From a virus, in the IMG/VR virus record IMGVR_UViG_3300048586_000061: a stretch of DNA of 41,982 nt; one strand, written 5' to 3'. Shown piece after piece: positions 1 through 41,982 of this stretch. Position 1 is the first letter of the stretch; the number at the start of each line of letters is the position of its first letter. The notes under the pieces were generated by a model, which saw nothing but the letters and a program-made list of their open reading frames with translations, did no database searches and was not told the origin of the DNA. A program made the position numbers and the translations under genes.

Positions 1-127
1 CGTGTCAGGGCTGCGGCACCAACCTGGGCGACAACCCGCCCGCCACCCACTGCGGCGACTGCCCGCCGTGGACCTGCCCGACCTGTGGCGACACCGACTC
101 GATGACCGCCCCGTGCGGCTGCTGGGT
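1..127 (+). repeat. Copy A of an exact 127-nt repeat (window 5' end)
   Basis: Read by eye as identical to 41856..41982 and to 40890..41016. Lies inside the Cys-rich small-protein gene. Confidence 0.95.
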
Positions 128-206
128 GTCCTTCAACGGGCTCCCGCTCGCCGACATCCAGGGCCTTCTGGCCGATCTCGACCTGTCTGTGGAGGTTCCC
201 CGATGA
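1..206 (+). CDS. Cys-rich zinc-ribbon-like small protein, 3' portion (5' portion is 41831..41982 if circular)
   Basis: Frame 3 reads (P)CQGCGTNLGDNPPATHCGDCPPWTCPTCGDTDSMTAPCGCWVSFNGLPLADIQ..., with TGA at 204-206. Paralog of 40865..41095. Its stop overlaps the next ATG (ATGA). Confidence 0.7.
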   Translation, partial: CQGCGTNLGDNPPATHCGDCPPWTCPTCGDTDSMTAPCGCWVSFNGLPLADIQGLLADLDLSVEVPR

Positions 207-772
207 CCGACATCACGACACAACTCGACACCACCGAGGCCGTGCGCCTCGCCACTGAGGCGCTGTTCGTCATCCCCGGCACGAGCGCACAGTTCCCCAA
301 GTCCGTCGCCGCGACGGTCGTCACCGCTGCGTTGCCCGCCCTGGCTGAGCAGTTCGCGGCGCTGATCGAGGCCGGGGTCCGCGAGTCCAGCGACATCGCG
401 CGCCACGAGACCGGCGAGGGGGCGGAGGTCGCCCCGAGTCCCATGCGGGACGAGACCGCCCCCTCGCCCGACGACCCCCACGGCGCGTGCAGCCGCGCAC
501 TCGTGGCGGTGGCCGTGGAGCGCGACAGGGCCCGAGCCCGCGCCTCCCGCCTCGCCGACGAAGCGGAAGCGCAGGGGCGGGCGACGGGATTCGCCGAGCG
601 GGAGCGCGACGAGGCGCGCCGGTCGCTCCACCGAGTGCGCCAGATGTGCGATGACCCCGAGATCCCGCACGCCGGTTCGTGTGCGTCCTATCGCGTGTTC
701 AAGTCCGCCGATGGTCCCCATCCCTGCGACTGCATCGTGGCGGACATCCGCCGCGCTGTGGACGGTGAATGA
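203..772 (+). CDS. Hypothetical early protein
   Basis: ATG at 203 overlaps the upstream stop (ATGA). The part of the track ORF upstream of 203 is out of frame with the real upstream gene. Third positions are GC-rich. Confidence 0.65.
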   Translation: MTDITTQLDTTEAVRLATEALFVIPGTSAQFPKSVAATVVTAALPALAEQFAALIEAGVRESSDIARHETGEGAEVAPSPMRDETAPSPDDPHGACSRALVAVAVERDRARARASRLADEAEAQGRATGFAERERDEARRSLHRVRQMCDDPEIPHAGSCASYRVFKSADGPHPCDCIVADIRRAVDGE

Positions 773-1047
773 GCATGACCGCCGACGCTGCCCACGTCGC
801 GGCAGTGGCCGAGGCGCTGTACGGCTCGTGGAGCGTCGGCCACCAGCCTGTGTCGCAGGCGATGGCGCGTGGCGCTGCCAACCGTGACGCCACCGTCGCC
901 GTCGAGACGTTGACGCCGCTGATCCGCGCACAGGTCGCAGCAGAGATCCGGGCCGAGCGTGACAGTGAGCCGTCGACCTGCCGCTCCGACGAGGTGTGGG
1001 ACGACGGCATGTCCGTCGCCGCTCGCATCGCCGAGGGCACCCCGTGA
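769..1047 (+). CDS. Hypothetical protein, short paralog of 41092..41574
   Basis: MTADAAH N-terminus and the TVAVETLTPLI block are shared with 41092..41574 at the DNA level (775..817 vs 41092..41134; about 34 nt exact near 888..925). ATG at 775 is an alternative start. Confidence 0.65.
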   Translation: MSMTADAAHVAAVAEALYGSWSVGHQPVSQAMARGAANRDATVAVETLTPLIRAQVAAEIRAERDSEPSTCRSDEVWDDGMSVAARIAEGTP

Positions 1048-1184
1048 CCCGGCCAAGCCCGCTGTGGCTGTCCGCCGCCGCCATCCTCGTCGGCTACACG
1101 ATCGGCTGGATGTTTGGGCAGGCGTTCCCCCGCTGCCTCGACCGCATCGTCGGCGGCATGACCCGGGCCGGGTGGTGGGAGTGA
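1044..1184 (+). CDS. Small membrane protein (46 aa)
   Basis: GTG at 1044 in a GTGA overlap. Hydrophobic segment LWLSAAAILVGYTIGWMF. Confidence 0.5.
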   Translation: MTRPSPLWLSAAAILVGYTIGWMFGQAFPRCLDRIVGGMTRAGWWE

Positions 1185-1366
1185 GCTGGGACATGACGCC
1201 CGGACGGGGTGCGGAGATCATCGCCAAGGTTCGCGCGGACCTTGCCCGCGCATCGCGGGAGGACGCGGACCGCCGCGTTCGCTGCATCGTCTGCCAGGCC
1301 ATGACCCGCGACCTGCCGCGCCACGAGGCACTGCACGGCGTCGGCCACCCCGACGGTGCCGCATGA
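1181..1366 (+). CDS. Hypothetical protein
   Basis: GTG at 1181 in a GTGA overlap, in frame with track ORF 959..1366. Confidence 0.5.
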   Translation: MSWDMTPGRGAEIIAKVRADLARASREDADRRVRCIVCQAMTRDLPRHEALHGVGHPDGAA

Positions 1367-1614
1367 CCGACAACAGCAGCCAGCTCGACCGCCTGGACCC
1401 CACCGTCGCACCCGGACGCGACACCCCCGCCGTCCTCGGCACCGAACTCCCCGGCGGCTGCCAACGCTGCACCGACCTCTACCGCCGCCTCGAAGCGTTC
1501 GACGACCGCGACGCCAACTCACGCGACTACATCCGCCGACTCGTCGCGGACCTCGCCGCCGCTGAACGCACCATCCGTGAACTCCGCGCCCGATACCAAG
1601 GAGATGCCCGATGA
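1363..1614 (+). CDS. Hypothetical protein
   Basis: ATGA overlaps at both ends. Track ORF. Confidence 0.65.
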   Translation: MTDNSSQLDRLDPTVAPGRDTPAVLGTELPGGCQRCTDLYRRLEAFDDRDANSRDYIRRLVADLAAAERTIRELRARYQGDAR

Positions 1615-1892
1615 CCACCACCGTTACCACCGCCTCCGGGCGCGTCTACGAGATCGACCTCGACGAGAAGCGGTTCCGCACCGCTGGTGAGCAGGAATTC
1701 GCGCTCCTCAACGGCTTCTTCTCCCACAACCTCATCGACGACCCGCACCACGCGTGGACCGACTTCGTCAGCCTCGACATCGTCGACGAGGGTCTCCTGG
1801 TGTTCGTCCTCACCGACGGCATGTACCGCAAGTCCACCCGCGTCGCAGTCGGCCTCGATGACCTCGTGTCCGCCCTGGACGGTGCCGCATGA
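1611..1892 (+). CDS. Hypothetical protein
   Basis: ATGA overlaps at both ends. Track ORF. Confidence 0.65.
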   Translation: MTTTVTTASGRVYEIDLDEKRFRTAGEQEFALLNGFFSHNLIDDPHHAWTDFVSLDIVDEGLLVFVLTDGMYRKSTRVAVGLDDLVSALDGAA

Positions 1893-2197
1893 CCACCACG
1901 CAGCTCGCCCTCGTCACCGCCACCCCGCAGGACATCCACGCCGACGCGCGACGGCACGTGTGGCTCGCCATCGAAACCGCCGCCGCACTCCACGACGGCT
2001 ACGTGTCACCCAACGTCGTCCGCTCCTGCCTCGCCGCCATGCCCGAGTGGCACGTACCTCGCGGCATCCACGGCAAGGTCTACGCCGACCTCATCCGGCA
2101 GGGCGTCCTCGTCGAGGTCGGCACCGAACGCACCACCGGATCCACGTCGGGCAACAACGGCCGGCTCGCACCGACGTACCGGCTGGTGACGGCATGA
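1889..2197 (+). CDS. Hypothetical protein
   Basis: ATGA overlaps at both ends. Track ORF. Confidence 0.65.
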   Translation: MTTTQLALVTATPQDIHADARRHVWLAIETAAALHDGYVSPNVVRSCLAAMPEWHVPRGIHGKVYADLIRQGVLVEVGTERTTGSTSGNNGRLAPTYRLVTA

Positions 2198-2595
2198 CCA
2201 AGGCACTCACCCCACCAGCCTGGGTAGTCGACGCACTCTGCGCCCGCGTCGACCCGGAGCTGTTCTTCCCATCCCACGAGCACCAGACCACCCACATCGC
2301 CAAGGCCCTGTGCCGCACCTGCCCCGTCGTCACGGAATGCCTCGCCTACGCCCTCGCCGACCCGACGCTGGAAGGCATCTGGGCGGCGACGACACCTCGT
2401 GAGCGGTCCCGGCTCCGTGGCCCGCGCCCCGCCGTGACCCGCATCGTCACCGCCACCCCGAAGCCACGCGGCGCTACCGGGCGCCTGTCGAAGCCGCAGA
2501 CGGAACACGGCACGGCGCGCGGGTTGGCGATGCATCGGCGCCTGGGGTCGAAGCCGTGTAAGGCGTGCATCGAAGCCGGAGAGGCCGCGGCGTGA
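2194..2595 (+). CDS. whiB: WhiB-family Fe-S transcription factor with C-terminal Cys-containing extension
   Basis: ATG at 2194. Cys pattern C..(x)..CRTCPVVTEC (C-x2-C-x5-C) followed by the GIWAATT turn. The tail ends with ...HRRLGSKPCKACIEAGE. Confidence 0.8.
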   Translation: MTKALTPPAWVVDALCARVDPELFFPSHEHQTTHIAKALCRTCPVVTECLAYALADPTLEGIWAATTPRERSRLRGPRPAVTRIVTATPKPRGATGRLSKPQTEHGTARGLAMHRRLGSKPCKACIEAGEAAA

Positions 2596-3146
2596 CCCTC
2601 GACAACACCGGCAAGGGCGCCGGATACCTCGCCATCGACCCCGCCCGCTTCATCGAACCCGCCGACTGGATCACCGACGCACCCTGCGCCGGAGCCTGGG
2701 ACCTCTTCGACGTACCCGTACTCCGCGACCTCCACGCCGCGTTCCAGTACGCCGCACCCGCACTCGCCATGTGCGCGGCGTGCCCGTTCGTTGAGAAGTG
2801 CATCGCCCGCGTCGACCCCTACAACAGCCTGTTCGACGGGGTGTGTGGCGGCGTGCTCTGGCGCAACGGGCGCGCCACCGAACGACCAGCCGAGAAGCCC
2901 GCACCTGCACCCCGTGACCGCAGCGGCGACGCACCCAGGCAAGCCCGACGCCGCGCAGACAAGACCGACGACGGCAGCAAGCGCGCCTTCGACAACGCCC
3001 TCATCCGCGCCGCCGGACGACCCGCCGACGTCGACCTCCTCACACTGTGGGACGCCGCGCTGTGTCGGTGCGCCTGTGGTTCGTGGATGTTCAGTGGCGG
3101 GGACTGCGGGACGTGTCGAGCTGTGGCCACGGCGGTGGCGTCGTGA
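2592..3146 (+). CDS. Second WhiB-like protein with long C-terminal Cys-rich extension
   Basis: GTG at 2592 in a GTGA overlap. APCAG...MCAACPFVEKC...GVCGGVLW resembles the WhiB Cys ligands and G[VI]WGG turn. C-terminal CRCACGS...CGTC cluster. Confidence 0.65.
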   Translation: MTLDNTGKGAGYLAIDPARFIEPADWITDAPCAGAWDLFDVPVLRDLHAAFQYAAPALAMCAACPFVEKCIARVDPYNSLFDGVCGGVLWRNGRATERPAEKPAPAPRDRSGDAPRQARRRADKTDDGSKRAFDNALIRAAGRPADVDLLTLWDAALCRCACGSWMFSGGDCGTCRAVATAVAS

Positions 3147-4399
3147 CCAGGCCGCGCATCGGCTCCCTGTGCAGCGGCTACGGCGGGCTCGACATGGGCG
3201 TACAAGCCGTCTACGGCGGCACCGTCGCATGGCACGTCGAGTACGACCGCGACCCGTCGAAGATCCTCCACCACCACTGGCCCCACATCCCCAACCACGG
3301 CGACGTCAAAACCACCAACTGGGCCAACGTCGAACCCGTCGACATCCTCACGGCGGGGTATCCCTGCCAGCCATTCAGCCACGCAGGCAAGCGAAAGGGC
3401 ACCGATGACCCCCGACACCTCTGGCCCGACGTTGCGCGTGCCATCGGCGTACTACGACCCCGACTCGTCGTCCTGGAAAACGTCCGGGGTCATGTTTCCC
3501 TCGGACTGGCCGACGTCCTCGCAGACCTGTCCGGCCTGGGGTATGACGCGACGTGGGGAGTTGTTCGAGCTGCCGACGCCGGCGCTCCCCACGGACGCGC
3601 CCGCATCTTCATCACTGCTGCCGACACCCGCGGCGAACGACCACACGGGGGCGGAAACACGCGAGGCGCGCGAGGCGCGCGAGGCGCGCGAGGCTGGTGG
3701 GCCGGCGCTGCGGGATCTGCCGACACTGCTGCCGACGCCACGCGCGACGGACGGGACGAAGGGCGGACCGAATCAGCGGGGATCGTCCGGGGATCTGATG
3801 CTGCCGTCGGCGGTGGTGCAACTGCTCCCCACCCCGGCGGTGAACGACATGGGCGCGGGCAAGACTGTGGAGGACTGGGACGCCTGGACGGCCCGGATGC
3901 AGGAACGCCACGGGAACGGGAACGGACACGGGGCATCACTGTCGATCGAGGCGCTGAGGCTACTACCGACGCCGCGGGCGACGGGTGGGGAGAAGGGGCA
4001 ACGGACGCCCGAGGGTCAGGCGCGGGAGCTGGCCCGCGGCAGGAACATCGACCTCGGCATGGTCGGGGCACTACTCCCGACGCCGACGTCGCGGGACCAC
4101 AAGGGGGCGAACCAGCGGGGCGACTCGACGTGCCTTCATGGGGCGCTTATGCCGTCGCCATCGCCCGGTGGCAACACACCCTCGGACGACCCGCACCCGA
4201 CCCCACCGAACCCGGACGCAACGGACCCCGACTCGCTCCCGCTTTCGTGGAATGGCTGATGGGACTCCCCGCCGGCCACGTCACCGCCGTCCCCGACCTG
4301 TCGCGCAACGCCCAGCTCAAGGCCCTCGGAAACGGCGTCGTCCCGCAGCAGGCCGCGCTTGCGCTGCGGATCCTCGCCGGGATGGGGGCCGCAGCATGA
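3143..4399 (+). CDS. DNA (cytosine-5) methyltransferase, frame-2 ORF. Ends are canonical and the centre is low-complexity (see findings).
   Basis: Motif I LCSGYGGLD. Motif IV GYPCQPFS (about 3359). Motif VI LENV (3473..3484). Motif VIII DAGAPHGRARIF. C-terminus WGAYAVAIARW...FVEWLMGLPAGHVT...ALGNGVVPQQA (motifs IX/X). GTG at 3143 in a GTGA overlap. Confidence 0.8.
   Translation: MTRPRIGSLCSGYGGLDMGVQAVYGGTVAWHVEYDRDPSKILHHHWPHIPNHGDVKTTNWANVEPVDILTAGYPCQPFSHAGKRKGTDDPRHLWPDVARAIGVLRPRLVVLENVRGHVSLGLADVLADLSGLGYDATWGVVRAADAGAPHGRARIFITAADTRGERPHGGGNTRGARGARGARGWWAGAAGSADTAADATRDGRDEGRTESAGIVRGSDAAVGGGATAPHPGGERHGRGQDCGGLGRLDGPDAGTPRERERTRGITVDRGAEATTDAAGDGWGEGATDARGSGAGAGPRQEHRPRHGRGTTPDADVAGPQGGEPAGRLDVPSWGAYAVAIARWQHTLGRPAPDPTEPGRNGPRLAPAFVEWLMGLPAGHVTAVPDLSRNAQLKALGNGVVPQQAALALRILAGMGAAA
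3405..4259 (+). CDS. Nested +1-frame ORF (284 codons) with five LLPTP repeats. It may be an overlapping gene or the true target-recognition segment of the methyltransferase.
   Basis: LLPTP codons at 3615, 3726, 3822, 3960 and 4071. Hand-counted GC3 is about 82-84% in this frame versus about 56-70% in frame 2 over the same DNA. First possible start is ATG 3405, preceded by GAAAGGG. This frame is open from 3147. Confidence 0.5.
   Translation: MTPDTSGPTLRVPSAYYDPDSSSWKTSGVMFPSDWPTSSQTCPAWGMTRRGELFELPTPALPTDAPASSSLLPTPAANDHTGAETREAREAREAREAGGPALRDLPTLLPTPRATDGTKGGPNQRGSSGDLMLPSAVVQLLPTPAVNDMGAGKTVEDWDAWTARMQERHGNGNGHGASLSIEALRLLPTPRATGGEKGQRTPEGQARELARGRNIDLGMVGALLPTPTSRDHKGANQRGDSTCLHGALMPSPSPGGNTPSDDPHPTPPNPDATDPDSLPLSWNG
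3661..3695 (+). repeat. 9-bp tandem repeat GCGAGGCGC, about 3.9 copies
   Basis: gcgaggcgc at 3661, 3670 and 3679, plus gcgaggct at 3688. Encodes (REA)n in frame 3 and (GAR)n in frame 2. Confidence 0.9.
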
Positions 4400-4776
4400 G
4401 CCGCACCTGGGAGATCCGGCTGCCGTGGACCAAGCCCCCGTGCAGTGCAAACGACCGCGACCACTGGCGCGTCAAGGCGGGCAAGGTGGCCGAGATCCGG
4501 GCCGTCGCCCGCCGTGAAGCCGCTGCGGCGTTCTGGTTCGACGGCATCCCCATGTTCGACCACATCCGCGTCGGGCTGCTGTACGTCCCCCGCGACAGAC
4601 GCCGCCGCGACCCCGACAACCTCGTCGTCCCCCTGTTCAAAGCCCTCGTCGACGGCATCGTCGACGCCGGCATCGTCCCCGACGACACACCCCGCTACGT
4701 CACCCGCGAGTTCCCCGTCATCGCCGAACCCGACGGTGATCCGCGGCTCGTTCTGACCATCGAGGAGGTGCCGTGA
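4396..4776 (+). CDS. rusA: RusA-like Holliday-junction resolvase
   Basis: ATGA overlap. ...NDRDHWRVKA...RRRDPDNLVVPLFKALVDGIVDAGIVPDD matches the RusA catalytic Asp region. Confidence 0.75.
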   Translation: MSRTWEIRLPWTKPPCSANDRDHWRVKAGKVAEIRAVARREAAAAFWFDGIPMFDHIRVGLLYVPRDRRRRDPDNLVVPLFKALVDGIVDAGIVPDDTPRYVTREFPVIAEPDGDPRLVLTIEEVP

Positions 4777-4952
4777 GCGACCCCCTCGCACCCTTCACCG
4801 GCGAGCACGAAGGCCACATCTACGCCGTAGCCGACACCAACCAACGGCTCTGGTTCGCCGGATGCACGTGCGGATTCGTCGCCGAAGCCCGCCCCACGCC
4901 CGGCGCAGCAGCCGCAGACCTCATCGGACACCGACCACAGGAGACGCCCTAG
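4773..4952 (+). CDS. Small hypothetical protein (59 aa)
   Basis: GTG at 4773 in a GTGA overlap, TAG at 4950-4952. Below the track cutoff. GC-rich third positions. Confidence 0.45.
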   Translation: MSDPLAPFTGEHEGHIYAVADTNQRLWFAGCTCGFVAEARPTPGAAAADLIGHRPQETP

Positions 4953-5302
4953 TGCCCCGCGCCGCCCGGCTGTACGTCCCACTTGACGCGGCCTTCTTCG
5001 ACGACGACAAGGTCGTCCGCGCTGGCGAAGCCGCCGGATGGCTGTACCTCGCCATGTGCGCCAGGGCCAAGCAGCTCGACAACGACGGCGTCATGAACCT
5101 CGAGCAAGTCGAACGCCTCCACATCAAGGGCTGGCAGAAACGCCTCCAAACCCTCATTGAAGTCGACCTCGTCGTGCGAGTTGACGACCGGATCGGCATC
5201 TGCGGATGGCTCAACTGGAACGAAAGCAGCGCCGAACGAGCCGCCAAACGTGAACGCGACCGCATCCGGAAGGCCAAGAAATACGGGGAGGAAACGCCGT
5301 GA
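4952..5302 (+). CDS. Hypothetical protein, possibly replication-organiser-like
   Basis: GTG at 4952 (TAGTG overlap), in frame with track ORF 4862..5302. LYVPLDAAFFDDDKVVRAGEAAGWLYLAMCARA weakly recalls phage replication-organiser N-termini. Lies next to iteron-like repeats. Confidence 0.55.
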   Translation: MPRAARLYVPLDAAFFDDDKVVRAGEAAGWLYLAMCARAKQLDNDGVMNLEQVERLHIKGWQKRLQTLIEVDLVVRVDDRIGICGWLNWNESSAERAAKRERDRIRKAKKYGEETP

Positions 5303-5715
5303 CCAGCACCGATGCGGATCGTTCCGCGTGGAATCCGAGCGGAATCCGCGCGGAACGTGCGCCGGAATCCGCTCTAAAGCAGAACAAGCAGAACAAGCAA
5401 GCAGAGAGCATCACTTCCAGCCGGTGTATGGCACTAGCGGCCGTCATCGAAACCCTCCGCCCGGAATGGTCACCCACGGAGATCGACAGGGCACTCGCAG
5501 CCGACGACCGACCCTGGCGCACCGTCGTCCTCGCCAGCATCCGCGGAGCAGCCGGCAACGACATCCGCCACCCCAACGGACTCCGCTACGTCAACCCCGA
5601 CGGCACAGCCACCACCAGCCTGCCGCCGACCGTGCGGGAGCTGCGAACCGCCCCCCGATGCCAGCACGAAGCCCCATCCGGTGCCTGTGCCCTCTGCCGT
5701 GCGGGGCTCGAGTGA
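5299..5715 (+). CDS. Hypothetical protein whose 5' part contains iteron-like repeats
   Basis: GTG at 5299 in a GTGA overlap. Track ORF. Confidence 0.6.
   Translation: MTSTDADRSAWNPSGIRAERAPESALKQNKQNKQAESITSSRCMALAAVIETLRPEWSPTEIDRALAADDRPWRTVVLASIRGAAGNDIRHPNGLRYVNPDGTATTSLPPTVRELRTAPRCQHEAPSGACALCRAGLE
5314..5405 (+). repeat. Iteron-like array: GGAATCCG-type repeats phased at 11-12 bp, followed by an A-rich GCAGAACAA x2 tract. Candidate replication origin.
   Basis: GGAATCCG at 5330, 5341 and 5364, and GGAACGTG at 5352. Inverted cgttccgcg (5320) and cgcggaacg (5349). A-rich segment about 5373..5405. Confidence 0.45.
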
Positions 5716-5897
5716 ACCCGGCGAAGTGGTCCGTCCGCCGCATCCCGCCCGAGGTGTACGCCCGACCCGGCCTAGGCGCGCTCAAGTTCCGCCCCTGGAT
5801 CGTCTCGCCGCCGTTCCCCACAGACCAGCACCGCTCCTTCGCCACCTGGCGGGATGCGTTCGACTTCGCCGACCAGATGAGCCGGGGGCTTGCGTGA
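5712..5897 (+). CDS. Hypothetical protein (61 aa)
   Basis: GTG at 5712 in a GTGA overlap, in frame with the tail of track ORF 5157..5897. Confidence 0.5.
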   Translation: MNPAKWSVRRIPPEVYARPGLGALKFRPWIVSPPFPTDQHRSFATWRDAFDFADQMSRGLA

Positions 5898-6112
5898 CAC
5901 CTCAGACGTTTATTGCCCGCATCGAAGGCAAGCGCAGCACGTTCGACGACTTCACCCACGCCAACCTCATGGCACACCTCGTGGAACTCGCCAACGACGG
6001 CGCGCGTGCAGCCAGCGTCAGGCCGCAGACCCCGTGGTCCCTCGAGCCACCGGCCGACGCCGACGACGACCCCGTGACGTGGACAGCGACCTGCCTGGCG
6101 GTCCCCGAATGA
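5894..6112 (+). CDS. Hypothetical protein
   Basis: GTG at 5894 in a GTGA overlap, in frame with the tail of track ORF 5681..6112. Confidence 0.55.
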   Translation: MTPQTFIARIEGKRSTFDDFTHANLMAHLVELANDGARAASVRPQTPWSLEPPADADDDPVTWTATCLAVPE

Positions 6113-6876
6113 CCGACACCTGCCAGGTCGCCAACTGCGACAACCCACTCCCCACCACCGACAACTCGCCAGCCTGCCCCGGCTGCTGGGCGCGCCACCG
6201 CCAGCGCCTCGCAGAACTCCCCTCACTCATCGACGAAGCCACCATCACCCTCACCCGCCAGAGCGCCGCAGGAAGCCACAACACAACCAAGCGGGGAGAA
6301 ACACCACTCCCCTACTCCGAGGCCGCCAGCGACGCCCTCACAGCCCTTCACGGGGCACTCAGAGCGTGGGCATCCCTAGCGGCCGACGAAGGACAGCGAA
6401 TCACCCTCACCGGCAACCCCTCGACAACCACCCTCGCCAAGCGGCTCCTCACCCTCGACTACTACCAATGGCCCCACACCCACGACGCAGCCCTCGACTA
6501 CATCGACGAACTCCGCACCCTGACCCGGCGCCTCGAGGCAGTCACAGACATCCGCCCCCAACCCTCACTCCTCGGCGTCTGCCCCACCTGCGAAACCCAC
6601 CTCTACACCCGCCCCGGAGCACCCGCAGCCACCTGCCAAACCTGCGGCGAAACACACACCACCGACGACATCAGGGCATACGCCCGCGCACACGCACCCC
6701 TCGTCACCATCGCAGACGGATCAGCCCGACTCAGGCACGCCGGCTACCTCCCACTCGACGCACGCAAGGCCGCCCGCAAGCTCACCCCCAGCGCACACAC
6801 CCCAGACGGCCAGCCCCTCTACCACCTCACCGACCTACAACATCTAGCGACATCGCCACTACATGTGGGGCGTTGA
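6109..6876 (+). CDS. Zinc-ribbon protein (two CxxC pairs). Last early gene and a possible late-gene regulator.
   Basis: ATGA overlap. C-x4-C...CPGC at the N-terminus and CPTC...CQTC centrally. Sits immediately upstream of the promoter-like/terminator region that precedes the packaging genes. Confidence 0.65.
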   Translation: MTDTCQVANCDNPLPTTDNSPACPGCWARHRQRLAELPSLIDEATITLTRQSAAGSHNTTKRGETPLPYSEAASDALTALHGALRAWASLAADEGQRITLTGNPSTTTLAKRLLTLDYYQWPHTHDAALDYIDELRTLTRRLEAVTDIRPQPSLLGVCPTCETHLYTRPGAPAATCQTCGETHTTDDIRAYARAHAPLVTIADGSARLRHAGYLPLDARKAARKLTPSAHTPDGQPLYHLTDLQHLATSPLHVGR

Positions 6877-6947
6877 CATCGGACTTGACAAGATCGGCAT
6901 AGGTAGAGGGGAGAACTCTGCCCTCACCCAGACAAGGCCCACCCATC

Positions 6948-6975
6948 GCCCACCCGGCTATGCGGTGGGCTTTGT
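6948..6975 (+). terminator. Rho-independent terminator-like hairpin
   Basis: GCCCACC (6948-6954), 9-nt loop, GGTGGGC (6964-6970), then TTTGTGCTGT. Confidence 0.6.
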
Positions 6976-6993
6976 GCTGTCTCCGGAGGATCT

Positions 6994-7284
6994 GTGACCA
7001 CCACGATCGAGCTGGACGCCTACACCCTGACCATCGGTGAAGTGTGCGAGGCCATCCGCCACGCGCAGGACACCAAGAAGCGCCTCATCCTGCGAGGCCA
7101 GGCAGCGCACCTGCCCGCCATCGAAGCCCGCATCAAGGCCCTAGTAGCGCAGTGGGAAGCCCTGCTCGACGCACAGGACGAGCCCGAGCAGCGCCCCGAC
7201 AACAGCGCCTACGTCACGCAGGGGAACTACAACCCCAGCGACATCGGCCACGGATTCCACGTGACCCGACGTGGCAGCCACTGA
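6994..7284 (+). CDS. Hypothetical protein
   Basis: GTG at 6994, 3 nt after GGAGGA (6985-6990). Track ORF. Confidence 0.65.
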   Translation: MTTTIELDAYTLTIGEVCEAIRHAQDTKKRLILRGQAAHLPAIEARIKALVAQWEALLDAQDEPEQRPDNSAYVTQGNYNPSDIGHGFHVTRRGSH

Positions 7285-7561
7285 CCCGCGCCACACCTAC
7301 GCCTACCGCCAAGCACGCGCACGGCTCAAGGCACAAGGGCTGCCCTGCTGGATCTGCCGGCAACCCATCGACTACACGCTGCGCTGGCCCAACCCGCGAG
7401 CCTTCACCGCCGACCACTACGTCGAAGTAGACGCAGGCGGACACGGGCACGACGAAGGCAACCTGCGTGCAGCTCACGGCTCGTGCAACTTCACCCGCGG
7501 CAACTACTACAGGCAGGGCCGCAACACCCGACGCGACACCAACCCCGAACGGGACTGGTAA
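7271..7561 (+). CDS. HNH endonuclease (terminase-associated type)
   Basis: CWICRQPI...TADHYVEVDAGGHGHDEGNLRAAHGSCNFTRG is an HNH motif. Sits just upstream of the terminase genes. Confidence 0.8.
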   Translation: MAATDPRHTYAYRQARARLKAQGLPCWICRQPIDYTLRWPNPRAFTADHYVEVDAGGHGHDEGNLRAAHGSCNFTRGNYYRQGRNTRRDTNPERDW

Positions 7562-7579
7562 TCGAACACGGGGGGTGGG

Positions 7580-7668
7580 GGTCACGCTCCGTCGACCTTG
7601 ACTGCTGTCGACCCGCTTGAACGTGCATTTTTTGAGCCTCTGACCTGCGACGATGCCGGAGCGTGACC
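7580..7668 (+). promoter_or_regulatory. Candidate packaging (cos/terminase recognition) region
   Basis: Perfect 12-bp inverted repeat GGTCACGCTCCG (7580-7591) / CGGAGCGTGACC (7657-7668). It encloses GTCGAC..GTCGAC (7591/7607) and a T6 run. A G-rich run CGGGGGGTGGGGG lies just upstream (7569-7581). Confidence 0.35.
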
Positions 7669-7669
7669 A

Positions 7670-7996
7670 GTGAGTGACGCCGATGCTGGCACGGAGCGTG
7701 ACGCTTCGACGGTGTATGAGGCTGTCGTAATCGAACACGCTGCGTTGACTCCTGCGCTGCGGGGCTCGTCGTTGGCGGTCCTGGTGCGTGAGCTGGCGCG
7801 GTCGATCGACGCGGCGCGTGAGCCGGCGGCGGTGTCGAACTTGTCCAAGGAGTTCCGTGCGGCGTCGGCTGCTCTCCGTGAGGCCGTGCTGCAAGCCGGG
7901 GAGCGGGGGGATCGTGTCGATGACCTCGCCGCTGCCCGTGCCGCTCGTCGGCGTGCAGCGCCCGCGGATCCTGGTACGCCCGCCGTCGGTAAGTAG
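7670..7996 (+). CDS. Terminase small subunit
   Basis: Position immediately 5' of TerL. Helical, charged 108-aa protein ending ...DDLAAARAARRRA, typical of actinophage TerS. Confidence 0.6.
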   Translation: MSDADAGTERDASTVYEAVVIEHAALTPALRGSSLAVLVRELARSIDAAREPAAVSNLSKEFRAASAALREAVLQAGERGDRVDDLAAARAARRRAAPADPGTPAVGK

Positions 7997-9338
7997 CAGC
8001 GGCCAGGAAGCTGTCGACCTGGCGGCGCATGCCGGGTTGGTGCTGGATCCGTGGCAGCAGTTCGTCCTCGAGGTTGGTCTGGCTGAGCGCGCCGATGGCA
8101 AGTGGGCGGCGTTCGAGACTGCGTGCGTGGTCAGTCGCCAGAACGGCAAGGGTGCGATCTTCGAGGCCCTGGCGCTGGCGAAGTTGGTGCTGTTCGGCTC
8201 GGAGCTGTTTATCTACAGCAGCCACGAGTTCAAGACCAGCCGCGAGGCTTTCCGCCGCATCGGCATCTTGATCGACTCGACGCCGGAACTGGCCAGCCGT
8301 GTGCTGCGGACGGTGCGTAACCCGTCGGAGTTCGGTTACGACTTCCGCAACGGTCAGCGGCTCCGGTTCTTCGCCCGGTCTGGTGGGTCTGGTCGTGGCT
8401 GGTCCGCGGATGACTTGTTCTTCGATGAGGCGTTCAAGCTCGGTGGCGAGGCGATGGCCGCGCTGCTGCCGACGTTGTCGACCCGCGATAACCCGCAGGT
8501 CTGGTATGCGTCGAGCGCCGCGTTGTCGGACTCGGACCAGTTGCATGCGCTGCGTCGTCGTGCCCTTGCTGGTGAGGGTGTCGACCGGCTGGCGTACATG
8601 GAGTTCTCGGCGCCGGAGGATGCGGACGTTCACGACCGTGAGGCGTGGGCGTTGTCGAACCCTGCTCTTGGCTATCGGCTGAGTGAGGAGTTCATCGCGT
8701 CTGAGGTTGAGGCGCTGCCGGTGGACAAGTTCCGTCGTGAGCGCCTGTCGATCCCTGATCTGCCGTCTGGTGAGGCGCTGTTTCCCGCTCATCTGTGGGC
8801 GGCGTGTGCTGACCCGGATTCGCGGGCGAAGGATCCGATTGCGCTGGCGGTTGACGTGGCGCCGGACAGGTCGCATGCGTCGATCGCTGCGGCTGGTACG
8901 CGGGCGGACGGTAAGCCGCACGTGACGATCATCGAGACGAACCCGGGCACTGAGTGGGTTGTGCCGCGCGTGAAGGCGTTGGTTGAGAAGTGGGAGCCGT
9001 CCGCGGTTGCCTTGGATTCTGCCGGCCCTGCTGGTGCGCTGGTGCAGGACTTCACTGCGGCTGACGTTGAGGTGGTTACTGCTTCGGCGCGTGACTTGAC
9101 GAACGCGTGCGGCCGGTTCTTCGACCTCGTGGTGTCGGGTGAGCTGCGACACCGTGACGAGGCTGCGTTGAACGTGGCTGCGGTTGCGGCTCGTCGTCGC
9201 AATGTCGGGGATGCGTGGGCGTACACACGCCGCCGCGACTCGGACGCTGACATCACGCCGCTGTATGCGGCGACTCTCGCGCTGTGGGCGCATGCCGAGC
9301 ACGGCCGGACTACCGAGCCGGGCGTCTGGTTCATCTAG
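7920..9338 (+). CDS. Terminase large subunit
   Basis: ATPase and nuclease layout: LDPWQQFVL, VVSRQNGKGAI (Walker A-like), DDLFFDEA (Walker B-like), C-terminal RNase-H-like part. Start is uncertain (GTG 7914, ATG 7920, GTG 7953) and overlaps the TerS 3' end. Confidence 0.85.
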   Translation: MTSPLPVPLVGVQRPRILVRPPSVSSSGQEAVDLAAHAGLVLDPWQQFVLEVGLAERADGKWAAFETACVVSRQNGKGAIFEALALAKLVLFGSELFIYSSHEFKTSREAFRRIGILIDSTPELASRVLRTVRNPSEFGYDFRNGQRLRFFARSGGSGRGWSADDLFFDEAFKLGGEAMAALLPTLSTRDNPQVWYASSAALSDSDQLHALRRRALAGEGVDRLAYMEFSAPEDADVHDREAWALSNPALGYRLSEEFIASEVEALPVDKFRRERLSIPDLPSGEALFPAHLWAACADPDSRAKDPIALAVDVAPDRSHASIAAAGTRADGKPHVTIIETNPGTEWVVPRVKALVEKWEPSAVALDSAGPAGALVQDFTAADVEVVTASARDLTNACGRFFDLVVSGELRHRDEAALNVAAVAARRRNVGDAWAYTRRRDSDADITPLYAATLALWAHAEHGRTTEPGVWFI

Positions 9339-9346
9339 GAGGCCCC

Positions 9347-9499
9347 GTGTTCGCCCTGGTTGGCCTCGTTGTGGCGTTCGCGCTGGTCGTTGGTGGTGTC
9401 GCGCTGGTGTCTGTTCCCGGTGCGCTGGTCACGGCTGGCGTTCTGTGCGGCGGCGTGTCGCTGCTGTTCGTTGACTTCGATCGGAAGGCCAAGCGGTGA
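9347..9499 (+). CDS. Small membrane protein (50 aa)
   Basis: GTG at 9347 preceded by AGGAGG. Two hydrophobic stretches. Confidence 0.55.
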   Translation: MFALVGLVVAFALVVGGVALVSVPGALVTAGVLCGGVSLLFVDFDRKAKR

Positions 9500-10764
9500 C
9501 GCGTCTCATCGACCGACTGTTCGGGGTTCGGGCGAAGCTGCCTGACCCGGAGACGGTTGCGATGGTGCAGACCTGGGGCAACGGTCGCGGGACTGAGTCG
9601 ATCGCGCCGACGTTCGTGTCGTATGCCGCCGACGGGTACAGCAGCAACGGCCCGGTGTTCGCTTGCTTGAACGCGCGGCTGCGGTACATCGGTCAGGCGG
9701 AGTTCAAGTTCCAGGATCTGGCCCGCCGGTCGCTGTTCGGCACTGGCACGCTGGGGCTGCTCGAGAACCCTTGGCCGAACGGCACCACGTCGGACCTGCT
9801 CAAGAAGATGGAGCAGCACGCCAGCCTCGCGGGTAACGCGTTCGTGTGGCGTGCAGCCCCCGACCGCCTGGTGTGCCTGCGTCCCGACTACGTCGAGATC
9901 GTGTCGGCGGACTTCGGCGGCTACCGGGAACCCATCGGGTACGTGTTCCACCCGGGCGGTGTCGGATCGGGTGACGAGGTGTTCATCCCCGTCGACGACA
10001 TGGCCCACTGGGCGCCCATCCCCGACCCGCTCGCGGACTACCGCGGCATGTCGTGGCTGACCCCCATCGCCCGCGAAGTCAACGCCGACGTGGCGATGAC
10101 GCAGCACCGGCAGCGGTTCTTCGACTCCAACGCCACCCCGAACCTCGTCATCCGCTACGACTCGCCGCTGGGTGCGTCGACGGTGGCGGAGATCGCCGAG
10201 CGGTGGAACGCACGCTACGGCGGACCCAACAACGCCGGCGGCACCGCGATCCTCGACCGTGGCGCCGACCTGACCGTCGTCGGGCAGTCGTTCGAGCAGA
10301 TGCGCTTCAACGACGTGCAGGCTGCCGGCGAGGCGCGTATCGCTGCCGCGTCCGGTGTCCCCGCGATCGTCGCGCAGATCCAGGCCGGGCTCGACTCGGG
10401 CACGTATGCGAACTACTCGCAGGCCATGAAGGCGTTCGCTAACGGCACCCTCGCCGATCTGTGGTCGTCCGCCGTCGCCGCGTTGGCGAAGTTCGTCACC
10501 GTCCCCGACGGTGCGCGCCTCTGGTACGACACCGGCAACATTCCAGCACTTCAGGACGCGGAGACCGCCCGCGCCGAGGCAGCAGCCACCAACGCCTCAG
10601 CCCTCTCGACGCTGATCCAGGCCGGGTACAAGCCCGACGCCGGGGTCGACGCCGTGAACGCGGGCGACCTTTCGCTCCTCACCGGTCAGCACTCCGGGCT
10701 CGTGTCCGTGCAGATGCAGGCTCCTGGTGCGGCGCCCACTCCCACCGGAGGAAACCCCGCATGA
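9496..10764 (+). CDS. Portal protein (HK97-family type)
   Basis: 422 aa, positioned between terminase and protease. Sequence is portal-like (LENPWPNGTTSDLLKKME..., ...MTQHRQRFFDSNATP...). GTGA overlap. Confidence 0.85.
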   Translation: MTRLIDRLFGVRAKLPDPETVAMVQTWGNGRGTESIAPTFVSYAADGYSSNGPVFACLNARLRYIGQAEFKFQDLARRSLFGTGTLGLLENPWPNGTTSDLLKKMEQHASLAGNAFVWRAAPDRLVCLRPDYVEIVSADFGGYREPIGYVFHPGGVGSGDEVFIPVDDMAHWAPIPDPLADYRGMSWLTPIAREVNADVAMTQHRQRFFDSNATPNLVIRYDSPLGASTVAEIAERWNARYGGPNNAGGTAILDRGADLTVVGQSFEQMRFNDVQAAGEARIAAASGVPAIVAQIQAGLDSGTYANYSQAMKAFANGTLADLWSSAVAALAKFVTVPDGARLWYDTGNIPALQDAETARAEAAATNASALSTLIQAGYKPDAGVDAVNAGDLSLLTGQHSGLVSVQMQAPGAAPTPTGGNPA

Positions 10765-11504
10765 CCGAGTCCCTTTCGCGCGCCTTCACGGGCGACATCG
10801 AGGTGCGAGCCGACGCGACTGGCCGCACCGTCACCGGCATCGTCGTCCCGTTCGAGCGCACCGCCCGCGTGTCTGATGGTGGCCCGTCGTATGACGAGGC
10901 GTTCCAGCGTGGCGCGTTCGCTAAGACCATCGCTGAGCGCGGCGGCAAGGTGAAGCTGCTGTCGCAGCACAATGCGCGCACGAACCCGCTGGGTCGCGCG
11001 ACGCTGCTGCGTGAGGACGCCTCCGGACTGTATGGCGAGTTCTCCGTGTCCCGCACGCAGGCTGGCGACGAAGCCCTCGAGCTGATCCGCGACGGCGCCC
11101 TCGACTCGTTCTCGGTCGGGTTCGCCCCGGTGAAGCACGAGAAGCGCGCTGGCGTCCTGTGGCGCACCGAGGTCGCACTGCGTGAGGCGTCGCTGGTCAC
11201 GTTCCCGGCGTACTCGGACGCGCTCGTGTCCGGGCTCCGTGACGAGTTCGGCGCGCTCCCCATTGAGGACGCTATGGCCGAACTGAGCCAGATGGTCCGC
11301 GGTCGGACGCTCCCGGACGAACTGGTCGACCACCTGATCGCGTCCCTTCTGCCCACCAGGGCATCCCTCACTCACGCCACCACTGACGACGGTCAGTCGG
11401 AGCGGACGCACGACAACGACGGTGAGCCGGCCAGCGCCACTCCCGACGCCATCACCCGTTTCCGTCACCTGCGCATGATCGCGCGGGAGAAGGGCATCAT
11501 CTGA
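10761..11504 (+). CDS. HK97-family prohead (capsid maturation) protease
   Basis: ATG at 10761 (ATGA). GIVVPFE...VKLLSQHN...LDSFSVGF matches the S78 prohead protease pattern. Confidence 0.8.
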   Translation: MTESLSRAFTGDIEVRADATGRTVTGIVVPFERTARVSDGGPSYDEAFQRGAFAKTIAERGGKVKLLSQHNARTNPLGRATLLREDASGLYGEFSVSRTQAGDEALELIRDGALDSFSVGFAPVKHEKRAGVLWRTEVALREASLVTFPAYSDALVSGLRDEFGALPIEDAMAELSQMVRGRTLPDELVDHLIASLLPTRASLTHATTDDGQSERTHDNDGEPASATPDAITRFRHLRMIAREKGII

Positions 11505-12895
11505 TGCTGAACGACACCCAGGCGCTGGGCGAGAAGGTCGAGGCGCTCCGCGCTGAGATCGTCGAGCTCGACGCCCTCGAGGCTCCCACCGAGGAGCAGG
11601 CCGCGCGCTTCGACGCCGCCCTCGTCGAGTTCGACGCCGCCAAGGCTGACTTCGACAAGGCCAACGAGCGTGCCGCCAAGGTGGAGGCCGTCCGTGCCGC
11701 TGCCGTCAACCCCGTCAACCGTGAGGCCGGCTTCTCCGCGCCCAACGTTGTTGTCCGCCGCGACCCCTTCGAGGGTGTCGAGCGCGTCGACACGATGGCC
11801 CGCGACGAGCAGATCAGCCGCGCGCTGACCGCCATCGACAGCCTCGGCCGCACCGCGCCCGCCTCGGACCTCGAGGAGCTGTCGCGCAAGGTCGAGTCCA
11901 TCAGCGGCGTCGCCAAGCACGTCCTGCTGACCGGTTCGGACGCCTACCGTTCCGCGTTCGCCGAGTACATGGCGACGCAGGGCCGCCCGAACTACACCGC
12001 CGACGAGGCCGCCGCCGTTCGTGCGTCGCTGTCCCTCACCTCGGCCAACGGTGGCTACACCCTCCCGTTCAACCTCGACCCGACCCTCATCTACACGGGC
12101 ACCGCGTCGAAGAACCCGATCCGTCGCCTCGCTCGCGTCGAGCAGGGCACCTCGGACAAGTGGAACGGTGTGACCGCCTCCGCGGTGACCACGTACTGGA
12201 AGGCTGAGGGCTCCGCCTTCACCGATGGTTCGCCCACCACCGGCGGCCCCTCGGTCGACGCCGCAATGCTGACTGCCTACGTGACCGGTTCGTTCGAGAT
12301 CTTCCAGGACTCGAACCTCCTGTCGCAGCTCCCCAGCCTGATCGGCGAGGCGTTCGACTTCGCCGAGTCCGACGCGTTCGTCGTCGGTTCCGGCTCGGGT
12401 GCGCCTAAGGGCATCGTGACCGCGATCAGCGCCACCGCCGGCAGCACCGTGACCGCCACCACTCGTGGTGCGTTCACGACCGCTTCGGCTGTCGACGTGT
12501 TCGCCCTCCTCAACGCCGTCCCGTCCCGCTTCGAGGACTCGGCGACCTGGGTGGCGAACAAGGCCTGGTTCAACGTTGTGAAGCAGATGTCCACCGGGTC
12601 TCAGGGCAGTTACTTCTGGAGCGATTTCAACGCCGCCGTCGGTAACCCGCTCCTGGGTTCCCCGATCGCGCAGGCTTCGGCCATGTCGTCCGCGACCACG
12701 TCGGGCACCGTCATGGCGATCCTGGGCGATTTCTCGCGCTTCCTCGTGTACGACCGCCTGGGCACCCAGGTGGAGTACATCGCCAACGTCGTCGACGGGT
12801 CGGGCCTGCCCACCGGTCAGCGCGGCCTGGTGGCGTACAAGCGCGTCGGCAGCGATTGCCTTGATATCAACGCTTTCCGCTTCTTGAAGGCGTAG
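11504..12895 (+). CDS. Major capsid protein (HK97 fold) with N-terminal coiled-coil delta domain
   Basis: 463 aa directly after the protease (TGATG). Coiled-coil N-terminus, then a capsid-like body. Followed by strong hairpins. Confidence 0.85.
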   Translation: MLNDTQALGEKVEALRAEIVELDALEAPTEEQAARFDAALVEFDAAKADFDKANERAAKVEAVRAAAVNPVNREAGFSAPNVVVRRDPFEGVERVDTMARDEQISRALTAIDSLGRTAPASDLEELSRKVESISGVAKHVLLTGSDAYRSAFAEYMATQGRPNYTADEAAAVRASLSLTSANGGYTLPFNLDPTLIYTGTASKNPIRRLARVEQGTSDKWNGVTASAVTTYWKAEGSAFTDGSPTTGGPSVDAAMLTAYVTGSFEIFQDSNLLSQLPSLIGEAFDFAESDAFVVGSGSGAPKGIVTAISATAGSTVTATTRGAFTTASAVDVFALLNAVPSRFEDSATWVANKAWFNVVKQMSTGSQGSYFWSDFNAAVGNPLLGSPIAQASAMSSATTSGTVMAILGDFSRFLVYDRLGTQVEYIANVVDGSGLPTGQRGLVAYKRVGSDCLDINAFRFLKA

Positions 12896-12953
12896 GTAGT
12901 CCAAACCCTTCGGGTGTTTGGCAACAAGTACGGCCCGCCGACACAGCGGGCAA

Positions 12954-12989
12954 GCGAGGGCGGCACTCCTCCACGGGTGCCGCCCTCGC
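12954..12989 (+). terminator. Strong hairpin (13-bp perfect stem) after the capsid gene
   Basis: GCGAGGGCGGCAC (12954-12966) pairs with GTGCCGCCCTCGC (12977-12989). A smaller hairpin lies at 12901-12921. Confidence 0.6.
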
Positions 12990-13041
12990 GCACGCCTGAC
13001 GTGCGAACCCGTGACGTGGAGGCAACCCCGTGGAGGAAGAC

Positions 13042-13560
13042 ATGAACACTTGCACCAACCCCGACTGCACCAACTCCCCGCGCTACGCCAGGGGGGTGTG
13101 CAATCCGTGTTACCAGCGTGCCCGCGCGAACGCTCAGCCGCCCTGCTCCGTTGACGGCTGCGAGCGCCGGCGGAAGTCCGTGACTAGTGGGCTGTGCGCC
13201 ATGCACGCCAACCGACTTCGCCGCACGGGCGATGTTGGCGGTGCCGGAGCGGTCATCCGCCCCAAGGGTGTGGGCACCATCAACCGTGACGGGTATCGGC
13301 TGATCGCAGATGTCGTCGACGGGCATCGCAAGCAGCGCATGGAACACCGGGTCGTCATGGAGCGGATCCTTGGCCGCCCCCTACGCGACTACGAGAACGT
13401 CCATCACATCAACGGGATCCGTGACGACAACCGGCCCGAGAATCTTGAACTCTGGTGCAAGCCGCAGACGCCCGGCCAGCGCCCCGAAGACCTTGCCCGC
13501 TGGGTGATTGAGACGTACCCGGATCTCGTCGCTGCCGCGTATGAGTCGGCGGTGGCGTGA
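13042..13560 (+). CDS. Free-standing HNH homing-type endonuclease
   Basis: ATG at 13042 after GGAGGA. Zn-finger-like CTNPDC/CNPC/CSVDGC/CAMH repeats, then [15 protein letters not shown]...[21 protein letters not shown] (HNH_3-like). Confidence 0.8.
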
Positions 13561-14288
13561 TGGGTTCCCAGGCGAAGATCAACCGCGCCCGAAAGAACGC
13601 CCCGGCCGGCCCGGACACCACGGTCGTCATCGCGTTCATTCACCCCGGCCAGTGCAGCGCGTACTTCACCACAAGCCTCGTCGGTTCCCTGCTGTACGAC
13701 CGCGCCACGTCTCGCCGCATCGTCGGCCTGAAGAACGAGTGGTCATCCGCCAACGTGTCGCAGCCGCGTAACAACTTGACGCGCCAGTTCCTCGAGACGG
13801 GCGCGGAGTGGTTGTGGTGGATCGACGCCGACATGGGCTGGGAGCCTGAAGCCCTCGACCAGCTGCTCGAGGTCGCCGATCCCAAGTCGGCCCCCATCGT
13901 CGGCGGTCTGGCGTTCGGTGCGTTCCACGACATGCTGTTCCCCACGATCTACCAGTTTGGCCAGGTCGACGGCCAGCTGACGACGGTTCGCATGGCTGAC
14001 TATCCGCGTGATGCGGTGGTCGAGGTTGCGGCGACGGGTGCGGCGTTCCTGCTGATTCACCGGTCGGCGCTTGAGGCGATCCGTGACCGGGAGTTCAACA
14101 AGACGTTTCCGTGGTTCCAGGAGACGGAGATGTCGGGTCAGCCGGTTGGTGAGGATCTGACGTTCTGTCTGCGGGCTCGGATGTTGGACATCCCGGTGCA
14201 CGTGAACACGGCCGTGAAGGTCGGTCACCACAAGTCAACGCTCCTGACTGAGGAGCGGTTCTTCGAGCAGCGAGAGGCGGCCCCGTGA
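13557..14288 (+). CDS. GT-A fold (family 2-like) glycosyltransferase
   Basis: VVIAFIHPG..., WLWWIDADM (DxD-like), [15 protein letters not shown]..., [10 protein letters not shown]. Typical GT2 layout. Confidence 0.7.
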
Positions 14289-16024
14289 CGGCGTATCCCG
14301 GTGCTATCCCGTCCCTGACCCGTCCGGCGTCGGGTGATCCGGCGAATGACGGCAGTGCGACGGACGCGGTTGTCGTCATCGATGCCCTGTCGGATGAGCT
14401 CGAGGCGATTGCGACTGAGCTTGGCGTTAACCCGTCGGGCTCGTCGGCGACGGTAGTCGCCCGGTTCGAGGCGCTGGACACGGCGCTGTCGGCGAAGGCT
14501 GACACGTCGGCGGTTGCTGAGCTTGCCCGTGATGCGCTGGGTTCGGCGCTGGTGGCGGGTACGAATATCACGCTGACTGTGAACGACGGCGCTGACACGA
14601 TCACGATTGACGCGGCCGGCGGCGGCGGTTTGACGGAGGAGCAGACCGAGGACATCGTCAACGGGCTCCTTGTCGCTGGCACGGGTGTGGCGCTGACGTA
14701 TGACGACGTGGCGAACACGCTGACGGTTGCGGTGTCGGGTCTGACTGCGGCGTCGATCTCGGACTTTGCTGAGGTTGCGCGGGACACGCTGGGTACGGCT
14801 CTGACTGCTGGCACGGGTGTGACGATCACGCCGAACGATGGCGCGGACACGATCACAGTGGCGACGTCGGCGATCCTTCCCACCATCGCGGACGCGAAGG
14901 GTGACCTGATCGTCGCTTCTGGTGCGGATACTGTGACGCGCCTCGCGGTGGGTACGGATGACTACGTGCTGACGGCGGACTCCGCTGAGGCGACGGGCCT
15001 GAAGTGGGCAGTTGCTTCCGGTGGCGGCTCCGCGCAGTGGACTGATGGCGCGGGGGTTCCGTCGTCGGCGTCGGGTTCCGCTGGTGAGTTCTACCGGAAC
15101 ACTTCGGCGTCGGATGCCTGGGAAGGCGAGACGATCTACGGTCCCCGTATCGCTACGGCGACGGTGACGACGACGAACCGCAAGCGCGTGTCGGGTTCTT
15201 ACGCGACGATCACGACGGCGTCGGCGCACGGGATCGTGGCGGGCGACACCGTCGAGGTGTCGGGCATGTCGGGGACGGGCTACAACGGCACGTTCCTGGT
15301 GCTGTATGTGGCGTCCTCAACGACGTTTGTCGTGAAGACGTCGACGGGCACGACCGAGGCGTCGACGGCGGACACTGGCGGCACGGTGACTAAGGCGTGG
15401 GGCCGTGCGCGGCTACTGCGTCGCATTCCGCCGCACGCCTACAACGAGGCTGCGCTGCGGCCGTCGCCTGCGGGCTGGGTGATTCGTAACATCTACGTCC
15501 CGGCCGCGAGCGTTGTGGTTGAGTCGCCGCTGGTGATTGTGGGTACGGCGTCGTACATCGTCGGTTACAACACGACGCAGGTGTCGGGCGCGTCGACGAC
15601 GGGCGAGGCTTACGCATTCTTCTGCCCTGGTGAGATCGGCCCCGGCACGTCGGTGTGGGCGTCGACGACGGTGAACGCGCCAACTGAGGCTGGCGGGAAA
15701 GCGGGCCTCGTCCTGGGTGACGGGCAGACCGGGCAGTTCGGCATCGAGATCAACATCCGCAACGACAACAAGCTCTACATCGACACGAGCTTCTTCGGCA
15801 CGGTCACGAACCTGTGGACATCGACCACGACGGCATCAAGCGGCACGATCGCGCTGCACCGTCGCGGCGGCATCCTCGAGGTGGTGGCGTCGGCGTGGGG
15901 CTGCGACCGGCGGGAGTCGATTTCGTCGTCGTACTTCGCGAACTCTGAGATCGGTGTCTTCATCAAGGACACGGCGGTCGGTCGGGTCACTGTCGCGGGT
16001 AACACGTTCGCCATCGGAGGCTGA
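14285..16024 (+). CDS. Fibre-like structural protein (579 aa)
   Basis: N-terminus ...[32 protein letters not shown] is typical of actinophage fibre/minor-tail proteins. Internal repeats [15 protein letters not shown] and [16 protein letters not shown]. Confidence 0.65.
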
Positions 16025-16028
16025 TCCA

Positions 16029-18173
16029 GTGGTTCGCACATTGGTCCAGCTCAGCGGGGAGCCCGGCCCCCCGGGCGATGACGGTGCCCCGGGCCCCCCG
16101 GGCGATGACGGTGCCCCGGGCGACAAGGGCGACAAGGGCGACAAGGGCGATCCCGGTGACCCAGGCCCGCCAGGCGACGACGGCCCCCCGGGAACCAGCC
16201 TGACCTACACGCCCGGGGCCGCATACGCCAAGGGCTCCATCGTCGCCTACGACGGGCGCATGTGGGCGGCGTCGGAGGACGTTCCCGCAGCCCGCACAGC
16301 AGTGGAGTTCATCGCCACGGTTGATGCGGATTACGCACAGTTCGCGGGCACGGTCACCTGTCCGGCAGCGATCACGTCGTCGGCGATCAGTGGCGACACG
16401 ATCATCCTTGTCAGCGACATCTTCGAGTGTGCGTCGTGGGGTTCCCTCGTCGTGTCGAACATGACGCTGGCGGTTGAGGATCACGTCACCGTGTCCGGCG
16501 AGGAGCTGGGTGCCCGCATCCACTACGCCACGGCGGGCGGCGCCACCCCCTCGTTCAACTTGGGGGACGCTCGTGGTCGCATGACGTGGATCCTGGCACG
16601 CGGTGTCGACCTGTCCGGTTCGCTGCTGACTGGCTCCGTAACCAGGTCGGGGGCCACCAACTACGCTAACGCCTACGTCCCGTATTCGGGTTCGGCGCCT
16701 CCGGCAAACTCGGTGGCGTTGCATACCGTTGCCATCGGCGCCGCTGCTGCGGTTCGTCTCGCCCCGGCTATCACAGACGGCGCGTCGTCGGTGACCCTCG
16801 GTGCCAACGGCCCGCTCGCTGGGACGACTTGGCACGGTGGCGTAACGACCCGACCCGGCCCCGAGCTGGTCGAGGACTACAACACGCAGTGGTACTGGTT
16901 CAGCTTCGGCAGTTCCACGACCTCGCAGCATCAGGCCGGCGTCCTGTGGGTGCTGGTCGCAGAGGCGGATGCGTGCCAGTCGTTCGACCACTCGAAGTGG
17001 GCGAGCCTTGCCCCCGTCGGCTCGGGTGCCGTGACGCGACTGAACGACTTGGGGATCAACCCGCGCTGGTTGCAGATCCCCGAGCCGGATAAGAACTACG
17101 TGCTCGACTTCGACTATGACCTGATCGGTTCGCTCGCCGACCCTATCGCGGTCTATCTTCCGAAGCCCGCATCGCCGGACGCCGGGCACTGGCTCGATGT
17201 CACCTACCGGGCGCCGTATGACGAGGTCACCAACAACGGCGCTCGCCTCATGTATCACTATTGGCGCGCTCCCGCCTACATCGACTTCGACCTTGGCGGG
17301 AACGTCGCCTACGGGAACCTGTGGCACCCCGGCCTCGTAGTTGAGATGGCCCCGACGCGCGGCAGCGTCGCGCACATCCGCTACTCGTGGGATCCGGTGG
17401 GGCACTACTGGTACTTCGACTCGTGGGGCGGCGACGTCGCGGTGCGCGACTACGGCAACCTGCGGACGACGAACGAGGCGCGGGCGTGGTCGCTGCGGGT
17501 GAACTTCTCCCCAGAGTTGCAGGAGCTGCCGGACTTCGCGGACACGAAGGCCGACTTGATGACCAACATTTCGGGGATCCCGCCGTCGACGCGGCGCCTG
17601 CTGGCGAAGCGGAACGTGCAGGTCGATGCGATCAGCACGCAGACGGGGTACGAGTCGTCTTCGTGGCGATACCAGAAGGATTCCGACACGTCGTGGTCGG
17701 GCGTCAACGGCTACTTCACGTCTGGTTGGAATAGTGCTACCGCGCGCTGTGCGTCGCCGGGTATCGGGGTGGCGCAGTATCCGATCATTCACGAGATCGG
17801 GCACGCCTGGGATTACAACTTCTTCCCAGCGAAGGGCTACACCAACGGCCTGATCCCGACGTTCGGTGGCGGCGTGCAGAACACGATCCACAACGAGATC
17901 GCATTGCAGGCGTTGCATACGGCGGCGCTGCCGTCGATCACTAACGTCAAGTGGGAAGCCGTTCAGGAGTGGATCGCTCAGATGATCATGCTCCGGTGGA
18001 TGGAGTTCGTTCCCGGCTACACCGCGACGAGTGACAGCGCGTGGACGACAGAGCGCAACCAGTGCGGCGGTAACCGCGCACACGGCGCGGGCACGATCTA
18101 CACCGAGTTCGTCCTCTACATGGAGGGCATCGGGGCGTTCCCGACGTCGGCTTACTGGAACTCGACGGTGTAA
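16029..18173 (+). CDS. Collagen-like (G-X-Y)15 fibre protein with C-terminal HExxH domain
   Basis: GTG at 16029, 8 nt after GGAGG. G-X-Y triplets about 16056..16190. HEIGH at 17790..17804. The track ORF extends upstream into the previous gene. Confidence 0.7.
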
Positions 18174-18183
18174 CGGGGGCGAC

Positions 18184-18708
18184 GTGGCGACGTGGTCTTC
18201 TCGGTCGTCGTGGGGTGCTTGGTCGACGTGGGGCGGCGAGGTCGGGACACTGTGGTCCGACCTTGATGTCTGGGGAAACCTGGGCACGTGGTTCGACCCC
18301 GATGGGTTCCCGCAGCTGCCGAACCCAGTGGTCATCTCTGCGTATGCGGCGGGTCACGGTGACCTGACGCCGCTGGTGTACGCGACGGCGACGGTGCGGC
18401 CTCTGGCTCGTGTGTCGGCGTCGATGCTGGCTGTCGGGTCGGATGGTGCGTCGCTGGGTCCGGCGTCGGTTGCGGCGTCGGGGATCACGGTTGCGGCTCC
18501 GACGTTGGCGCCGGGTTCGCGCATCGTGGACATCACGCGCGTGGTGGACACGGTCGCCGGGTTGGACATCACGATCCAGCCGGCGACTGAGGTGCCAGCC
18601 GACGGGATCCCGGTGTTCTACGGCCCGGATACGCCGGACCACGACGGCCCGTTCTTGTGGATTGCCGACCTTGACCCGCTGACGATCTACTACGAGGACG
18701 GCACATGA
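18184..18708 (+). CDS. Trp-rich hypothetical structural protein
   Basis: GTG at 18184 after ACGGGGG. N-terminus ATWSSRSSWGAWSTWGGEVGTLWSDLDVWGNLGTW. Confidence 0.55.
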   Translation: MATWSSRSSWGAWSTWGGEVGTLWSDLDVWGNLGTWFDPDGFPQLPNPVVISAYAAGHGDLTPLVYATATVRPLARVSASMLAVGSDGASLGPASVAASGITVAAPTLAPGSRIVDITRVVDTVAGLDITIQPATEVPADGIPVFYGPDTPDHDGPFLWIADLDPLTIYYEDGT

Positions 18709-19496
18709 GTTACGACCTGGGTGACGTTGCCCGCCTCGCGGTTCAGATCACGGACAGCACGGGCACGCTGGCTAACGCGACGTCGGTAACGCTGACGGTG
18801 ACGCTGCCGGACGGCACGTCGTCGGGCACCTTGACGCCGACGAACACGGCGACGGGCGTGTACCAGTACGACTACACGCCGACCGTTGTGGGCCGCCACT
18901 CGGTGCGCTGGGTTGCGACGGGCACCAACGCGGGCGCGTTCACGGACGTGTTCGACGTGGCGGATCCGGCGTTGCTGCCGGTGGTGTCGTTGGCGGAACT
19001 GCGGACGGCGCTGAAGCTGTCGGCGACGACGTCGGACGAACTGCTGCGGGAGATCCTGGACGAGGCGACGGACCTGGCTGAGCGCCGGGTTGGTCGGGCT
19101 CTGCGCCGCAAGACGGTGGTGGAGTCCCACGCGGGCGGCTCGTCGGGGATTCTGCTGCGGCAGCCCCCGGCGCTGTCGATCACGTCGGTGGTGGAGAACG
19201 GCACGGCGCTGGACTCGTCCGCGTACTTCGTGCGGGAGTCGTCGGGTGTCCTGTACCGGGGCACGGCGACGGCGCCGTACTGCTGGCCCCGCGGCACGGT
19301 CGTGGTGACCTACGTCGCGGGCTACGCGGACCCGCCGTCTGCTGCCAAGCGCGGCGTGAAGGCCATCGCTAAGTGGCTGTACCAGTCCGAGCAGAACATG
19401 GGCGGCCGGTTCGGTGTCGACGAGTCGCAGTACGCGGGCGACGCGCTCCCGGACTGGGTGTACCGCCCGATTGACTCGATGCGGTTGCCGCTGTGA
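18705..19496 (+). CDS. Head-tail connector (gp6-like adaptor) with N-terminal Ig-like domain
   Basis: N-terminus VTLTVTLPDGT...YQYDYTP (Ig-like). C-terminus SLAELRTALKLS...LLREILDEATDLAERRVGRAL...VTYVAGY (adaptor pattern). Confidence 0.7.
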   Translation: MSYDLGDVARLAVQITDSTGTLANATSVTLTVTLPDGTSSGTLTPTNTATGVYQYDYTPTVVGRHSVRWVATGTNAGAFTDVFDVADPALLPVVSLAELRTALKLSATTSDELLREILDEATDLAERRVGRALRRKTVVESHAGGSSGILLRQPPALSITSVVENGTALDSSAYFVRESSGVLYRGTATAPYCWPRGTVVVTYVAGYADPPSAAKRGVKAIAKWLYQSEQNMGGRFGVDESQYAGDALPDWVYRPIDSMRLPL

Positions 19497-19912
19497 GCGC
19501 GGTCCCTGCGTTCACTGATGCTCTGGTGGCGCAGCTGACGACGCTGTTCCCGAATGCGCTGGTGGTCGACGGGGATCCTGACAACCTCGTCGACGACATC
19601 GTGTCGGTGGGTGATTCGACCTCGAGCGAGGAACCGGACGCGTTGGCGCCTGGTGGTCGCTGGGAGGTCATCGACATCACGGTGACCATCGCCAGCGCTC
19701 GTGGTGGGAACTCCGCGAAGCCGCCCCGTGATGCCGCGTTCGGGATGCTCGATGACCTGCGGACGTACCTGCGGACCACTGACCGGACGGTCGGCGGTTC
19801 GGTGTTGGGTAACGGCGGGATCGTGTCGCATCGGCATGAGCAGGGACTTGGGAAGATGGGTCGATGGTCTGTGATCGAGGCGACGGTGCGGGCTTACGCC
19901 GAGGTGTCGTGA
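19493..19912 (+). CDS. Head-tail joining / neck protein (type uncertain)
   Basis: Position and size. GTGA overlap. Confidence 0.5.
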   Translation: MSAVPAFTDALVAQLTTLFPNALVVDGDPDNLVDDIVSVGDSTSSEEPDALAPGGRWEVIDITVTIASARGGNSAKPPRDAAFGMLDDLRTYLRTTDRTVGGSVLGNGGIVSHRHEQGLGKMGRWSVIEATVRAYAEVS

Positions 19913-20433
19913 TGGCTGACGGTCTGACCGGCCCCGACCTGGGGAAGCTCCTGCGGGAACTCAAAGAGGTCGACGCGAAGGCGACGACGCTCCTGCGGCG
20001 GAACATCCGCAACGCGGCGAAGGTCGCGGCGGAGGACGTGAAGAAGAAGGTTCAGGAGCCGCCGCCGAACGACGCCCCCGGTACTGCTGGGAGCCGCGGC
20101 AACATCGCCAGCGGCATCAGTGTCCGCATCAACACGGGCGCCAGGTCGAAGACCCAGGGTGCGTCCATCGTGGGCTCGTCGAAGAACTTGCCCGCCGAGC
20201 GCAAGGCGATGCTGCGGCTCTACAACAAGGAGTCGTGGCGGCACCCGGTGTTCGGCCACACGAAGCGCGCCAAGGGAATCCGCGGCTTCTTCGGTGGCCG
20301 CGACAAGGTGTGGGTGACGCAGCAGGGTAACCCGTTCTTTGGGGCTGTCCTCGAGAAGCACACCGATGACGTGCAGCGCGCGATCAAGGCCGCCGTCGAC
20401 GAAGCCAACGCCGCGCTCCTGCGCGCCAAGTAA
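19912..20433 (+). CDS. HK97 gp10-like head-tail joining protein (putative)
   Basis: ATG at 19912 (TGATG). Weak resemblance to the gp10 family, plus position. Confidence 0.5.
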   Translation: MADGLTGPDLGKLLRELKEVDAKATTLLRRNIRNAAKVAAEDVKKKVQEPPPNDAPGTAGSRGNIASGISVRINTGARSKTQGASIVGSSKNLPAERKAMLRLYNKESWRHPVFGHTKRAKGIRGFFGGRDKVWVTQQGNPFFGAVLEKHTDDVQRAIKAAVDEANAALLRAK

Positions 20434-20498
20434 CCACCCCCGAACCACCCGACGCCGACTGGCGGGCGGGCGATTCCACATGCCCCGGAGGCACCCGC

Positions 20499-20828
20499 AT
20501 GGCCCTTCTCACCCTCCGCCCGATGTCCACCGCGGGCTCGGCGATCACCTACTCGAGCGCGTCGGCCTCCGACACGTTCCCGCTCGACGCGTCCGGCAAG
20601 ACGTTCGTTCACATCAAGAACGCCGGCGCATCGTCGGACACCGTCACCATTACCACCGCGGGCACTGTCGGCCCCGGCCTCGCCATCGCTGACCTGTCGT
20701 TCGCGGTCGCCAACGGTGCAGAGAAGTTCGTCGGCCCCCTCGACCCCGCCCTGTACGCGGTCGATGGCATCGCCACGATCACCCACTCGTACACGACCTC
20801 CGTGACCGTCGCGGTCATCACCTGCTGA
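20499..20828 (+). CDS. Hypothetical structural protein
   Basis: ATG after GGAGG. Beta-rich 109-aa protein upstream of the major tail protein. Confidence 0.6.
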   Translation: MALLTLRPMSTAGSAITYSSASASDTFPLDASGKTFVHIKNAGASSDTVTITTAGTVGPGLAIADLSFAVANGAEKFVGPLDPALYAVDGIATITHSYTTSVTVAVITC

Positions 20829-21070
20829 TGGCCCTCGACCTCGTCATCGAGAACGCGCAGCTTGACGGTGCGCGTGCCCTCATCGACCCCGAAGCCCTCG
20901 CGCAGCACGAACTTCGCGGGTGGGTTGCCGTCGGGTTCTGTTCGGAGGAAGGCCGTCGCCCCCTCCTCACTGACGCCGAGCACGCCGCCGAGGTGGCTGC
21001 CCTGGCTGAGCGCATTGACGCGCTCCGCAAGTCCGACGCCGCGCCTGCGCCGTCGCGCCCCAGCAAGTAA
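20828..21070 (+). CDS. Hypothetical protein
   Basis: TGATG overlap. Track ORF. Confidence 0.55.
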   Translation: MALDLVIENAQLDGARALIDPEALAQHELRGWVAVGFCSEEGRRPLLTDAEHAAEVAALAERIDALRKSDAAPAPSRPSK

Positions 21071-21129
21071 TCCGCCCGGACGACCCGCCAAGGGGCGCGG
21101 CGTCCAACTCTCCCTAGGAGCAACGCAGC

Positions 21130-21600
21130 ATGTCCACCATCGCTGACGGCAACATCCGTATCGCGTGGGTCACCACGATCAGCAACACCTCCGCGCCCAC
21201 CACGACTGAGCTGAACGCGGGCGTCGACCTGACCCCGTACATCACGCCGGACGGCTGGTCGGTCACCACCGACACCGCCGCGGTGGACTCGACGGCGCTC
21301 AACTCCGTCGACGACCTTGAGCTGCCCGGCCGTCGGTCGGACCAGATCGAGATCACATTCAACTGGGAGAGCGACACGACGGCCCCCTACTCCACGATGG
21401 CTAGCCGCCCCGCCGGCTACTTGGTGGAGCGCGTCGGTGTCGCCCACGGCACCGCGTGGACCGCGTCGCAGAAGGTCCGCGTCTTCACGGTGAAGATGGG
21501 CGACCGCAACCGCCTCCCGGTCGCGGCCAACGAGCTGATCAAGTTCAGCGTCAAGGCGTTCAAGACCGCCGCGACCGTTGACCCCGCCACCGTCGCCTGA
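21130..21600 (+). CDS. Major tail (tube) protein
   Basis: 156 aa after AGGAG, directly upstream of the chaperone pair and tape measure, followed by a strong terminator hairpin. Sequence resembles actinophage tail tube proteins. Confidence 0.7.
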   Translation: MSTIADGNIRIAWVTTISNTSAPTTTELNAGVDLTPYITPDGWSVTTDTAAVDSTALNSVDDLELPGRRSDQIEITFNWESDTTAPYSTMASRPAGYLVERVGVAHGTAWTASQKVRVFTVKMGDRNRLPVAANELIKFSVKAFKTAATVDPATVA

Positions 21601-21651
21601 CCCAACGCACCACCTGCACGACCTAGCCCCGACCACAGGCTGACTAGCGAT

Positions 21652-21690
21652 ACGAGGCCCCCGACTGGATCCGTCCGTCGGGGGCCTCGT
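21652..21690 (+). terminator. Strong hairpin (14-bp perfect stem) after the major tail gene
   Basis: ACGAGGCCCCCGAC (21652-21665) pairs with GTCGGGGGCCTCGT (21677-21690). Confidence 0.6.
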
Positions 21691-21705
21691 CGCGTAGGAG
21701 ATGAA

Positions 21706-21915
21706 ATGACCACTGTTCGTGAAGCGATGCTTGATGTTCTGCGCCGCGCGGGGGTTGACCCCACGGAATGCAAGCCCGACCTGCGTTGGGATGGCGACGT
21801 CATCTGGGTTCACCAGTTCGTCCGCGACGCCGACGGCCACCAGATCATCGGGGACGACAACGTCCTCGTTTCAGTTCCCCGCATGATCCTTCTTGAGCGG
21901 GAGCTGACGGCATGA
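21706..21915 (+). CDS. Hypothetical protein
   Basis: ATG after AGGAGATGAA. ATGA overlap with the next gene. Confidence 0.55.
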   Translation: MTTVREAMLDVLRRAGVDPTECKPDLRWDGDVIWVHQFVRDADGHQIIGDDNVLVSVPRMILLERELTA

Positions 21916-22421
21916 CCACGAAGACTGCACGCGAGATCCTGAACTCTGCGAAGCGCCGCGAGAAGACGGTGCGCCTCTGCCTCCGCGGTGACCTCGTCGC
22001 CGAGTTCGAGGCGCTAGAGGCTCGCCTTGCTGACCTGACGATCGGCGTCGGTTGGGGCAACGGCGACGACGCCACCGCCGAGGTTGCGGAACGTCTCACC
22101 GCGATCCGTGCCGAGATGCTTGAGGACACGGTGACTTTCACGTTCCGCGCCCTCAAGCGCATCGCGTGGGATGAACTGAACGCGAAGCACACCGGCGAGA
22201 ACAACCTCCTCAACGTGGACACGTTCATGCCGGAACTGGTGCAGGCGTGCCTCGTCGACCCCGCCATGACGGCCGACGACCTGGATGAGCTGTACGACGT
22301 CATCAACGACGGGCAGCGCATTGAACTCGGCAACGCTGCCTGGTCGGTCAACACGGAGGCGACGGAAGTCCCTTTCTCCGAGCGCGCCTCCGTAGTGATG
22401 CGGGCGCGCGCGCCGAAGTAG
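21912..22421 (+). CDS. Tail assembly chaperone (G-like)
   Basis: Position directly upstream of the tape measure. Acidic 169-aa protein. Confidence 0.75.
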   Translation: MTTKTAREILNSAKRREKTVRLCLRGDLVAEFEALEARLADLTIGVGWGNGDDATAEVAERLTAIRAEMLEDTVTFTFRALKRIAWDELNAKHTGENNLLNVDTFMPELVQACLVDPAMTADDLDELYDVINDGQRIELGNAAWSVNTEATEVPFSERASVVMRARAPK

Positions 22422-22729
22422 AGACGGCCCGCGCCTGGGGTGTCCCGCGGTCGGTGTTCCTCGGTCGTGTCGTGGAGCCGGGTGAGGCGCTGTGGACCGA
22501 CGAGGACCGCGACTACGCCCTGGCGCTGCACTTCCTCGAGGCGGAGACGTGCTCGGGGTGCGGTCAGCCGCGCAGTGAGTCGACGGCGATCGAGAACGAC
22601 GGCGCATACAGGGTTGAGCCGGTCCGCTGCCATGCGTGTGCGGCGATGGCCCGGCAGTCCACGAAGTTCCTAGACGGCGCGTCCGCGAACGCTGCGGCCG
22701 GGCTGACGTTCTACGTTCATAAGAGATGA
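21912..22729 (+). CDS. Tail assembly chaperone, -1 frameshift product (GT-like), joined at 22376
   Basis: Slippery heptamer C_CCT_TTC at 22370..22376 in the zero frame. The -1 frame is open from there to TGA at 22727-22729 and reads ...ETARAWGVPRSVFLGR...C..C...C..C. Confidence 0.65.
22370..22376 (+). promoter_or_regulatory. Programmed -1 ribosomal frameshift slippery site (CCCTTTC)
   Basis: X_XXY_YYZ pattern in the G frame, 45 nt before the G stop codon. Confidence 0.6.
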
Positions 22730-22736
22730 GGCGACT

Positions 22737-25493
22737 GTGGCCGGCGGCACCTCGACCCTGACGTGGAACCTGGTAGCGAACTCCGCGGGTTACGTCGCGG
22801 GCATGAACAAGGCGCACGCGTCGACGACGAAGTTCAAGACGGAACTTGAGAAGGCTGAGCGGTCGCAGCGCAACCTCACGCGCACCATCGTCTCGACGGC
22901 CGCTGCGGCTGCGGTGGTCCGGTTCGGTGTGCAGTCGGTCAAGGCGTATGCCGAGGCCGAGAAGGCTCAGATGAAGTTGCAGGAGGCGTTTCGGAAGTTC
23001 CCGCGCCTCGCTGACACGAACATCACGGCGCTGCGTGCGCTGAACTCTGAGCTTCAGCGCAAGACCCGCTTCGATGATGACGCGACCGCTGCGGCGCAGG
23101 CGACGCTTGCTCAGTACGACCTCACGGGGCAGCAGATCGCGGAACTGACGCCGCTCATGCAGGACTTCGCCGCCGTGACCGGGGGTGAGGTCACCGATGC
23201 CGCTGGTGCGCTCGGCAAGGCGTTCCTTGGTAACACTCGCGCGCTCAAGGCGATCGGTGTGGACTTCACGGCGACGGGTGACCGCGCCAAGGACTTCGAC
23301 ACCATCATGGGTGCGCTGCGGACGAAGGTCGGCGGGTTCGCTGAGGCTGAGGGCAAGACCGCCTCGGGCCAGTTGGCGATCATGAACAACGCGGTCGGCG
23401 ACTTGCAGGAGTCCGTCGGCGAGGCGCTGGTGCCCGCGCTCACGCAGCTTGTCGGCGCCGTGACGCCGATCGTGCAGTCGTTCACGTCCCTCCCTGCGGA
23501 CGTTCGCACGGGTGCCCTCGCTGTCACAGCCCTCGGCGGTGCGGCCCTCATTGCCGTCCCGAAGATCGTGGCGATGAACACGGCGCTGAAGGCGACCGAG
23601 ACGAACCTCATGGGTGCGCTCGGCAAGGCCGGTGCCGCTGGTGCCGCCATTGCTGTCGTGTACGAACTGGGCAACGCTTCGGCGTGGCTGTCGGACAAGA
23701 TGGGCCAGGGCGAGCAGTCCGCCGACGCATGGGGTGCGTCGCTCAAGGACGGCTTCGACCCGGAGGAGTTGCAGCGCATCTCTGGCGCCATGCAGGGTTT
23801 CGCCGGCACGTCCGCGAACCTGTCTGGTGCGATTGCCGCGTTTGGTCGCGGCGACGTCGCGGGTGGCCTCGGTGCCATCAAGAACGGCGGCGAGGAGGTC
23901 GAGAACTTCGACAAGGCGCTGTCGGCTCTGGCGGCGTCGGGTCAGGCGGAGTACGTCAACCGCGTCATCCAGACGCTCGGCCTGTCCGCTGAGGACGCCG
24001 CCGACAAGTTGCCGCAGACGACGGCTGCGCTTCAGGGCTTCGGCCAGGAGTCGCAGTGGGCGGCGGCGCAGACGGCGAAGGTCGCGGCTGAGGCCGCGGA
24101 GGCGACGGAAGAGGTCAAGTCTTTCGCGCAGGCGTTGAAGGAACTAAACGCCCCGGCCGCGGACGTCACCCGGTCGCAGATCGCGCTCATTGAGTCGACG
24201 AAGGCGCTGCGCGACGGCCTGCGCGAGTCCGCCGGTTCGTTCAGCCTGTCCACAAAGGCGGGCATCGAGAACCGACAGAACCTCATCGCCGCAACGGAAG
24301 CCATTATGGCAAACGGTGCCGCGATTCAGGAGAAGACGAAGGACCAGAACAAGGCGCGCGATGCGGTGCTCGAGGAGCGTAAGGCGCTCATCAAGAACAT
24401 TGCGGCGCTGACGGGTTCCCGCGAGGAAGCCCGCAAGCTCGTGGACAAGTACCTCAAGATCCCAGCCGCCGCCAAGGAGGCGCAGGCCGCGGTCGAGGAC
24501 CTGACGGGCGCACTGCTGTCGGTGCCAGCGTCGGTGACGGTGCGGGTCGCGGCGCAGTCGAAGGCGAGCAAGATCCCGGGCCGTGCGTCTGGCGGCTACA
24601 TCTCCGGGCCGGGCACGGGCACGTCCGACTCCATTCCGGCGCGTCTGTCGAATGGCGAGTACGTGGTGCGCGCGTCGGCGGTGTCCCGCTACGGCACGGG
24701 GATGCTGCACGCCATCAACACAGAGCGGTTTGCCAAGGGCGGGCCGGTCCGCAAGAAGGGTGCCGCGCGCAAGGACCGTGACTGGTCGGTGCGTGACGCC
24801 CTCCGCGGGGATGCTGCCGTGGACTTCGACTTCACCGCTTACGGCAGTGCGGTTGAGCGTGCAGCCGCAGCGACCCGTGACCTTGCCGACGCTGACCGTA
24901 GCGTCGCTGAGGCGCGACGTCGGGCGAACGCTGCCGGTACGCCGGCTGAGCGCGCACAGGCTGAGGCGGACCTTGCCGACGCCTACGCGGCACAGGCAGC
25001 GGCGGGCAAGGAAGTTGCCGCAGCTGAGCGGGCTAAGACTGCCGCGAAGCCGACAGCGAAGAACATCCTGGCGTCGTTCAAGGCGCGTGCGGCGAAGCTC
25101 GACAAGTTCCGCCGCGACTTGAAGACGCTGAAGTCGTGGGGTCTGTCGTCGGTGATTCTGCGGCAGATCCTCGAGTCGGGCATTGACGACGGCGGCGACA
25201 TGGCTGCGGCTCTGGTGAAGGACCGCAGTGTCATCGCTGAGTTGAACTCGACTCAGGCCGCGATCAACAAGGACGCGCGTGCGCTGAACGGTCCGGGTCC
25301 GAAGACGTCGGGTGCGGCTGGTGGAGGCGGGTCTACGGGCTCGACTGGCACCACTGGTAGCGGCGGCACGGTGACGGTCGGGTTCTCGAACGCTGACCGG
25401 CCGATCGTGTTGAAGGTCGACGGCGAGCAGGTTTGGAAGTCCCTGCTTCATCTCAAGAAGGCCAAGGGCGGCGCATCGCTCGGCCTCGGCTGA
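22737..25493 (+). CDS. Tape measure protein (918 aa)
   Basis: Size, Ala-rich helical composition, and position after the chaperones. Confidence 0.85.
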   Translation: MAGGTSTLTWNLVANSAGYVAGMNKAHASTTKFKTELEKAERSQRNLTRTIVSTAAAAAVVRFGVQSVKAYAEAEKAQMKLQEAFRKFPRLADTNITALRALNSELQRKTRFDDDATAAAQATLAQYDLTGQQIAELTPLMQDFAAVTGGEVTDAAGALGKAFLGNTRALKAIGVDFTATGDRAKDFDTIMGALRTKVGGFAEAEGKTASGQLAIMNNAVGDLQESVGEALVPALTQLVGAVTPIVQSFTSLPADVRTGALAVTALGGAALIAVPKIVAMNTALKATETNLMGALGKAGAAGAAIAVVYELGNASAWLSDKMGQGEQSADAWGASLKDGFDPEELQRISGAMQGFAGTSANLSGAIAAFGRGDVAGGLGAIKNGGEEVENFDKALSALAASGQAEYVNRVIQTLGLSAEDAADKLPQTTAALQGFGQESQWAAAQTAKVAAEAAEATEEVKSFAQALKELNAPAADVTRSQIALIESTKALRDGLRESAGSFSLSTKAGIENRQNLIAATEAIMANGAAIQEKTKDQNKARDAVLEERKALIKNIAALTGSREEARKLVDKYLKIPAAAKEAQAAVEDLTGALLSVPASVTVRVAAQSKASKIPGRASGGYISGPGTGTSDSIPARLSNGEYVVRASAVSRYGTGMLHAINTERFAKGGPVRKKGAARKDRDWSVRDALRGDAAVDFDFTAYGSAVERAAAATRDLADADRSVAEARRRANAAGTPAERAQAEADLADAYAAQAAAGKEVAAAERAKTAAKPTAKNILASFKARAAKLDKFRRDLKTLKSWGLSSVILRQILESGIDDGGDMAAALVKDRSVIAELNSTQAAINKDARALNGPGPKTSGAAGGGGSTGSTGTTGSGGTVTVGFSNADRPIVLKVDGEQVWKSLLHLKKAKGGASLGLG

Positions 25494-25506
25494 CGGAAGG
25501 AACAAC

Positions 25507-26031
25507 ATGAAGCAGACCGACGCCACGGGCATTACGGGGTTCGGTGTCGCTGTCCTCCGCGGACCCGACGGGGACATCAAGGACGTTCGCACGTTCAAGA
25601 ACCTCGTGACGGACAAGGGCGACCTCTACATCGCGCAGAAGATCATTACGGGCATCTCCCCGGCTTCGGCTTCGGCGCCGACCGCTGTGACCGGCATGAA
25701 GCTGGGCACGGGCACGACGGCGGCGTCGAAGGCCGGGTCGGGTGCCGCGCTGGTCACGTACATCAGTGGCAGCCAGAAGACGTTCACGACGGCGTACCCG
25801 ACGACCGAGGATCTCGGTTCCGGGCTCGGCGTGTGCGCGGTCTACAACTGCACGTGGGCTGCGGGCGTGGCGACGGCGTCCATCACGGAGGCCGTCATCG
25901 TCAACGACGCCGCCGTGAACGCGACGTCGACGGCGGCGAACACGATCGCGCGCGTGGTGTTCACGGCGATCACGAAGGCCGCGAGTGACACGCTCGAGAT
26001 CACCTGGAAGCACAAGGTTTTGGGCGCCTGA
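25507..26031 (+). CDS. Minor tail protein (putative, 174 aa)
   Basis: ATG after GGAAGGAA. Beta-rich. Position after the tape measure. Confidence 0.55.
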   Translation: MKQTDATGITGFGVAVLRGPDGDIKDVRTFKNLVTDKGDLYIAQKIITGISPASASAPTAVTGMKLGTGTTAASKAGSGAALVTYISGSQKTFTTAYPTTEDLGSGLGVCAVYNCTWAAGVATASITEAVIVNDAAVNATSTAANTIARVVFTAITKAASDTLEITWKHKVLGA

Positions 26032-26834
26032 TGGCCCGCACCTACACCTACAACGTGGGCGCGTCCGCTGGTGCCGCGCCCGAGGTTGCGGTGCCGGCGG
26101 GTTGGCGCGTCACGTTCGCGGACTACTTCGACGGCACCTCGGTGGACACGTCGAAGTGGAATGTCCGCAACGGTGACAAGTTGTCCTACGACTTGGCGAC
26201 GGTGCAGTCGGCGAACGCCCGCGTGACGGGCGGGAAGCTGTACCTCGACACCAAGGCTGAGGTTGTGTCGGGCCGCAACTACACGACGGCGTACATCGAC
26301 ACGATTGGGAAGTTCAGCCAGCGCGGTGGACGGTTCCAGGTTTACGCGAAGATCAACACCGTTCCCACCGTGTCGAAGGGTGTGTGGCCTGCGCCGCTGT
26401 GGCTGCGTGGCGACTCGTCCGGCATGGAGATCGACATTTGCGAGTCCTGGGGTACCGGGGCAGCGGGTCCGATCCTCGGGTGGCGTGAGGGCTCCTCGCA
26501 GGGCTCCATCCACCAGTCGACCTACGGCGGCGCCGGCAAGGTGTCCGGGTTCATGTCGAGCCCCGGCACGATCCTGTCGGACTCCTACCACCTGTACGAG
26601 TGCATTTGGGAGGCGGACGGGGCGAACCCGTATGTCTCGCTGCTGCTTGACGGTGTCGAGAAGGTCCGGGCGACGACGACGAACGCACCGTGGATCACCG
26701 GCTCGGACTTCGCGGGCGCGGTGAACCTGCGCGTGAACTGCCAGGTCGGCGGCTACTACGGCAACCCCGAAGCCGGGACCGAGTTCCCGACGTCCTGCCT
26801 CGTCGACTACATCAGGGTTCTCGAAAGGGTGTAA
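26031..26834 (+). CDS. Glycoside hydrolase family 16-like (beta-glucanase fold) tail-associated protein
   Basis: Catalytic signature EIDICE (ExDxxE) at 26427..26444. WPAPLWL, and the YHLYECIW and LVDYIRV strands typical of GH16. Confidence 0.7.
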   Translation: MARTYTYNVGASAGAAPEVAVPAGWRVTFADYFDGTSVDTSKWNVRNGDKLSYDLATVQSANARVTGGKLYLDTKAEVVSGRNYTTAYIDTIGKFSQRGGRFQVYAKINTVPTVSKGVWPAPLWLRGDSSGMEIDICESWGTGAAGPILGWREGSSQGSIHQSTYGGAGKVSGFMSSPGTILSDSYHLYECIWEADGANPYVSLLLDGVEKVRATTTNAPWITGSDFAGAVNLRVNCQVGGYYGNPEAGTEFPTSCLVDYIRVLERV

Positions 26835-26840
26835 CGCAGC

Positions 26841-28259
26841 ATGGCGATCGCGCACAGTTCGTCCACGACGTCGCAGACCGCCAACACCAACGTCAACACC
26901 TCCCTGTCGGTTACGGGCCTGTCGACGTCGTCGGCGAACCTGAACGTGGTTCACCTTGTCGGGTTCGCTGAGGGCACCGACGTCAACCCGACGATGACGA
27001 CCCCGTCCGGCTGGACGAAGCTCGGCGAAACCCTCGAGACGGGTGGCCTGTCGAACACGACATGGTCGGCGGTCTACTGGAAGTTCGGCAACGGCGCGAC
27101 GTCGCAGACGTTCTCGTGGTCGAACGCCGGGCAGATGGTCGCGGTCGCCTCGGTTTACACCGGGGTTGACGCAACCACGCCGATCCCTGACTACAACCTC
27201 GAAGTCAAGGGCACGACGAATACGTCGTACACGGTCAGCGTCACCACGACCGGTGCCGGCTGGATCGTGTCGGGGTTCGGCAACCGTTCTGGGCACACGT
27301 TCTCGGCGCTCGCTGACACGTCCCGCGGCACTGCGACCCTCACGTCGGCGTCGTCGATCGTTGTCCAGGACTCCGCGGCTGACGTGTCGTCGGGGTCGAT
27401 CACGCGCACCGCGACCGGTTCGGGCAGCACGGCCAACGGTGCCGAATGGGTTTTCCGGCTCATGCCGGACGCGGGTGGCGGCGGTGTCGCACACACGCTC
27501 ACCATCACTGACAGTGTCGGGCTCGCGGAGACTGGCGAGTCGGTCCTGGGTGTCATCGAGACGATCACCGACACGGTCGGCCTCACCGACTCCACGGTGC
27601 GCGTCCACACCCCGGGCAGCATCACCACCCCCACCACCGCCCCGGACTTCACGGCACTTATCGAGATCGCGTTCGACGACACCCCGCGCAGCTCCGCACC
27701 CGTCTACACCGACGTAGCGGAGTACGTGCGGGCGTCGTCGATCCCGTCGATGTCCCGCGGACGCAGCAACGAGTTCGACGCGCAGGCACAGGCCGGTCGG
27801 GCATCGCTCGAGTTCGTCAACACCGACGACGACCTCACCGTTGGGAACACGTCGTCACCGTTCGACCCGTTGCAGATCCGTCGCCCGTTCCGGGTGCGCC
27901 TCGCATACGGCGGGAACGTGTATCCCGTGTGGGCTGGGTATGTTGACTCGTGGGAGAACGGCCGCGACGAAACCACCGGCATCGTGCAGATGCAGGCATC
28001 TGACCGGCTCGCCCGCGCAGCATCCGTCCGGCTCAAGGGGCTCGTGTCCGCGGAGATCCTGGCCGACTCGCCGACCGCGTACTACCCGCTCAACGACGAC
28101 GGCGCATCCCTCACCGCAGGCGACCAGTCCACCGTCATCGGGAACCCGCCCATGAGCATCGGCGGCAACGAAGACAACGACGTCGCCTTCGGTGTCGGCG
28201 CCGCACCCGGACCTGACGCCGCGACCGTGGTCGCTTTCACGGTAGGCGGTGCGACGTGA
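26841..28259 (+). CDS. Minor tail protein: N-terminal extra domain, Dit (distal tail)-like domain, and the first strands of a LamG domain
   Basis: IEIAFDD...YTDVAEYVR...SRGRSNEFDAQAQAGRASLEFVNTDDDL...RPFRVRLAYGGNVYPVWAGYVDSW matches the actinophage Dit pattern. The tail YYPLNDDGASLTAGDQS... looks like the start of a LamG domain. Confidence 0.7.
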   Translation: MAIAHSSSTTSQTANTNVNTSLSVTGLSTSSANLNVVHLVGFAEGTDVNPTMTTPSGWTKLGETLETGGLSNTTWSAVYWKFGNGATSQTFSWSNAGQMVAVASVYTGVDATTPIPDYNLEVKGTTNTSYTVSVTTTGAGWIVSGFGNRSGHTFSALADTSRGTATLTSASSIVVQDSAADVSSGSITRTATGSGSTANGAEWVFRLMPDAGGGGVAHTLTITDSVGLAETGESVLGVIETITDTVGLTDSTVRVHTPGSITTPTTAPDFTALIEIAFDDTPRSSAPVYTDVAEYVRASSIPSMSRGRSNEFDAQAQAGRASLEFVNTDDDLTVGNTSSPFDPLQIRRPFRVRLAYGGNVYPVWAGYVDSWENGRDETTGIVQMQASDRLARAASVRLKGLVSAEILADSPTAYYPLNDDGASLTAGDQSTVIGNPPMSIGGNEDNDVAFGVGAAPGPDAATVVAFTVGGAT

Positions 28260-29536
28260 CGGCTGGTTCGTACCTGTCGGTGACGAGCCCCAGCGGCTTC
28301 GGGTTCACGACCGCTGAGGACGGATACACCGTCGAGGTGTTCTTCAAGGTGTGGGCACCCGACCAGCCGATCATGTCGGCGTCGTCACCGGGTGCGCCCG
28401 CTGGCTACCCGCCCGGACTGACGGTCGTTGTCGACGCGTCCGGGTACGTGGTCGCCTCGTTCATCGGCGGCAGCATCTCATCGGCTGTCGCACCCGAGCC
28501 CATCACCGTCGACGACGGCGAGTGGCATCACGCCGCCGTGTCGTTCGTCGGTGTCGGTGGCACCATCGTGTTCGAACTGATCGTGGATGGCGTGTACGTA
28601 ACGTCGTCGGCGTCGTCGGCTTCGCTGGTCCGCTTCGATGAACTGCGCGTCGGCGGGAACGGTACGACATCCGCTGACGGGCAGTTCGCCCACGCTGCCG
28701 TGTACGCGCCGGCCATCAACTGGGCGCGGGTCGCGGCCCACGCTGAGGCTGGCCTGACGTCGTTCGCGCGTGAGACGACGACGGATCGGTTCTCGCGGCT
28801 GTGTCGCACGGCTGGTATCCCGTCGACGATGCACGACGTCGACGGCACGGGCCTGTCGACGATGTGCGCTCAGCCCACCGCGGGGGTTGGCCTGCTCGAC
28901 CTCGTCCGCCAGTGCGCCGATGCGGAGAAGGGCGTCGCCTACGTGCGGTCCTCCGGTGTCCTCGCACTGGCCCCCAGGTCGGTGCGTTACGGCGCTGAGG
29001 TCGGGCTGACCCTGGACGCGCGCACACAGCTTGATGAGGCGTTCACCCTCACCACTGATGACGCGCTGCTGGTCAACGACGTTACGGCGTCACGACCCGG
29101 TGGGGCGACGATCCGGGTGACGGACAACGCGTCCATCGAGGCATACGACATTCACGACGACACGGTGACGCTGTACCTCGACTCCGATGAGCAGGTTGTG
29201 TCGGCGGCTGAGTGGACGGTGTTCACGGCGTCGCAGCCGCAGCCGCGTTGCACGTCGGTGACGGTCGACGCGGTCCAGTTCGGTGCGACGGGTGGCGACG
29301 TTGTTGCGCTGCTCGAAGCCGACATGGGGACGCGGCTGTCGATCACGAACCTGCCGTCGGACACGTGCGCCGACGGAACCCTCGACCTGTTCATCGAGGG
29401 CGTGTCGGTGCGCCTTGAGAAGCACGGCCCCGTATTCACGTTCACGACGTCCCCGGTGGGGGCGTCCGGTTCCGTCTGGATCATCGAAGACCCGGTATAC
29501 GGGGGCCTCGAAACAGGCGTCTGCATCGCGTTCTGA
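28256..29536 (+). CDS. Minor tail protein: remainder of the LamG domain plus the Dit C-terminal part
   Basis: GTGA overlap, -1 frame relative to the upstream ORF. YTVEVFFKVW...DGEWHHAAVSF...LIVDGVYV is LamG-like. ...TTTDRFSRLCRTAGIP... is typical of the Dit C-terminal region. Confidence 0.7.
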   Translation: MTAGSYLSVTSPSGFGFTTAEDGYTVEVFFKVWAPDQPIMSASSPGAPAGYPPGLTVVVDASGYVVASFIGGSISSAVAPEPITVDDGEWHHAAVSFVGVGGTIVFELIVDGVYVTSSASSASLVRFDELRVGGNGTTSADGQFAHAAVYAPAINWARVAAHAEAGLTSFARETTTDRFSRLCRTAGIPSTMHDVDGTGLSTMCAQPTAGVGLLDLVRQCADAEKGVAYVRSSGVLALAPRSVRYGAEVGLTLDARTQLDEAFTLTTDDALLVNDVTASRPGGATIRVTDNASIEAYDIHDDTVTLYLDSDEQVVSAAEWTVFTASQPQPRCTSVTVDAVQFGATGGDVVALLEADMGTRLSITNLPSDTCADGTLDLFIEGVSVRLEKHGPVFTFTTSPVGASGSVWIIEDPVYGGLETGVCIAF

Positions 29537-29560
29537 CCACACCAAAGTCGAGGAGACACC

Positions 29561-30118
29561 GTGGCATCCGTTCCCGTTCCGTACACCTGGGTTGCGGGGA
29601 ATGCTGGCGCCCCGACTGCCGCCGAACTGAACGGCGTCAACGGCCCCAAGGGCGTCGGCGACTTCCTGCTCGGCCCGCCGCGGTGCTTCGTCTACCAGAC
29701 GTCGGCGACGACGCTGGGCACATCCGGCACCTCCGGACTGATCCTGTGGGACACCCAGGTCGACAACACCGACAGCATCCACTCAACGTCCGTCAACCCG
29801 GGCAGGTTCACGGCAACCACCCCAGGCCGCTACCTGTTCACAGTGCAGCTCGCCTACGCGGTGAACAGCACCGGCAACCGGCAGCTCGACATCCGGAAGA
29901 ACAGCGGCGGCTCGTCCTCCGGTGGCACTGCCGTGTACGCCGGCCGCACTGGGGCTATCGCGTCCCTGGCGACGACACTGTCGATCTCCCTCGACGTGAC
30001 CCTCGCTGAGGATGACCACCTTGAGGTGTTCGGTACGCAGTCGTCTGGGGGTTCCCTGGCGACGTCGCCGGGCGTGTCGTTGACGTTCGCGCAGATGCGC
30101 TGGGTGGCGACGTCGTGA
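29561..30118 (+). CDS. C1q/TNF-like jelly-roll minor tail (receptor-binding) protein
   Basis: GTG after GAGGAG. ...RFTATTPGRYLFTVQLAY...LEVF pattern is common in actinophage C1q-like tail proteins. Confidence 0.55.
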   Translation: MASVPVPYTWVAGNAGAPTAAELNGVNGPKGVGDFLLGPPRCFVYQTSATTLGTSGTSGLILWDTQVDNTDSIHSTSVNPGRFTATTPGRYLFTVQLAYAVNSTGNRQLDIRKNSGGSSSGGTAVYAGRTGAIASLATTLSISLDVTLAEDDHLEVFGTQSSGGSLATSPGVSLTFAQMRWVATS

Positions 30119-30369
30119 CATCTGAACAGTTCCTTGGCCTCTGCGCCGTCATCATCGCCGCAGGGGGAGCCGTCGCTGTGATTCGGGCATACGTCCTCGC
30201 CCCCATCATCACGTTTGTTCGTCTGATTCAGAAGATGGCGGCCAACGTCGCGGACCTGCTTGACCGAATGGGCGAGGTTGAGCCAAAGGTCGACGCGATC
30301 ACGCAAGACATTGCGGAGATCAAGGGCGCGTTGCGTGCCACCGGGATCCTCCCCGACCACGAGGACTAG
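30115..30369 (+). CDS. Membrane protein (holin-like or lysis accessory)
   Basis: GTGA overlap. N-terminal TM segment LGLCAVIIAAGGAVAVI and a charged C-terminus. Confidence 0.5.
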   Translation: MTSEQFLGLCAVIIAAGGAVAVIRAYVLAPIITFVRLIQKMAANVADLLDRMGEVEPKVDAITQDIAEIKGALRATGILPDHED

Positions 30370-30399
30370 GCACGCGTGTGCTGGTGGAGGAGGCCGACT

Positions 30400-30546
30400 G
30401 TGCCCACCCCTGAGCCCGCACCGGAACACCCCAAGTCGTCAGGGATCCCCTGCGACACCTGCCACACCATCACGCACTGGTCCGAGCGCGGCGGCGTCCT
30501 GCTGTGCCCGGTGTGCGACTACCCCGAACGAAAGGCCACACCATGA
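30400..30546 (+). CDS. Small zinc-ribbon protein (48 aa)
   Basis: GTG at 30400 after GGAGGAGG. CDTC...CPVC. ATGA overlap with the next gene. Below the track cutoff. Confidence 0.45.
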   Translation: MPTPEPAPEHPKSSGIPCDTCHTITHWSERGGVLLCPVCDYPERKATP

Positions 30547-30806
30547 ACGACCTCTGGAACAACCTGCCCCCGCAGATCCGCACCATCATCAACGTCGCCC
30601 TCGGTGCGCTCCTCGCCTGGGCCGCCACCGACGGGCTCAAGGCGCTCGCCGAGGTTGACGCGCCCCCGCTCGTCCTGGCGCTCCTCGTCGGTGTCGCTAC
30701 CGCCGTCGTCCGCGCCCTCAACCCGCTCGACGCCGGCACCCCCGGCTACGGCATCGGCGCCGGCAACCCCGAGACTGTGGACGACGAGCCCGTCGGCGAC
30801 CACTGA
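30543..30806 (+). CDS. Holin (two TM segments)
   Basis: ATG at 30543. TM1 IINVALGALLAWAA and TM2 PLVLALLVGVATAVV. Immediately upstream of the endolysin. Confidence 0.6.
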   Translation: MNDLWNNLPPQIRTIINVALGALLAWAATDGLKALAEVDAPPLVLALLVGVATAVVRALNPLDAGTPGYGIGAGNPETVDDEPVGDH

Positions 30807-31453
30807 TGCGCGTCACCTACAAGGGCAAGACGTTCGACTCCCGCACGGTTGCCATGCTCCGCGAGGTCGAGAAGATCACCGGTCTTGACCTTCAGTTCAG
30901 CCAGGGCAGCTACAACGCCAACAACGTGTTTGCGTCCGGCGGCACCCACGCTGGCCCCGCTGTCGACGTCCGCACCGTGCCCATGAAGAACCGCCGACAG
31001 AAGCTCGCCGTGGTCAAGGCGATGCGTCGGGTCGGGTTCGCGGCATGGCTGCGTCCCTACGCACCCGGCGTCTGGGGCGAGCACATCCACGGCATCCCGA
31101 TTGGTGCGCCCGACCTGTCGTCCGCTGCGGCGTTCCAGGTGAAGGCGTACCGCAACGGACGCGACGGGCTCGCCGGCAACCGTCCCGACCCGCACGCCGC
31201 GATGGGTGTGGAGCCGACGACATGGGAGCGGTACAAGCGCAGCCTCAAGCCGACGAAGGGTCGGGCGACGGTGACCCACCCGGACGGTGCTGTTGTGCGC
31301 CGTGAACCGGGCGGGCATTCGAAGGCTGTGAAGCGCCGCGAGAAGGGCGAGACGTTCACTTACGTGGGCGTGAAGTACGTCAACGACGTTGCGTACCTGC
31401 GGACCCTGGCAGGCAACTACATCAGGAGTTCCCGCACCTCCCGCGGCGCATAG
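30806..31453 (+). CDS. Endolysin: LAS-type zinc peptidase domain plus C-terminal SH3-like wall-binding domain
   Basis: SGGTHAGPAVDV (H..D Zn ligands) and GEHIHG. The C-terminal segment GRATVTHPDGAVVRREPGG...YVGVKYVNDVAYLRT is SH3b-like. Confidence 0.7.
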   Translation: MRVTYKGKTFDSRTVAMLREVEKITGLDLQFSQGSYNANNVFASGGTHAGPAVDVRTVPMKNRRQKLAVVKAMRRVGFAAWLRPYAPGVWGEHIHGIPIGAPDLSSAAAFQVKAYRNGRDGLAGNRPDPHAAMGVEPTTWERYKRSLKPTKGRATVTHPDGAVVRREPGGHSKAVKRREKGETFTYVGVKYVNDVAYLRTLAGNYIRSSRTSRGA

Positions 31454-31463
31454 CCGTTGCGCC

Positions 31464-31487
31464 ATCTATCCCGCAAACGGGATAGAT
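31464..31487 (+). terminator. Hairpin (10-bp perfect stem, CAAA loop)
   Basis: ATCTATCCCG / CGGGATAGAT, directly after the endolysin stop. Confidence 0.5.
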
Positions 31488-31519
31488 CACGAAACCCCCG
31501 GTCGTGGTCGCCGGGTAGC

Positions 31520-31554
31520 CCGCAGCCCCCAGCCCTCGCGGTTGGGGGCTGCGG
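31520..31554 (+). terminator. Hairpin (12-bp perfect stem)
   Basis: CCGCAGCCCCCA (31520-31531) pairs with TGGGGGCTGCGG (31543-31554). Confidence 0.55.
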
Positions 31555-31597
31555 TGCGTCGACCACAGTCCGTCCGCGACCACCGGAAGGCACTCCC

Positions 31598-31849
31598 ATG
31601 TCCCTCGACGACCTTGCCACCCGCGAAGTAGGCCGCCGCCTCCCCCGCGAGTGCGCCGTCACCTACGCCTATCGCATCCTGCCCCCCGACCGCGCCGCAG
31701 TCCTCCGCCGCGCCGTCGAGAACAAGGGCGTCCGCGACATTGAGATCTATCGCAACCTGCTCCCTGAGATGCCACCCGGCGCCGACCCCGTGTCGGAGTT
31801 CTCTATCCGTCGCCACCGCAAGCCCGAGCACGTGTGCGGCACCGCGTGA
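31598..31849 (+). CDS. Hypothetical protein
   Basis: ATG at 31598 after GGAAGG. The upstream part of the track ORF spans the terminator hairpins. Confidence 0.55.
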   Translation: MSLDDLATREVGRRLPRECAVTYAYRILPPDRAAVLRRAVENKGVRDIEIYRNLLPEMPPGADPVSEFSIRRHRKPEHVCGTA

Positions 31850-32652
31850 GCCTCGACGACCTGGCCAAGCGCCAGCCCCCCGCCGGGCCGAAGGTGTTGC
31901 TGTTCGACCTTGAGCGGCTGCCCGGCGAGTTCACCCGCGACATCTGGGAACCCCGCGACCTCAAGTACCTCAACTACCTCCACCCCGACAAGTGGACCGT
32001 CATGCCCCGCACCCTCTGCGGCTCATGGCTCTGGTACGGGGAGAAGCGGCCCGGGTTCGTCGGCGCGTGGGAGAACCCCGACGACCCGTGGCACGTCGCC
32101 CGCACGTTCCGCGAGCTGCTGAACGAAGCCGACGTAGCTGTCGGGTTCAACTCCCGTCGCGCGGACCTGCCGTGGCTGCGGAAGGACTGGGCTGAGGCGC
32201 AGATCCCCGTGCCGCGACCGTTCAAGGACATCGACCTCTATCGCGTCGCAGCGTCCGCCCTGCACCTCGAGTCCAAGTCGCTGCGCTACCTGTGCGACTT
32301 CCTCGGCATCCCCAACAAGCAAGGCCACTACGACGCCGCCGAAGCCAAGCGGGCAGCCGCCGCCGACGGACCCGAGCGCCGCAAGTTGGTGCGCTACTCC
32401 AAGGCCGACTCGGTCATCATGGCGCCCGTCCTCGACCGGCTGCGACCCTACGTGCGCGGCGTCAACCTCGGGCTCTACCACATGGACGACCAGCAGCGAT
32501 GCGGCGCCTGCGGATCCGACGACCTCACGCCCGACGGCTGGGTCGCCTCGGGAACGGGGATCACCATGTACGCGGCCTATCGGTGCGTCTGCGGTACGCC
32601 GAACCAGTCCAACCACCGGAAGCACGCGACACGGATGAGGGTGGCCCGATGA
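31846..32652 (+). CDS. RNase H-fold (DnaQ-like) 3'-5' exonuclease with C-terminal zinc ribbon
   Basis: GTGA overlap. VLLFDLERLP (Exo I DxE), VAVGFNSRRADLPWL (Exo II), YSKADSV (Exo III-like), and CGACGS...CVCG at the C-terminus. Confidence 0.6.
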   Translation: MSLDDLAKRQPPAGPKVLLFDLERLPGEFTRDIWEPRDLKYLNYLHPDKWTVMPRTLCGSWLWYGEKRPGFVGAWENPDDPWHVARTFRELLNEADVAVGFNSRRADLPWLRKDWAEAQIPVPRPFKDIDLYRVAASALHLESKSLRYLCDFLGIPNKQGHYDAAEAKRAAAADGPERRKLVRYSKADSVIMAPVLDRLRPYVRGVNLGLYHMDDQQRCGACGSDDLTPDGWVASGTGITMYAAYRCVCGTPNQSNHRKHATRMRVAR

Positions 32653-32867
32653 GCAAGCCGCGAGCCTCGTACTACGTGCGGATGGGCGACTTGATCGTCT
32701 CCGCCACCTCAACCCTCGACGCACCCGACGCCCTCGACGAGCTGCGGGTACAGGTCAGCCGCGGGTTCGCTGAAGCCCTCGCCTGGACAGACCCCATCGA
32801 GGACGACGACGAAGCCGAAGTCGACCCCGGCACCGTCCCCACCACGGACCTGCCACCCATCGAATGA
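32649..32867 (+). CDS. Acidic hypothetical protein
   Basis: ATGA overlap. C-terminus DPIEDDDEAEVDPG. Confidence 0.55.
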   Translation: MSKPRASYYVRMGDLIVSATSTLDAPDALDELRVQVSRGFAEALAWTDPIEDDDEAEVDPGTVPTTDLPPIE

Positions 32868-32953
32868 CCATCCCCACCGGGTGGCTCGTCGTCGTGCAGT
32901 ACCTCGCCGGCCGCGACACCTACCCGCAACCGTTCACCGCACGACGACCCTGA
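32864..32953 (+). CDS. Very small ORF (29 aa), doubtful
   Basis: ATGA overlap only. Confidence 0.25.
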   Translation: MTIPTGWLVVVQYLAGRDTYPQPFTARRP

Positions 32954-32966
32954 GCCACCCCAGGAC

Positions 32967-33042
32967 GACGCCCCGCCTCGCGCGTGGCAGAACCATACCG
33001 TTTTCGATATGGTTCTGCCCTTTGCGCTTGAGGCGGGGCGTC
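32967..33042. terminator. Nested bidirectional terminator between convergent genes
   Basis: Outer stem GACGCCCCGCCTC (32967-32979) pairs with GAGGCGGGGCGTC (33030-33042). Inner stem GGCAGAACCATA (32986-32997) pairs with TATGGTTCTGCC (33008-33019), with a T-rich loop. Confidence 0.65.
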
Positions 33043-33051
33043 ATTGGCGTT

Positions 33052-33252
33052 TCAGGCCAGGTAGATCAGCGCCACCACAACAAGCAGCATGACCCCGATG
33101 GCCGCAACCTGCTTGATGATGCGCTTGTTAGTCGGCGGCACCAGCGACGGCGGCGGCTCCTCGACCGGGGCGTAATGCTCCGTCCACGCCGTGCCGTCCC
33201 AGTAGCGTTGCTGGCCGTTCTGGCTGGGATACCAGCCCGGTGCTGCACTCAT
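33052..33252 (-). CDS. DUF2510-type membrane protein (candidate prophage-expressed exclusion gene)
   Basis: PGWYPSQNGQQRYWDGTAWTEHY (DUF2510 signature) plus a C-terminal TM segment. ATG at 33252 is preceded by AAGGGGG. The TTG at 33270 in the track is less likely. Confidence 0.75.
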   Translation of the reverse strand: MSAAPGWYPSQNGQQRYWDGTAWTEHYAPVEEPPPSLVPPTNKRIIKQVAAIGVMLLVVVALIYLA

Positions 33253-33270
33253 GTTGCCCCCTTCGGTCAA

Positions 33271-33292
33271 TGGCTCACACTTTGGCTAACAC
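33271..33292 (+). repeat. Arm-type repeat pair, left of attP core
   Basis: TGGCTCACAC (33271-33280) and TGGCTAACAC (33283-33292). Confidence 0.5.
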
Positions 33293-33354
33293 GCAGCCTA
33301 GCCCTAGAAACCGTTGCGCGGGCGTTTCCCTACTGCGACTAGACGTTTCGTTCG

Positions 33355-33396
33355 TGCCCCCGGCAGGAATCGAACCTGCGACACACGGTTTAGGAA
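33355..33396 (-). other. attP core: 3' fragment of a tRNA (anticodon loop to acceptor end; reads as tRNA-Arg(CCT)-like)
   Basis: The minus strand reads TTCCTAA-ACCGT-GTGTC-GCAGG-TTCGATT-CCTGC-CGGGGGC-A. That gives a T-arm GCAGG/CCTGC with a TTCGATT loop and a 7-nt acceptor 3' strand. No matching 5' half is present, so this is not a functional tRNA. Confidence 0.65.
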
Positions 33397-33464
33397 ATCG
33401 GGCGTAAGCGGTACGCTGGAACCCGGTCCGTGCTCATCGTCGCAGGTCAGAGGCGGTACGAGCA

Positions 33465-33517
33465 TTGGCTGCATAGGCTACGGTGAGCCCGCATAGGCTA
33501 ACAAAATAGGCTCACAC
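33465..33517 (+). repeat. Arm-type repeat cluster, right of attP core
   Basis: GCATAGGCTA twice (33471, 33491), TAGGCTAACA (33494-33503), TAGGCTCACAC (33507-33517). Same motifs as on the left arm. Confidence 0.5.
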
Positions 33518-33531
33518 TCGGAGGGCACGGC

Positions 33532-34737
33532 ATGGCGCGCAGGACCAAGGGCGACGGCTCCATCTATCAGCGAGCCGACGGCCGCTGGTGCTGCTCCATC
33601 GAGAACGGCGTCAACCCCGACGGCACCCGCCGCCGCAAGGTGCTCACCGCCAAGACGCAAGCCGAAGTCCTCGCCAAGTTGCGCGCCACCCGCCGCACCA
33701 AGGAGCAGTACGGGCACGTCCCCACCGGCGTCCCCACCGTCGAGAAGTGGCTAGCAACCTGGCTCGACGAGGTCTGCGTGCCCCGGCTCAAGCCCAAGAC
33801 CGTCGACGGCTATCGACACAAGGCAGCCCTCATCGTCGAAGCCATCGGCAAGGTGAAGCTCGACAAACTGTCCGCGTCCGACGTTCGCCGGATGCACCGC
33901 CACGCCGCCAGCGAAGGCCGCAACAACACCACCGCCATGCACTGTCACCGCGTCCTCAACACCGCCATGAAGAAGGCCGTAGCCGAGGGGCTGGTCACCC
34001 GCAACATCGTGGAGTCGGAGAAGGCGCCCAAGGCTGAGGTAGACGACGTCGTCACGTACTCCGTGCCGCAGGCCCGAGCGCTCCTCGACGCAGTATCCGC
34101 AGACCCCATCGCCGGGCGGTGGCTCATCGCCCTGCTGTACGGCGTGCGCCAGGGGGAGGCGCTAGGCCTGACGTGGGCATGCGTCGACTACAACGCCGGC
34201 AGCATCGCCCTGGACTGGCAGTTGCAGCGGCTCACCTGGCGGCACGGCTGCGGCGGCACGTGCGCCGCCAAACGTGGTGCGGCCTGCCCGCAACGCCACC
34301 ACGGCATCCCCGCAGGCATGGAGTACCGCCACCTCGAGGGCGCCTGGTTCCTGACGCGCCCCAAGCGGGACAGACGCCGCACCCTGCCCCTGCTCCCCAT
34401 CGTCGAAGCAACCCTGCGCGCCCGCTACGACCTCGCCGCCAGCCAGCCCAACCCTTACGGCCTCGTGTTCGCCCGCCCCGACGGGCGACCCTTCGACCCG
34501 GCACTGGACAACGCGGCATGGCACGCCTGGCTCAAAGCCGCCGGACTGCCCGACTCCAAGTTGCACTCAGCTCGGCACACGGCGGCGACGCTGCTGCAAG
34601 CCCTCGGAGTTCCCGAGGCCGTCCGCATGGAGATCCTGGGGCACTCCGTGGCGACGACGCAGCGCGGATACGCACACGTCGACCTGTCGTTGCAGCGCGA
34701 GGGCTTGGCGCAGCTCGGCGCCGCGCTCGAGGGCTAA
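33532..34737 (+). CDS. int: Tyrosine integrase
   Basis: GGAGGG RBS. N-terminal arm-binding GSIYQRADGRW. Catalytic region GVRQGEALGL...HSARHTAATLL...LGHSVATTQRGYAHV (R..HxxR..Y). Confidence 0.9.
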   Translation: MARRTKGDGSIYQRADGRWCCSIENGVNPDGTRRRKVLTAKTQAEVLAKLRATRRTKEQYGHVPTGVPTVEKWLATWLDEVCVPRLKPKTVDGYRHKAALIVEAIGKVKLDKLSASDVRRMHRHAASEGRNNTTAMHCHRVLNTAMKKAVAEGLVTRNIVESEKAPKAEVDDVVTYSVPQARALLDAVSADPIAGRWLIALLYGVRQGEALGLTWACVDYNAGSIALDWQLQRLTWRHGCGGTCAAKRGAACPQRHHGIPAGMEYRHLEGAWFLTRPKRDRRRTLPLLPIVEATLRARYDLAASQPNPYGLVFARPDGRPFDPALDNAAWHAWLKAAGLPDSKLHSARHTAATLLQALGVPEAVRMEILGHSVATTQRGYAHVDLSLQREGLAQLGAALEG

Positions 34738-35075
34738 GGCGCAAGCATCCGTTCGGCGACCTCGACGACCCCGACCTCGACCTGCGGCCCGTCATGGAGG
34801 GGACACGGGGGCCACGGGTCGAGGCGGAGCGGAACCGGTGTCAGGCACGGGCAGATCAGTGAGGGCAGCACGTCGGCCCACCCCGCGCCATTGTTGGCCG
34901 CGGGCACGCAGTAGTAGGCCCGGAACTCCGCCGCCTCTGATGGCGTGTAGAGGCGGCTGGCCTGGTCGTAGCAGTCGTCGTAGCGCATGACCGGTGGCAT
35001 GCACACGACGGTGACGCAGCCGCCGCGTGCGACGTGGATCTCGTCGACCTCGTCGACGATGGCGACCCTGAGCAT
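34734..35075 (-). CDS. Cys-rich hypothetical protein (113 aa), lysogeny-side moron
   Basis: Minus-strand codons have very GC-rich third positions. Lies downstream of the repressor gene on the same strand. Its stop overlaps the integrase stop (CTAA). No domain recognised. Confidence 0.6.
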   Translation of the reverse strand: MLRVAIVDEVDEIHVARGGCVTVVCMPPVMRYDDCYDQASRLYTPSEAAEFRAYYCVPAANNGAGWADVLPSLICPCLTPVPLRLDPWPPCPLHDGPQVEVGVVEVAERMLAP

Positions 35076-35081
35076 CTGGCG

Positions 35082-35096
35082 CCCCCCCCCCCCCCC
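35082..35096. repeat. Homopolymer C15 (G15 on the coding strand of the flanking genes)
   Basis: 15 consecutive C. On the minus strand it lies 6 nt upstream of the ATG at 35075. Confidence 0.9.
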
Positions 35097-35158
35097 GGAG
35101 TAAGTGGCCTCAACCTATGTGGGCCGCAACACCGTGTCCAGCACTTCGGAATGCCGTT

Positions 35159-35554
35159 TCAGTTTCCACGCCCTAGTATGCGCGCCACCTCCGACAGCGC
35201 CTCAGCTTGGTCCGCCGCCGCCCGCTGGGCGCGCTCGAACGCCGCCTCGATGGCGGACCGTTCGCCCTCCGTCAAGGTCACGGACTGGCCCACAACCCAC
35301 GCGGGCGCCGACGTCACAGTGGGGGGCTGATAGTCGGGGTCGCACAGCGCCCGCGCCGTACCGATCGGCCACCCGAACGCCGTGTCCAGCTTGCGGCAGG
35401 TCTGCGCGCTAATCGGCTTGTCGTGCCGGCCGCCGACAACGTCCGTCATGGTGGTGCTCGAGGGTCCGCCATGATCCTGTACCTCTTTCCAGGTCCACCC
35501 CGTCGCGTCAACGGCGGCGCGGACGCGCTCCGTGAGCGCAGGTGTGATTCTCAT
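35159..35554 (-). CDS. HTH (Xre/CI-like) immunity repressor candidate
   Basis: Divergent from the Cro-like gene. ...WKEVQDHGGPSSTTMTDVVGG...ISAQTCRKLDTAFGWPIGTARAL is HTH-like. Start is uncertain (ATG 35554 or 35566, TTG 35605). Confidence 0.6.
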   Translation of the reverse strand: MRITPALTERVRAAVDATGWTWKEVQDHGGPSSTTMTDVVGGRHDKPISAQTCRKLDTAFGWPIGTARALCDPDYQPPTVTSAPAWVVGQSVTLTEGERSAIEAAFERAQRAAADQAEALSEVARILGRGN

Positions 35555-35696
35555 GTCGGTAACCATGTGGGCAACTATGCCGCAAAAGCCAGCAGCAATC
35601 TGCAAACGACAACCGTGTGAGACGTTCGATTAGCAGTTTGCTCACCGGCGTGTCGAGCCCCTGACCTGCATCTTTGGCCCAATTTGCCGGTGATGC

Positions 35697-35726
35697 TTGC
35701 CCTTGGCTCACGTTTTGCTCTAGATT
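35697..35726 (+). promoter_or_regulatory. Early rightward promoter giving a leaderless transcript
   Basis: TTGCCC (35697-35702), 18-nt spacer, TAGATT (35721-35726). The ATG at 35733 lies 7 nt downstream of the -10, with no Shine-Dalgarno sequence. Confidence 0.5.
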
Positions 35727-35732
35727 GCTGCC

Positions 35733-36008
35733 ATGACCAGCAAGGCACCCAAGGTGACCCCGCCCCTCGTGGGCCTTGGCCACCTCCGCAAGGCCCACGG
35801 TTACACCCTCGACGACGTCGCCGAAGGCGTGCAGGCCATCACCGGACGTCGTTACACCGTCGGCGCCATCAGCGCCGTCGAGGGCGGACTGCGCCGCCCC
35901 TCCCCGTCCCTGCTCGCTGCGCTCCTTGAGTTCTACGAGATCACCGACGCGCCGCAGGTCTACCCGGAGCCCCGCCTGGTGCCGCGCCCAGCCCGGAGCG
36001 CCGCCTGA
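35733..36008 (+). CDS. Cro-like / Xre-family HTH regulator
   Basis: GLGHLRKAHGYTLDDVAEGV...ISAVEGGLRRPSPSLLAALLEFYEI is a classic HTH_XRE pattern. Confidence 0.75.
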   Translation: MTSKAPKVTPPLVGLGHLRKAHGYTLDDVAEGVQAITGRRYTVGAISAVEGGLRRPSPSLLAALLEFYEITDAPQVYPEPRLVPRPARSAA

Positions 36009-36190
36009 TGGACGCCCTCTCCTACTCCGTGCAGGACGCCGCTGCCGTGTGCGGCGTGTCCCCCGACACGATCCGCCGCGCCATCCGCGCCAAGGAACTC
36101 CCCGTGCGCTACCCGACGAGCCGCCCCGTGATCCTGCGGGCCGACCTCGAGGCGTGGCTGGCCGCCGCCCCCACGGAGCGTGCGTCTTGA
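36008..36190 (+). CDS. xis: Excisionase-family / MerR-like HTH DNA-binding protein
   Basis: YSVQDAAAVCGVSPDTIRRAIRAKELPV....ILRADLEAWL. Confidence 0.65.
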   Translation: MDALSYSVQDAAAVCGVSPDTIRRAIRAKELPVRYPTSRPVILRADLEAWLAAAPTERAS

Positions 36191-36681
36191 GCACCTACGC
36201 CACGAACCTCGCCTACCTCGCCAACGACCCCCACTGGGTCTACGTCATCTGGAACGGCGACGAGTGCGTCTACGTCGGAATGACCTCGGACTGGCGAAAC
36301 CGCACCGGCGTCCACGCGAAGAACTACCTCGCCACGGGGCGCGCAACGCACATCGACGTGTGGGCCGCAGCGAACGGCCGCGCCGACGCCGAGACGGTCG
36401 AGCAGCAGACGATTCGCGACCTGGACCCCGTCGACAACCGCCAGCACAGCCCCCGCACCGAGAGCCGCCGTCAGGCATGGGCCTACTTCAGCGAGTGGCG
36501 CCACGCCTACGAGCGCATCAGCTACGACTATCCGCCGAACGTGTGGGCGCTCGACCACGACTCGGTGGCGAAGGCGCACGCCGCCCTCGACCTGTGGGGC
36601 TACCGCGACCACTCGCAGTTCATCCCCGACGAGGACCACCTCACCCGGCTCCGAGAGCGGTACGCCCGCCTCACGGCCTAG
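36187..36681 (+). CDS. GIY-YIG nuclease-domain protein
   Basis: TTG at 36187 (TTGA overlap). WVYVIWNGDECVYVGMTSDWRNRTGVH...ETVEQQTIRDLDPVDN follows the GIY..YIG..R..H..E..N order. Confidence 0.55.
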   Translation: MSTYATNLAYLANDPHWVYVIWNGDECVYVGMTSDWRNRTGVHAKNYLATGRATHIDVWAAANGRADAETVEQQTIRDLDPVDNRQHSPRTESRRQAWAYFSEWRHAYERISYDYPPNVWALDHDSVAKAHAALDLWGYRDHSQFIPDEDHLTRLRERYARLTA

Positions 36682-36691
36682 CCCCCATGTC

Positions 36692-36760
36692 GCAGCGGCG
36701 CCCCTCTCTCCGCCGCTGCCCCGCCGCCGGGCGTCCGACCGCCCCCCGACGCCCGGCGGC
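36692..36760 (+). terminator. Two tandem hairpins (9-bp and 13-bp perfect stems)
   Basis: GCAGCGGCG pairs with CGCCGCTGC (36692/36711). GCCGCCGGGCGTC pairs with GACGCCCGGCGGC (36723/36748). Confidence 0.55.
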
Positions 36761-36796
36761 AACCCCAGACCACCTCACGACCACTGAGGAGCACTA

Positions 36797-36979
36797 ATGC
36801 ACATCACGACAGTAGGTATCGAGTTCCATGCCGACGACCCCATCGAGGGCATCGACACGGGAACTGTCGCCATTGGTGGCGCGTGGATGTACTCCGGCGA
36901 GCCCGACGCATGGGAGCGGCTCGCGGCTGAGGCACTGTCCGCCGCCAACGCCCTCCGCGTCCCAGGCGGTGCGGCATGA
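36797..36979 (+). CDS. Hypothetical protein
   Basis: ATG after GAGGAG. Track ORF. Confidence 0.6.
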   Translation: MHITTVGIEFHADDPIEGIDTGTVAIGGAWMYSGEPDAWERLAAEALSAANALRVPGGAA

Positions 36980-37149
36980 GCGACTACGACCGAGCCCCCA
37001 ACCCGTTCGAGATCCGCGAGTGGGCACTGACCAGCGCCGTGCGGCTCCTGGCTTCCTCGGCCACGACGGCACACCCGATCAGCCTCGGCGCGAACACCGT
37101 TGCGGTGGCGCGCAAGTTCGAGGCGTACTTGGCTGGGGATAAGCGGTGA
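36976..37149 (+). CDS. Hypothetical protein (57 aa)
   Basis: ATGA and GTGA overlaps at the two ends. Below the track cutoff. Confidence 0.45.
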   Translation: MSDYDRAPNPFEIREWALTSAVRLLASSATTAHPISLGANTVAVARKFEAYLAGDKR

Positions 37150-37376
37150 AGCGCCTCGGTTGGGCGGAGCTGTTCTGCCTCGGCGTCCTCGCCATCCTCG
37201 CGCTGAACATCGGCGCCCACTACGGCTGGCTGCCCGCACTGCTCGCCCTGTTCGTCCTCGTCGCCACGGCTCGCATGTTCATCGCTGACGCGCAGGTCGA
37301 TGAGGCGTTGGACCGGCTCGACGGTGTGCGCCAGGAGCACGTCATCGACGGGCATATCGGGGGCCGTCGTGGCTGA
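37146..37376 (+). CDS. Membrane protein (two TM segments)
   Basis: LFCLGVLAILALNI and LPALLALFVLVA. Confidence 0.6.
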   Translation: MKRLGWAELFCLGVLAILALNIGAHYGWLPALLALFVLVATARMFIADAQVDEALDRLDGVRQEHVIDGHIGGRRG

Positions 37377-38100
37377 GCTGCTGTTCAAGTTCACCGCTTC
37401 CGGACGCCGCCCCACGCACGCCGGCAACGGGTTCGTGTGGCCCGCGCCGTCCGGGAAGCGCCCCGGCAAGTGGACTGACCGGGTGCCCGAGGTGGTGCCG
37501 TGCGAGTCCGGGTATCACCTGACGACAGCGGCGCACCTCCTCGACTGGACGCACGCCGAACTGTGGGTGGCGGAGGGTCGCGGCGTCCGGGTCGACGCTG
37601 GCAACAAGGTGGCGTTTGAGTCGGCGCGGCTGGTGCGTCGCGTTGATGCGTGGAATGAGCGGACGGCGCGGGAGTTCGCGTGCTGGTGTGCTGAGCAGGC
37701 GTTGCCGTTCGCGGACGAGAAGACCCGCGCGGTGTGCGTGGACACGATCGCGGTGGCACGTGCTTACGCCGCTGGTAGTGCCACAGTCGCACAGTTGGAC
37801 GCCGCACGGGACGCCGCACGGGCCGCCGCACGGGACGCCGCATGGGCCGCCGCACGGGACGCCGCACGGGCCGCCGCACGGGACGCCGCATGGGACGCCG
37901 CATGGGACGCCGCACGGGACGCCGCACGGGCCGCCGCACGGGACGCCGCACGGGCCGCCGCACGGGCCGCCGCACGGGCCGCCGCACGGGCCGCCGCACG
38001 GGCCGCCGCACGGGACGCCGCATGGGACGCCGCATGGGACGCCGCATGGGACGCGCAAACCGCGCACCTCCTCGACATGTTGGGACTCACCGATGACTGA
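37369..38100 (+). CDS. Two-part protein: globular N-terminal domain plus 84-residue (AA[R/W][D/A])21 repeat
   Basis: GTG at 37369 (8-nt overlap). N-terminus GNGFVWPAPSGK...CESGYHLT...LWVAEG..., then W.ERTAREFACWCAEQALPF..., then the repeat. Confidence 0.65.
   Translation: MAELLFKFTASGRRPTHAGNGFVWPAPSGKRPGKWTDRVPEVVPCESGYHLTTAAHLLDWTHAELWVAEGRGVRVDAGNKVAFESARLVRRVDAWNERTAREFACWCAEQALPFADEKTRAVCVDTIAVARAYAAGSATVAQLDAARDAARAAARDAAWAAARDAARAAARDAAWDAAWDAARDAARAAARDAARAAARAAARAAARAAARAAARDAAWDAAWDAAWDAQTAHLLDMLGLTDD
37801..38052 (+). repeat. 12-bp tandem repeat GCCGCA[C/T]GGG[A/C]C x 21
   Basis: 21 contiguous units counted by hand. Only positions 7 and 11 of the unit vary. No stop codon in any of the six frames. 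Confidence 0.95.
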
Positions 38101-38281
38101 CGCCGTCCGCGCGCCCCTCTCCCGCTGCCAGTCCGCGCTTCACGTCGCCCTCAACGCCTGCCTGGACGCCATCGACGCCGGCGACGTCACCCTCGAAACG
38201 GGACAGCAGATCATCGACTACACGTCGCAGGCGCTCGGTGCGGCGCACCTCGCGGCGAGAAACGACGAGGTAAGCGCATGA
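38093..38281 (+). CDS. Hypothetical protein
   Basis: ATG at 38093, overlapping the upstream stop by 8 nt. In frame with the tail of track ORF 37616..38281. Confidence 0.5.
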   Translation: MTDAVRAPLSRCQSALHVALNACLDAIDAGDVTLETGQQIIDYTSQALGAAHLAARNDEVSA

Positions 38282-38952
38282 GCCTGACCATCCTCCCCGA
38301 CCTCGAGCAGGGCAGCGACGCATGGCATGACCAGCGCCGCGGAATCGTCACCGCGTCGATGGTGGGCCGCCTGCTCACGTCCACCGGCAAGGTCGCCAAC
38401 AACGACACCAGCCGAACCCTGACCGCGCAGCTCGTCGCGGAACGGATCACGGGCTGGACGGATCCGGTGTTCGTGTCCGACGACATGCTGCGCGGCCACG
38501 ACGACGAGCCCCGCGCCGTTGAGGTGTACGCCGAGCATTACGCACCCGTCGAGACCGTCGGGTTCATGGTGCGGGAGTTCGACCACGGCATGCGGCTGGG
38601 CTACTCACCGGACGGGCTCGTGGGTGATGACGGGCTGATCGAGGTCAAGTCGCGCCGAGCCAAGAAGCAGCTGCAGACGATCCTCGAGGACGAGGTTCCC
38701 GCCGAGAACATGGCGCAGTTGCAGTGCGGGCTACTCGTCAGCGGGCGCGCATTCGTTGACTACGTGAGCTTCTGCGGCGGAATGCCCTTGTACGTCAAGC
38801 GCATCGAGCCGGACCCCGAGTGGTTCGAGGCCATCGAGCAGGCCGTCACCAACTTCGAGGTTGCCGCCGCCCTCATGGTCGCCGACTACGAGGCCGCCAT
38901 CACCGGCCGACCAACCACCGAGCGCGTCATCGAACTGGAAATGGTCCTGTGA
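38278..38952 (+). CDS. YqaJ-type viral recombinase exonuclease (lambda Exo-like)
   Basis: EQGSDAWHDQRRGIVTASMV...SPDGLV..GLIEVKS...Q.QCGLLVSG matches the PD-(D/E)xK YqaJ pattern. Confidence 0.8.
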   Translation: MSLTILPDLEQGSDAWHDQRRGIVTASMVGRLLTSTGKVANNDTSRTLTAQLVAERITGWTDPVFVSDDMLRGHDDEPRAVEVYAEHYAPVETVGFMVREFDHGMRLGYSPDGLVGDDGLIEVKSRRAKKQLQTILEDEVPAENMAQLQCGLLVSGRAFVDYVSFCGGMPLYVKRIEPDPEWFEAIEQAVTNFEVAAALMVADYEAAITGRPTTERVIELEMVL

Positions 38953-39737
38953 CGCCCGACGAGCGCGCGGCTCTGTGCGCGCTGGCAGAGGCGCAGCGGG
39001 GCGACGGTAACCCCCTGAGCGACGGAGTGCTCGCTCTGCTCGTCGACCACGCCGACGCGCTGGATGCGGTCGAGGTCTGGCAGGAGCGCGAGGGCCGGGC
39101 CGTGTTGGAGATCCACTACCTCGTGGGACAGAACCTCGAAGCCGCCGAGCGGGCACAACGGGAGATCGAGCGGCTCCGTGACGTAGCGGCCCGCGACGAC
39201 GGCCTCGTCCTGTGCGACTGCGAGCGGGGCCACATCGTCGCCCTCGCCTGCATCGGTGACCGTGCGGCCGGTGAGTGTCCCCTGTGTGAACGGGACGACG
39301 CACGCGACGCGGAACACCGGGCCGCGGCGCGACTGGTCGAGGCTACGGCGCAGATCCGTCGGCTGGCGGACGAGCGTAACGCGCTAAGGGAGATCCGCGC
39401 GGGCCTGTCGGATCGGGTTGACGTAGCCGAGGCGACGATGGTCGACCTGTTCGCGGACCTGGCGGAAGTCAAGCGCGAGAACGAGTTGCTGATGATTGCT
39501 CACGCGGGCAAGGCGACCGAGTTTCGCGCCGAGCGTGACGAGGCGCGGGCTGCTGCGCGGGACGCCAACGACCGACTCGACAAGGTGCGGGCGCTGCACC
39601 AGCCCGGTGTGGTCTACGGACTCGCCGACCAGTGCCTCGGCTGCCATGAGGCCGTTCCCGACGGCGCGGGAATCGACTACGCCGACTGCCCCACTATCCG
39701 CGCGCTCGAAACCTCTGAGACCACAACGGAGCCGTGA
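38949..39737 (+). CDS. Coiled-coil, Cys-containing hypothetical protein
   Basis: GTGA overlap. In frame with track ORF 38820..39737. Confidence 0.6.
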   Translation: MTPDERAALCALAEAQRGDGNPLSDGVLALLVDHADALDAVEVWQEREGRAVLEIHYLVGQNLEAAERAQREIERLRDVAARDDGLVLCDCERGHIVALACIGDRAAGECPLCERDDARDAEHRAAARLVEATAQIRRLADERNALREIRAGLSDRVDVAEATMVDLFADLAEVKRENELLMIAHAGKATEFRAERDEARAAARDANDRLDKVRALHQPGVVYGLADQCLGCHEAVPDGAGIDYADCPTIRALETSETTTEP

Positions 39738-40453
39738 TGGACCTCACTGAAAGCATCGCCCCAAAGTCCGACCAGCTGAACGCCGAAGACCTGCTGACCG
39801 GGCCGCGCACGTTCACCGTGGACAAGGTCAGCAAGGGCAGCGCCGAGCAGCCCGTCGACATTCACCTCGTCGAGTTCCCTGGCCGCCCGTTCCGCCCCAG
39901 CAAGACGGTGCGCCGGATCCTGGTGAACGCGTGGGGGCCGGACGCGAACACGTACACGGGTCGCCGGATGACGTTGTACCGCGACCCTGCTGTGAAGTTC
40001 GGCGGCATGGACGTCGGCGGCATCCGCGTGTCGCATCTCAGCCACATCGAGAAGCCGCTGTCGGTCGCGCTCACCGTGTCCCGCGGTAAGCGGCAGGCAT
40101 ACAAGGTGCTGCCCCTCGTGGACGCACCCCCGCCGCGAACGCGCGGCCCGCAAACGGACGACGGGGCGGCGCGTGCGACCGCGCTAACGGATGGCGCGGA
40201 GGTTACTGACCTTCCCTCCGCCGCCGACGCCCCCGCCCCGTCGTCTGACCGACTGTTCAACGGCGGCGACCGGGAACGTGCCGCGAAACGCATGTTCGCC
40301 GAGTTCAACAAGCACCCTGACCTGGCGTCCCGTGACGACCGCCTCGGATTCTGCGGACTCACCGTCGGCCGGCCCATCGCATCGTCGGAGGACTTGACGA
40401 CCGCTGAGCTGCTGGCCGTGGCGGACGCGCTGGCTAAGCGGGTGACGGAATGA
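39734..40453 (+). CDS. Conserved-looking early protein of unknown function, next to the exonuclease
   Basis: GTGATG start region. Track ORF. It could be a recombination partner, but no SSAP motif was recognised. Confidence 0.6.
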   Translation: MMDLTESIAPKSDQLNAEDLLTGPRTFTVDKVSKGSAEQPVDIHLVEFPGRPFRPSKTVRRILVNAWGPDANTYTGRRMTLYRDPAVKFGGMDVGGIRVSHLSHIEKPLSVALTVSRGKRQAYKVLPLVDAPPPRTRGPQTDDGAARATALTDGAEVTDLPSAADAPAPSSDRLFNGGDRERAAKRMFAEFNKHPDLASRDDRLGFCGLTVGRPIASSEDLTTAELLAVADALAKRVTE

Positions 40454-40638
40454 CGCCGCGACGCATCCGCATCGCCCGGGCACGCCGCCCCGCACCGCGA
40501 CTCGTGAAGGTCCGGGGCCACAACCTCACACAGCAGGACGTCGACAACATCCGCGACCACGTCAGGGCCGCGCTCACGCAGTGGCGTCGAGGCGGGGCGT
40601 TCGTGATCACCGACGACCGGATCGAGGTGCAGTGGTGA
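40450..40638 (+). CDS. Hypothetical basic protein
   Basis: ATGA overlap. Track ORF. Confidence 0.55.
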   Translation: MTPRRIRIARARRPAPRLVKVRGHNLTQQDVDNIRDHVRAALTQWRRGGAFVITDDRIEVQW

Positions 40639-40868
40639 TGCCGCCCCGCACGGTGGTCCTCACTGCCGCCGCTGCCCTGTTCGCCTGCTGGTTCGTCTAC
40701 ACCCGCCCCCTCGCCGCGCTCGCCATCGTCGGTATCGCCGTGGTCGTCCTCGGCTGCATCGGGTTCGTGGGGACGGTCGGCTACTTCATCTTCGGATGGC
40801 GCACGGCACCCGCCACTGAGGTTGAGCTGGACGACGACGAGGCCGACGCGGCTGGTGCGCCGTGGTGA
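40638..40868 (+). CDS. Membrane protein (two TM segments)
   Basis: TGATG overlap (GTG 40635 is an alternative start). VVLTAAAALFACWFV and LAIVGIAVVVLGCIGFVGTVGYFIF. Confidence 0.6.
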   Translation: MPPRTVVLTAAAALFACWFVYTRPLAALAIVGIAVVVLGCIGFVGTVGYFIFGWRTAPATEVELDDDEADAAGAPW

Positions 40869-41095
40869 CCGTCGACGCTGCCCACAACCCGTGTCAGGGC
40901 TGCGGCACCAACCTGGGCGACAACCCGCCCGCCACCCACTGCGGCGACTGCCCGCCGTGGACCTGCCCGACCTGTGGCGACACCGACTCGATGACCGCCC
41001 CGTGCGGCTGCTGGGTCACGTTCGACGGGCTCCCGCTCGCTGACATCAAGGGCCATCTGGCCGCACTCGATCTGTCCGTTGGGGGCACCCGATGA
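40865..41095 (+). CDS. Cys-rich zinc-ribbon-like small protein (paralog of 41831..206)
   Basis: GTGA overlap. CQGC...CGDC...CPTC...CGC. Confidence 0.65.
   Translation: MTVDAAHNPCQGCGTNLGDNPPATHCGDCPPWTCPTCGDTDSMTAPCGCWVTFDGLPLADIKGHLAALDLSVGGTR
40890..41016 (+). repeat. Copy B of the repeat (internal)
   Basis: Identical to 1..127. Identity with copy C extends upstream: 40873..41016 = 41839..41982 (144 nt exact), and 152 nt with one mismatch starting at 40865/41831. Confidence 0.95.
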
Positions 41096-41574
41096 CCGCC
41101 GACGCTGCCCACGGCGCGGCAGTGGCCGAGGCGCCCGCGTTCGAGGACGCCACACGACAGGCCGTCGCTACGGCGATGGTGCAGGGCGGATTCGATGACT
41201 GGACCGAGTGCTGCGAGTACCGGAGTGAGTGCGAATGCCCAACCCCGTTCACGTGGCACCGCTGCGGCGACTGTGACCACGCCGACCGCCCATGCGCCTG
41301 CGCTGGCGTGCCGTGGATCAACGACGAGACGTGGCAGCGCATGTACCCGTGGGTCACGTCCGCCCTCGCCACCGTCGCCGTCGAGACGTTGACGCCGCTG
41401 ATCGAGGCCGACCTGCGGGAGCGCATCGCGGCTGACATCGAGGTCGCGTGCCTCGCCGCCGTTCACTCCCGCACCGTCTCGCCGGGCGGCAGCGGGCCGT
41501 CCGAGCCTGGCCTGTGCATCCGATGTGGTCGCGCCGCGCGTCTCGTCCGTGAGGCAGCCGAGGTGACGGGATGA
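41092..41574 (+). CDS. Cys-rich hypothetical protein (long paralog of 769..1047)
   Basis: ATGA overlap. MTADAAH N-terminus. Central CCEYRSECECP...CGDCDH...CAC cluster. Confidence 0.65.
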   Translation: MTADAAHGAAVAEAPAFEDATRQAVATAMVQGGFDDWTECCEYRSECECPTPFTWHRCGDCDHADRPCACAGVPWINDETWQRMYPWVTSALATVAVETLTPLIEADLRERIAADIEVACLAAVHSRTVSPGGSGPSEPGLCIRCGRAARLVREAAEVTG

Positions 41575-41834
41575 GCCTGCACGGGACAGTCCAGATCAAC
41601 GGGCGCGTCATCGCCACATGGTCTGCCCAGCGAATCACCAACACCGAGGGCACCCCGAGGCCCGAACAGGTCAGCACCTACCGCTGTGCGGTCGTTCCCC
41701 AACCGAACCGGGACGTGGACAACTTCCCGCTCGACCGCCAGTTTGACCTCGACCACCGTTTCGCGGACGGCTTCGCCCGACTGGCTGCGCGGGTGCTCGA
41801 CACCTACGCGGACATCATGGGAGCCGAGTCGTGA
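41571..41834 (+). CDS. Hypothetical protein
   Basis: ATGA and GTGA overlaps. Track ORF. Confidence 0.6.
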   Translation: MSLHGTVQINGRVIATWSAQRITNTEGTPRPEQVSTYRCAVVPQPNRDVDNFPLDRQFDLDHRFADGFARLAARVLDTYADIMGAES

Positions 41835-41982
41835 CCGCCGACGCTGCCCACAACCCGTGTCAGGGCTGCGGCACCAACCTGGGCGACAACCCGCCCGCCA
41901 CCCACTGCGGCGACTGCCCGCCGTGGACCTGCCCGACCTGTGGCGACACCGACTCGATGACCGCCCCGTGCGGCTGCTGGGT
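41831..41982 (+). CDS. Cys-rich zinc-ribbon-like small protein, 5' portion (continues at 128..206 if circular)
   Basis: GTG at 41831 in a GTGA overlap. VTADAAHNPCQGCG... Runs off the window end. Confidence 0.65.
   Translation, partial: MTADAAHNPCQGCGTNLGDNPPATHCGDCPPWTCPTCGDTDSMTAPCGCW
41856..41982 (+). repeat. Copy C of the repeat (window 3' end)
   Basis: Identical to 1..127. Copies B and C are 966 bp apart. Confidence 0.95.

Follow-up and report, generated by a model that had tools for sequence, protein, structure and literature searches.

Among C5 cytosine methyltransferases, M.AquI and M.EcoHK31I are the exceptions named in the literature. M.EcoHK31I (YGGCCR, from E. coli HK31) is a heterodimer; both chains are required for activity, and the beta chain initiates internally (PMC2836561, PMC3404938). 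M.AquI (CYCGRG) consists of two subunits split within the variable region, with the small subunit carrying the rest together with motifs IX-X (PMC3404938). A different kind of hidden reading frame is found in actinophages, where DNA methylase genes can contain out-of-frame HNH endonuclease ORFs of the ShiLan-domain type (PMC11855218). The two-frame layout is proven by experiment only for M.EcoHK31I, and our literature searches found no survey of relatives.

The window analyzed here is a stretch of 41,982 nt from a virus (IMG/VR record IMGVR_UViG_3300048586_000061); all features discussed lie on its + strand. The original prediction was that a methyltransferase gene in this window carries protein-like signal in two overlapping frames. 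That signal is real: the ORFs, the motifs and the layout were all confirmed, and 80/244 related loci share the layout. The prediction listed three possible explanations without choosing among them, and the characterized precedent, M.EcoHK31I, was not anticipated there. Searching for an arrangement of the M.EcoHK31I type finds a second same-strand ORF (3405-4259) in the +1 frame inside 3143-4399.

The outer ORF, alpha (frame A, 3143-4399, 418 aa), specifies the catalytic polypeptide of a C5 cytosine methyltransferase and is listed as a single ORF open through to 4399. The ORF program picks GTG 3047 as its start, but GTG 3143 has the better Shine-Dalgarno (SD) match (duplex dG -9.5) and shares GTGA with the upstream stop codon. 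The alpha stop codon overlaps the downstream ATG as ATGA (4396-4399). An N-terminal catalytic block (3143-3613) contains the AdoMet-binding motif I (LCSGYGGLD, 3167-3193), the catalytic motif IV (GYPCQPFS, with its PCQ, 3356-3379), motif VI (LENV, 3473-3484) and motif VIII (HGRARIF, RxRxF, 3569-3610). A C-terminal block (4139-4399) contains WGAY..ARW (4139-4171), GRPAPDPTEPG (4184-4216), motif IX (FVEWLMGLPAGHVT, 4244-4285) and motif X (GNGVVP, 4328-4345). Thus, motifs I and IV are present, and VI, VIII, IX and X are all found in the same frame-A polypeptide. Alpha matches TIGR00675 above its cut-off, as well as phrog_363/116 in the PHROG search, and the Pfam match to PF00145 (E = 5e-36) covers residues 6-161 only. 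In a family profile (A4), the region equivalent to the alpha N-terminal block aligns to M.HhaI residues 7-177, and the motif IX/X stretch homologous to that of alpha aligns weakly to M.HhaI 272-307.

Motifs I-VIII are joined to motifs IX-X in frame A by a linker of ~175 residues (3614-4138), rich in Gly, Arg, Asp and Ala, that is simply the frame-A reading of repeat units encoded in the other frame; we refer to it as the ghost. The homologous segment of one relative (P0001) is predicted to be disordered, with pLDDT < 50 at residues 150-185 and 196-202. Within the dual-coding region is a perfect 9-nt tandem repeat (CGCGAGGCG x 3.9, 3660-3694) that reads REA-REA-REA in beta and ARG-ARG-ARG in alpha. 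Because its period is a multiple of three, a change in copy number preserves both frames. Another homologue, P0121, has fewer copies than the window.

The inner ORF, beta, is in frame B (+1 relative to alpha) and runs from ATG to TGA at 3405-4259 (284 aa, beginning MTPDTSGPT); it comprises a leader, five LLPTP units and a tail. The leader (3405-3614, 70 aa) is overprinted on alpha motifs VI-VIII, such that WKTS lies on LENV, WGMTRRG on LGYDATW and ELPTPALP on AADAGAP. The observation in the original prediction that LENV and WKTS, and AADAGAP and LPTPALP, are frame-shifted readings of each other is correct, and these are the dual-coding stretch. The LLPTP units occupy 3615-4130 and start at 3615, 3726, 3822, 3960 and 4071, exactly the five positions predicted for frame B; an NDMG..HGNGNGHG..IEALR module (3843-3959) lies within them. 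The prediction also placed this kind of repeat in the variable region of phage and actinobacterial C5 methyltransferases, which is correct; in other homologues the same units share a frame with the catalytic motifs and lie between motifs VIII and IX. The tail (4131-4259) overlaps the alpha WGAY..PTE..FVEW codons, and the beta stop codon, TGA, sits within the alpha CTG-ATG (L-M of motif IX). Alpha codons over the tail end in A/T (GCT, TAT, CAA, GGA, CGA, GCA, GAA and GGA).

What kind of protein is beta? Databases contain full-length homologues with 55-68% identity, either unnamed or called “hypothetical protein”, and without a Pfam domain. A Pfam search of beta itself found no domain, nuclease or other, and its sole PHROG match is to phrog_1008, “DNA methyltransferase” (profile positions 61-211). 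These two results, together with the occurrence of the leader in all classes of the family rather than in a disjunct pattern, argue against beta being an out-of-frame homing endonuclease of the ShiLan type. AlphaFold2 modeled beta alone poorly (mean pLDDT 59.9), and a Foldseek search with that model returned no structural match. Within the leader, two beta-hairpins are predicted (aa 15-26 and 45-55), where 10-residue blocks average pLDDT 65-82. The leader matches 830 clusters in a representative set built at 50% identity; in nearly all of them the alignment begins at residue 1-3 of the protein as called, and none of the database proteins examined has it in the same frame as the N-terminal catalytic motifs.

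A candidate initiation site for beta (3393-3407) consists of GAAAGGG (3393-3399), a 5-nt spacer and the ATG (3405-3407), all within the codons for GKRKGTDD of alpha. The anti-SD duplex has a dG of -7.5, and values of -6 or lower occur at only 14% of window positions. In the family survey, SD-like sites were called at a dG of -6 or lower, against a background of 16%. A start codon paired with such a site was found at the homologous position in 50/58 and 15/20 loci of the shifted class, in 16/17 and 41/44 loci of the in-frame class, and in 9/12 single-shift or other loci. The 50/58 are loci of the window's own subtype, with the site and ATG 206-209 nt upstream of the end of motif VIII. GGA and GAT codons are rare in Streptomyces, and these and AGT are rare in high-GC hosts. 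The beta start site of Streptomyces type-1 loci (the window's subtype) is written with A/T-ending GGA and GAT codons, and in several type-2 loci the GTG of beta derives from an AGT codon. The beta ATG is also the called start of hundreds of database proteins. From this conservation, and by analogy with M.EcoHK31I, we infer that beta is translated independently from its own internal start.

Across the loci compared, the layout proved both widespread and labile in evolution. N- and C-terminal blocks in one frame with LLPTP units in the +1 frame were found in 80/244 related loci (82/155 in a first pass), including IMG/VR viral contigs, Streptomyces and other actinobacterial genomes, and Gordonia phage Gudmit; among them are the finished Gudmit genome and complete Streptomyces chromosomes. 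In every case the offset between the frames is +1, and the junctions coincide with domain boundaries. The 5' part of beta, the leader, was found in every class of the family sampled. Indeed, relatives whose alpha has its own LLPTP units still keep a short beta made of the leader and about one unit. Close relatives return to frame 0 at very different places, and in 10 relatives the N-terminal block is in frame 0, the leader, units and C-terminal block are all in frame +1, and frame 0 is closed. In some relatives, beta includes motif IX as well, or both IX and X. For example, three lower-GC relatives (L247, L249 and L250) have motif IX (WVEWLMGWPLGWT) in beta and motifs I-VIII and X in alpha. 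Among lower-GC relatives (Leptospira and Acinetobacter plasmids and contig L247), alpha and beta are co-extensive over 240-350 codons, and L247 and L250 have 0-1 stops in the +1 frame versus 6.3 expected. Relative to the closest mostly in-frame relative, the junctions differ by non-homologous stretches rather than by 1-nt indels. A further locus, L181, carries a LAGLIDADG endonuclease in the +1 frame and so exemplifies a genuine passenger of that type.

Sequence evolution bears on which of the two frames is used as protein. In 20 independent pairs, a sampling that reduces but does not remove the kinship among related sequences, dN/dS for the middle region is 0.30 in frame +1 (LLPTP), 2.04 in frame 0 (ghost) and 1.52 in frame +2; frame-0 values for the N- and C-terminal blocks are 0.32 and 0.27. 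These ratios indicate that both frames are under selection, with purifying selection on beta across the middle region. Alpha has no folded target-recognition domain between motifs VIII and IX: this segment is filler, as judged from its dN/dS, from the Pfam match, which ends at residue 161, and from the predicted disorder of the homologous ghost. Nonetheless, the ghost frame is stop-free in 74/74 loci, versus 23.2 expected from synonymous shuffling, whereas the equivalent frame in the in-frame control class, with equal GC, is open in 2/61 versus 3.5 expected. The ghost is unconstrained as protein yet kept free of stops. For the window taken alone, a stop-free middle of frame A does not reach significance (P = 0.21 when frame B is shuffled synonymously); openness exceeds chance because the layout recurs across the related loci and frame A is open in all of those that have it.

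Where the leader overlaps motifs VI-VIII, alpha dS is roughly halved: it is 0.367 under the leader versus 0.671 upstream and 0.804 in the C-terminal block. This drop is seen in 53/58 independent pairs (p = 4e-10), and dN is unchanged. Alpha dS under the beta tail is modestly reduced in loci with the window's layout (0.569 versus 0.726, p = 0.009) and is not reduced at the same position in the control class (0.713 versus 0.654); the tail is under weak constraint (p = 0.009 and 0.023). Before the first junction, the +1 frame is open in 57/58 (the window's subtype), 20/20 and 8/8 loci, versus 23.6, 8.8 and 2.8 expected. The same comparison shows no stop avoidance in frame +2. Stop avoidance in the +1 frame is clearest in low-GC loci, with 0 stops versus 4.7 expected in L237 and 0 versus 3.3 in L198.

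Third-position GC (GC3) has to be read with more care. The original hand counts are approximately right: recomputed GC3 in frame A is 0.90 (3143-3404), 0.68 (3405-3611), 0.57-0.60 (3612-4135), 0.66 (4136-4259) and 0.87 (4260-4399), and in frame B it is 0.62 before 3405 and then 0.84, 0.78, 0.85, 0.86 and 0.74. The drop in frame A after 3405 is not specific to this arrangement: relatives of the window's subtype with LLPTP mostly in frame A also show it (0.84 to 0.69). Mostly in-frame relatives keep the +1 leader ORF too, so the drop is a mark of the whole family.

How might the two frames work together? We consider it likely, on the evidence of sequence evolution and by analogy with M.EcoHK31I, that the locus encodes a C5 methyltransferase made of two polypeptides from overlapping same-strand frames, with alpha as the catalytic core and beta as the recognition module. 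Alpha would be translated straight through, leaving a disordered ghost loop in place of the variable region. Beta would be translated independently in the +1 frame from the internal SD-like site and ATG, and would supply the module that usually lies between motifs VIII and IX, i.e., the 70-residue leader followed by the five LLPTP units. The two chains would then assemble non-covalently into an active enzyme, as shown experimentally for M.EcoHK31I. Both the physical assembly of alpha with beta and a role for beta in target recognition are suggested by the evolutionary pattern together with that analogy.

An overprinted gene nested in the methyltransferase gene was one of the three options originally listed, and it is the one that the data support: dN/dS favors frame B over frame A, the SD-like site and start codon are conserved, alpha dS is suppressed under the leader, and hundreds of database proteins are called from the beta ATG. 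All of the evidence for selection on beta would fit equally well if beta were translated but were not a methyltransferase subunit, acting instead as a regulator of the enzyme, an independent DNA-binding or anti-defense protein, or a selfish passenger. We regard this as unlikely, though it is the most serious of the rivals. It could account for the retention of a short beta where alpha looks self-sufficient, and there is precedent for passengers: out-of-frame passenger ORFs have been described in actinophage methylase genes whose own frame remains free of stops (PMC11855218), and the LAGLIDADG endonuclease of L181 is in the +1 frame. On the other hand, the LLPTP units are the very modules that other homologues carry in frame, between motifs VIII and IX, and the beta of some relatives has motif IX or motifs IX and X (as does phrog_1008), which are integral parts of the enzyme. 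Moreover, beta is without a nuclease or other Pfam domain, and its leader is present in every class sampled rather than being patchy like a homing element.

Could the locus instead produce one full-length methyltransferase by two programmed frameshifts, +1 after motif VIII (about 3612-3640) and -1 before WGAY (about 4125-4140)? A chimera of frames A, B and A matches single-frame homologues almost perfectly (against P0001, 66% identity with 94% coverage), and the constant +1 offset and the position of the junctions at domain boundaries would suit such a mechanism. Yet only 2/80 loci have a canonical slippery heptamer (X_XXY_YYZ) close to the second junction, no +1 slip or re-pairing motif is apparent in the 11 first-junction sequences inspected, and the inefficiencies of two sequential shifts would multiply. 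Frameshifting would also leave unexplained the stop-free ghost frame, the SD-like site and start codon 206-209 nt upstream, the avoidance of +1 stops and the lowered synonymous rate that precede the first junction, and the widely differing frame-0 return points of close relatives. Lacking a conserved slippery site, and failing to explain why frame A is open or why frame B is constrained upstream, this second option is very improbable. The remaining one, two compensating assembly indels, or alternatively a recent pseudogene whose middle is open through high GC, derives some credit from the window itself, where chance alone would leave the ghost open roughly once in five. At the family level, sequence comparison effectively refutes it: the 80 loci are independent and come from different sequencing projects, complete genomes included; purifying selection acts on the shifted segment as read in its own frame; stops are far scarcer in the ghost frame than expected; and, compared with the nearest mostly in-frame relative, the junctions show non-homologous segments rather than single-base indels. 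We give artefact or decay almost no weight.

A wider generalization of the two-polypeptide reading is plausible, though we hold it tentatively and rate it a little below an even chance. M.EcoHK31I would be one member of a large, mostly unannotated superfamily in which the recognition (small) domain lies in the +1 frame of the catalytic-domain gene, motifs VI-VIII are truly dual-coding, the point of return to frame 0 is mobile, and single indels re-partition recognition repeat units between subunits. Its hosts may be phages, prophages and plasmids of Actinomycetota, spirochaetes and proteobacteria, and the return to frame 0 may follow the first repeat unit, immediately precede WGxY, follow motif IX, or not take place at all.

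What would be the implications of such an arrangement? To our knowledge, same-strand gene overlaps of such length are regarded as rare in bacteria and phages, with few established cases. The overlap in the window spans 284 codons, about 70 of which are constrained in both frames, with one frame encoding catalytic motifs. A conserved family with hundreds of members, three arrangement classes that serve as natural controls, and an experimentally proven relative would be among the best systems for studying overprinting and dual coding. There are also practical consequences. Some public records annotate just the alpha frame, others just the beta frame, and others fragments, so methyltransferase subunits are missed or mislabeled, and prediction of specificity from a single protein sequence fails when the recognition module is in another frame. 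In scans of genomes, a pair of compensating “frameshifts” in a gene of high GC is not necessarily an error. If the proposal is correct, frame switching would be a route to diversify subunit architecture and possibly specificity. Natural split C5 methyltransferases have been used as targeted-methylation platforms (PMC2836561), and a large natural repertoire of alpha/beta pairs would help such engineering.

How does the locus compare with the systems already described? The link to M.EcoHK31I is one of architecture: in both, the gene for the catalytic alpha chain contains beta in another reading frame, and relatives L247, L249 and L250 show the M.EcoHK31I layout itself, with motif IX in beta and motifs I-VIII and X in alpha. 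In the window, by contrast, motif IX (4244-4285) is in alpha, and beta carries the leader and LLPTP units only. Because the units are in beta and motif IX stays in alpha, alpha holds a long stop-free ghost at the place of the variable region. The published description of M.EcoHK31I puts its recognition domain in alpha, another difference, and the layout described here is found in hundreds of mostly unannotated loci with a varying frame-return point. The topology of M.AquI is shared by the 10 relatives with the C-terminal block in +1 and frame 0 closed, and phrog_1008 corresponds to that long beta; in the window, however, the C-terminal block is back in the alpha frame, and alpha is open throughout and spans both ends, with beta nested inside. 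The ShiLan type is similar in having an ORF hidden in another frame of a phage methylase, with the host frame stop-free and forming a poorly structured loop, but those insertions are sporadic homing-endonuclease passengers in the third frame, without a detectable ribosome-binding site (PMC11855218). The nested ORF of the window codes for variable-region repeats that belong to the methyltransferase itself; it comes with an SD-like site and an ATG, overlaps catalytic motifs, and has a leader found in every class sampled. Finally, motifs I-VIII, IX and X align with those of the monomeric enzymes M.HhaI and M.HaeIII (PF00145), and the same two-domain logic applies, except that the segment between motifs VIII and IX is an unconstrained ghost in the window and the conserved sequence lies in the other frame.

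Two genes do overlap in the window. One, alpha, is the catalytic core of a C5-methyltransferase with a disposable loop, here called the ghost; the other, beta, is a leader plus five LLPTP units, read in the +1 frame. As originally predicted, frame A is a single open ORF (end at 4399) with C5-methyltransferase motifs: an N block contains motifs I (3167-3193), IV (3356-3379), VI (3473-3484) and VIII (3569-3610), and a C block contains the WGAY..ARW sequence (4139-4171) and motifs IX (4244-4285) and X (4328-4345). Between the blocks lie ~175 residues of Gly/Arg/Asp/Ala filler, and Pfam PF00145 coverage is limited to residues 6-161. In alignment, the same shifted middle frame (ERHGRGQD..RERER..PADA) is also read by five homologous proteins, P0003, P0008, P0009, P0015 and P0017. 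Beta runs from ATG 3405 to TGA 4259, +1 relative to frame A, and is open over 284 aa; its extent and its LLPTP motifs at 3615, 3726, 3822, 3960 and 4071 agree with the nested frame first described. It has no family in Pfam or NCBIfam but matches phrog_1008 “DNA methyltransferase”, and its full-length homologues lack Pfam domains and are listed either without a name or as “hypothetical protein”. A chimera, A(3143-3613)+B(3615-4130)+A(4136-4399), returns thousands of PF00145 protein matches, the best being P0001 (66% identity, 94% of the query covered). Judged by its sequence, the spliced A-B-A protein is a normal methyltransferase, and the frame offset is no error.

The likely start of alpha is GTG 3143, which has a good Shine-Dalgarno (SD) match and forms a GTGA overlap with the stop of a Cys-rich ORF (2565-3146, no Pfam match). 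This is the second Cys-rich ORF upstream of alpha, after one of the WhiB family (2200-2592; PF02467, E = 2.5e-20). Downstream, a 126-aa ORF (4396-4776) has an ATGA overlap with alpha's stop. The gene context is similar to that of L161, the nearest mostly in-frame relative. Elsewhere, the window contains a long tandem array at 37797-38054 (12-nt unit GGACGCCGCACG x 21.5, 93% matches) and nested perfect tandem repeats at 16065-16150 (27-nt GGCCCCCCGGGCGATGACGGTGCCCCG and 9-nt GGGCGACAA), whose translation would be a collagen-like Gly-X-Y stretch, perhaps part of a tail-fibre gene.

We assigned 243 related loci, drawn from collections of viral, genomic and metagenomic sequence, to classes according to which frames hold the N block, LLPTP motifs and C block. 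The shifted class, to which the window belongs, has 80 loci, in which frame 0 carries both the N and the C block and frame +1 carries LLPTP; among its members are complete chromosomes of Streptomyces and Gordonia phage Gudmit, whose genome is finished. The in-frame class has 63 loci, with most LLPTP motifs in frame 0. A single-shift class of 10 loci has the N block in frame 0, LLPTP and the C block in frame +1, and frame 0 closed. Mean GC is equal in the two large classes (0.676 and 0.671). In-frame relatives also keep a short beta: their frame +1 has the leader and one or two units before a stop, while frame 0 passes through a short ghost over those units before alpha's own units begin. By a strict regular expression, the beta/alpha unit split is 1-5/0 in shifted loci and 0-2/1-4 in in-frame loci. 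Nearest neighbors by N-block identity differ in class in 33/153 cases, so the point of return to frame 0 is evolutionarily labile. This survey also bears on the use of third-position GC in the original prediction. The counts were approximately right on recount, but the drop in frame A after 3405 does not mark the shifted arrangement specifically, since the in-frame class shows the same drop; it is family-wide because in-frame loci also keep the +1 leader and short beta.

Upstream of motif VIII, frame +1 reads as a conserved, protein-like leader in all locus classes. Its pattern in the window's subtype is M..DTSGPT...YDP.S.SW[KR]TS....S.T.P.[SW]G[SM].R.G.L[FY]..PT...T....SS-LLPTP, and in a second subtype P[IL]A.WNP.R.VWET.Q....HS.V[YF]SETWP.SGMTRNG.AYELPTWEP. 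By duplex-energy scoring, an SD-like site (dG of -6 or lower; background 16%) accompanies a start codon at the homologous position in 50/58 and 15/20 loci of the shifted class, 16/17 and 41/44 of the in-frame class, and 9/12 of the remaining single-shift and other loci. In 46 shifted loci of the window's subtype, an ATG precedes the end of motif VIII by exactly 206 nt. In the window, GAAAGGG is followed after 5 bases by ATG 3405 (dG -7.5); in the low-GC locus L237, AAAGGAG is followed after 6 bases by an ATG immediately after a +1 stop. The Streptomyces site, CGGAAGGGAACCGCCGATG, is built from A/T-ending GGA and GAT codons of alpha, which are rare in Streptomyces. In a representative set of 1.84 billion proteins, 830 clusters match the 70-residue leader, almost always from residue 1-3 of the database protein; in some matches the module is internal. 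None of the database proteins examined has the leader and the N-terminal catalytic motifs in one frame. In the second subtype (e.g., L002, L011, L013 and L151), alpha has a ~30-residue insertion between motifs VI and VIII (..SA.ADS.VEPCPGCVGD.....LRALG..) whose +1 reading is a conserved segment of the beta leader (..IA.WNPARDVWETDQ...HSDVYSE..); both readings look protein-like.

Both frames are under selection. Using the Nei-Gojobori method on 20 phylogenetically independent shifted pairs, dN/dS in the middle region, from motif VIII to WGAY, is 0.30 in frame +1 vs 2.04 in frame 0 and 1.52 in frame +2. Thus, the LLPTP region evolves as frame +1 coding sequence, and its frame-0 reading is an unconstrained ghost. 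For the flanking blocks, the low value is in frame 0: 0.32, 1.22 and 1.86 for frames 0, +1 and +2 in the N block, and 0.27, 1.49 and 1.87 in the C block. The ghost is nonetheless stop-free in 74/74 shifted loci, vs 23.2 expected when the +1 codons are shuffled synonymously; in the in-frame class, the corresponding frame is open in 2/61, vs 3.5 expected. Because the ghost is kept open, ribosomes presumably must read from the N block through the ghost to the C block, giving one N-ghost-C polypeptide, alpha. Within the dual-coding stretch, the window has a perfect 9-nt tandem repeat at 3660-3694 (CGCGAGGCG x 3.9), which beta reads as four REA triplets and alpha as four ARG triplets. Fewer copies are present in the homologue P0121, so the number of copies can differ while both frames stay intact.

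The leader region shows constraint of its own. Over the last 66 codons of the N block, frame +1 is open in 57/58, 20/20 and 8/8 loci, vs 23.6, 8.8 and 2.8 expected, with no stop avoidance in frame +2. The effect is clearest in low-GC loci, e.g., L237 (GC 0.47), with 0 stops vs 4.7 expected. Suppressed synonymous change at the overlap, proposed at the outset as a check, is indeed seen in homologous loci: alpha's synonymous rate falls from 0.671 upstream to 0.367 under the leader (distal C block, 0.804) with dN unchanged, and the drop occurs in 53/58 independent pairs (Wilcoxon p = 4e-10). The tail of beta reaches over alpha's WGxY block in the shifted class only, and the rate is also modestly lower there (0.569 vs 0.726, p = 0.009); the in-frame class has no reduction at this block.

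Three explanations for the two frames were originally offered: an overprinted gene, a double frameshift and compensating assembly indels. The frame +1 dN/dS, conserved start signal, stop avoidance and lowered alpha dS under the leader all favor the first. L161 has 82% N-block identity to the window, and in a comparison by eye the DNA of the core units is ~85% identical. A difference of just one inserted or deleted base (1 nt) was considered and rejected, as the junction regions are non-homologous instead. Together with a layout shared by 80 loci, finished genomes among them, these junctions exclude assembly error at the family level. Frameshifting, by which ribosomes would make the full methyltransferase, fails to explain several observations: it accounts for neither the open ghost, nor the upstream start signal, nor the constraint upstream of the junction. 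Scans for frameshift sites revealed no slippery motif that is conserved; near the second junction, 2/80 loci have a canonical X_XXY_YYZ heptamer in the beta frame, and no re-pairing motif is apparent in 11 first-junction sequences.

The best-supported mechanism is an overprinted beta that would be initiated independently, from an internal start within the catalytic domain gene, and would assemble with alpha into a two-chain C5-methyltransferase. We infer from the sequence comparisons and by analogy that beta is translated, joins alpha and contributes to recognition. AlphaFold2 gives a weak model when run on beta alone (mean pLDDT 59.9), with two beta-hairpins in the leader and one confident helix in the NDMG module; a Foldseek search of the PDB with this low-confidence model returned nothing below E = 7. 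For P0001, a mostly in-frame homologue, mean pLDDT is 79.7 and the catalytic parts are confident, with the ghost (residues 150-205) mostly below 50 and the NDMG module at 66-88. When the PDB was searched by sequence profile, matches were confined to the catalytic part of HhaI/HaeIII-type enzymes, with no LLPTP units among the solved structures.

Beyond the window, the overlap appears to be widespread, labile and largely unannotated. Megablast against INPHARED phages gave no match for the locus (3047-4399) or for window 5000-29000, and we found no description in the literature of LLPTP-type methyltransferases or of an alpha/beta overlap in actinophages. Public annotation of the family is inconsistent. 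For example, Gudmit gp58 (L245) is annotated as a single frame-0 ORF, “DNA methylase”. Rhodococcus phage ReT1v-2 (L246) has a 224-aa “hypothetical protein” (CDS 1754-2428) where the chimera matches in three pieces and a 50-aa “DNA methyltransferase” fragment (CDS 2506-2658), and in L244 (2501-3181) the beta ORF alone is called.

In three relatives (L247, L249 and L250), the alpha and beta ORFs overlap completely, over 240-350 codons on the same strand, with a +1 offset, GC of 0.48-0.60 and motif IX in beta. In L247 (2500-3547, GC 0.60), the gene caller took the beta frame only; its product, P0301, begins MSWLISKA..., and a leader-like module comes next, then WPTP/FPTP units, then NPPWVEWLMAWPIGWT (motif IX). 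Across the entire 1047-nt gene, the -1 frame is free of stops; in it lie motifs I, IV, VI and VIII, followed by a ghost and motif X. The others are on plasmids of GC 0.48-0.49, Leptospira interrogans p2 (L249, NZ_CP043879.1 51884-52699) and an Acinetobacter baumannii plasmid (L250, NZ_CP050417.1 29551-30276), where RefSeq has the alpha frame only, as “DNA cytosine methyltransferase”. In a shuffle test, the +1 frames of L247 and L250 have 0-1 stops vs 6.3 expected, significant for both; the avoidance of stops in the Leptospira pair does not reach significance by itself (p = 0.16). In another locus, L248, the beta-frame protein (P0320, 638-1756) has LLPTP units on either side of the leader module, and in the -1 frame a ghost separates PCQPFS..ENV..APHRRARWF from WGPYGPAIERWE, downstream; the overlap there seems to extend upstream of motif IV.

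These arrangements have counterparts among known enzymes. In M.EcoHK31I, the whole of beta is encoded in a second frame inside alpha and is started at internal codons, and activity depends on both chains (PMC2836561, PMC3404938). In architecture, the three fully overlapping relatives match this published layout. The window's pair is a variant of the same principle, differing in that motif IX remains in alpha. M.AquI is split within the variable region (PMC3404938), and the single-shift class is the corresponding arrangement. A looser parallel is found in actinophage methylases with out-of-frame HNH ORFs, in which the host frame is stop-free (PMC11855218). The 858-nt gap between the N and C blocks of L181 holds a LAGLIDADG homing-endonuclease-like +1 ORF (MNLQYAAGLIDGEGY...) over which frame 0 is stop-free; the +1 leader of this locus looks degenerate, and its passenger resembles the published out-of-frame HNH case of ShiLan.

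Follow-up and report, generated by a model that had tools for sequence, protein, structure and literature searches.

A 12-bp coding tandem repeat with two variable residues per unit marks a large, uncharacterised family of early phage proteins

The DNA analysed here (hereafter, the window) is the 41,982-nucleotide virus record IMGVR_UViG_3300048586_000061 of IMG/VR. It comes from a temperate phage of high GC content that probably infects an actinobacterium. The gene of interest occupies positions 37369..38100 on the plus strand and, as its ORF and translation show, encodes 243 amino acids plus a stop codon from a GTG start. It comes after an integrase gene and an HTH gene, and its start and stop overlap both immediate neighbours. 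Upstream, a hydrophobic ORF of 76 amino acids without a family match (37146..37376, plus strand) ends in a stop codon that overlaps the GTG; homologues of the repeat protein begin at the same point (VAELLFKF / MTELLFKF). Downstream, the ATG of a 62-residue ORF (38093..38281, plus strand) overlaps the stop codon of the repeat gene (ATGACTGA), and a small ORF is present at the equivalent spot in the close relatives L001, L002, and L003. Next comes a gene for a YqaJ-type recombination exonuclease (38278..38952, plus strand; PF09588, E 1.2e-12; phrog_149, E 1.2e-36), a syntenic neighbour in the window's clade that is also found in L001 and L002/L003. No promoter-like or terminator-like sites were found in 35500-39000.

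The array itself spans 37801..38052 (plus strand), i.e., 252 of the 732 nt of the ORF, and cutting the sequence into 12-mers resolves it into 21 head-to-tail units of the form GCCGCA[C/T]GGG[A/C]C. Tandem Repeats Finder places it at 37797-38054 (period 12, 21.5 copies, 93% matches, no indels) with a score of 411, compared with 114 for the runner-up array in the window. Four unit types occur, namely GCCGCACGGGCC (eight copies), GCCGCACGGGAC (seven), GCCGCATGGGAC (five), and GCCGCATGGGCC (one). Thus, ten of the twelve unit positions are invariant, while position 7 is C in 15 units and T in 6, and position 11 is A in 12 and C in 9. Translated, these two positions give the order RD RA RD WA RD RA RD WD WD RD RA RD RA RA RA RA RA RD WD WD WD. 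The pattern GCCGCAYGGGMC has 21 exact matches in the window, every one of them inside the array; if one mismatch is tolerated, the count for the window rises to 29, against 5.0 +/- 2.4 in shuffled sequence. The uniformity goes beyond codon bias, because GCA accounts for only 8% of the Ala codons in the window's genes but for 21/21 at the second codon of the unit, and CGG for 25% of Arg codons but for 15/15 in the array. The coding strand also carries 21 evenly spaced GGG runs.

An original prediction, made from the letters alone, had described a 21 x 12-bp array with a two-position code, and both the unit cutting and Tandem Repeats Finder bear this out exactly. The reported unit order was identical on re-reading, and all six frames are indeed free of stops over the array. 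The claim that a real gene ends in this array, translated as its C-terminal third, also holds, since the in-frame tail QTAHLLDMLGL is conserved across the family. The repeat array is therefore real, and it codes for the C-terminal end of an early phage protein.

Four parts can be distinguished in the protein. Residues 1-94 (37369..37650, plus strand) form a beta-rich, DUF7666-like domain, as indicated by the AlphaFold2 model, by fold matches in BFVD, and by PF24703 matches of relatives. Its strands (residues 3-10, 49-52, 64-76, and 81-91) are predicted with pLDDT above 90, in agreement with the earlier description of this part as globular. Residues 95-144 (37651..37800, plus strand) make up an Imm5-like helical region with the motif WNERTAR.FAC.CAE, in which W95, R101, F103, A104, and C107 are conserved columns and helices are predicted at 97-114 and 117-134; relatives match PF21805 and PF14423 here. 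The array, (AA[R/W][D/A])21, follows as residues 145-228 and is predicted to form the bulk of a two-helix hairpin. It continues in frame into the conserved C-terminal tail AQTAHLLDMLGLTDD (38053..38100 with the stop codon, plus strand), whose motif Q-T-x-x-L-x-x-x-L is kept across the family and which is predicted to end the second hairpin helix.

The window protein itself has no Pfam match at E<=1 and none in NCBIfam or PADLOC, and the only PHROGs it matches, phrog_18326 and phrog_8332, are both families of unknown function. Foldseek against BFVD matches its model to proteins annotated as DUF7666 domain-containing (E 1e-3 to 5e-3). The relatives P0014, P0019, and P0027 score 29.3, 26.7, and 23.6 bits, respectively, against PF24703 (gathering threshold 27 bits), and P0007, P0019, P0027, and P0100, which are phmmer relatives of the window protein at E 1e-40 to 1e-49, reach 38-45 bits with PF21805 (gathering threshold 25 bits) and 21-29 bits with PF14423. 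Many of the listed homologues also carry a precomputed PF21805 annotation. Since the window protein lacks a Pfam match of its own, its placement with DUF7666 rests on transitive homology and on fold. Solved structures gave no significant match by sequence, whether searched with the single protein or with a profile, and a PDB fold search with the window model gave nothing at E<=0.001.

AlphaFold2 models the window protein with a pLDDT of 88 and places two helices, residues 140-187 and 191-238, in an antiparallel hairpin; a second family member, P0109, is modelled likewise (pLDDT 91; helices 142-186 and 191-232). The original prediction of one long helix thus gives way to two 48-residue helices folded against each other. 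In the window model, the turn lies at units 11/12, where confidence falls to about 57-70. A perfect repeat offers no sequence cue to the location of a turn. The helix had also been expected to be amphipathic over its full length, which is not the case: at 100 degrees per residue, the hydrophobic moment reaches 0.56 for 11 residues and only 0.11-0.17 for 36 or more, where it cancels, and its maximum lies at 90 degrees. Because the period is 4 residues, the Ala stripe spirals round the helix, completing one full turn about it every 9 units. This period, which is exactly 4, departs from the 3.5-3.67-residue periodicity of a canonical coiled coil or Alacoil. The models suggest that the array folds back into an antiparallel two-helix stalk, so that the conserved tail would return to the head, and that the number of units would set the length of the stalk. 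Small Ala residues may line the contact between the helices, with the two variable residues decorating the surface.

The window protein is one member of a very large family carried by phages. The full-length protein has more than 3,356 homologues, and its N-terminal 144 residues alone retrieve 1,898 cluster representatives at E<=1e-3, of which 762 reach E<=1e-10, clusters being counted at 50% identity. At least five AAxx units are present in 103 of the 140 top representatives. A hundred relatives lie on IMG/VR viral contigs, mostly of 15-90 kb, and proteins of the family start with a DUF7666-like beta domain, followed by Imm5-like helices, then by the (Ala-Ala-x-x)n array, and finally by a C-terminal tail that is conserved. 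A search for relatives with AA(R/W)(D/A) repeats had been proposed with the original prediction; relatives with AAxx arrays exist in large numbers and with differing unit counts. What that prediction missed is that the array is the hallmark of a large Pfam-catalogued family and is not peculiar to the window phage.

Although catalogued in Pfam, this family is uncharacterised, and it is found almost only in uncultured phages. In tblastn searches with the N-terminal 150 residues of the window protein and with P0027, neither query had a match among 50,697 cultured phage genomes; this absence helps to explain why nobody has studied the family. Among cultured phages, megablast of 36000-40000 matched only Kumotta and MargaretKali, both Arthrobacter phages, over 145 nt at 79% identity and elsewhere in the query. 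The literature on Imm5/Imm5_like, DUF7666, alanine-rich tetrapeptide repeats, and repeat peptides yielded no paper on the family, and a literature search for functional evidence likewise returned none.

Variability within arrays was assessed on 50 array entries, among which 48 arrays are distinct. Minor alleles make up a mean fraction of 0.024 and 0.028 at the free synonymous unit positions 3 and 6, and of 0.435, 0.10, 0.045, 0.061, 0.326, and 0.052 at positions 7-12. Such an excess of variation at two nucleotides could stem from site-specific mutation instead of selection. Across about 50 arrays, then, variation survives almost only at nucleotide 7 (NGG, coding for Arg, Trp, or Gly) and nucleotide 11 (GMY, coding for Asp or Ala); seen over the whole family, position 7 takes all four bases, and position 11 shows an A/C transversion. 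The arrays encode 91% of their Arg residues by NGG, the N-terminal parts of these genes 36%, and 92% of the Gly codons in arrays are GGG. Among the 48 distinct arrays, 11 Ala-Ala codon backbones are found, and synonymous sites are uniform inside each array and different from array to array. This combination points to arrays that evolve in concert, two residues per unit being kept variable. The earlier suggestion of concerted evolution or selection is supported accordingly, both by the synonymous uniformity and by the confinement of variation to two non-synonymous nucleotides.

Copy number changes as well. Arrays contain between 3 and 28 units (median 14). The contigs L141, L142, and L143 carry arrays of 22, 18, and 24 units that differ by changes of the first base of NGG, and yet outside the arrays these contigs hardly differ: the 400 nt upstream are identical, the N-terminal coding sequence (438 nt) shows 0-1 differences, and the 1000 nt downstream show 1-3; L144, with flanks nearly identical to these, has 29 units. 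The copy-number polymorphism that had been predicted is therefore seen directly in relatives. Members of one 90%-identity cluster are 199, 207, 235, 243, 251, 259, and 279 amino acids long, and those of another 172, 212, and 224. Length changes are always multiples of 12 nt (4 amino acids), so the reading frame is kept. It is the relatives, and not the window phage itself, that show the behaviour of an in-frame variable-number tandem repeat (contingency-type) locus, and these length variants derive from metagenomes assembled from short reads, a procedure that can put repeats together wrongly. In copy number and in two residues of each unit, the arrays change far more rapidly than the genome around them.

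The window array was also compared with that of its nearest relative, L001. The two share the backbone GCCGCA-NGG-GMC and have different unit orders and counts. Their N-terminal parts differ by about 0.22 synonymous differences per codon, from which about 0.9 consensus differences would be expected over the four synonymous sites of the unit; none was observed, an unremarkable outcome, and a special cause for the identity of the two backbones was therefore rejected. An exact search of metagenome contigs for the tail DNA gave no matches, and in a protein-guided scan for a near-identical window phage, none of the relatives found exceeded 89% identity.

We favour, with moderate confidence, the reading that the array is the repeat region of an early-operon accessory protein, forming a hairpin stalk of variable length that serves as a diversifying binder in phage-host conflict. 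The arrays would be changed by slipped-strand mispairing or unequal recombination, which, judging from the DNA pattern, would also keep the synonymous sites uniform; arrays differ both by 12-nt steps and by multi-unit blocks. The stalk itself would be a binding surface that changes rapidly under diversifying selection; early in infection, it would be directed at a variable factor of the host (or of a rival phage), and the protein may serve as a counter-defence or immunity-like binder.

Four other accounts have to be weighed against this reading. An origin of the array, or of its copy number, in faulty assembly is scarcely credible. The window does resemble a short-read de Bruijn assembly, its ends overlapping by exactly 127 nt, which suggests k=127, and the 252-nt array exceeds typical reads. 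The original prediction had likewise warned that an array longer than common assembler k-mers could make the count unreliable. The deciding length, however, is that of the longest exact repeat inside the array, which is 59 nt, and all k-mers with k>=77 are unique across it. Moreover, about 95 independently assembled relatives have arrays alike in kind and size, with frame and tail intact. The copy number of the window array may still be heterogeneous in the population. It is also very improbable that the repeat acts mainly as DNA or RNA, with coding secondary, for example as origin iterons, a recombination hotspot, or a G-quadruplex tract with one GGG per 12 nt. Invariance of the synonymous sites inside the window array would fit such a role, as would the evenly spaced GGG runs of the coding strand and the position of the array in an early replication/recombination region beside an exonuclease gene. 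What the family keeps, however, is a peptide pattern, Ala-Ala-x-x, followed by an in-frame tail, and not a DNA motif: consensus units vary (GCTGCC, GCGGCG, GCAGCC, and others), some lineages lack any GGG (e.g., those with AAYS, AANS, or AAWS units), and the 12-nt steps in length preserve the frame.

Site-directed hypermutation, whether by a diversity-generating retroelement, a deaminase, or a methylation-dependent C-to-T hotspot at CGG, has little chance of being the source of the two variable nucleotides. It would account for the limitation of variation to two nucleotides of twelve in many lineages, for the fact that the CGG/TGG alternation of the window falls on CpG, and for the NGG first-base point changes between otherwise identical contigs. 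Against it, the scanned ORFs of the window contain no reverse transcriptase domain, the window holds no template copy of the unit elsewhere, and the A at unit position 6 is invariant, unlike what adenine-directed retroelement mutagenesis produces; the four bases at position 7 together with the transversion at position 11 fit no single chemical mechanism. The array does resemble the retroelement target proteins of phages in being part of a phage protein with variation on few codons near the C-terminus, but here the variation lies among tandem units and is accompanied by copy-number change. As the scanned ORFs gave no reverse transcriptase and the window no template repeat or adenine-specific pattern, assignment to such targets was rejected.

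A passive helical spacer of tolerated low complexity, in which the R/W/G and D/A alternation is neutral noise and nothing is recognised, appears unlikely, though it draws on real observations: no unit number is fixed in the family, unit variants are separated by single-nucleotide steps, and there is no conserved partner gene. Neutrality, however, predicts parity between synonymous and variable sites, and the synonymous positions 3, 6, 9, and 12 are roughly 7-18 times less variable (0.024-0.052 vs 0.33-0.44). In addition, Arg/Trp/Gly at the third residue and Asp/Ala at the fourth recur on the 11 codon backbones in distant phages, which argues that this particular mixture of residues is kept.

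Neighbours of the repeat gene in relatives include SSB, ERF, YqaJ, RecT, DNA methylases, HNH, an ArdC-like gene, and an Acb2/Tad1-like gene; of these, SSB, ERF, YqaJ, methylases, and HNH recur. No conserved partner gene emerged among 96 loci, the largest neighbour cluster being present in only 7, so the target cannot be guessed from context. Relatives at 40-55% identity match the Imm5_like/Imm5 and DUF7666 models above or near threshold; their matches span the helical region and the Ala-rich repeats, and the domain order is constant in the family. The one relevant source found, a table entry for Imm5 in Zhang et al. (2012; PMC3482391), predicts that this immunity protein acts against DYW-deaminase and CdiA-CT toxins. 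The repeat family differs in that it lies in phage early operons and not by polymorphic toxin genes or in polyimmunity loci, no toxin neighbour having been found among the 96 loci; the immunity label is therefore only tentative here.

Ala-rich helical proteins include type I fish antifreeze proteins (with 11-residue repeats), the antiparallel coiled coils known as Alacoils, and single alpha-helix domains. The array is like them in its composition (51 of its 84 residues are Ala), in the prediction of long continuous helix, and in that Asp at i and Arg at i+3 can form helix-stabilising salt bridges; it differs in its 4-residue period, as opposed to 7 or 11, and in its richness in Trp and Arg. 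TAL effectors offer another parallel, as their tandem repeats are almost identical at the DNA level and owe their specificity to two hypervariable residues in each unit. Near-identical units, two variable residues in each, and allelic copy-number variation are common to both, but the unit of the array measures 4 amino acids and not 33-35, and a simple helical hairpin is predicted in place of a superhelical solenoid. The parallel is one of pattern and not of homology, and nucleic-acid binding by the array would be an argument from analogy alone. It is nevertheless conceivable, though in our opinion improbable, that the (Ala-Ala-x-x)n stalk is a programmable module in which unit order and number encode specificity for a variable host defence protein or a linear polymer, and which slippage and recombination would re-program on ecological time scales. 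One unit corresponds to a rise of 6 Å along the helix, which is close to the residue spacing of an extended nucleic acid strand. If this were true, the family would represent a new fast-evolving class of phage counter-defence or recognition proteins with a logic like that of TAL effectors or retroelement target proteins.

A fast-evolving binding stalk for phage-host conflict remains our best guess. In genomes that are otherwise identical, no part appears to change as fast as the arrays, a signature typical of arms-race molecules, and early operons, where the family resides, are where counter-defence genes usually lie. Even if the stalk were only a spacer, the family would provide a clean natural case of concerted evolution in a coding minisatellite. 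If it binds a host defence factor or toxin, it would constitute a new and widespread class of counter-defence or immunity proteins with a simple, readable code of variability.

Divided into 12-mers, window positions 37801-38052 yield 21 units of only four types: position 7 may be C or T and position 11 A or C, and the other ten positions never vary. With R or W (Arg or Trp) for codon 3 and D or A (Asp or Ala) for codon 4, the unit order is RD RA RD WA RD RA RD WD WD RD RA RD RA RA RA RA RA RD WD WD WD. Tandem Repeats Finder calls the array at 37797-38054 (period 12, 21.5 copies, 93% matches, no indels) with a score of 411, the second-best tandem array of the 41,982-nt window scoring 114, and all 21 exact matches to the unit pattern in the window lie inside the array. 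The original prediction had thus described the units, their two variable positions and their order exactly; all six frames, as it also stated, are free of stop codons across the array. Codon bias cannot explain this uniformity, because in the window's confident genes GCA makes up 8% of Ala codons and CGG 25% of Arg codons, as compared with 21/21 and 15/15 at their respective unit positions. Units 1-4 differ from units 5-8 by one nucleotide, and the array contains five consecutive identical RA units and three consecutive identical WD units, which we take as traces of slippage and of duplicated blocks, both recent. Since codon 3 is NGG and the first base of codon 4 is G, GGG recurs at 12-nt intervals on the coding (+) strand throughout 37801-38052 (21 runs). 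This tract could form G-quadruplexes or R-loops and might itself favour slippage; the runs are missing in lineages with AAYS, AANS or AAWS units.

The encoded protein is a further member of a catalogued, uncharacterised family rather than a unique oddity. The full repeat protein has more than 3,356 homologues, and its N-terminal 144 residues, used as a repeat-free query, retrieve 1,898 cluster representatives (clustered at 50% identity) at E<=1e-3, of which 762 reach E<=1e-10. The proposed search for relatives with AAxx repeats thus recovers a large phage family carrying such arrays, in which unit numbers vary: at least five Ala-Ala-x-x units are present in 103 of the 140 best representatives, and two or fewer in 18, most of which resemble truncated fragments. 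All family sequences inspected are built alike: a conserved N-terminal domain is followed by a helical segment (motif WNERTARLFAC.CAE), then by an Ala-Ala-x-x array whose length varies, and finally by a conserved tail, (E)R.WQT..L...L, which in the window reads AQTAHLLDMLGL. In one family protein, P0270 (P0020 cluster), head and array are normal and the C-terminal tail is deviant (…AARKDFNELARECFWAHL), which could reflect a frameshift, recombination or chimeric assembly. Family-wide, Cys45 (37501-37503), His50 (37516-37518) and Cys107 are invariant or nearly so, and Cys105 is conserved in most sequences (C105 and C107, 37681-37689); these residues may form a metal site or catalytic pair joining the beta domain to the first helix. 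Relatives match the Pfam models Imm5_like (PF21805), Imm5 (PF14423) and DUF7666 (PF24703); the window protein has no Pfam match at E<=1. One hundred relatives come from viral contigs in IMG/VR, most of them 15-90 kb long; a narrow pattern scan of 185,579 species genomes gave only 10 matches, all on MAG contigs, and tblastn against 50,697 cultured phage records gave none for the family. Several phages carry two repeat-gene paralogues (the loci L095, at 6287-7702, L032, L053, L063 and L092), adjacent or 1-2 kb apart, whose arrays differ from each other.

Variation within arrays was measured, gene by gene, on the longest stretch of six or more in-phase, uninterrupted units starting with Ala-Ala, giving 50 array entries (48 distinct); this selection fixes unit positions 1, 2, 4 and 5 and leaves the others free. 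The mean within-array minor-allele fraction is 0.435 at position 7 and 0.326 at position 11, as against 0.024 and 0.028 at the synonymous positions 3 and 6; it is 0.10, 0.045, 0.061 and 0.052 at positions 8, 9, 10 and 12. As in the window, variation is therefore focused on base 1 of codon 3 and base 2 of codon 4. Codon 3 is NGG (TGG, Trp; CGG or AGG, Arg; GGG, Gly), and codon 4 mostly encodes Asp (GAY) or Ala (GCY). NGG codes for 290 of the 317 Arg residues in arrays (91%) versus 36% of those encoded by the N-terminal parts of these genes, and GGG for 164 of the 179 array Gly residues. Synonymous sites are alike within an array and different between arrays, with 11 Ala-Ala codon backbones among the 48 distinct arrays; in our reading, concerted evolution would keep the units of one array alike at the DNA level.

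Several other explanations of the array should be considered. Were it a passive spacer, its variation would be neutral; since differences persist only at two residues, where non-synonymous sites are ~7-18-fold more variable than synonymous ones, this is unlikely, and diversifying or balancing selection appears to fit better than neutral tolerance. Directed, site-specific hypermutation could produce such restricted variability, but no reverse transcriptase was found among the window ORFs scanned, nor a template copy of the unit elsewhere in the window, nor any adenine bias, which makes it very improbable. An element acting as DNA or RNA, such as iterons or a G-quadruplex tract, is highly improbable, given that the family conserves a peptide pattern and a reading frame and no DNA motif.

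Finally, the array might be an assembly artefact, and the original prediction warned that its copy number may be unreliable. The window begins and ends with the same 127 nt, an indication that it was assembled at k=127 and closed into a circle whose true length would be 41,855 bp. (The end sequence, 1-127, has a third, internal copy, and a 155-nt direct repeat at 40862-41016 and 41828-41982, with 99% identity and 966-nt spacing, marks the 5' end of each of two small paralogous genes that are Cys-rich (CxxC).) The longest exact repeat within 37701-38150 is 59 nt, and all k-mers of k >= 77 across the array are unique; together with the 127-nt end overlap, this implies that an assembler could resolve the array unambiguously, provided that reads were long enough, and it is the two variable positions that make it assemblable. 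An artefact is thus exceedingly improbable, and the warning retains force only in that a mixed population could still give a consensus path.

Copy-number polymorphism, which had been predicted, is seen in relatives. The strongest case is that of four contigs of one JGI sample series, L141, L142, L143 and L144, which have 22, 18, 24 and 29 units; their arrays differ by whole-unit indels and by first-base changes of NGG. A reservation applies to these length variants, since they are known from short-read assemblies. The first three show no differences in the 400 nt upstream of the repeat gene, 0-1 in 438 nt of N-terminal coding sequence, and 1-3 in the 1000 nt downstream. Members of the 90%-identity cluster of these contigs are 199, 207, 235, 243, 251, 259 and 279 aa long, and those of a cluster from the window's own clade 172, 212 and 224 aa; in both, the length differences are multiples of four residues and lie within the array. 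The closest relative of the window, L001, has 89% DNA identity in the N-terminal part (31 synonymous and 10 non-synonymous codon differences) and the same backbone, GCCGCA-NGG-GMC; its 20 units are in another order and include Gly units, of which the window has none. Exact tail-DNA search and protein-guided scanning of metagenome contigs found no near-identical copy of the window phage. From these comparisons, arrays appear to change faster than the surrounding sequence.

The AlphaFold2 model of the window protein (21-sequence alignment; mean pLDDT 88, pTM 0.76) comprises a beta-rich domain (residues 1-91), helices 97-114 and 117-134, and two 48-residue helices, 140-187 and 191-238, which we read as a predicted antiparallel hairpin. 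The turn, at units 11/12, is predicted with a confidence of only about 57. The model of P0109, a family protein with Gly-containing units (55-sequence alignment; pLDDT 91), has helices 142-186 and 191-232. In each model the turn is close to the middle of the array, and the conserved tail therefore returns to the head. From secondary structure and confidence, we infer a stalk whose length would be set by unit number. The long amphipathic helix originally envisaged holds only locally: at 100 degrees per residue, the hydrophobic moment reaches 0.56 for 11 residues and falls to 0.11-0.17 over at least 36, the 4-residue period making the Ala stripe wind once about the helix per nine units, and two helices are predicted instead of one. 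The model resembles no solved structure; its matches among predicted structures of viral proteins are to DUF7666 proteins and to members of the family from uncultured phages.

With 68% GC, the window is the genome of a temperate tailed phage and encodes portal, prohead protease, major head protein, tape measure protein and integrase. Leftward genes follow, and then a rightward HTH gene opens the early operon that includes the repeat gene. Its DNA similarity to cultured phages is confined to a short 79% match to Arthrobacter phages. The repeat gene (37369..38100, 243 aa, the array being the last third) has a GTG start, supported by homologues that begin at identical residues, which overlaps the stop of a hydrophobic 76-aa ORF; its own stop overlaps the ATG of a 62-aa ORF that runs into a YqaJ-type exonuclease gene (38278-38952). 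Since no promoter-like or terminator-like site was found within 35500-39000, the gene is probably transcribed early, on a polycistronic message. Upstream in the operon, the ORF at 36202-36681 is GIY-YIG-like (PF01541, 22.0 bits against a cut-off of 22.6) and may be a homing-endonuclease-type insert. Elsewhere, the short gap between the two leftward genes beside the integrase (34734-35075 and 35159-35605) contains a 15-C run (35082-35096), possibly a site of slippage or of weak sequencing or assembly. Collagen-like Gly-x-y repeats (16065-16150), with tandem periods of 27 nt and 9 nt and a match to Pfam Collagen at E 7e-10, are part of ORF 15717-18173, a probable tail protein of 818 aa, which overlaps ORF 14285-16024 by ~300 nt in a different frame, reflecting either a miscalled start or a frameshift.

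Our literature search found no paper on the family, and PADLOC and NCBIfam searches gave no match. Imm5 was predicted by comparative genomics to neutralise DYW-deaminase and CdiA-CT toxins, a prediction from which the Pfam name "Imm5-like putative immunity protein" derives (PMC3482391). However, an adjacent toxin gene is the defining context of those immunity genes, and the repeat gene lacks it. Its recurrent neighbours are SSB, ERF, YqaJ, DNA methylases and an HNH endonuclease; the biggest neighbour-gene cluster, found at only 7 of 96 loci, is RecT-like by eye and matches no Pfam model, and PF03837 RecT is annotated beside the family protein P0118. The early regions of two relatives contain an ArdC-like anti-restriction gene and an Acb2/Tad1-like gene. 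The former (ArdC-N/MPTase-PolyVal) shares an operon with the repeat gene in one clade, ~1.1 kb upstream of it (L141 978-1865, L142 675-1562), and the latter, an Acb2/Tad1-hairpin gene, lies ~3 kb downstream in another (P0118 contig); these links to counter-defence neighbourhoods are anecdotal.

Worth reporting beyond the window, in our opinion, is the family-wide pattern: near-identical 12-nt units that vary at two nucleotides only (Arg/Trp/Gly, then Asp/Ala), with frame-keeping change of copy number among otherwise identical phage genomes. We are confident of the anatomy and evolutionary mode of the protein; its function we infer. Taken as a whole, it is reasonably probable that this is an early-expressed accessory protein whose conserved head would carry a rapidly diversifying helical stalk, for which a binding surface in phage-host or phage-phage conflict would be the simplest explanation.
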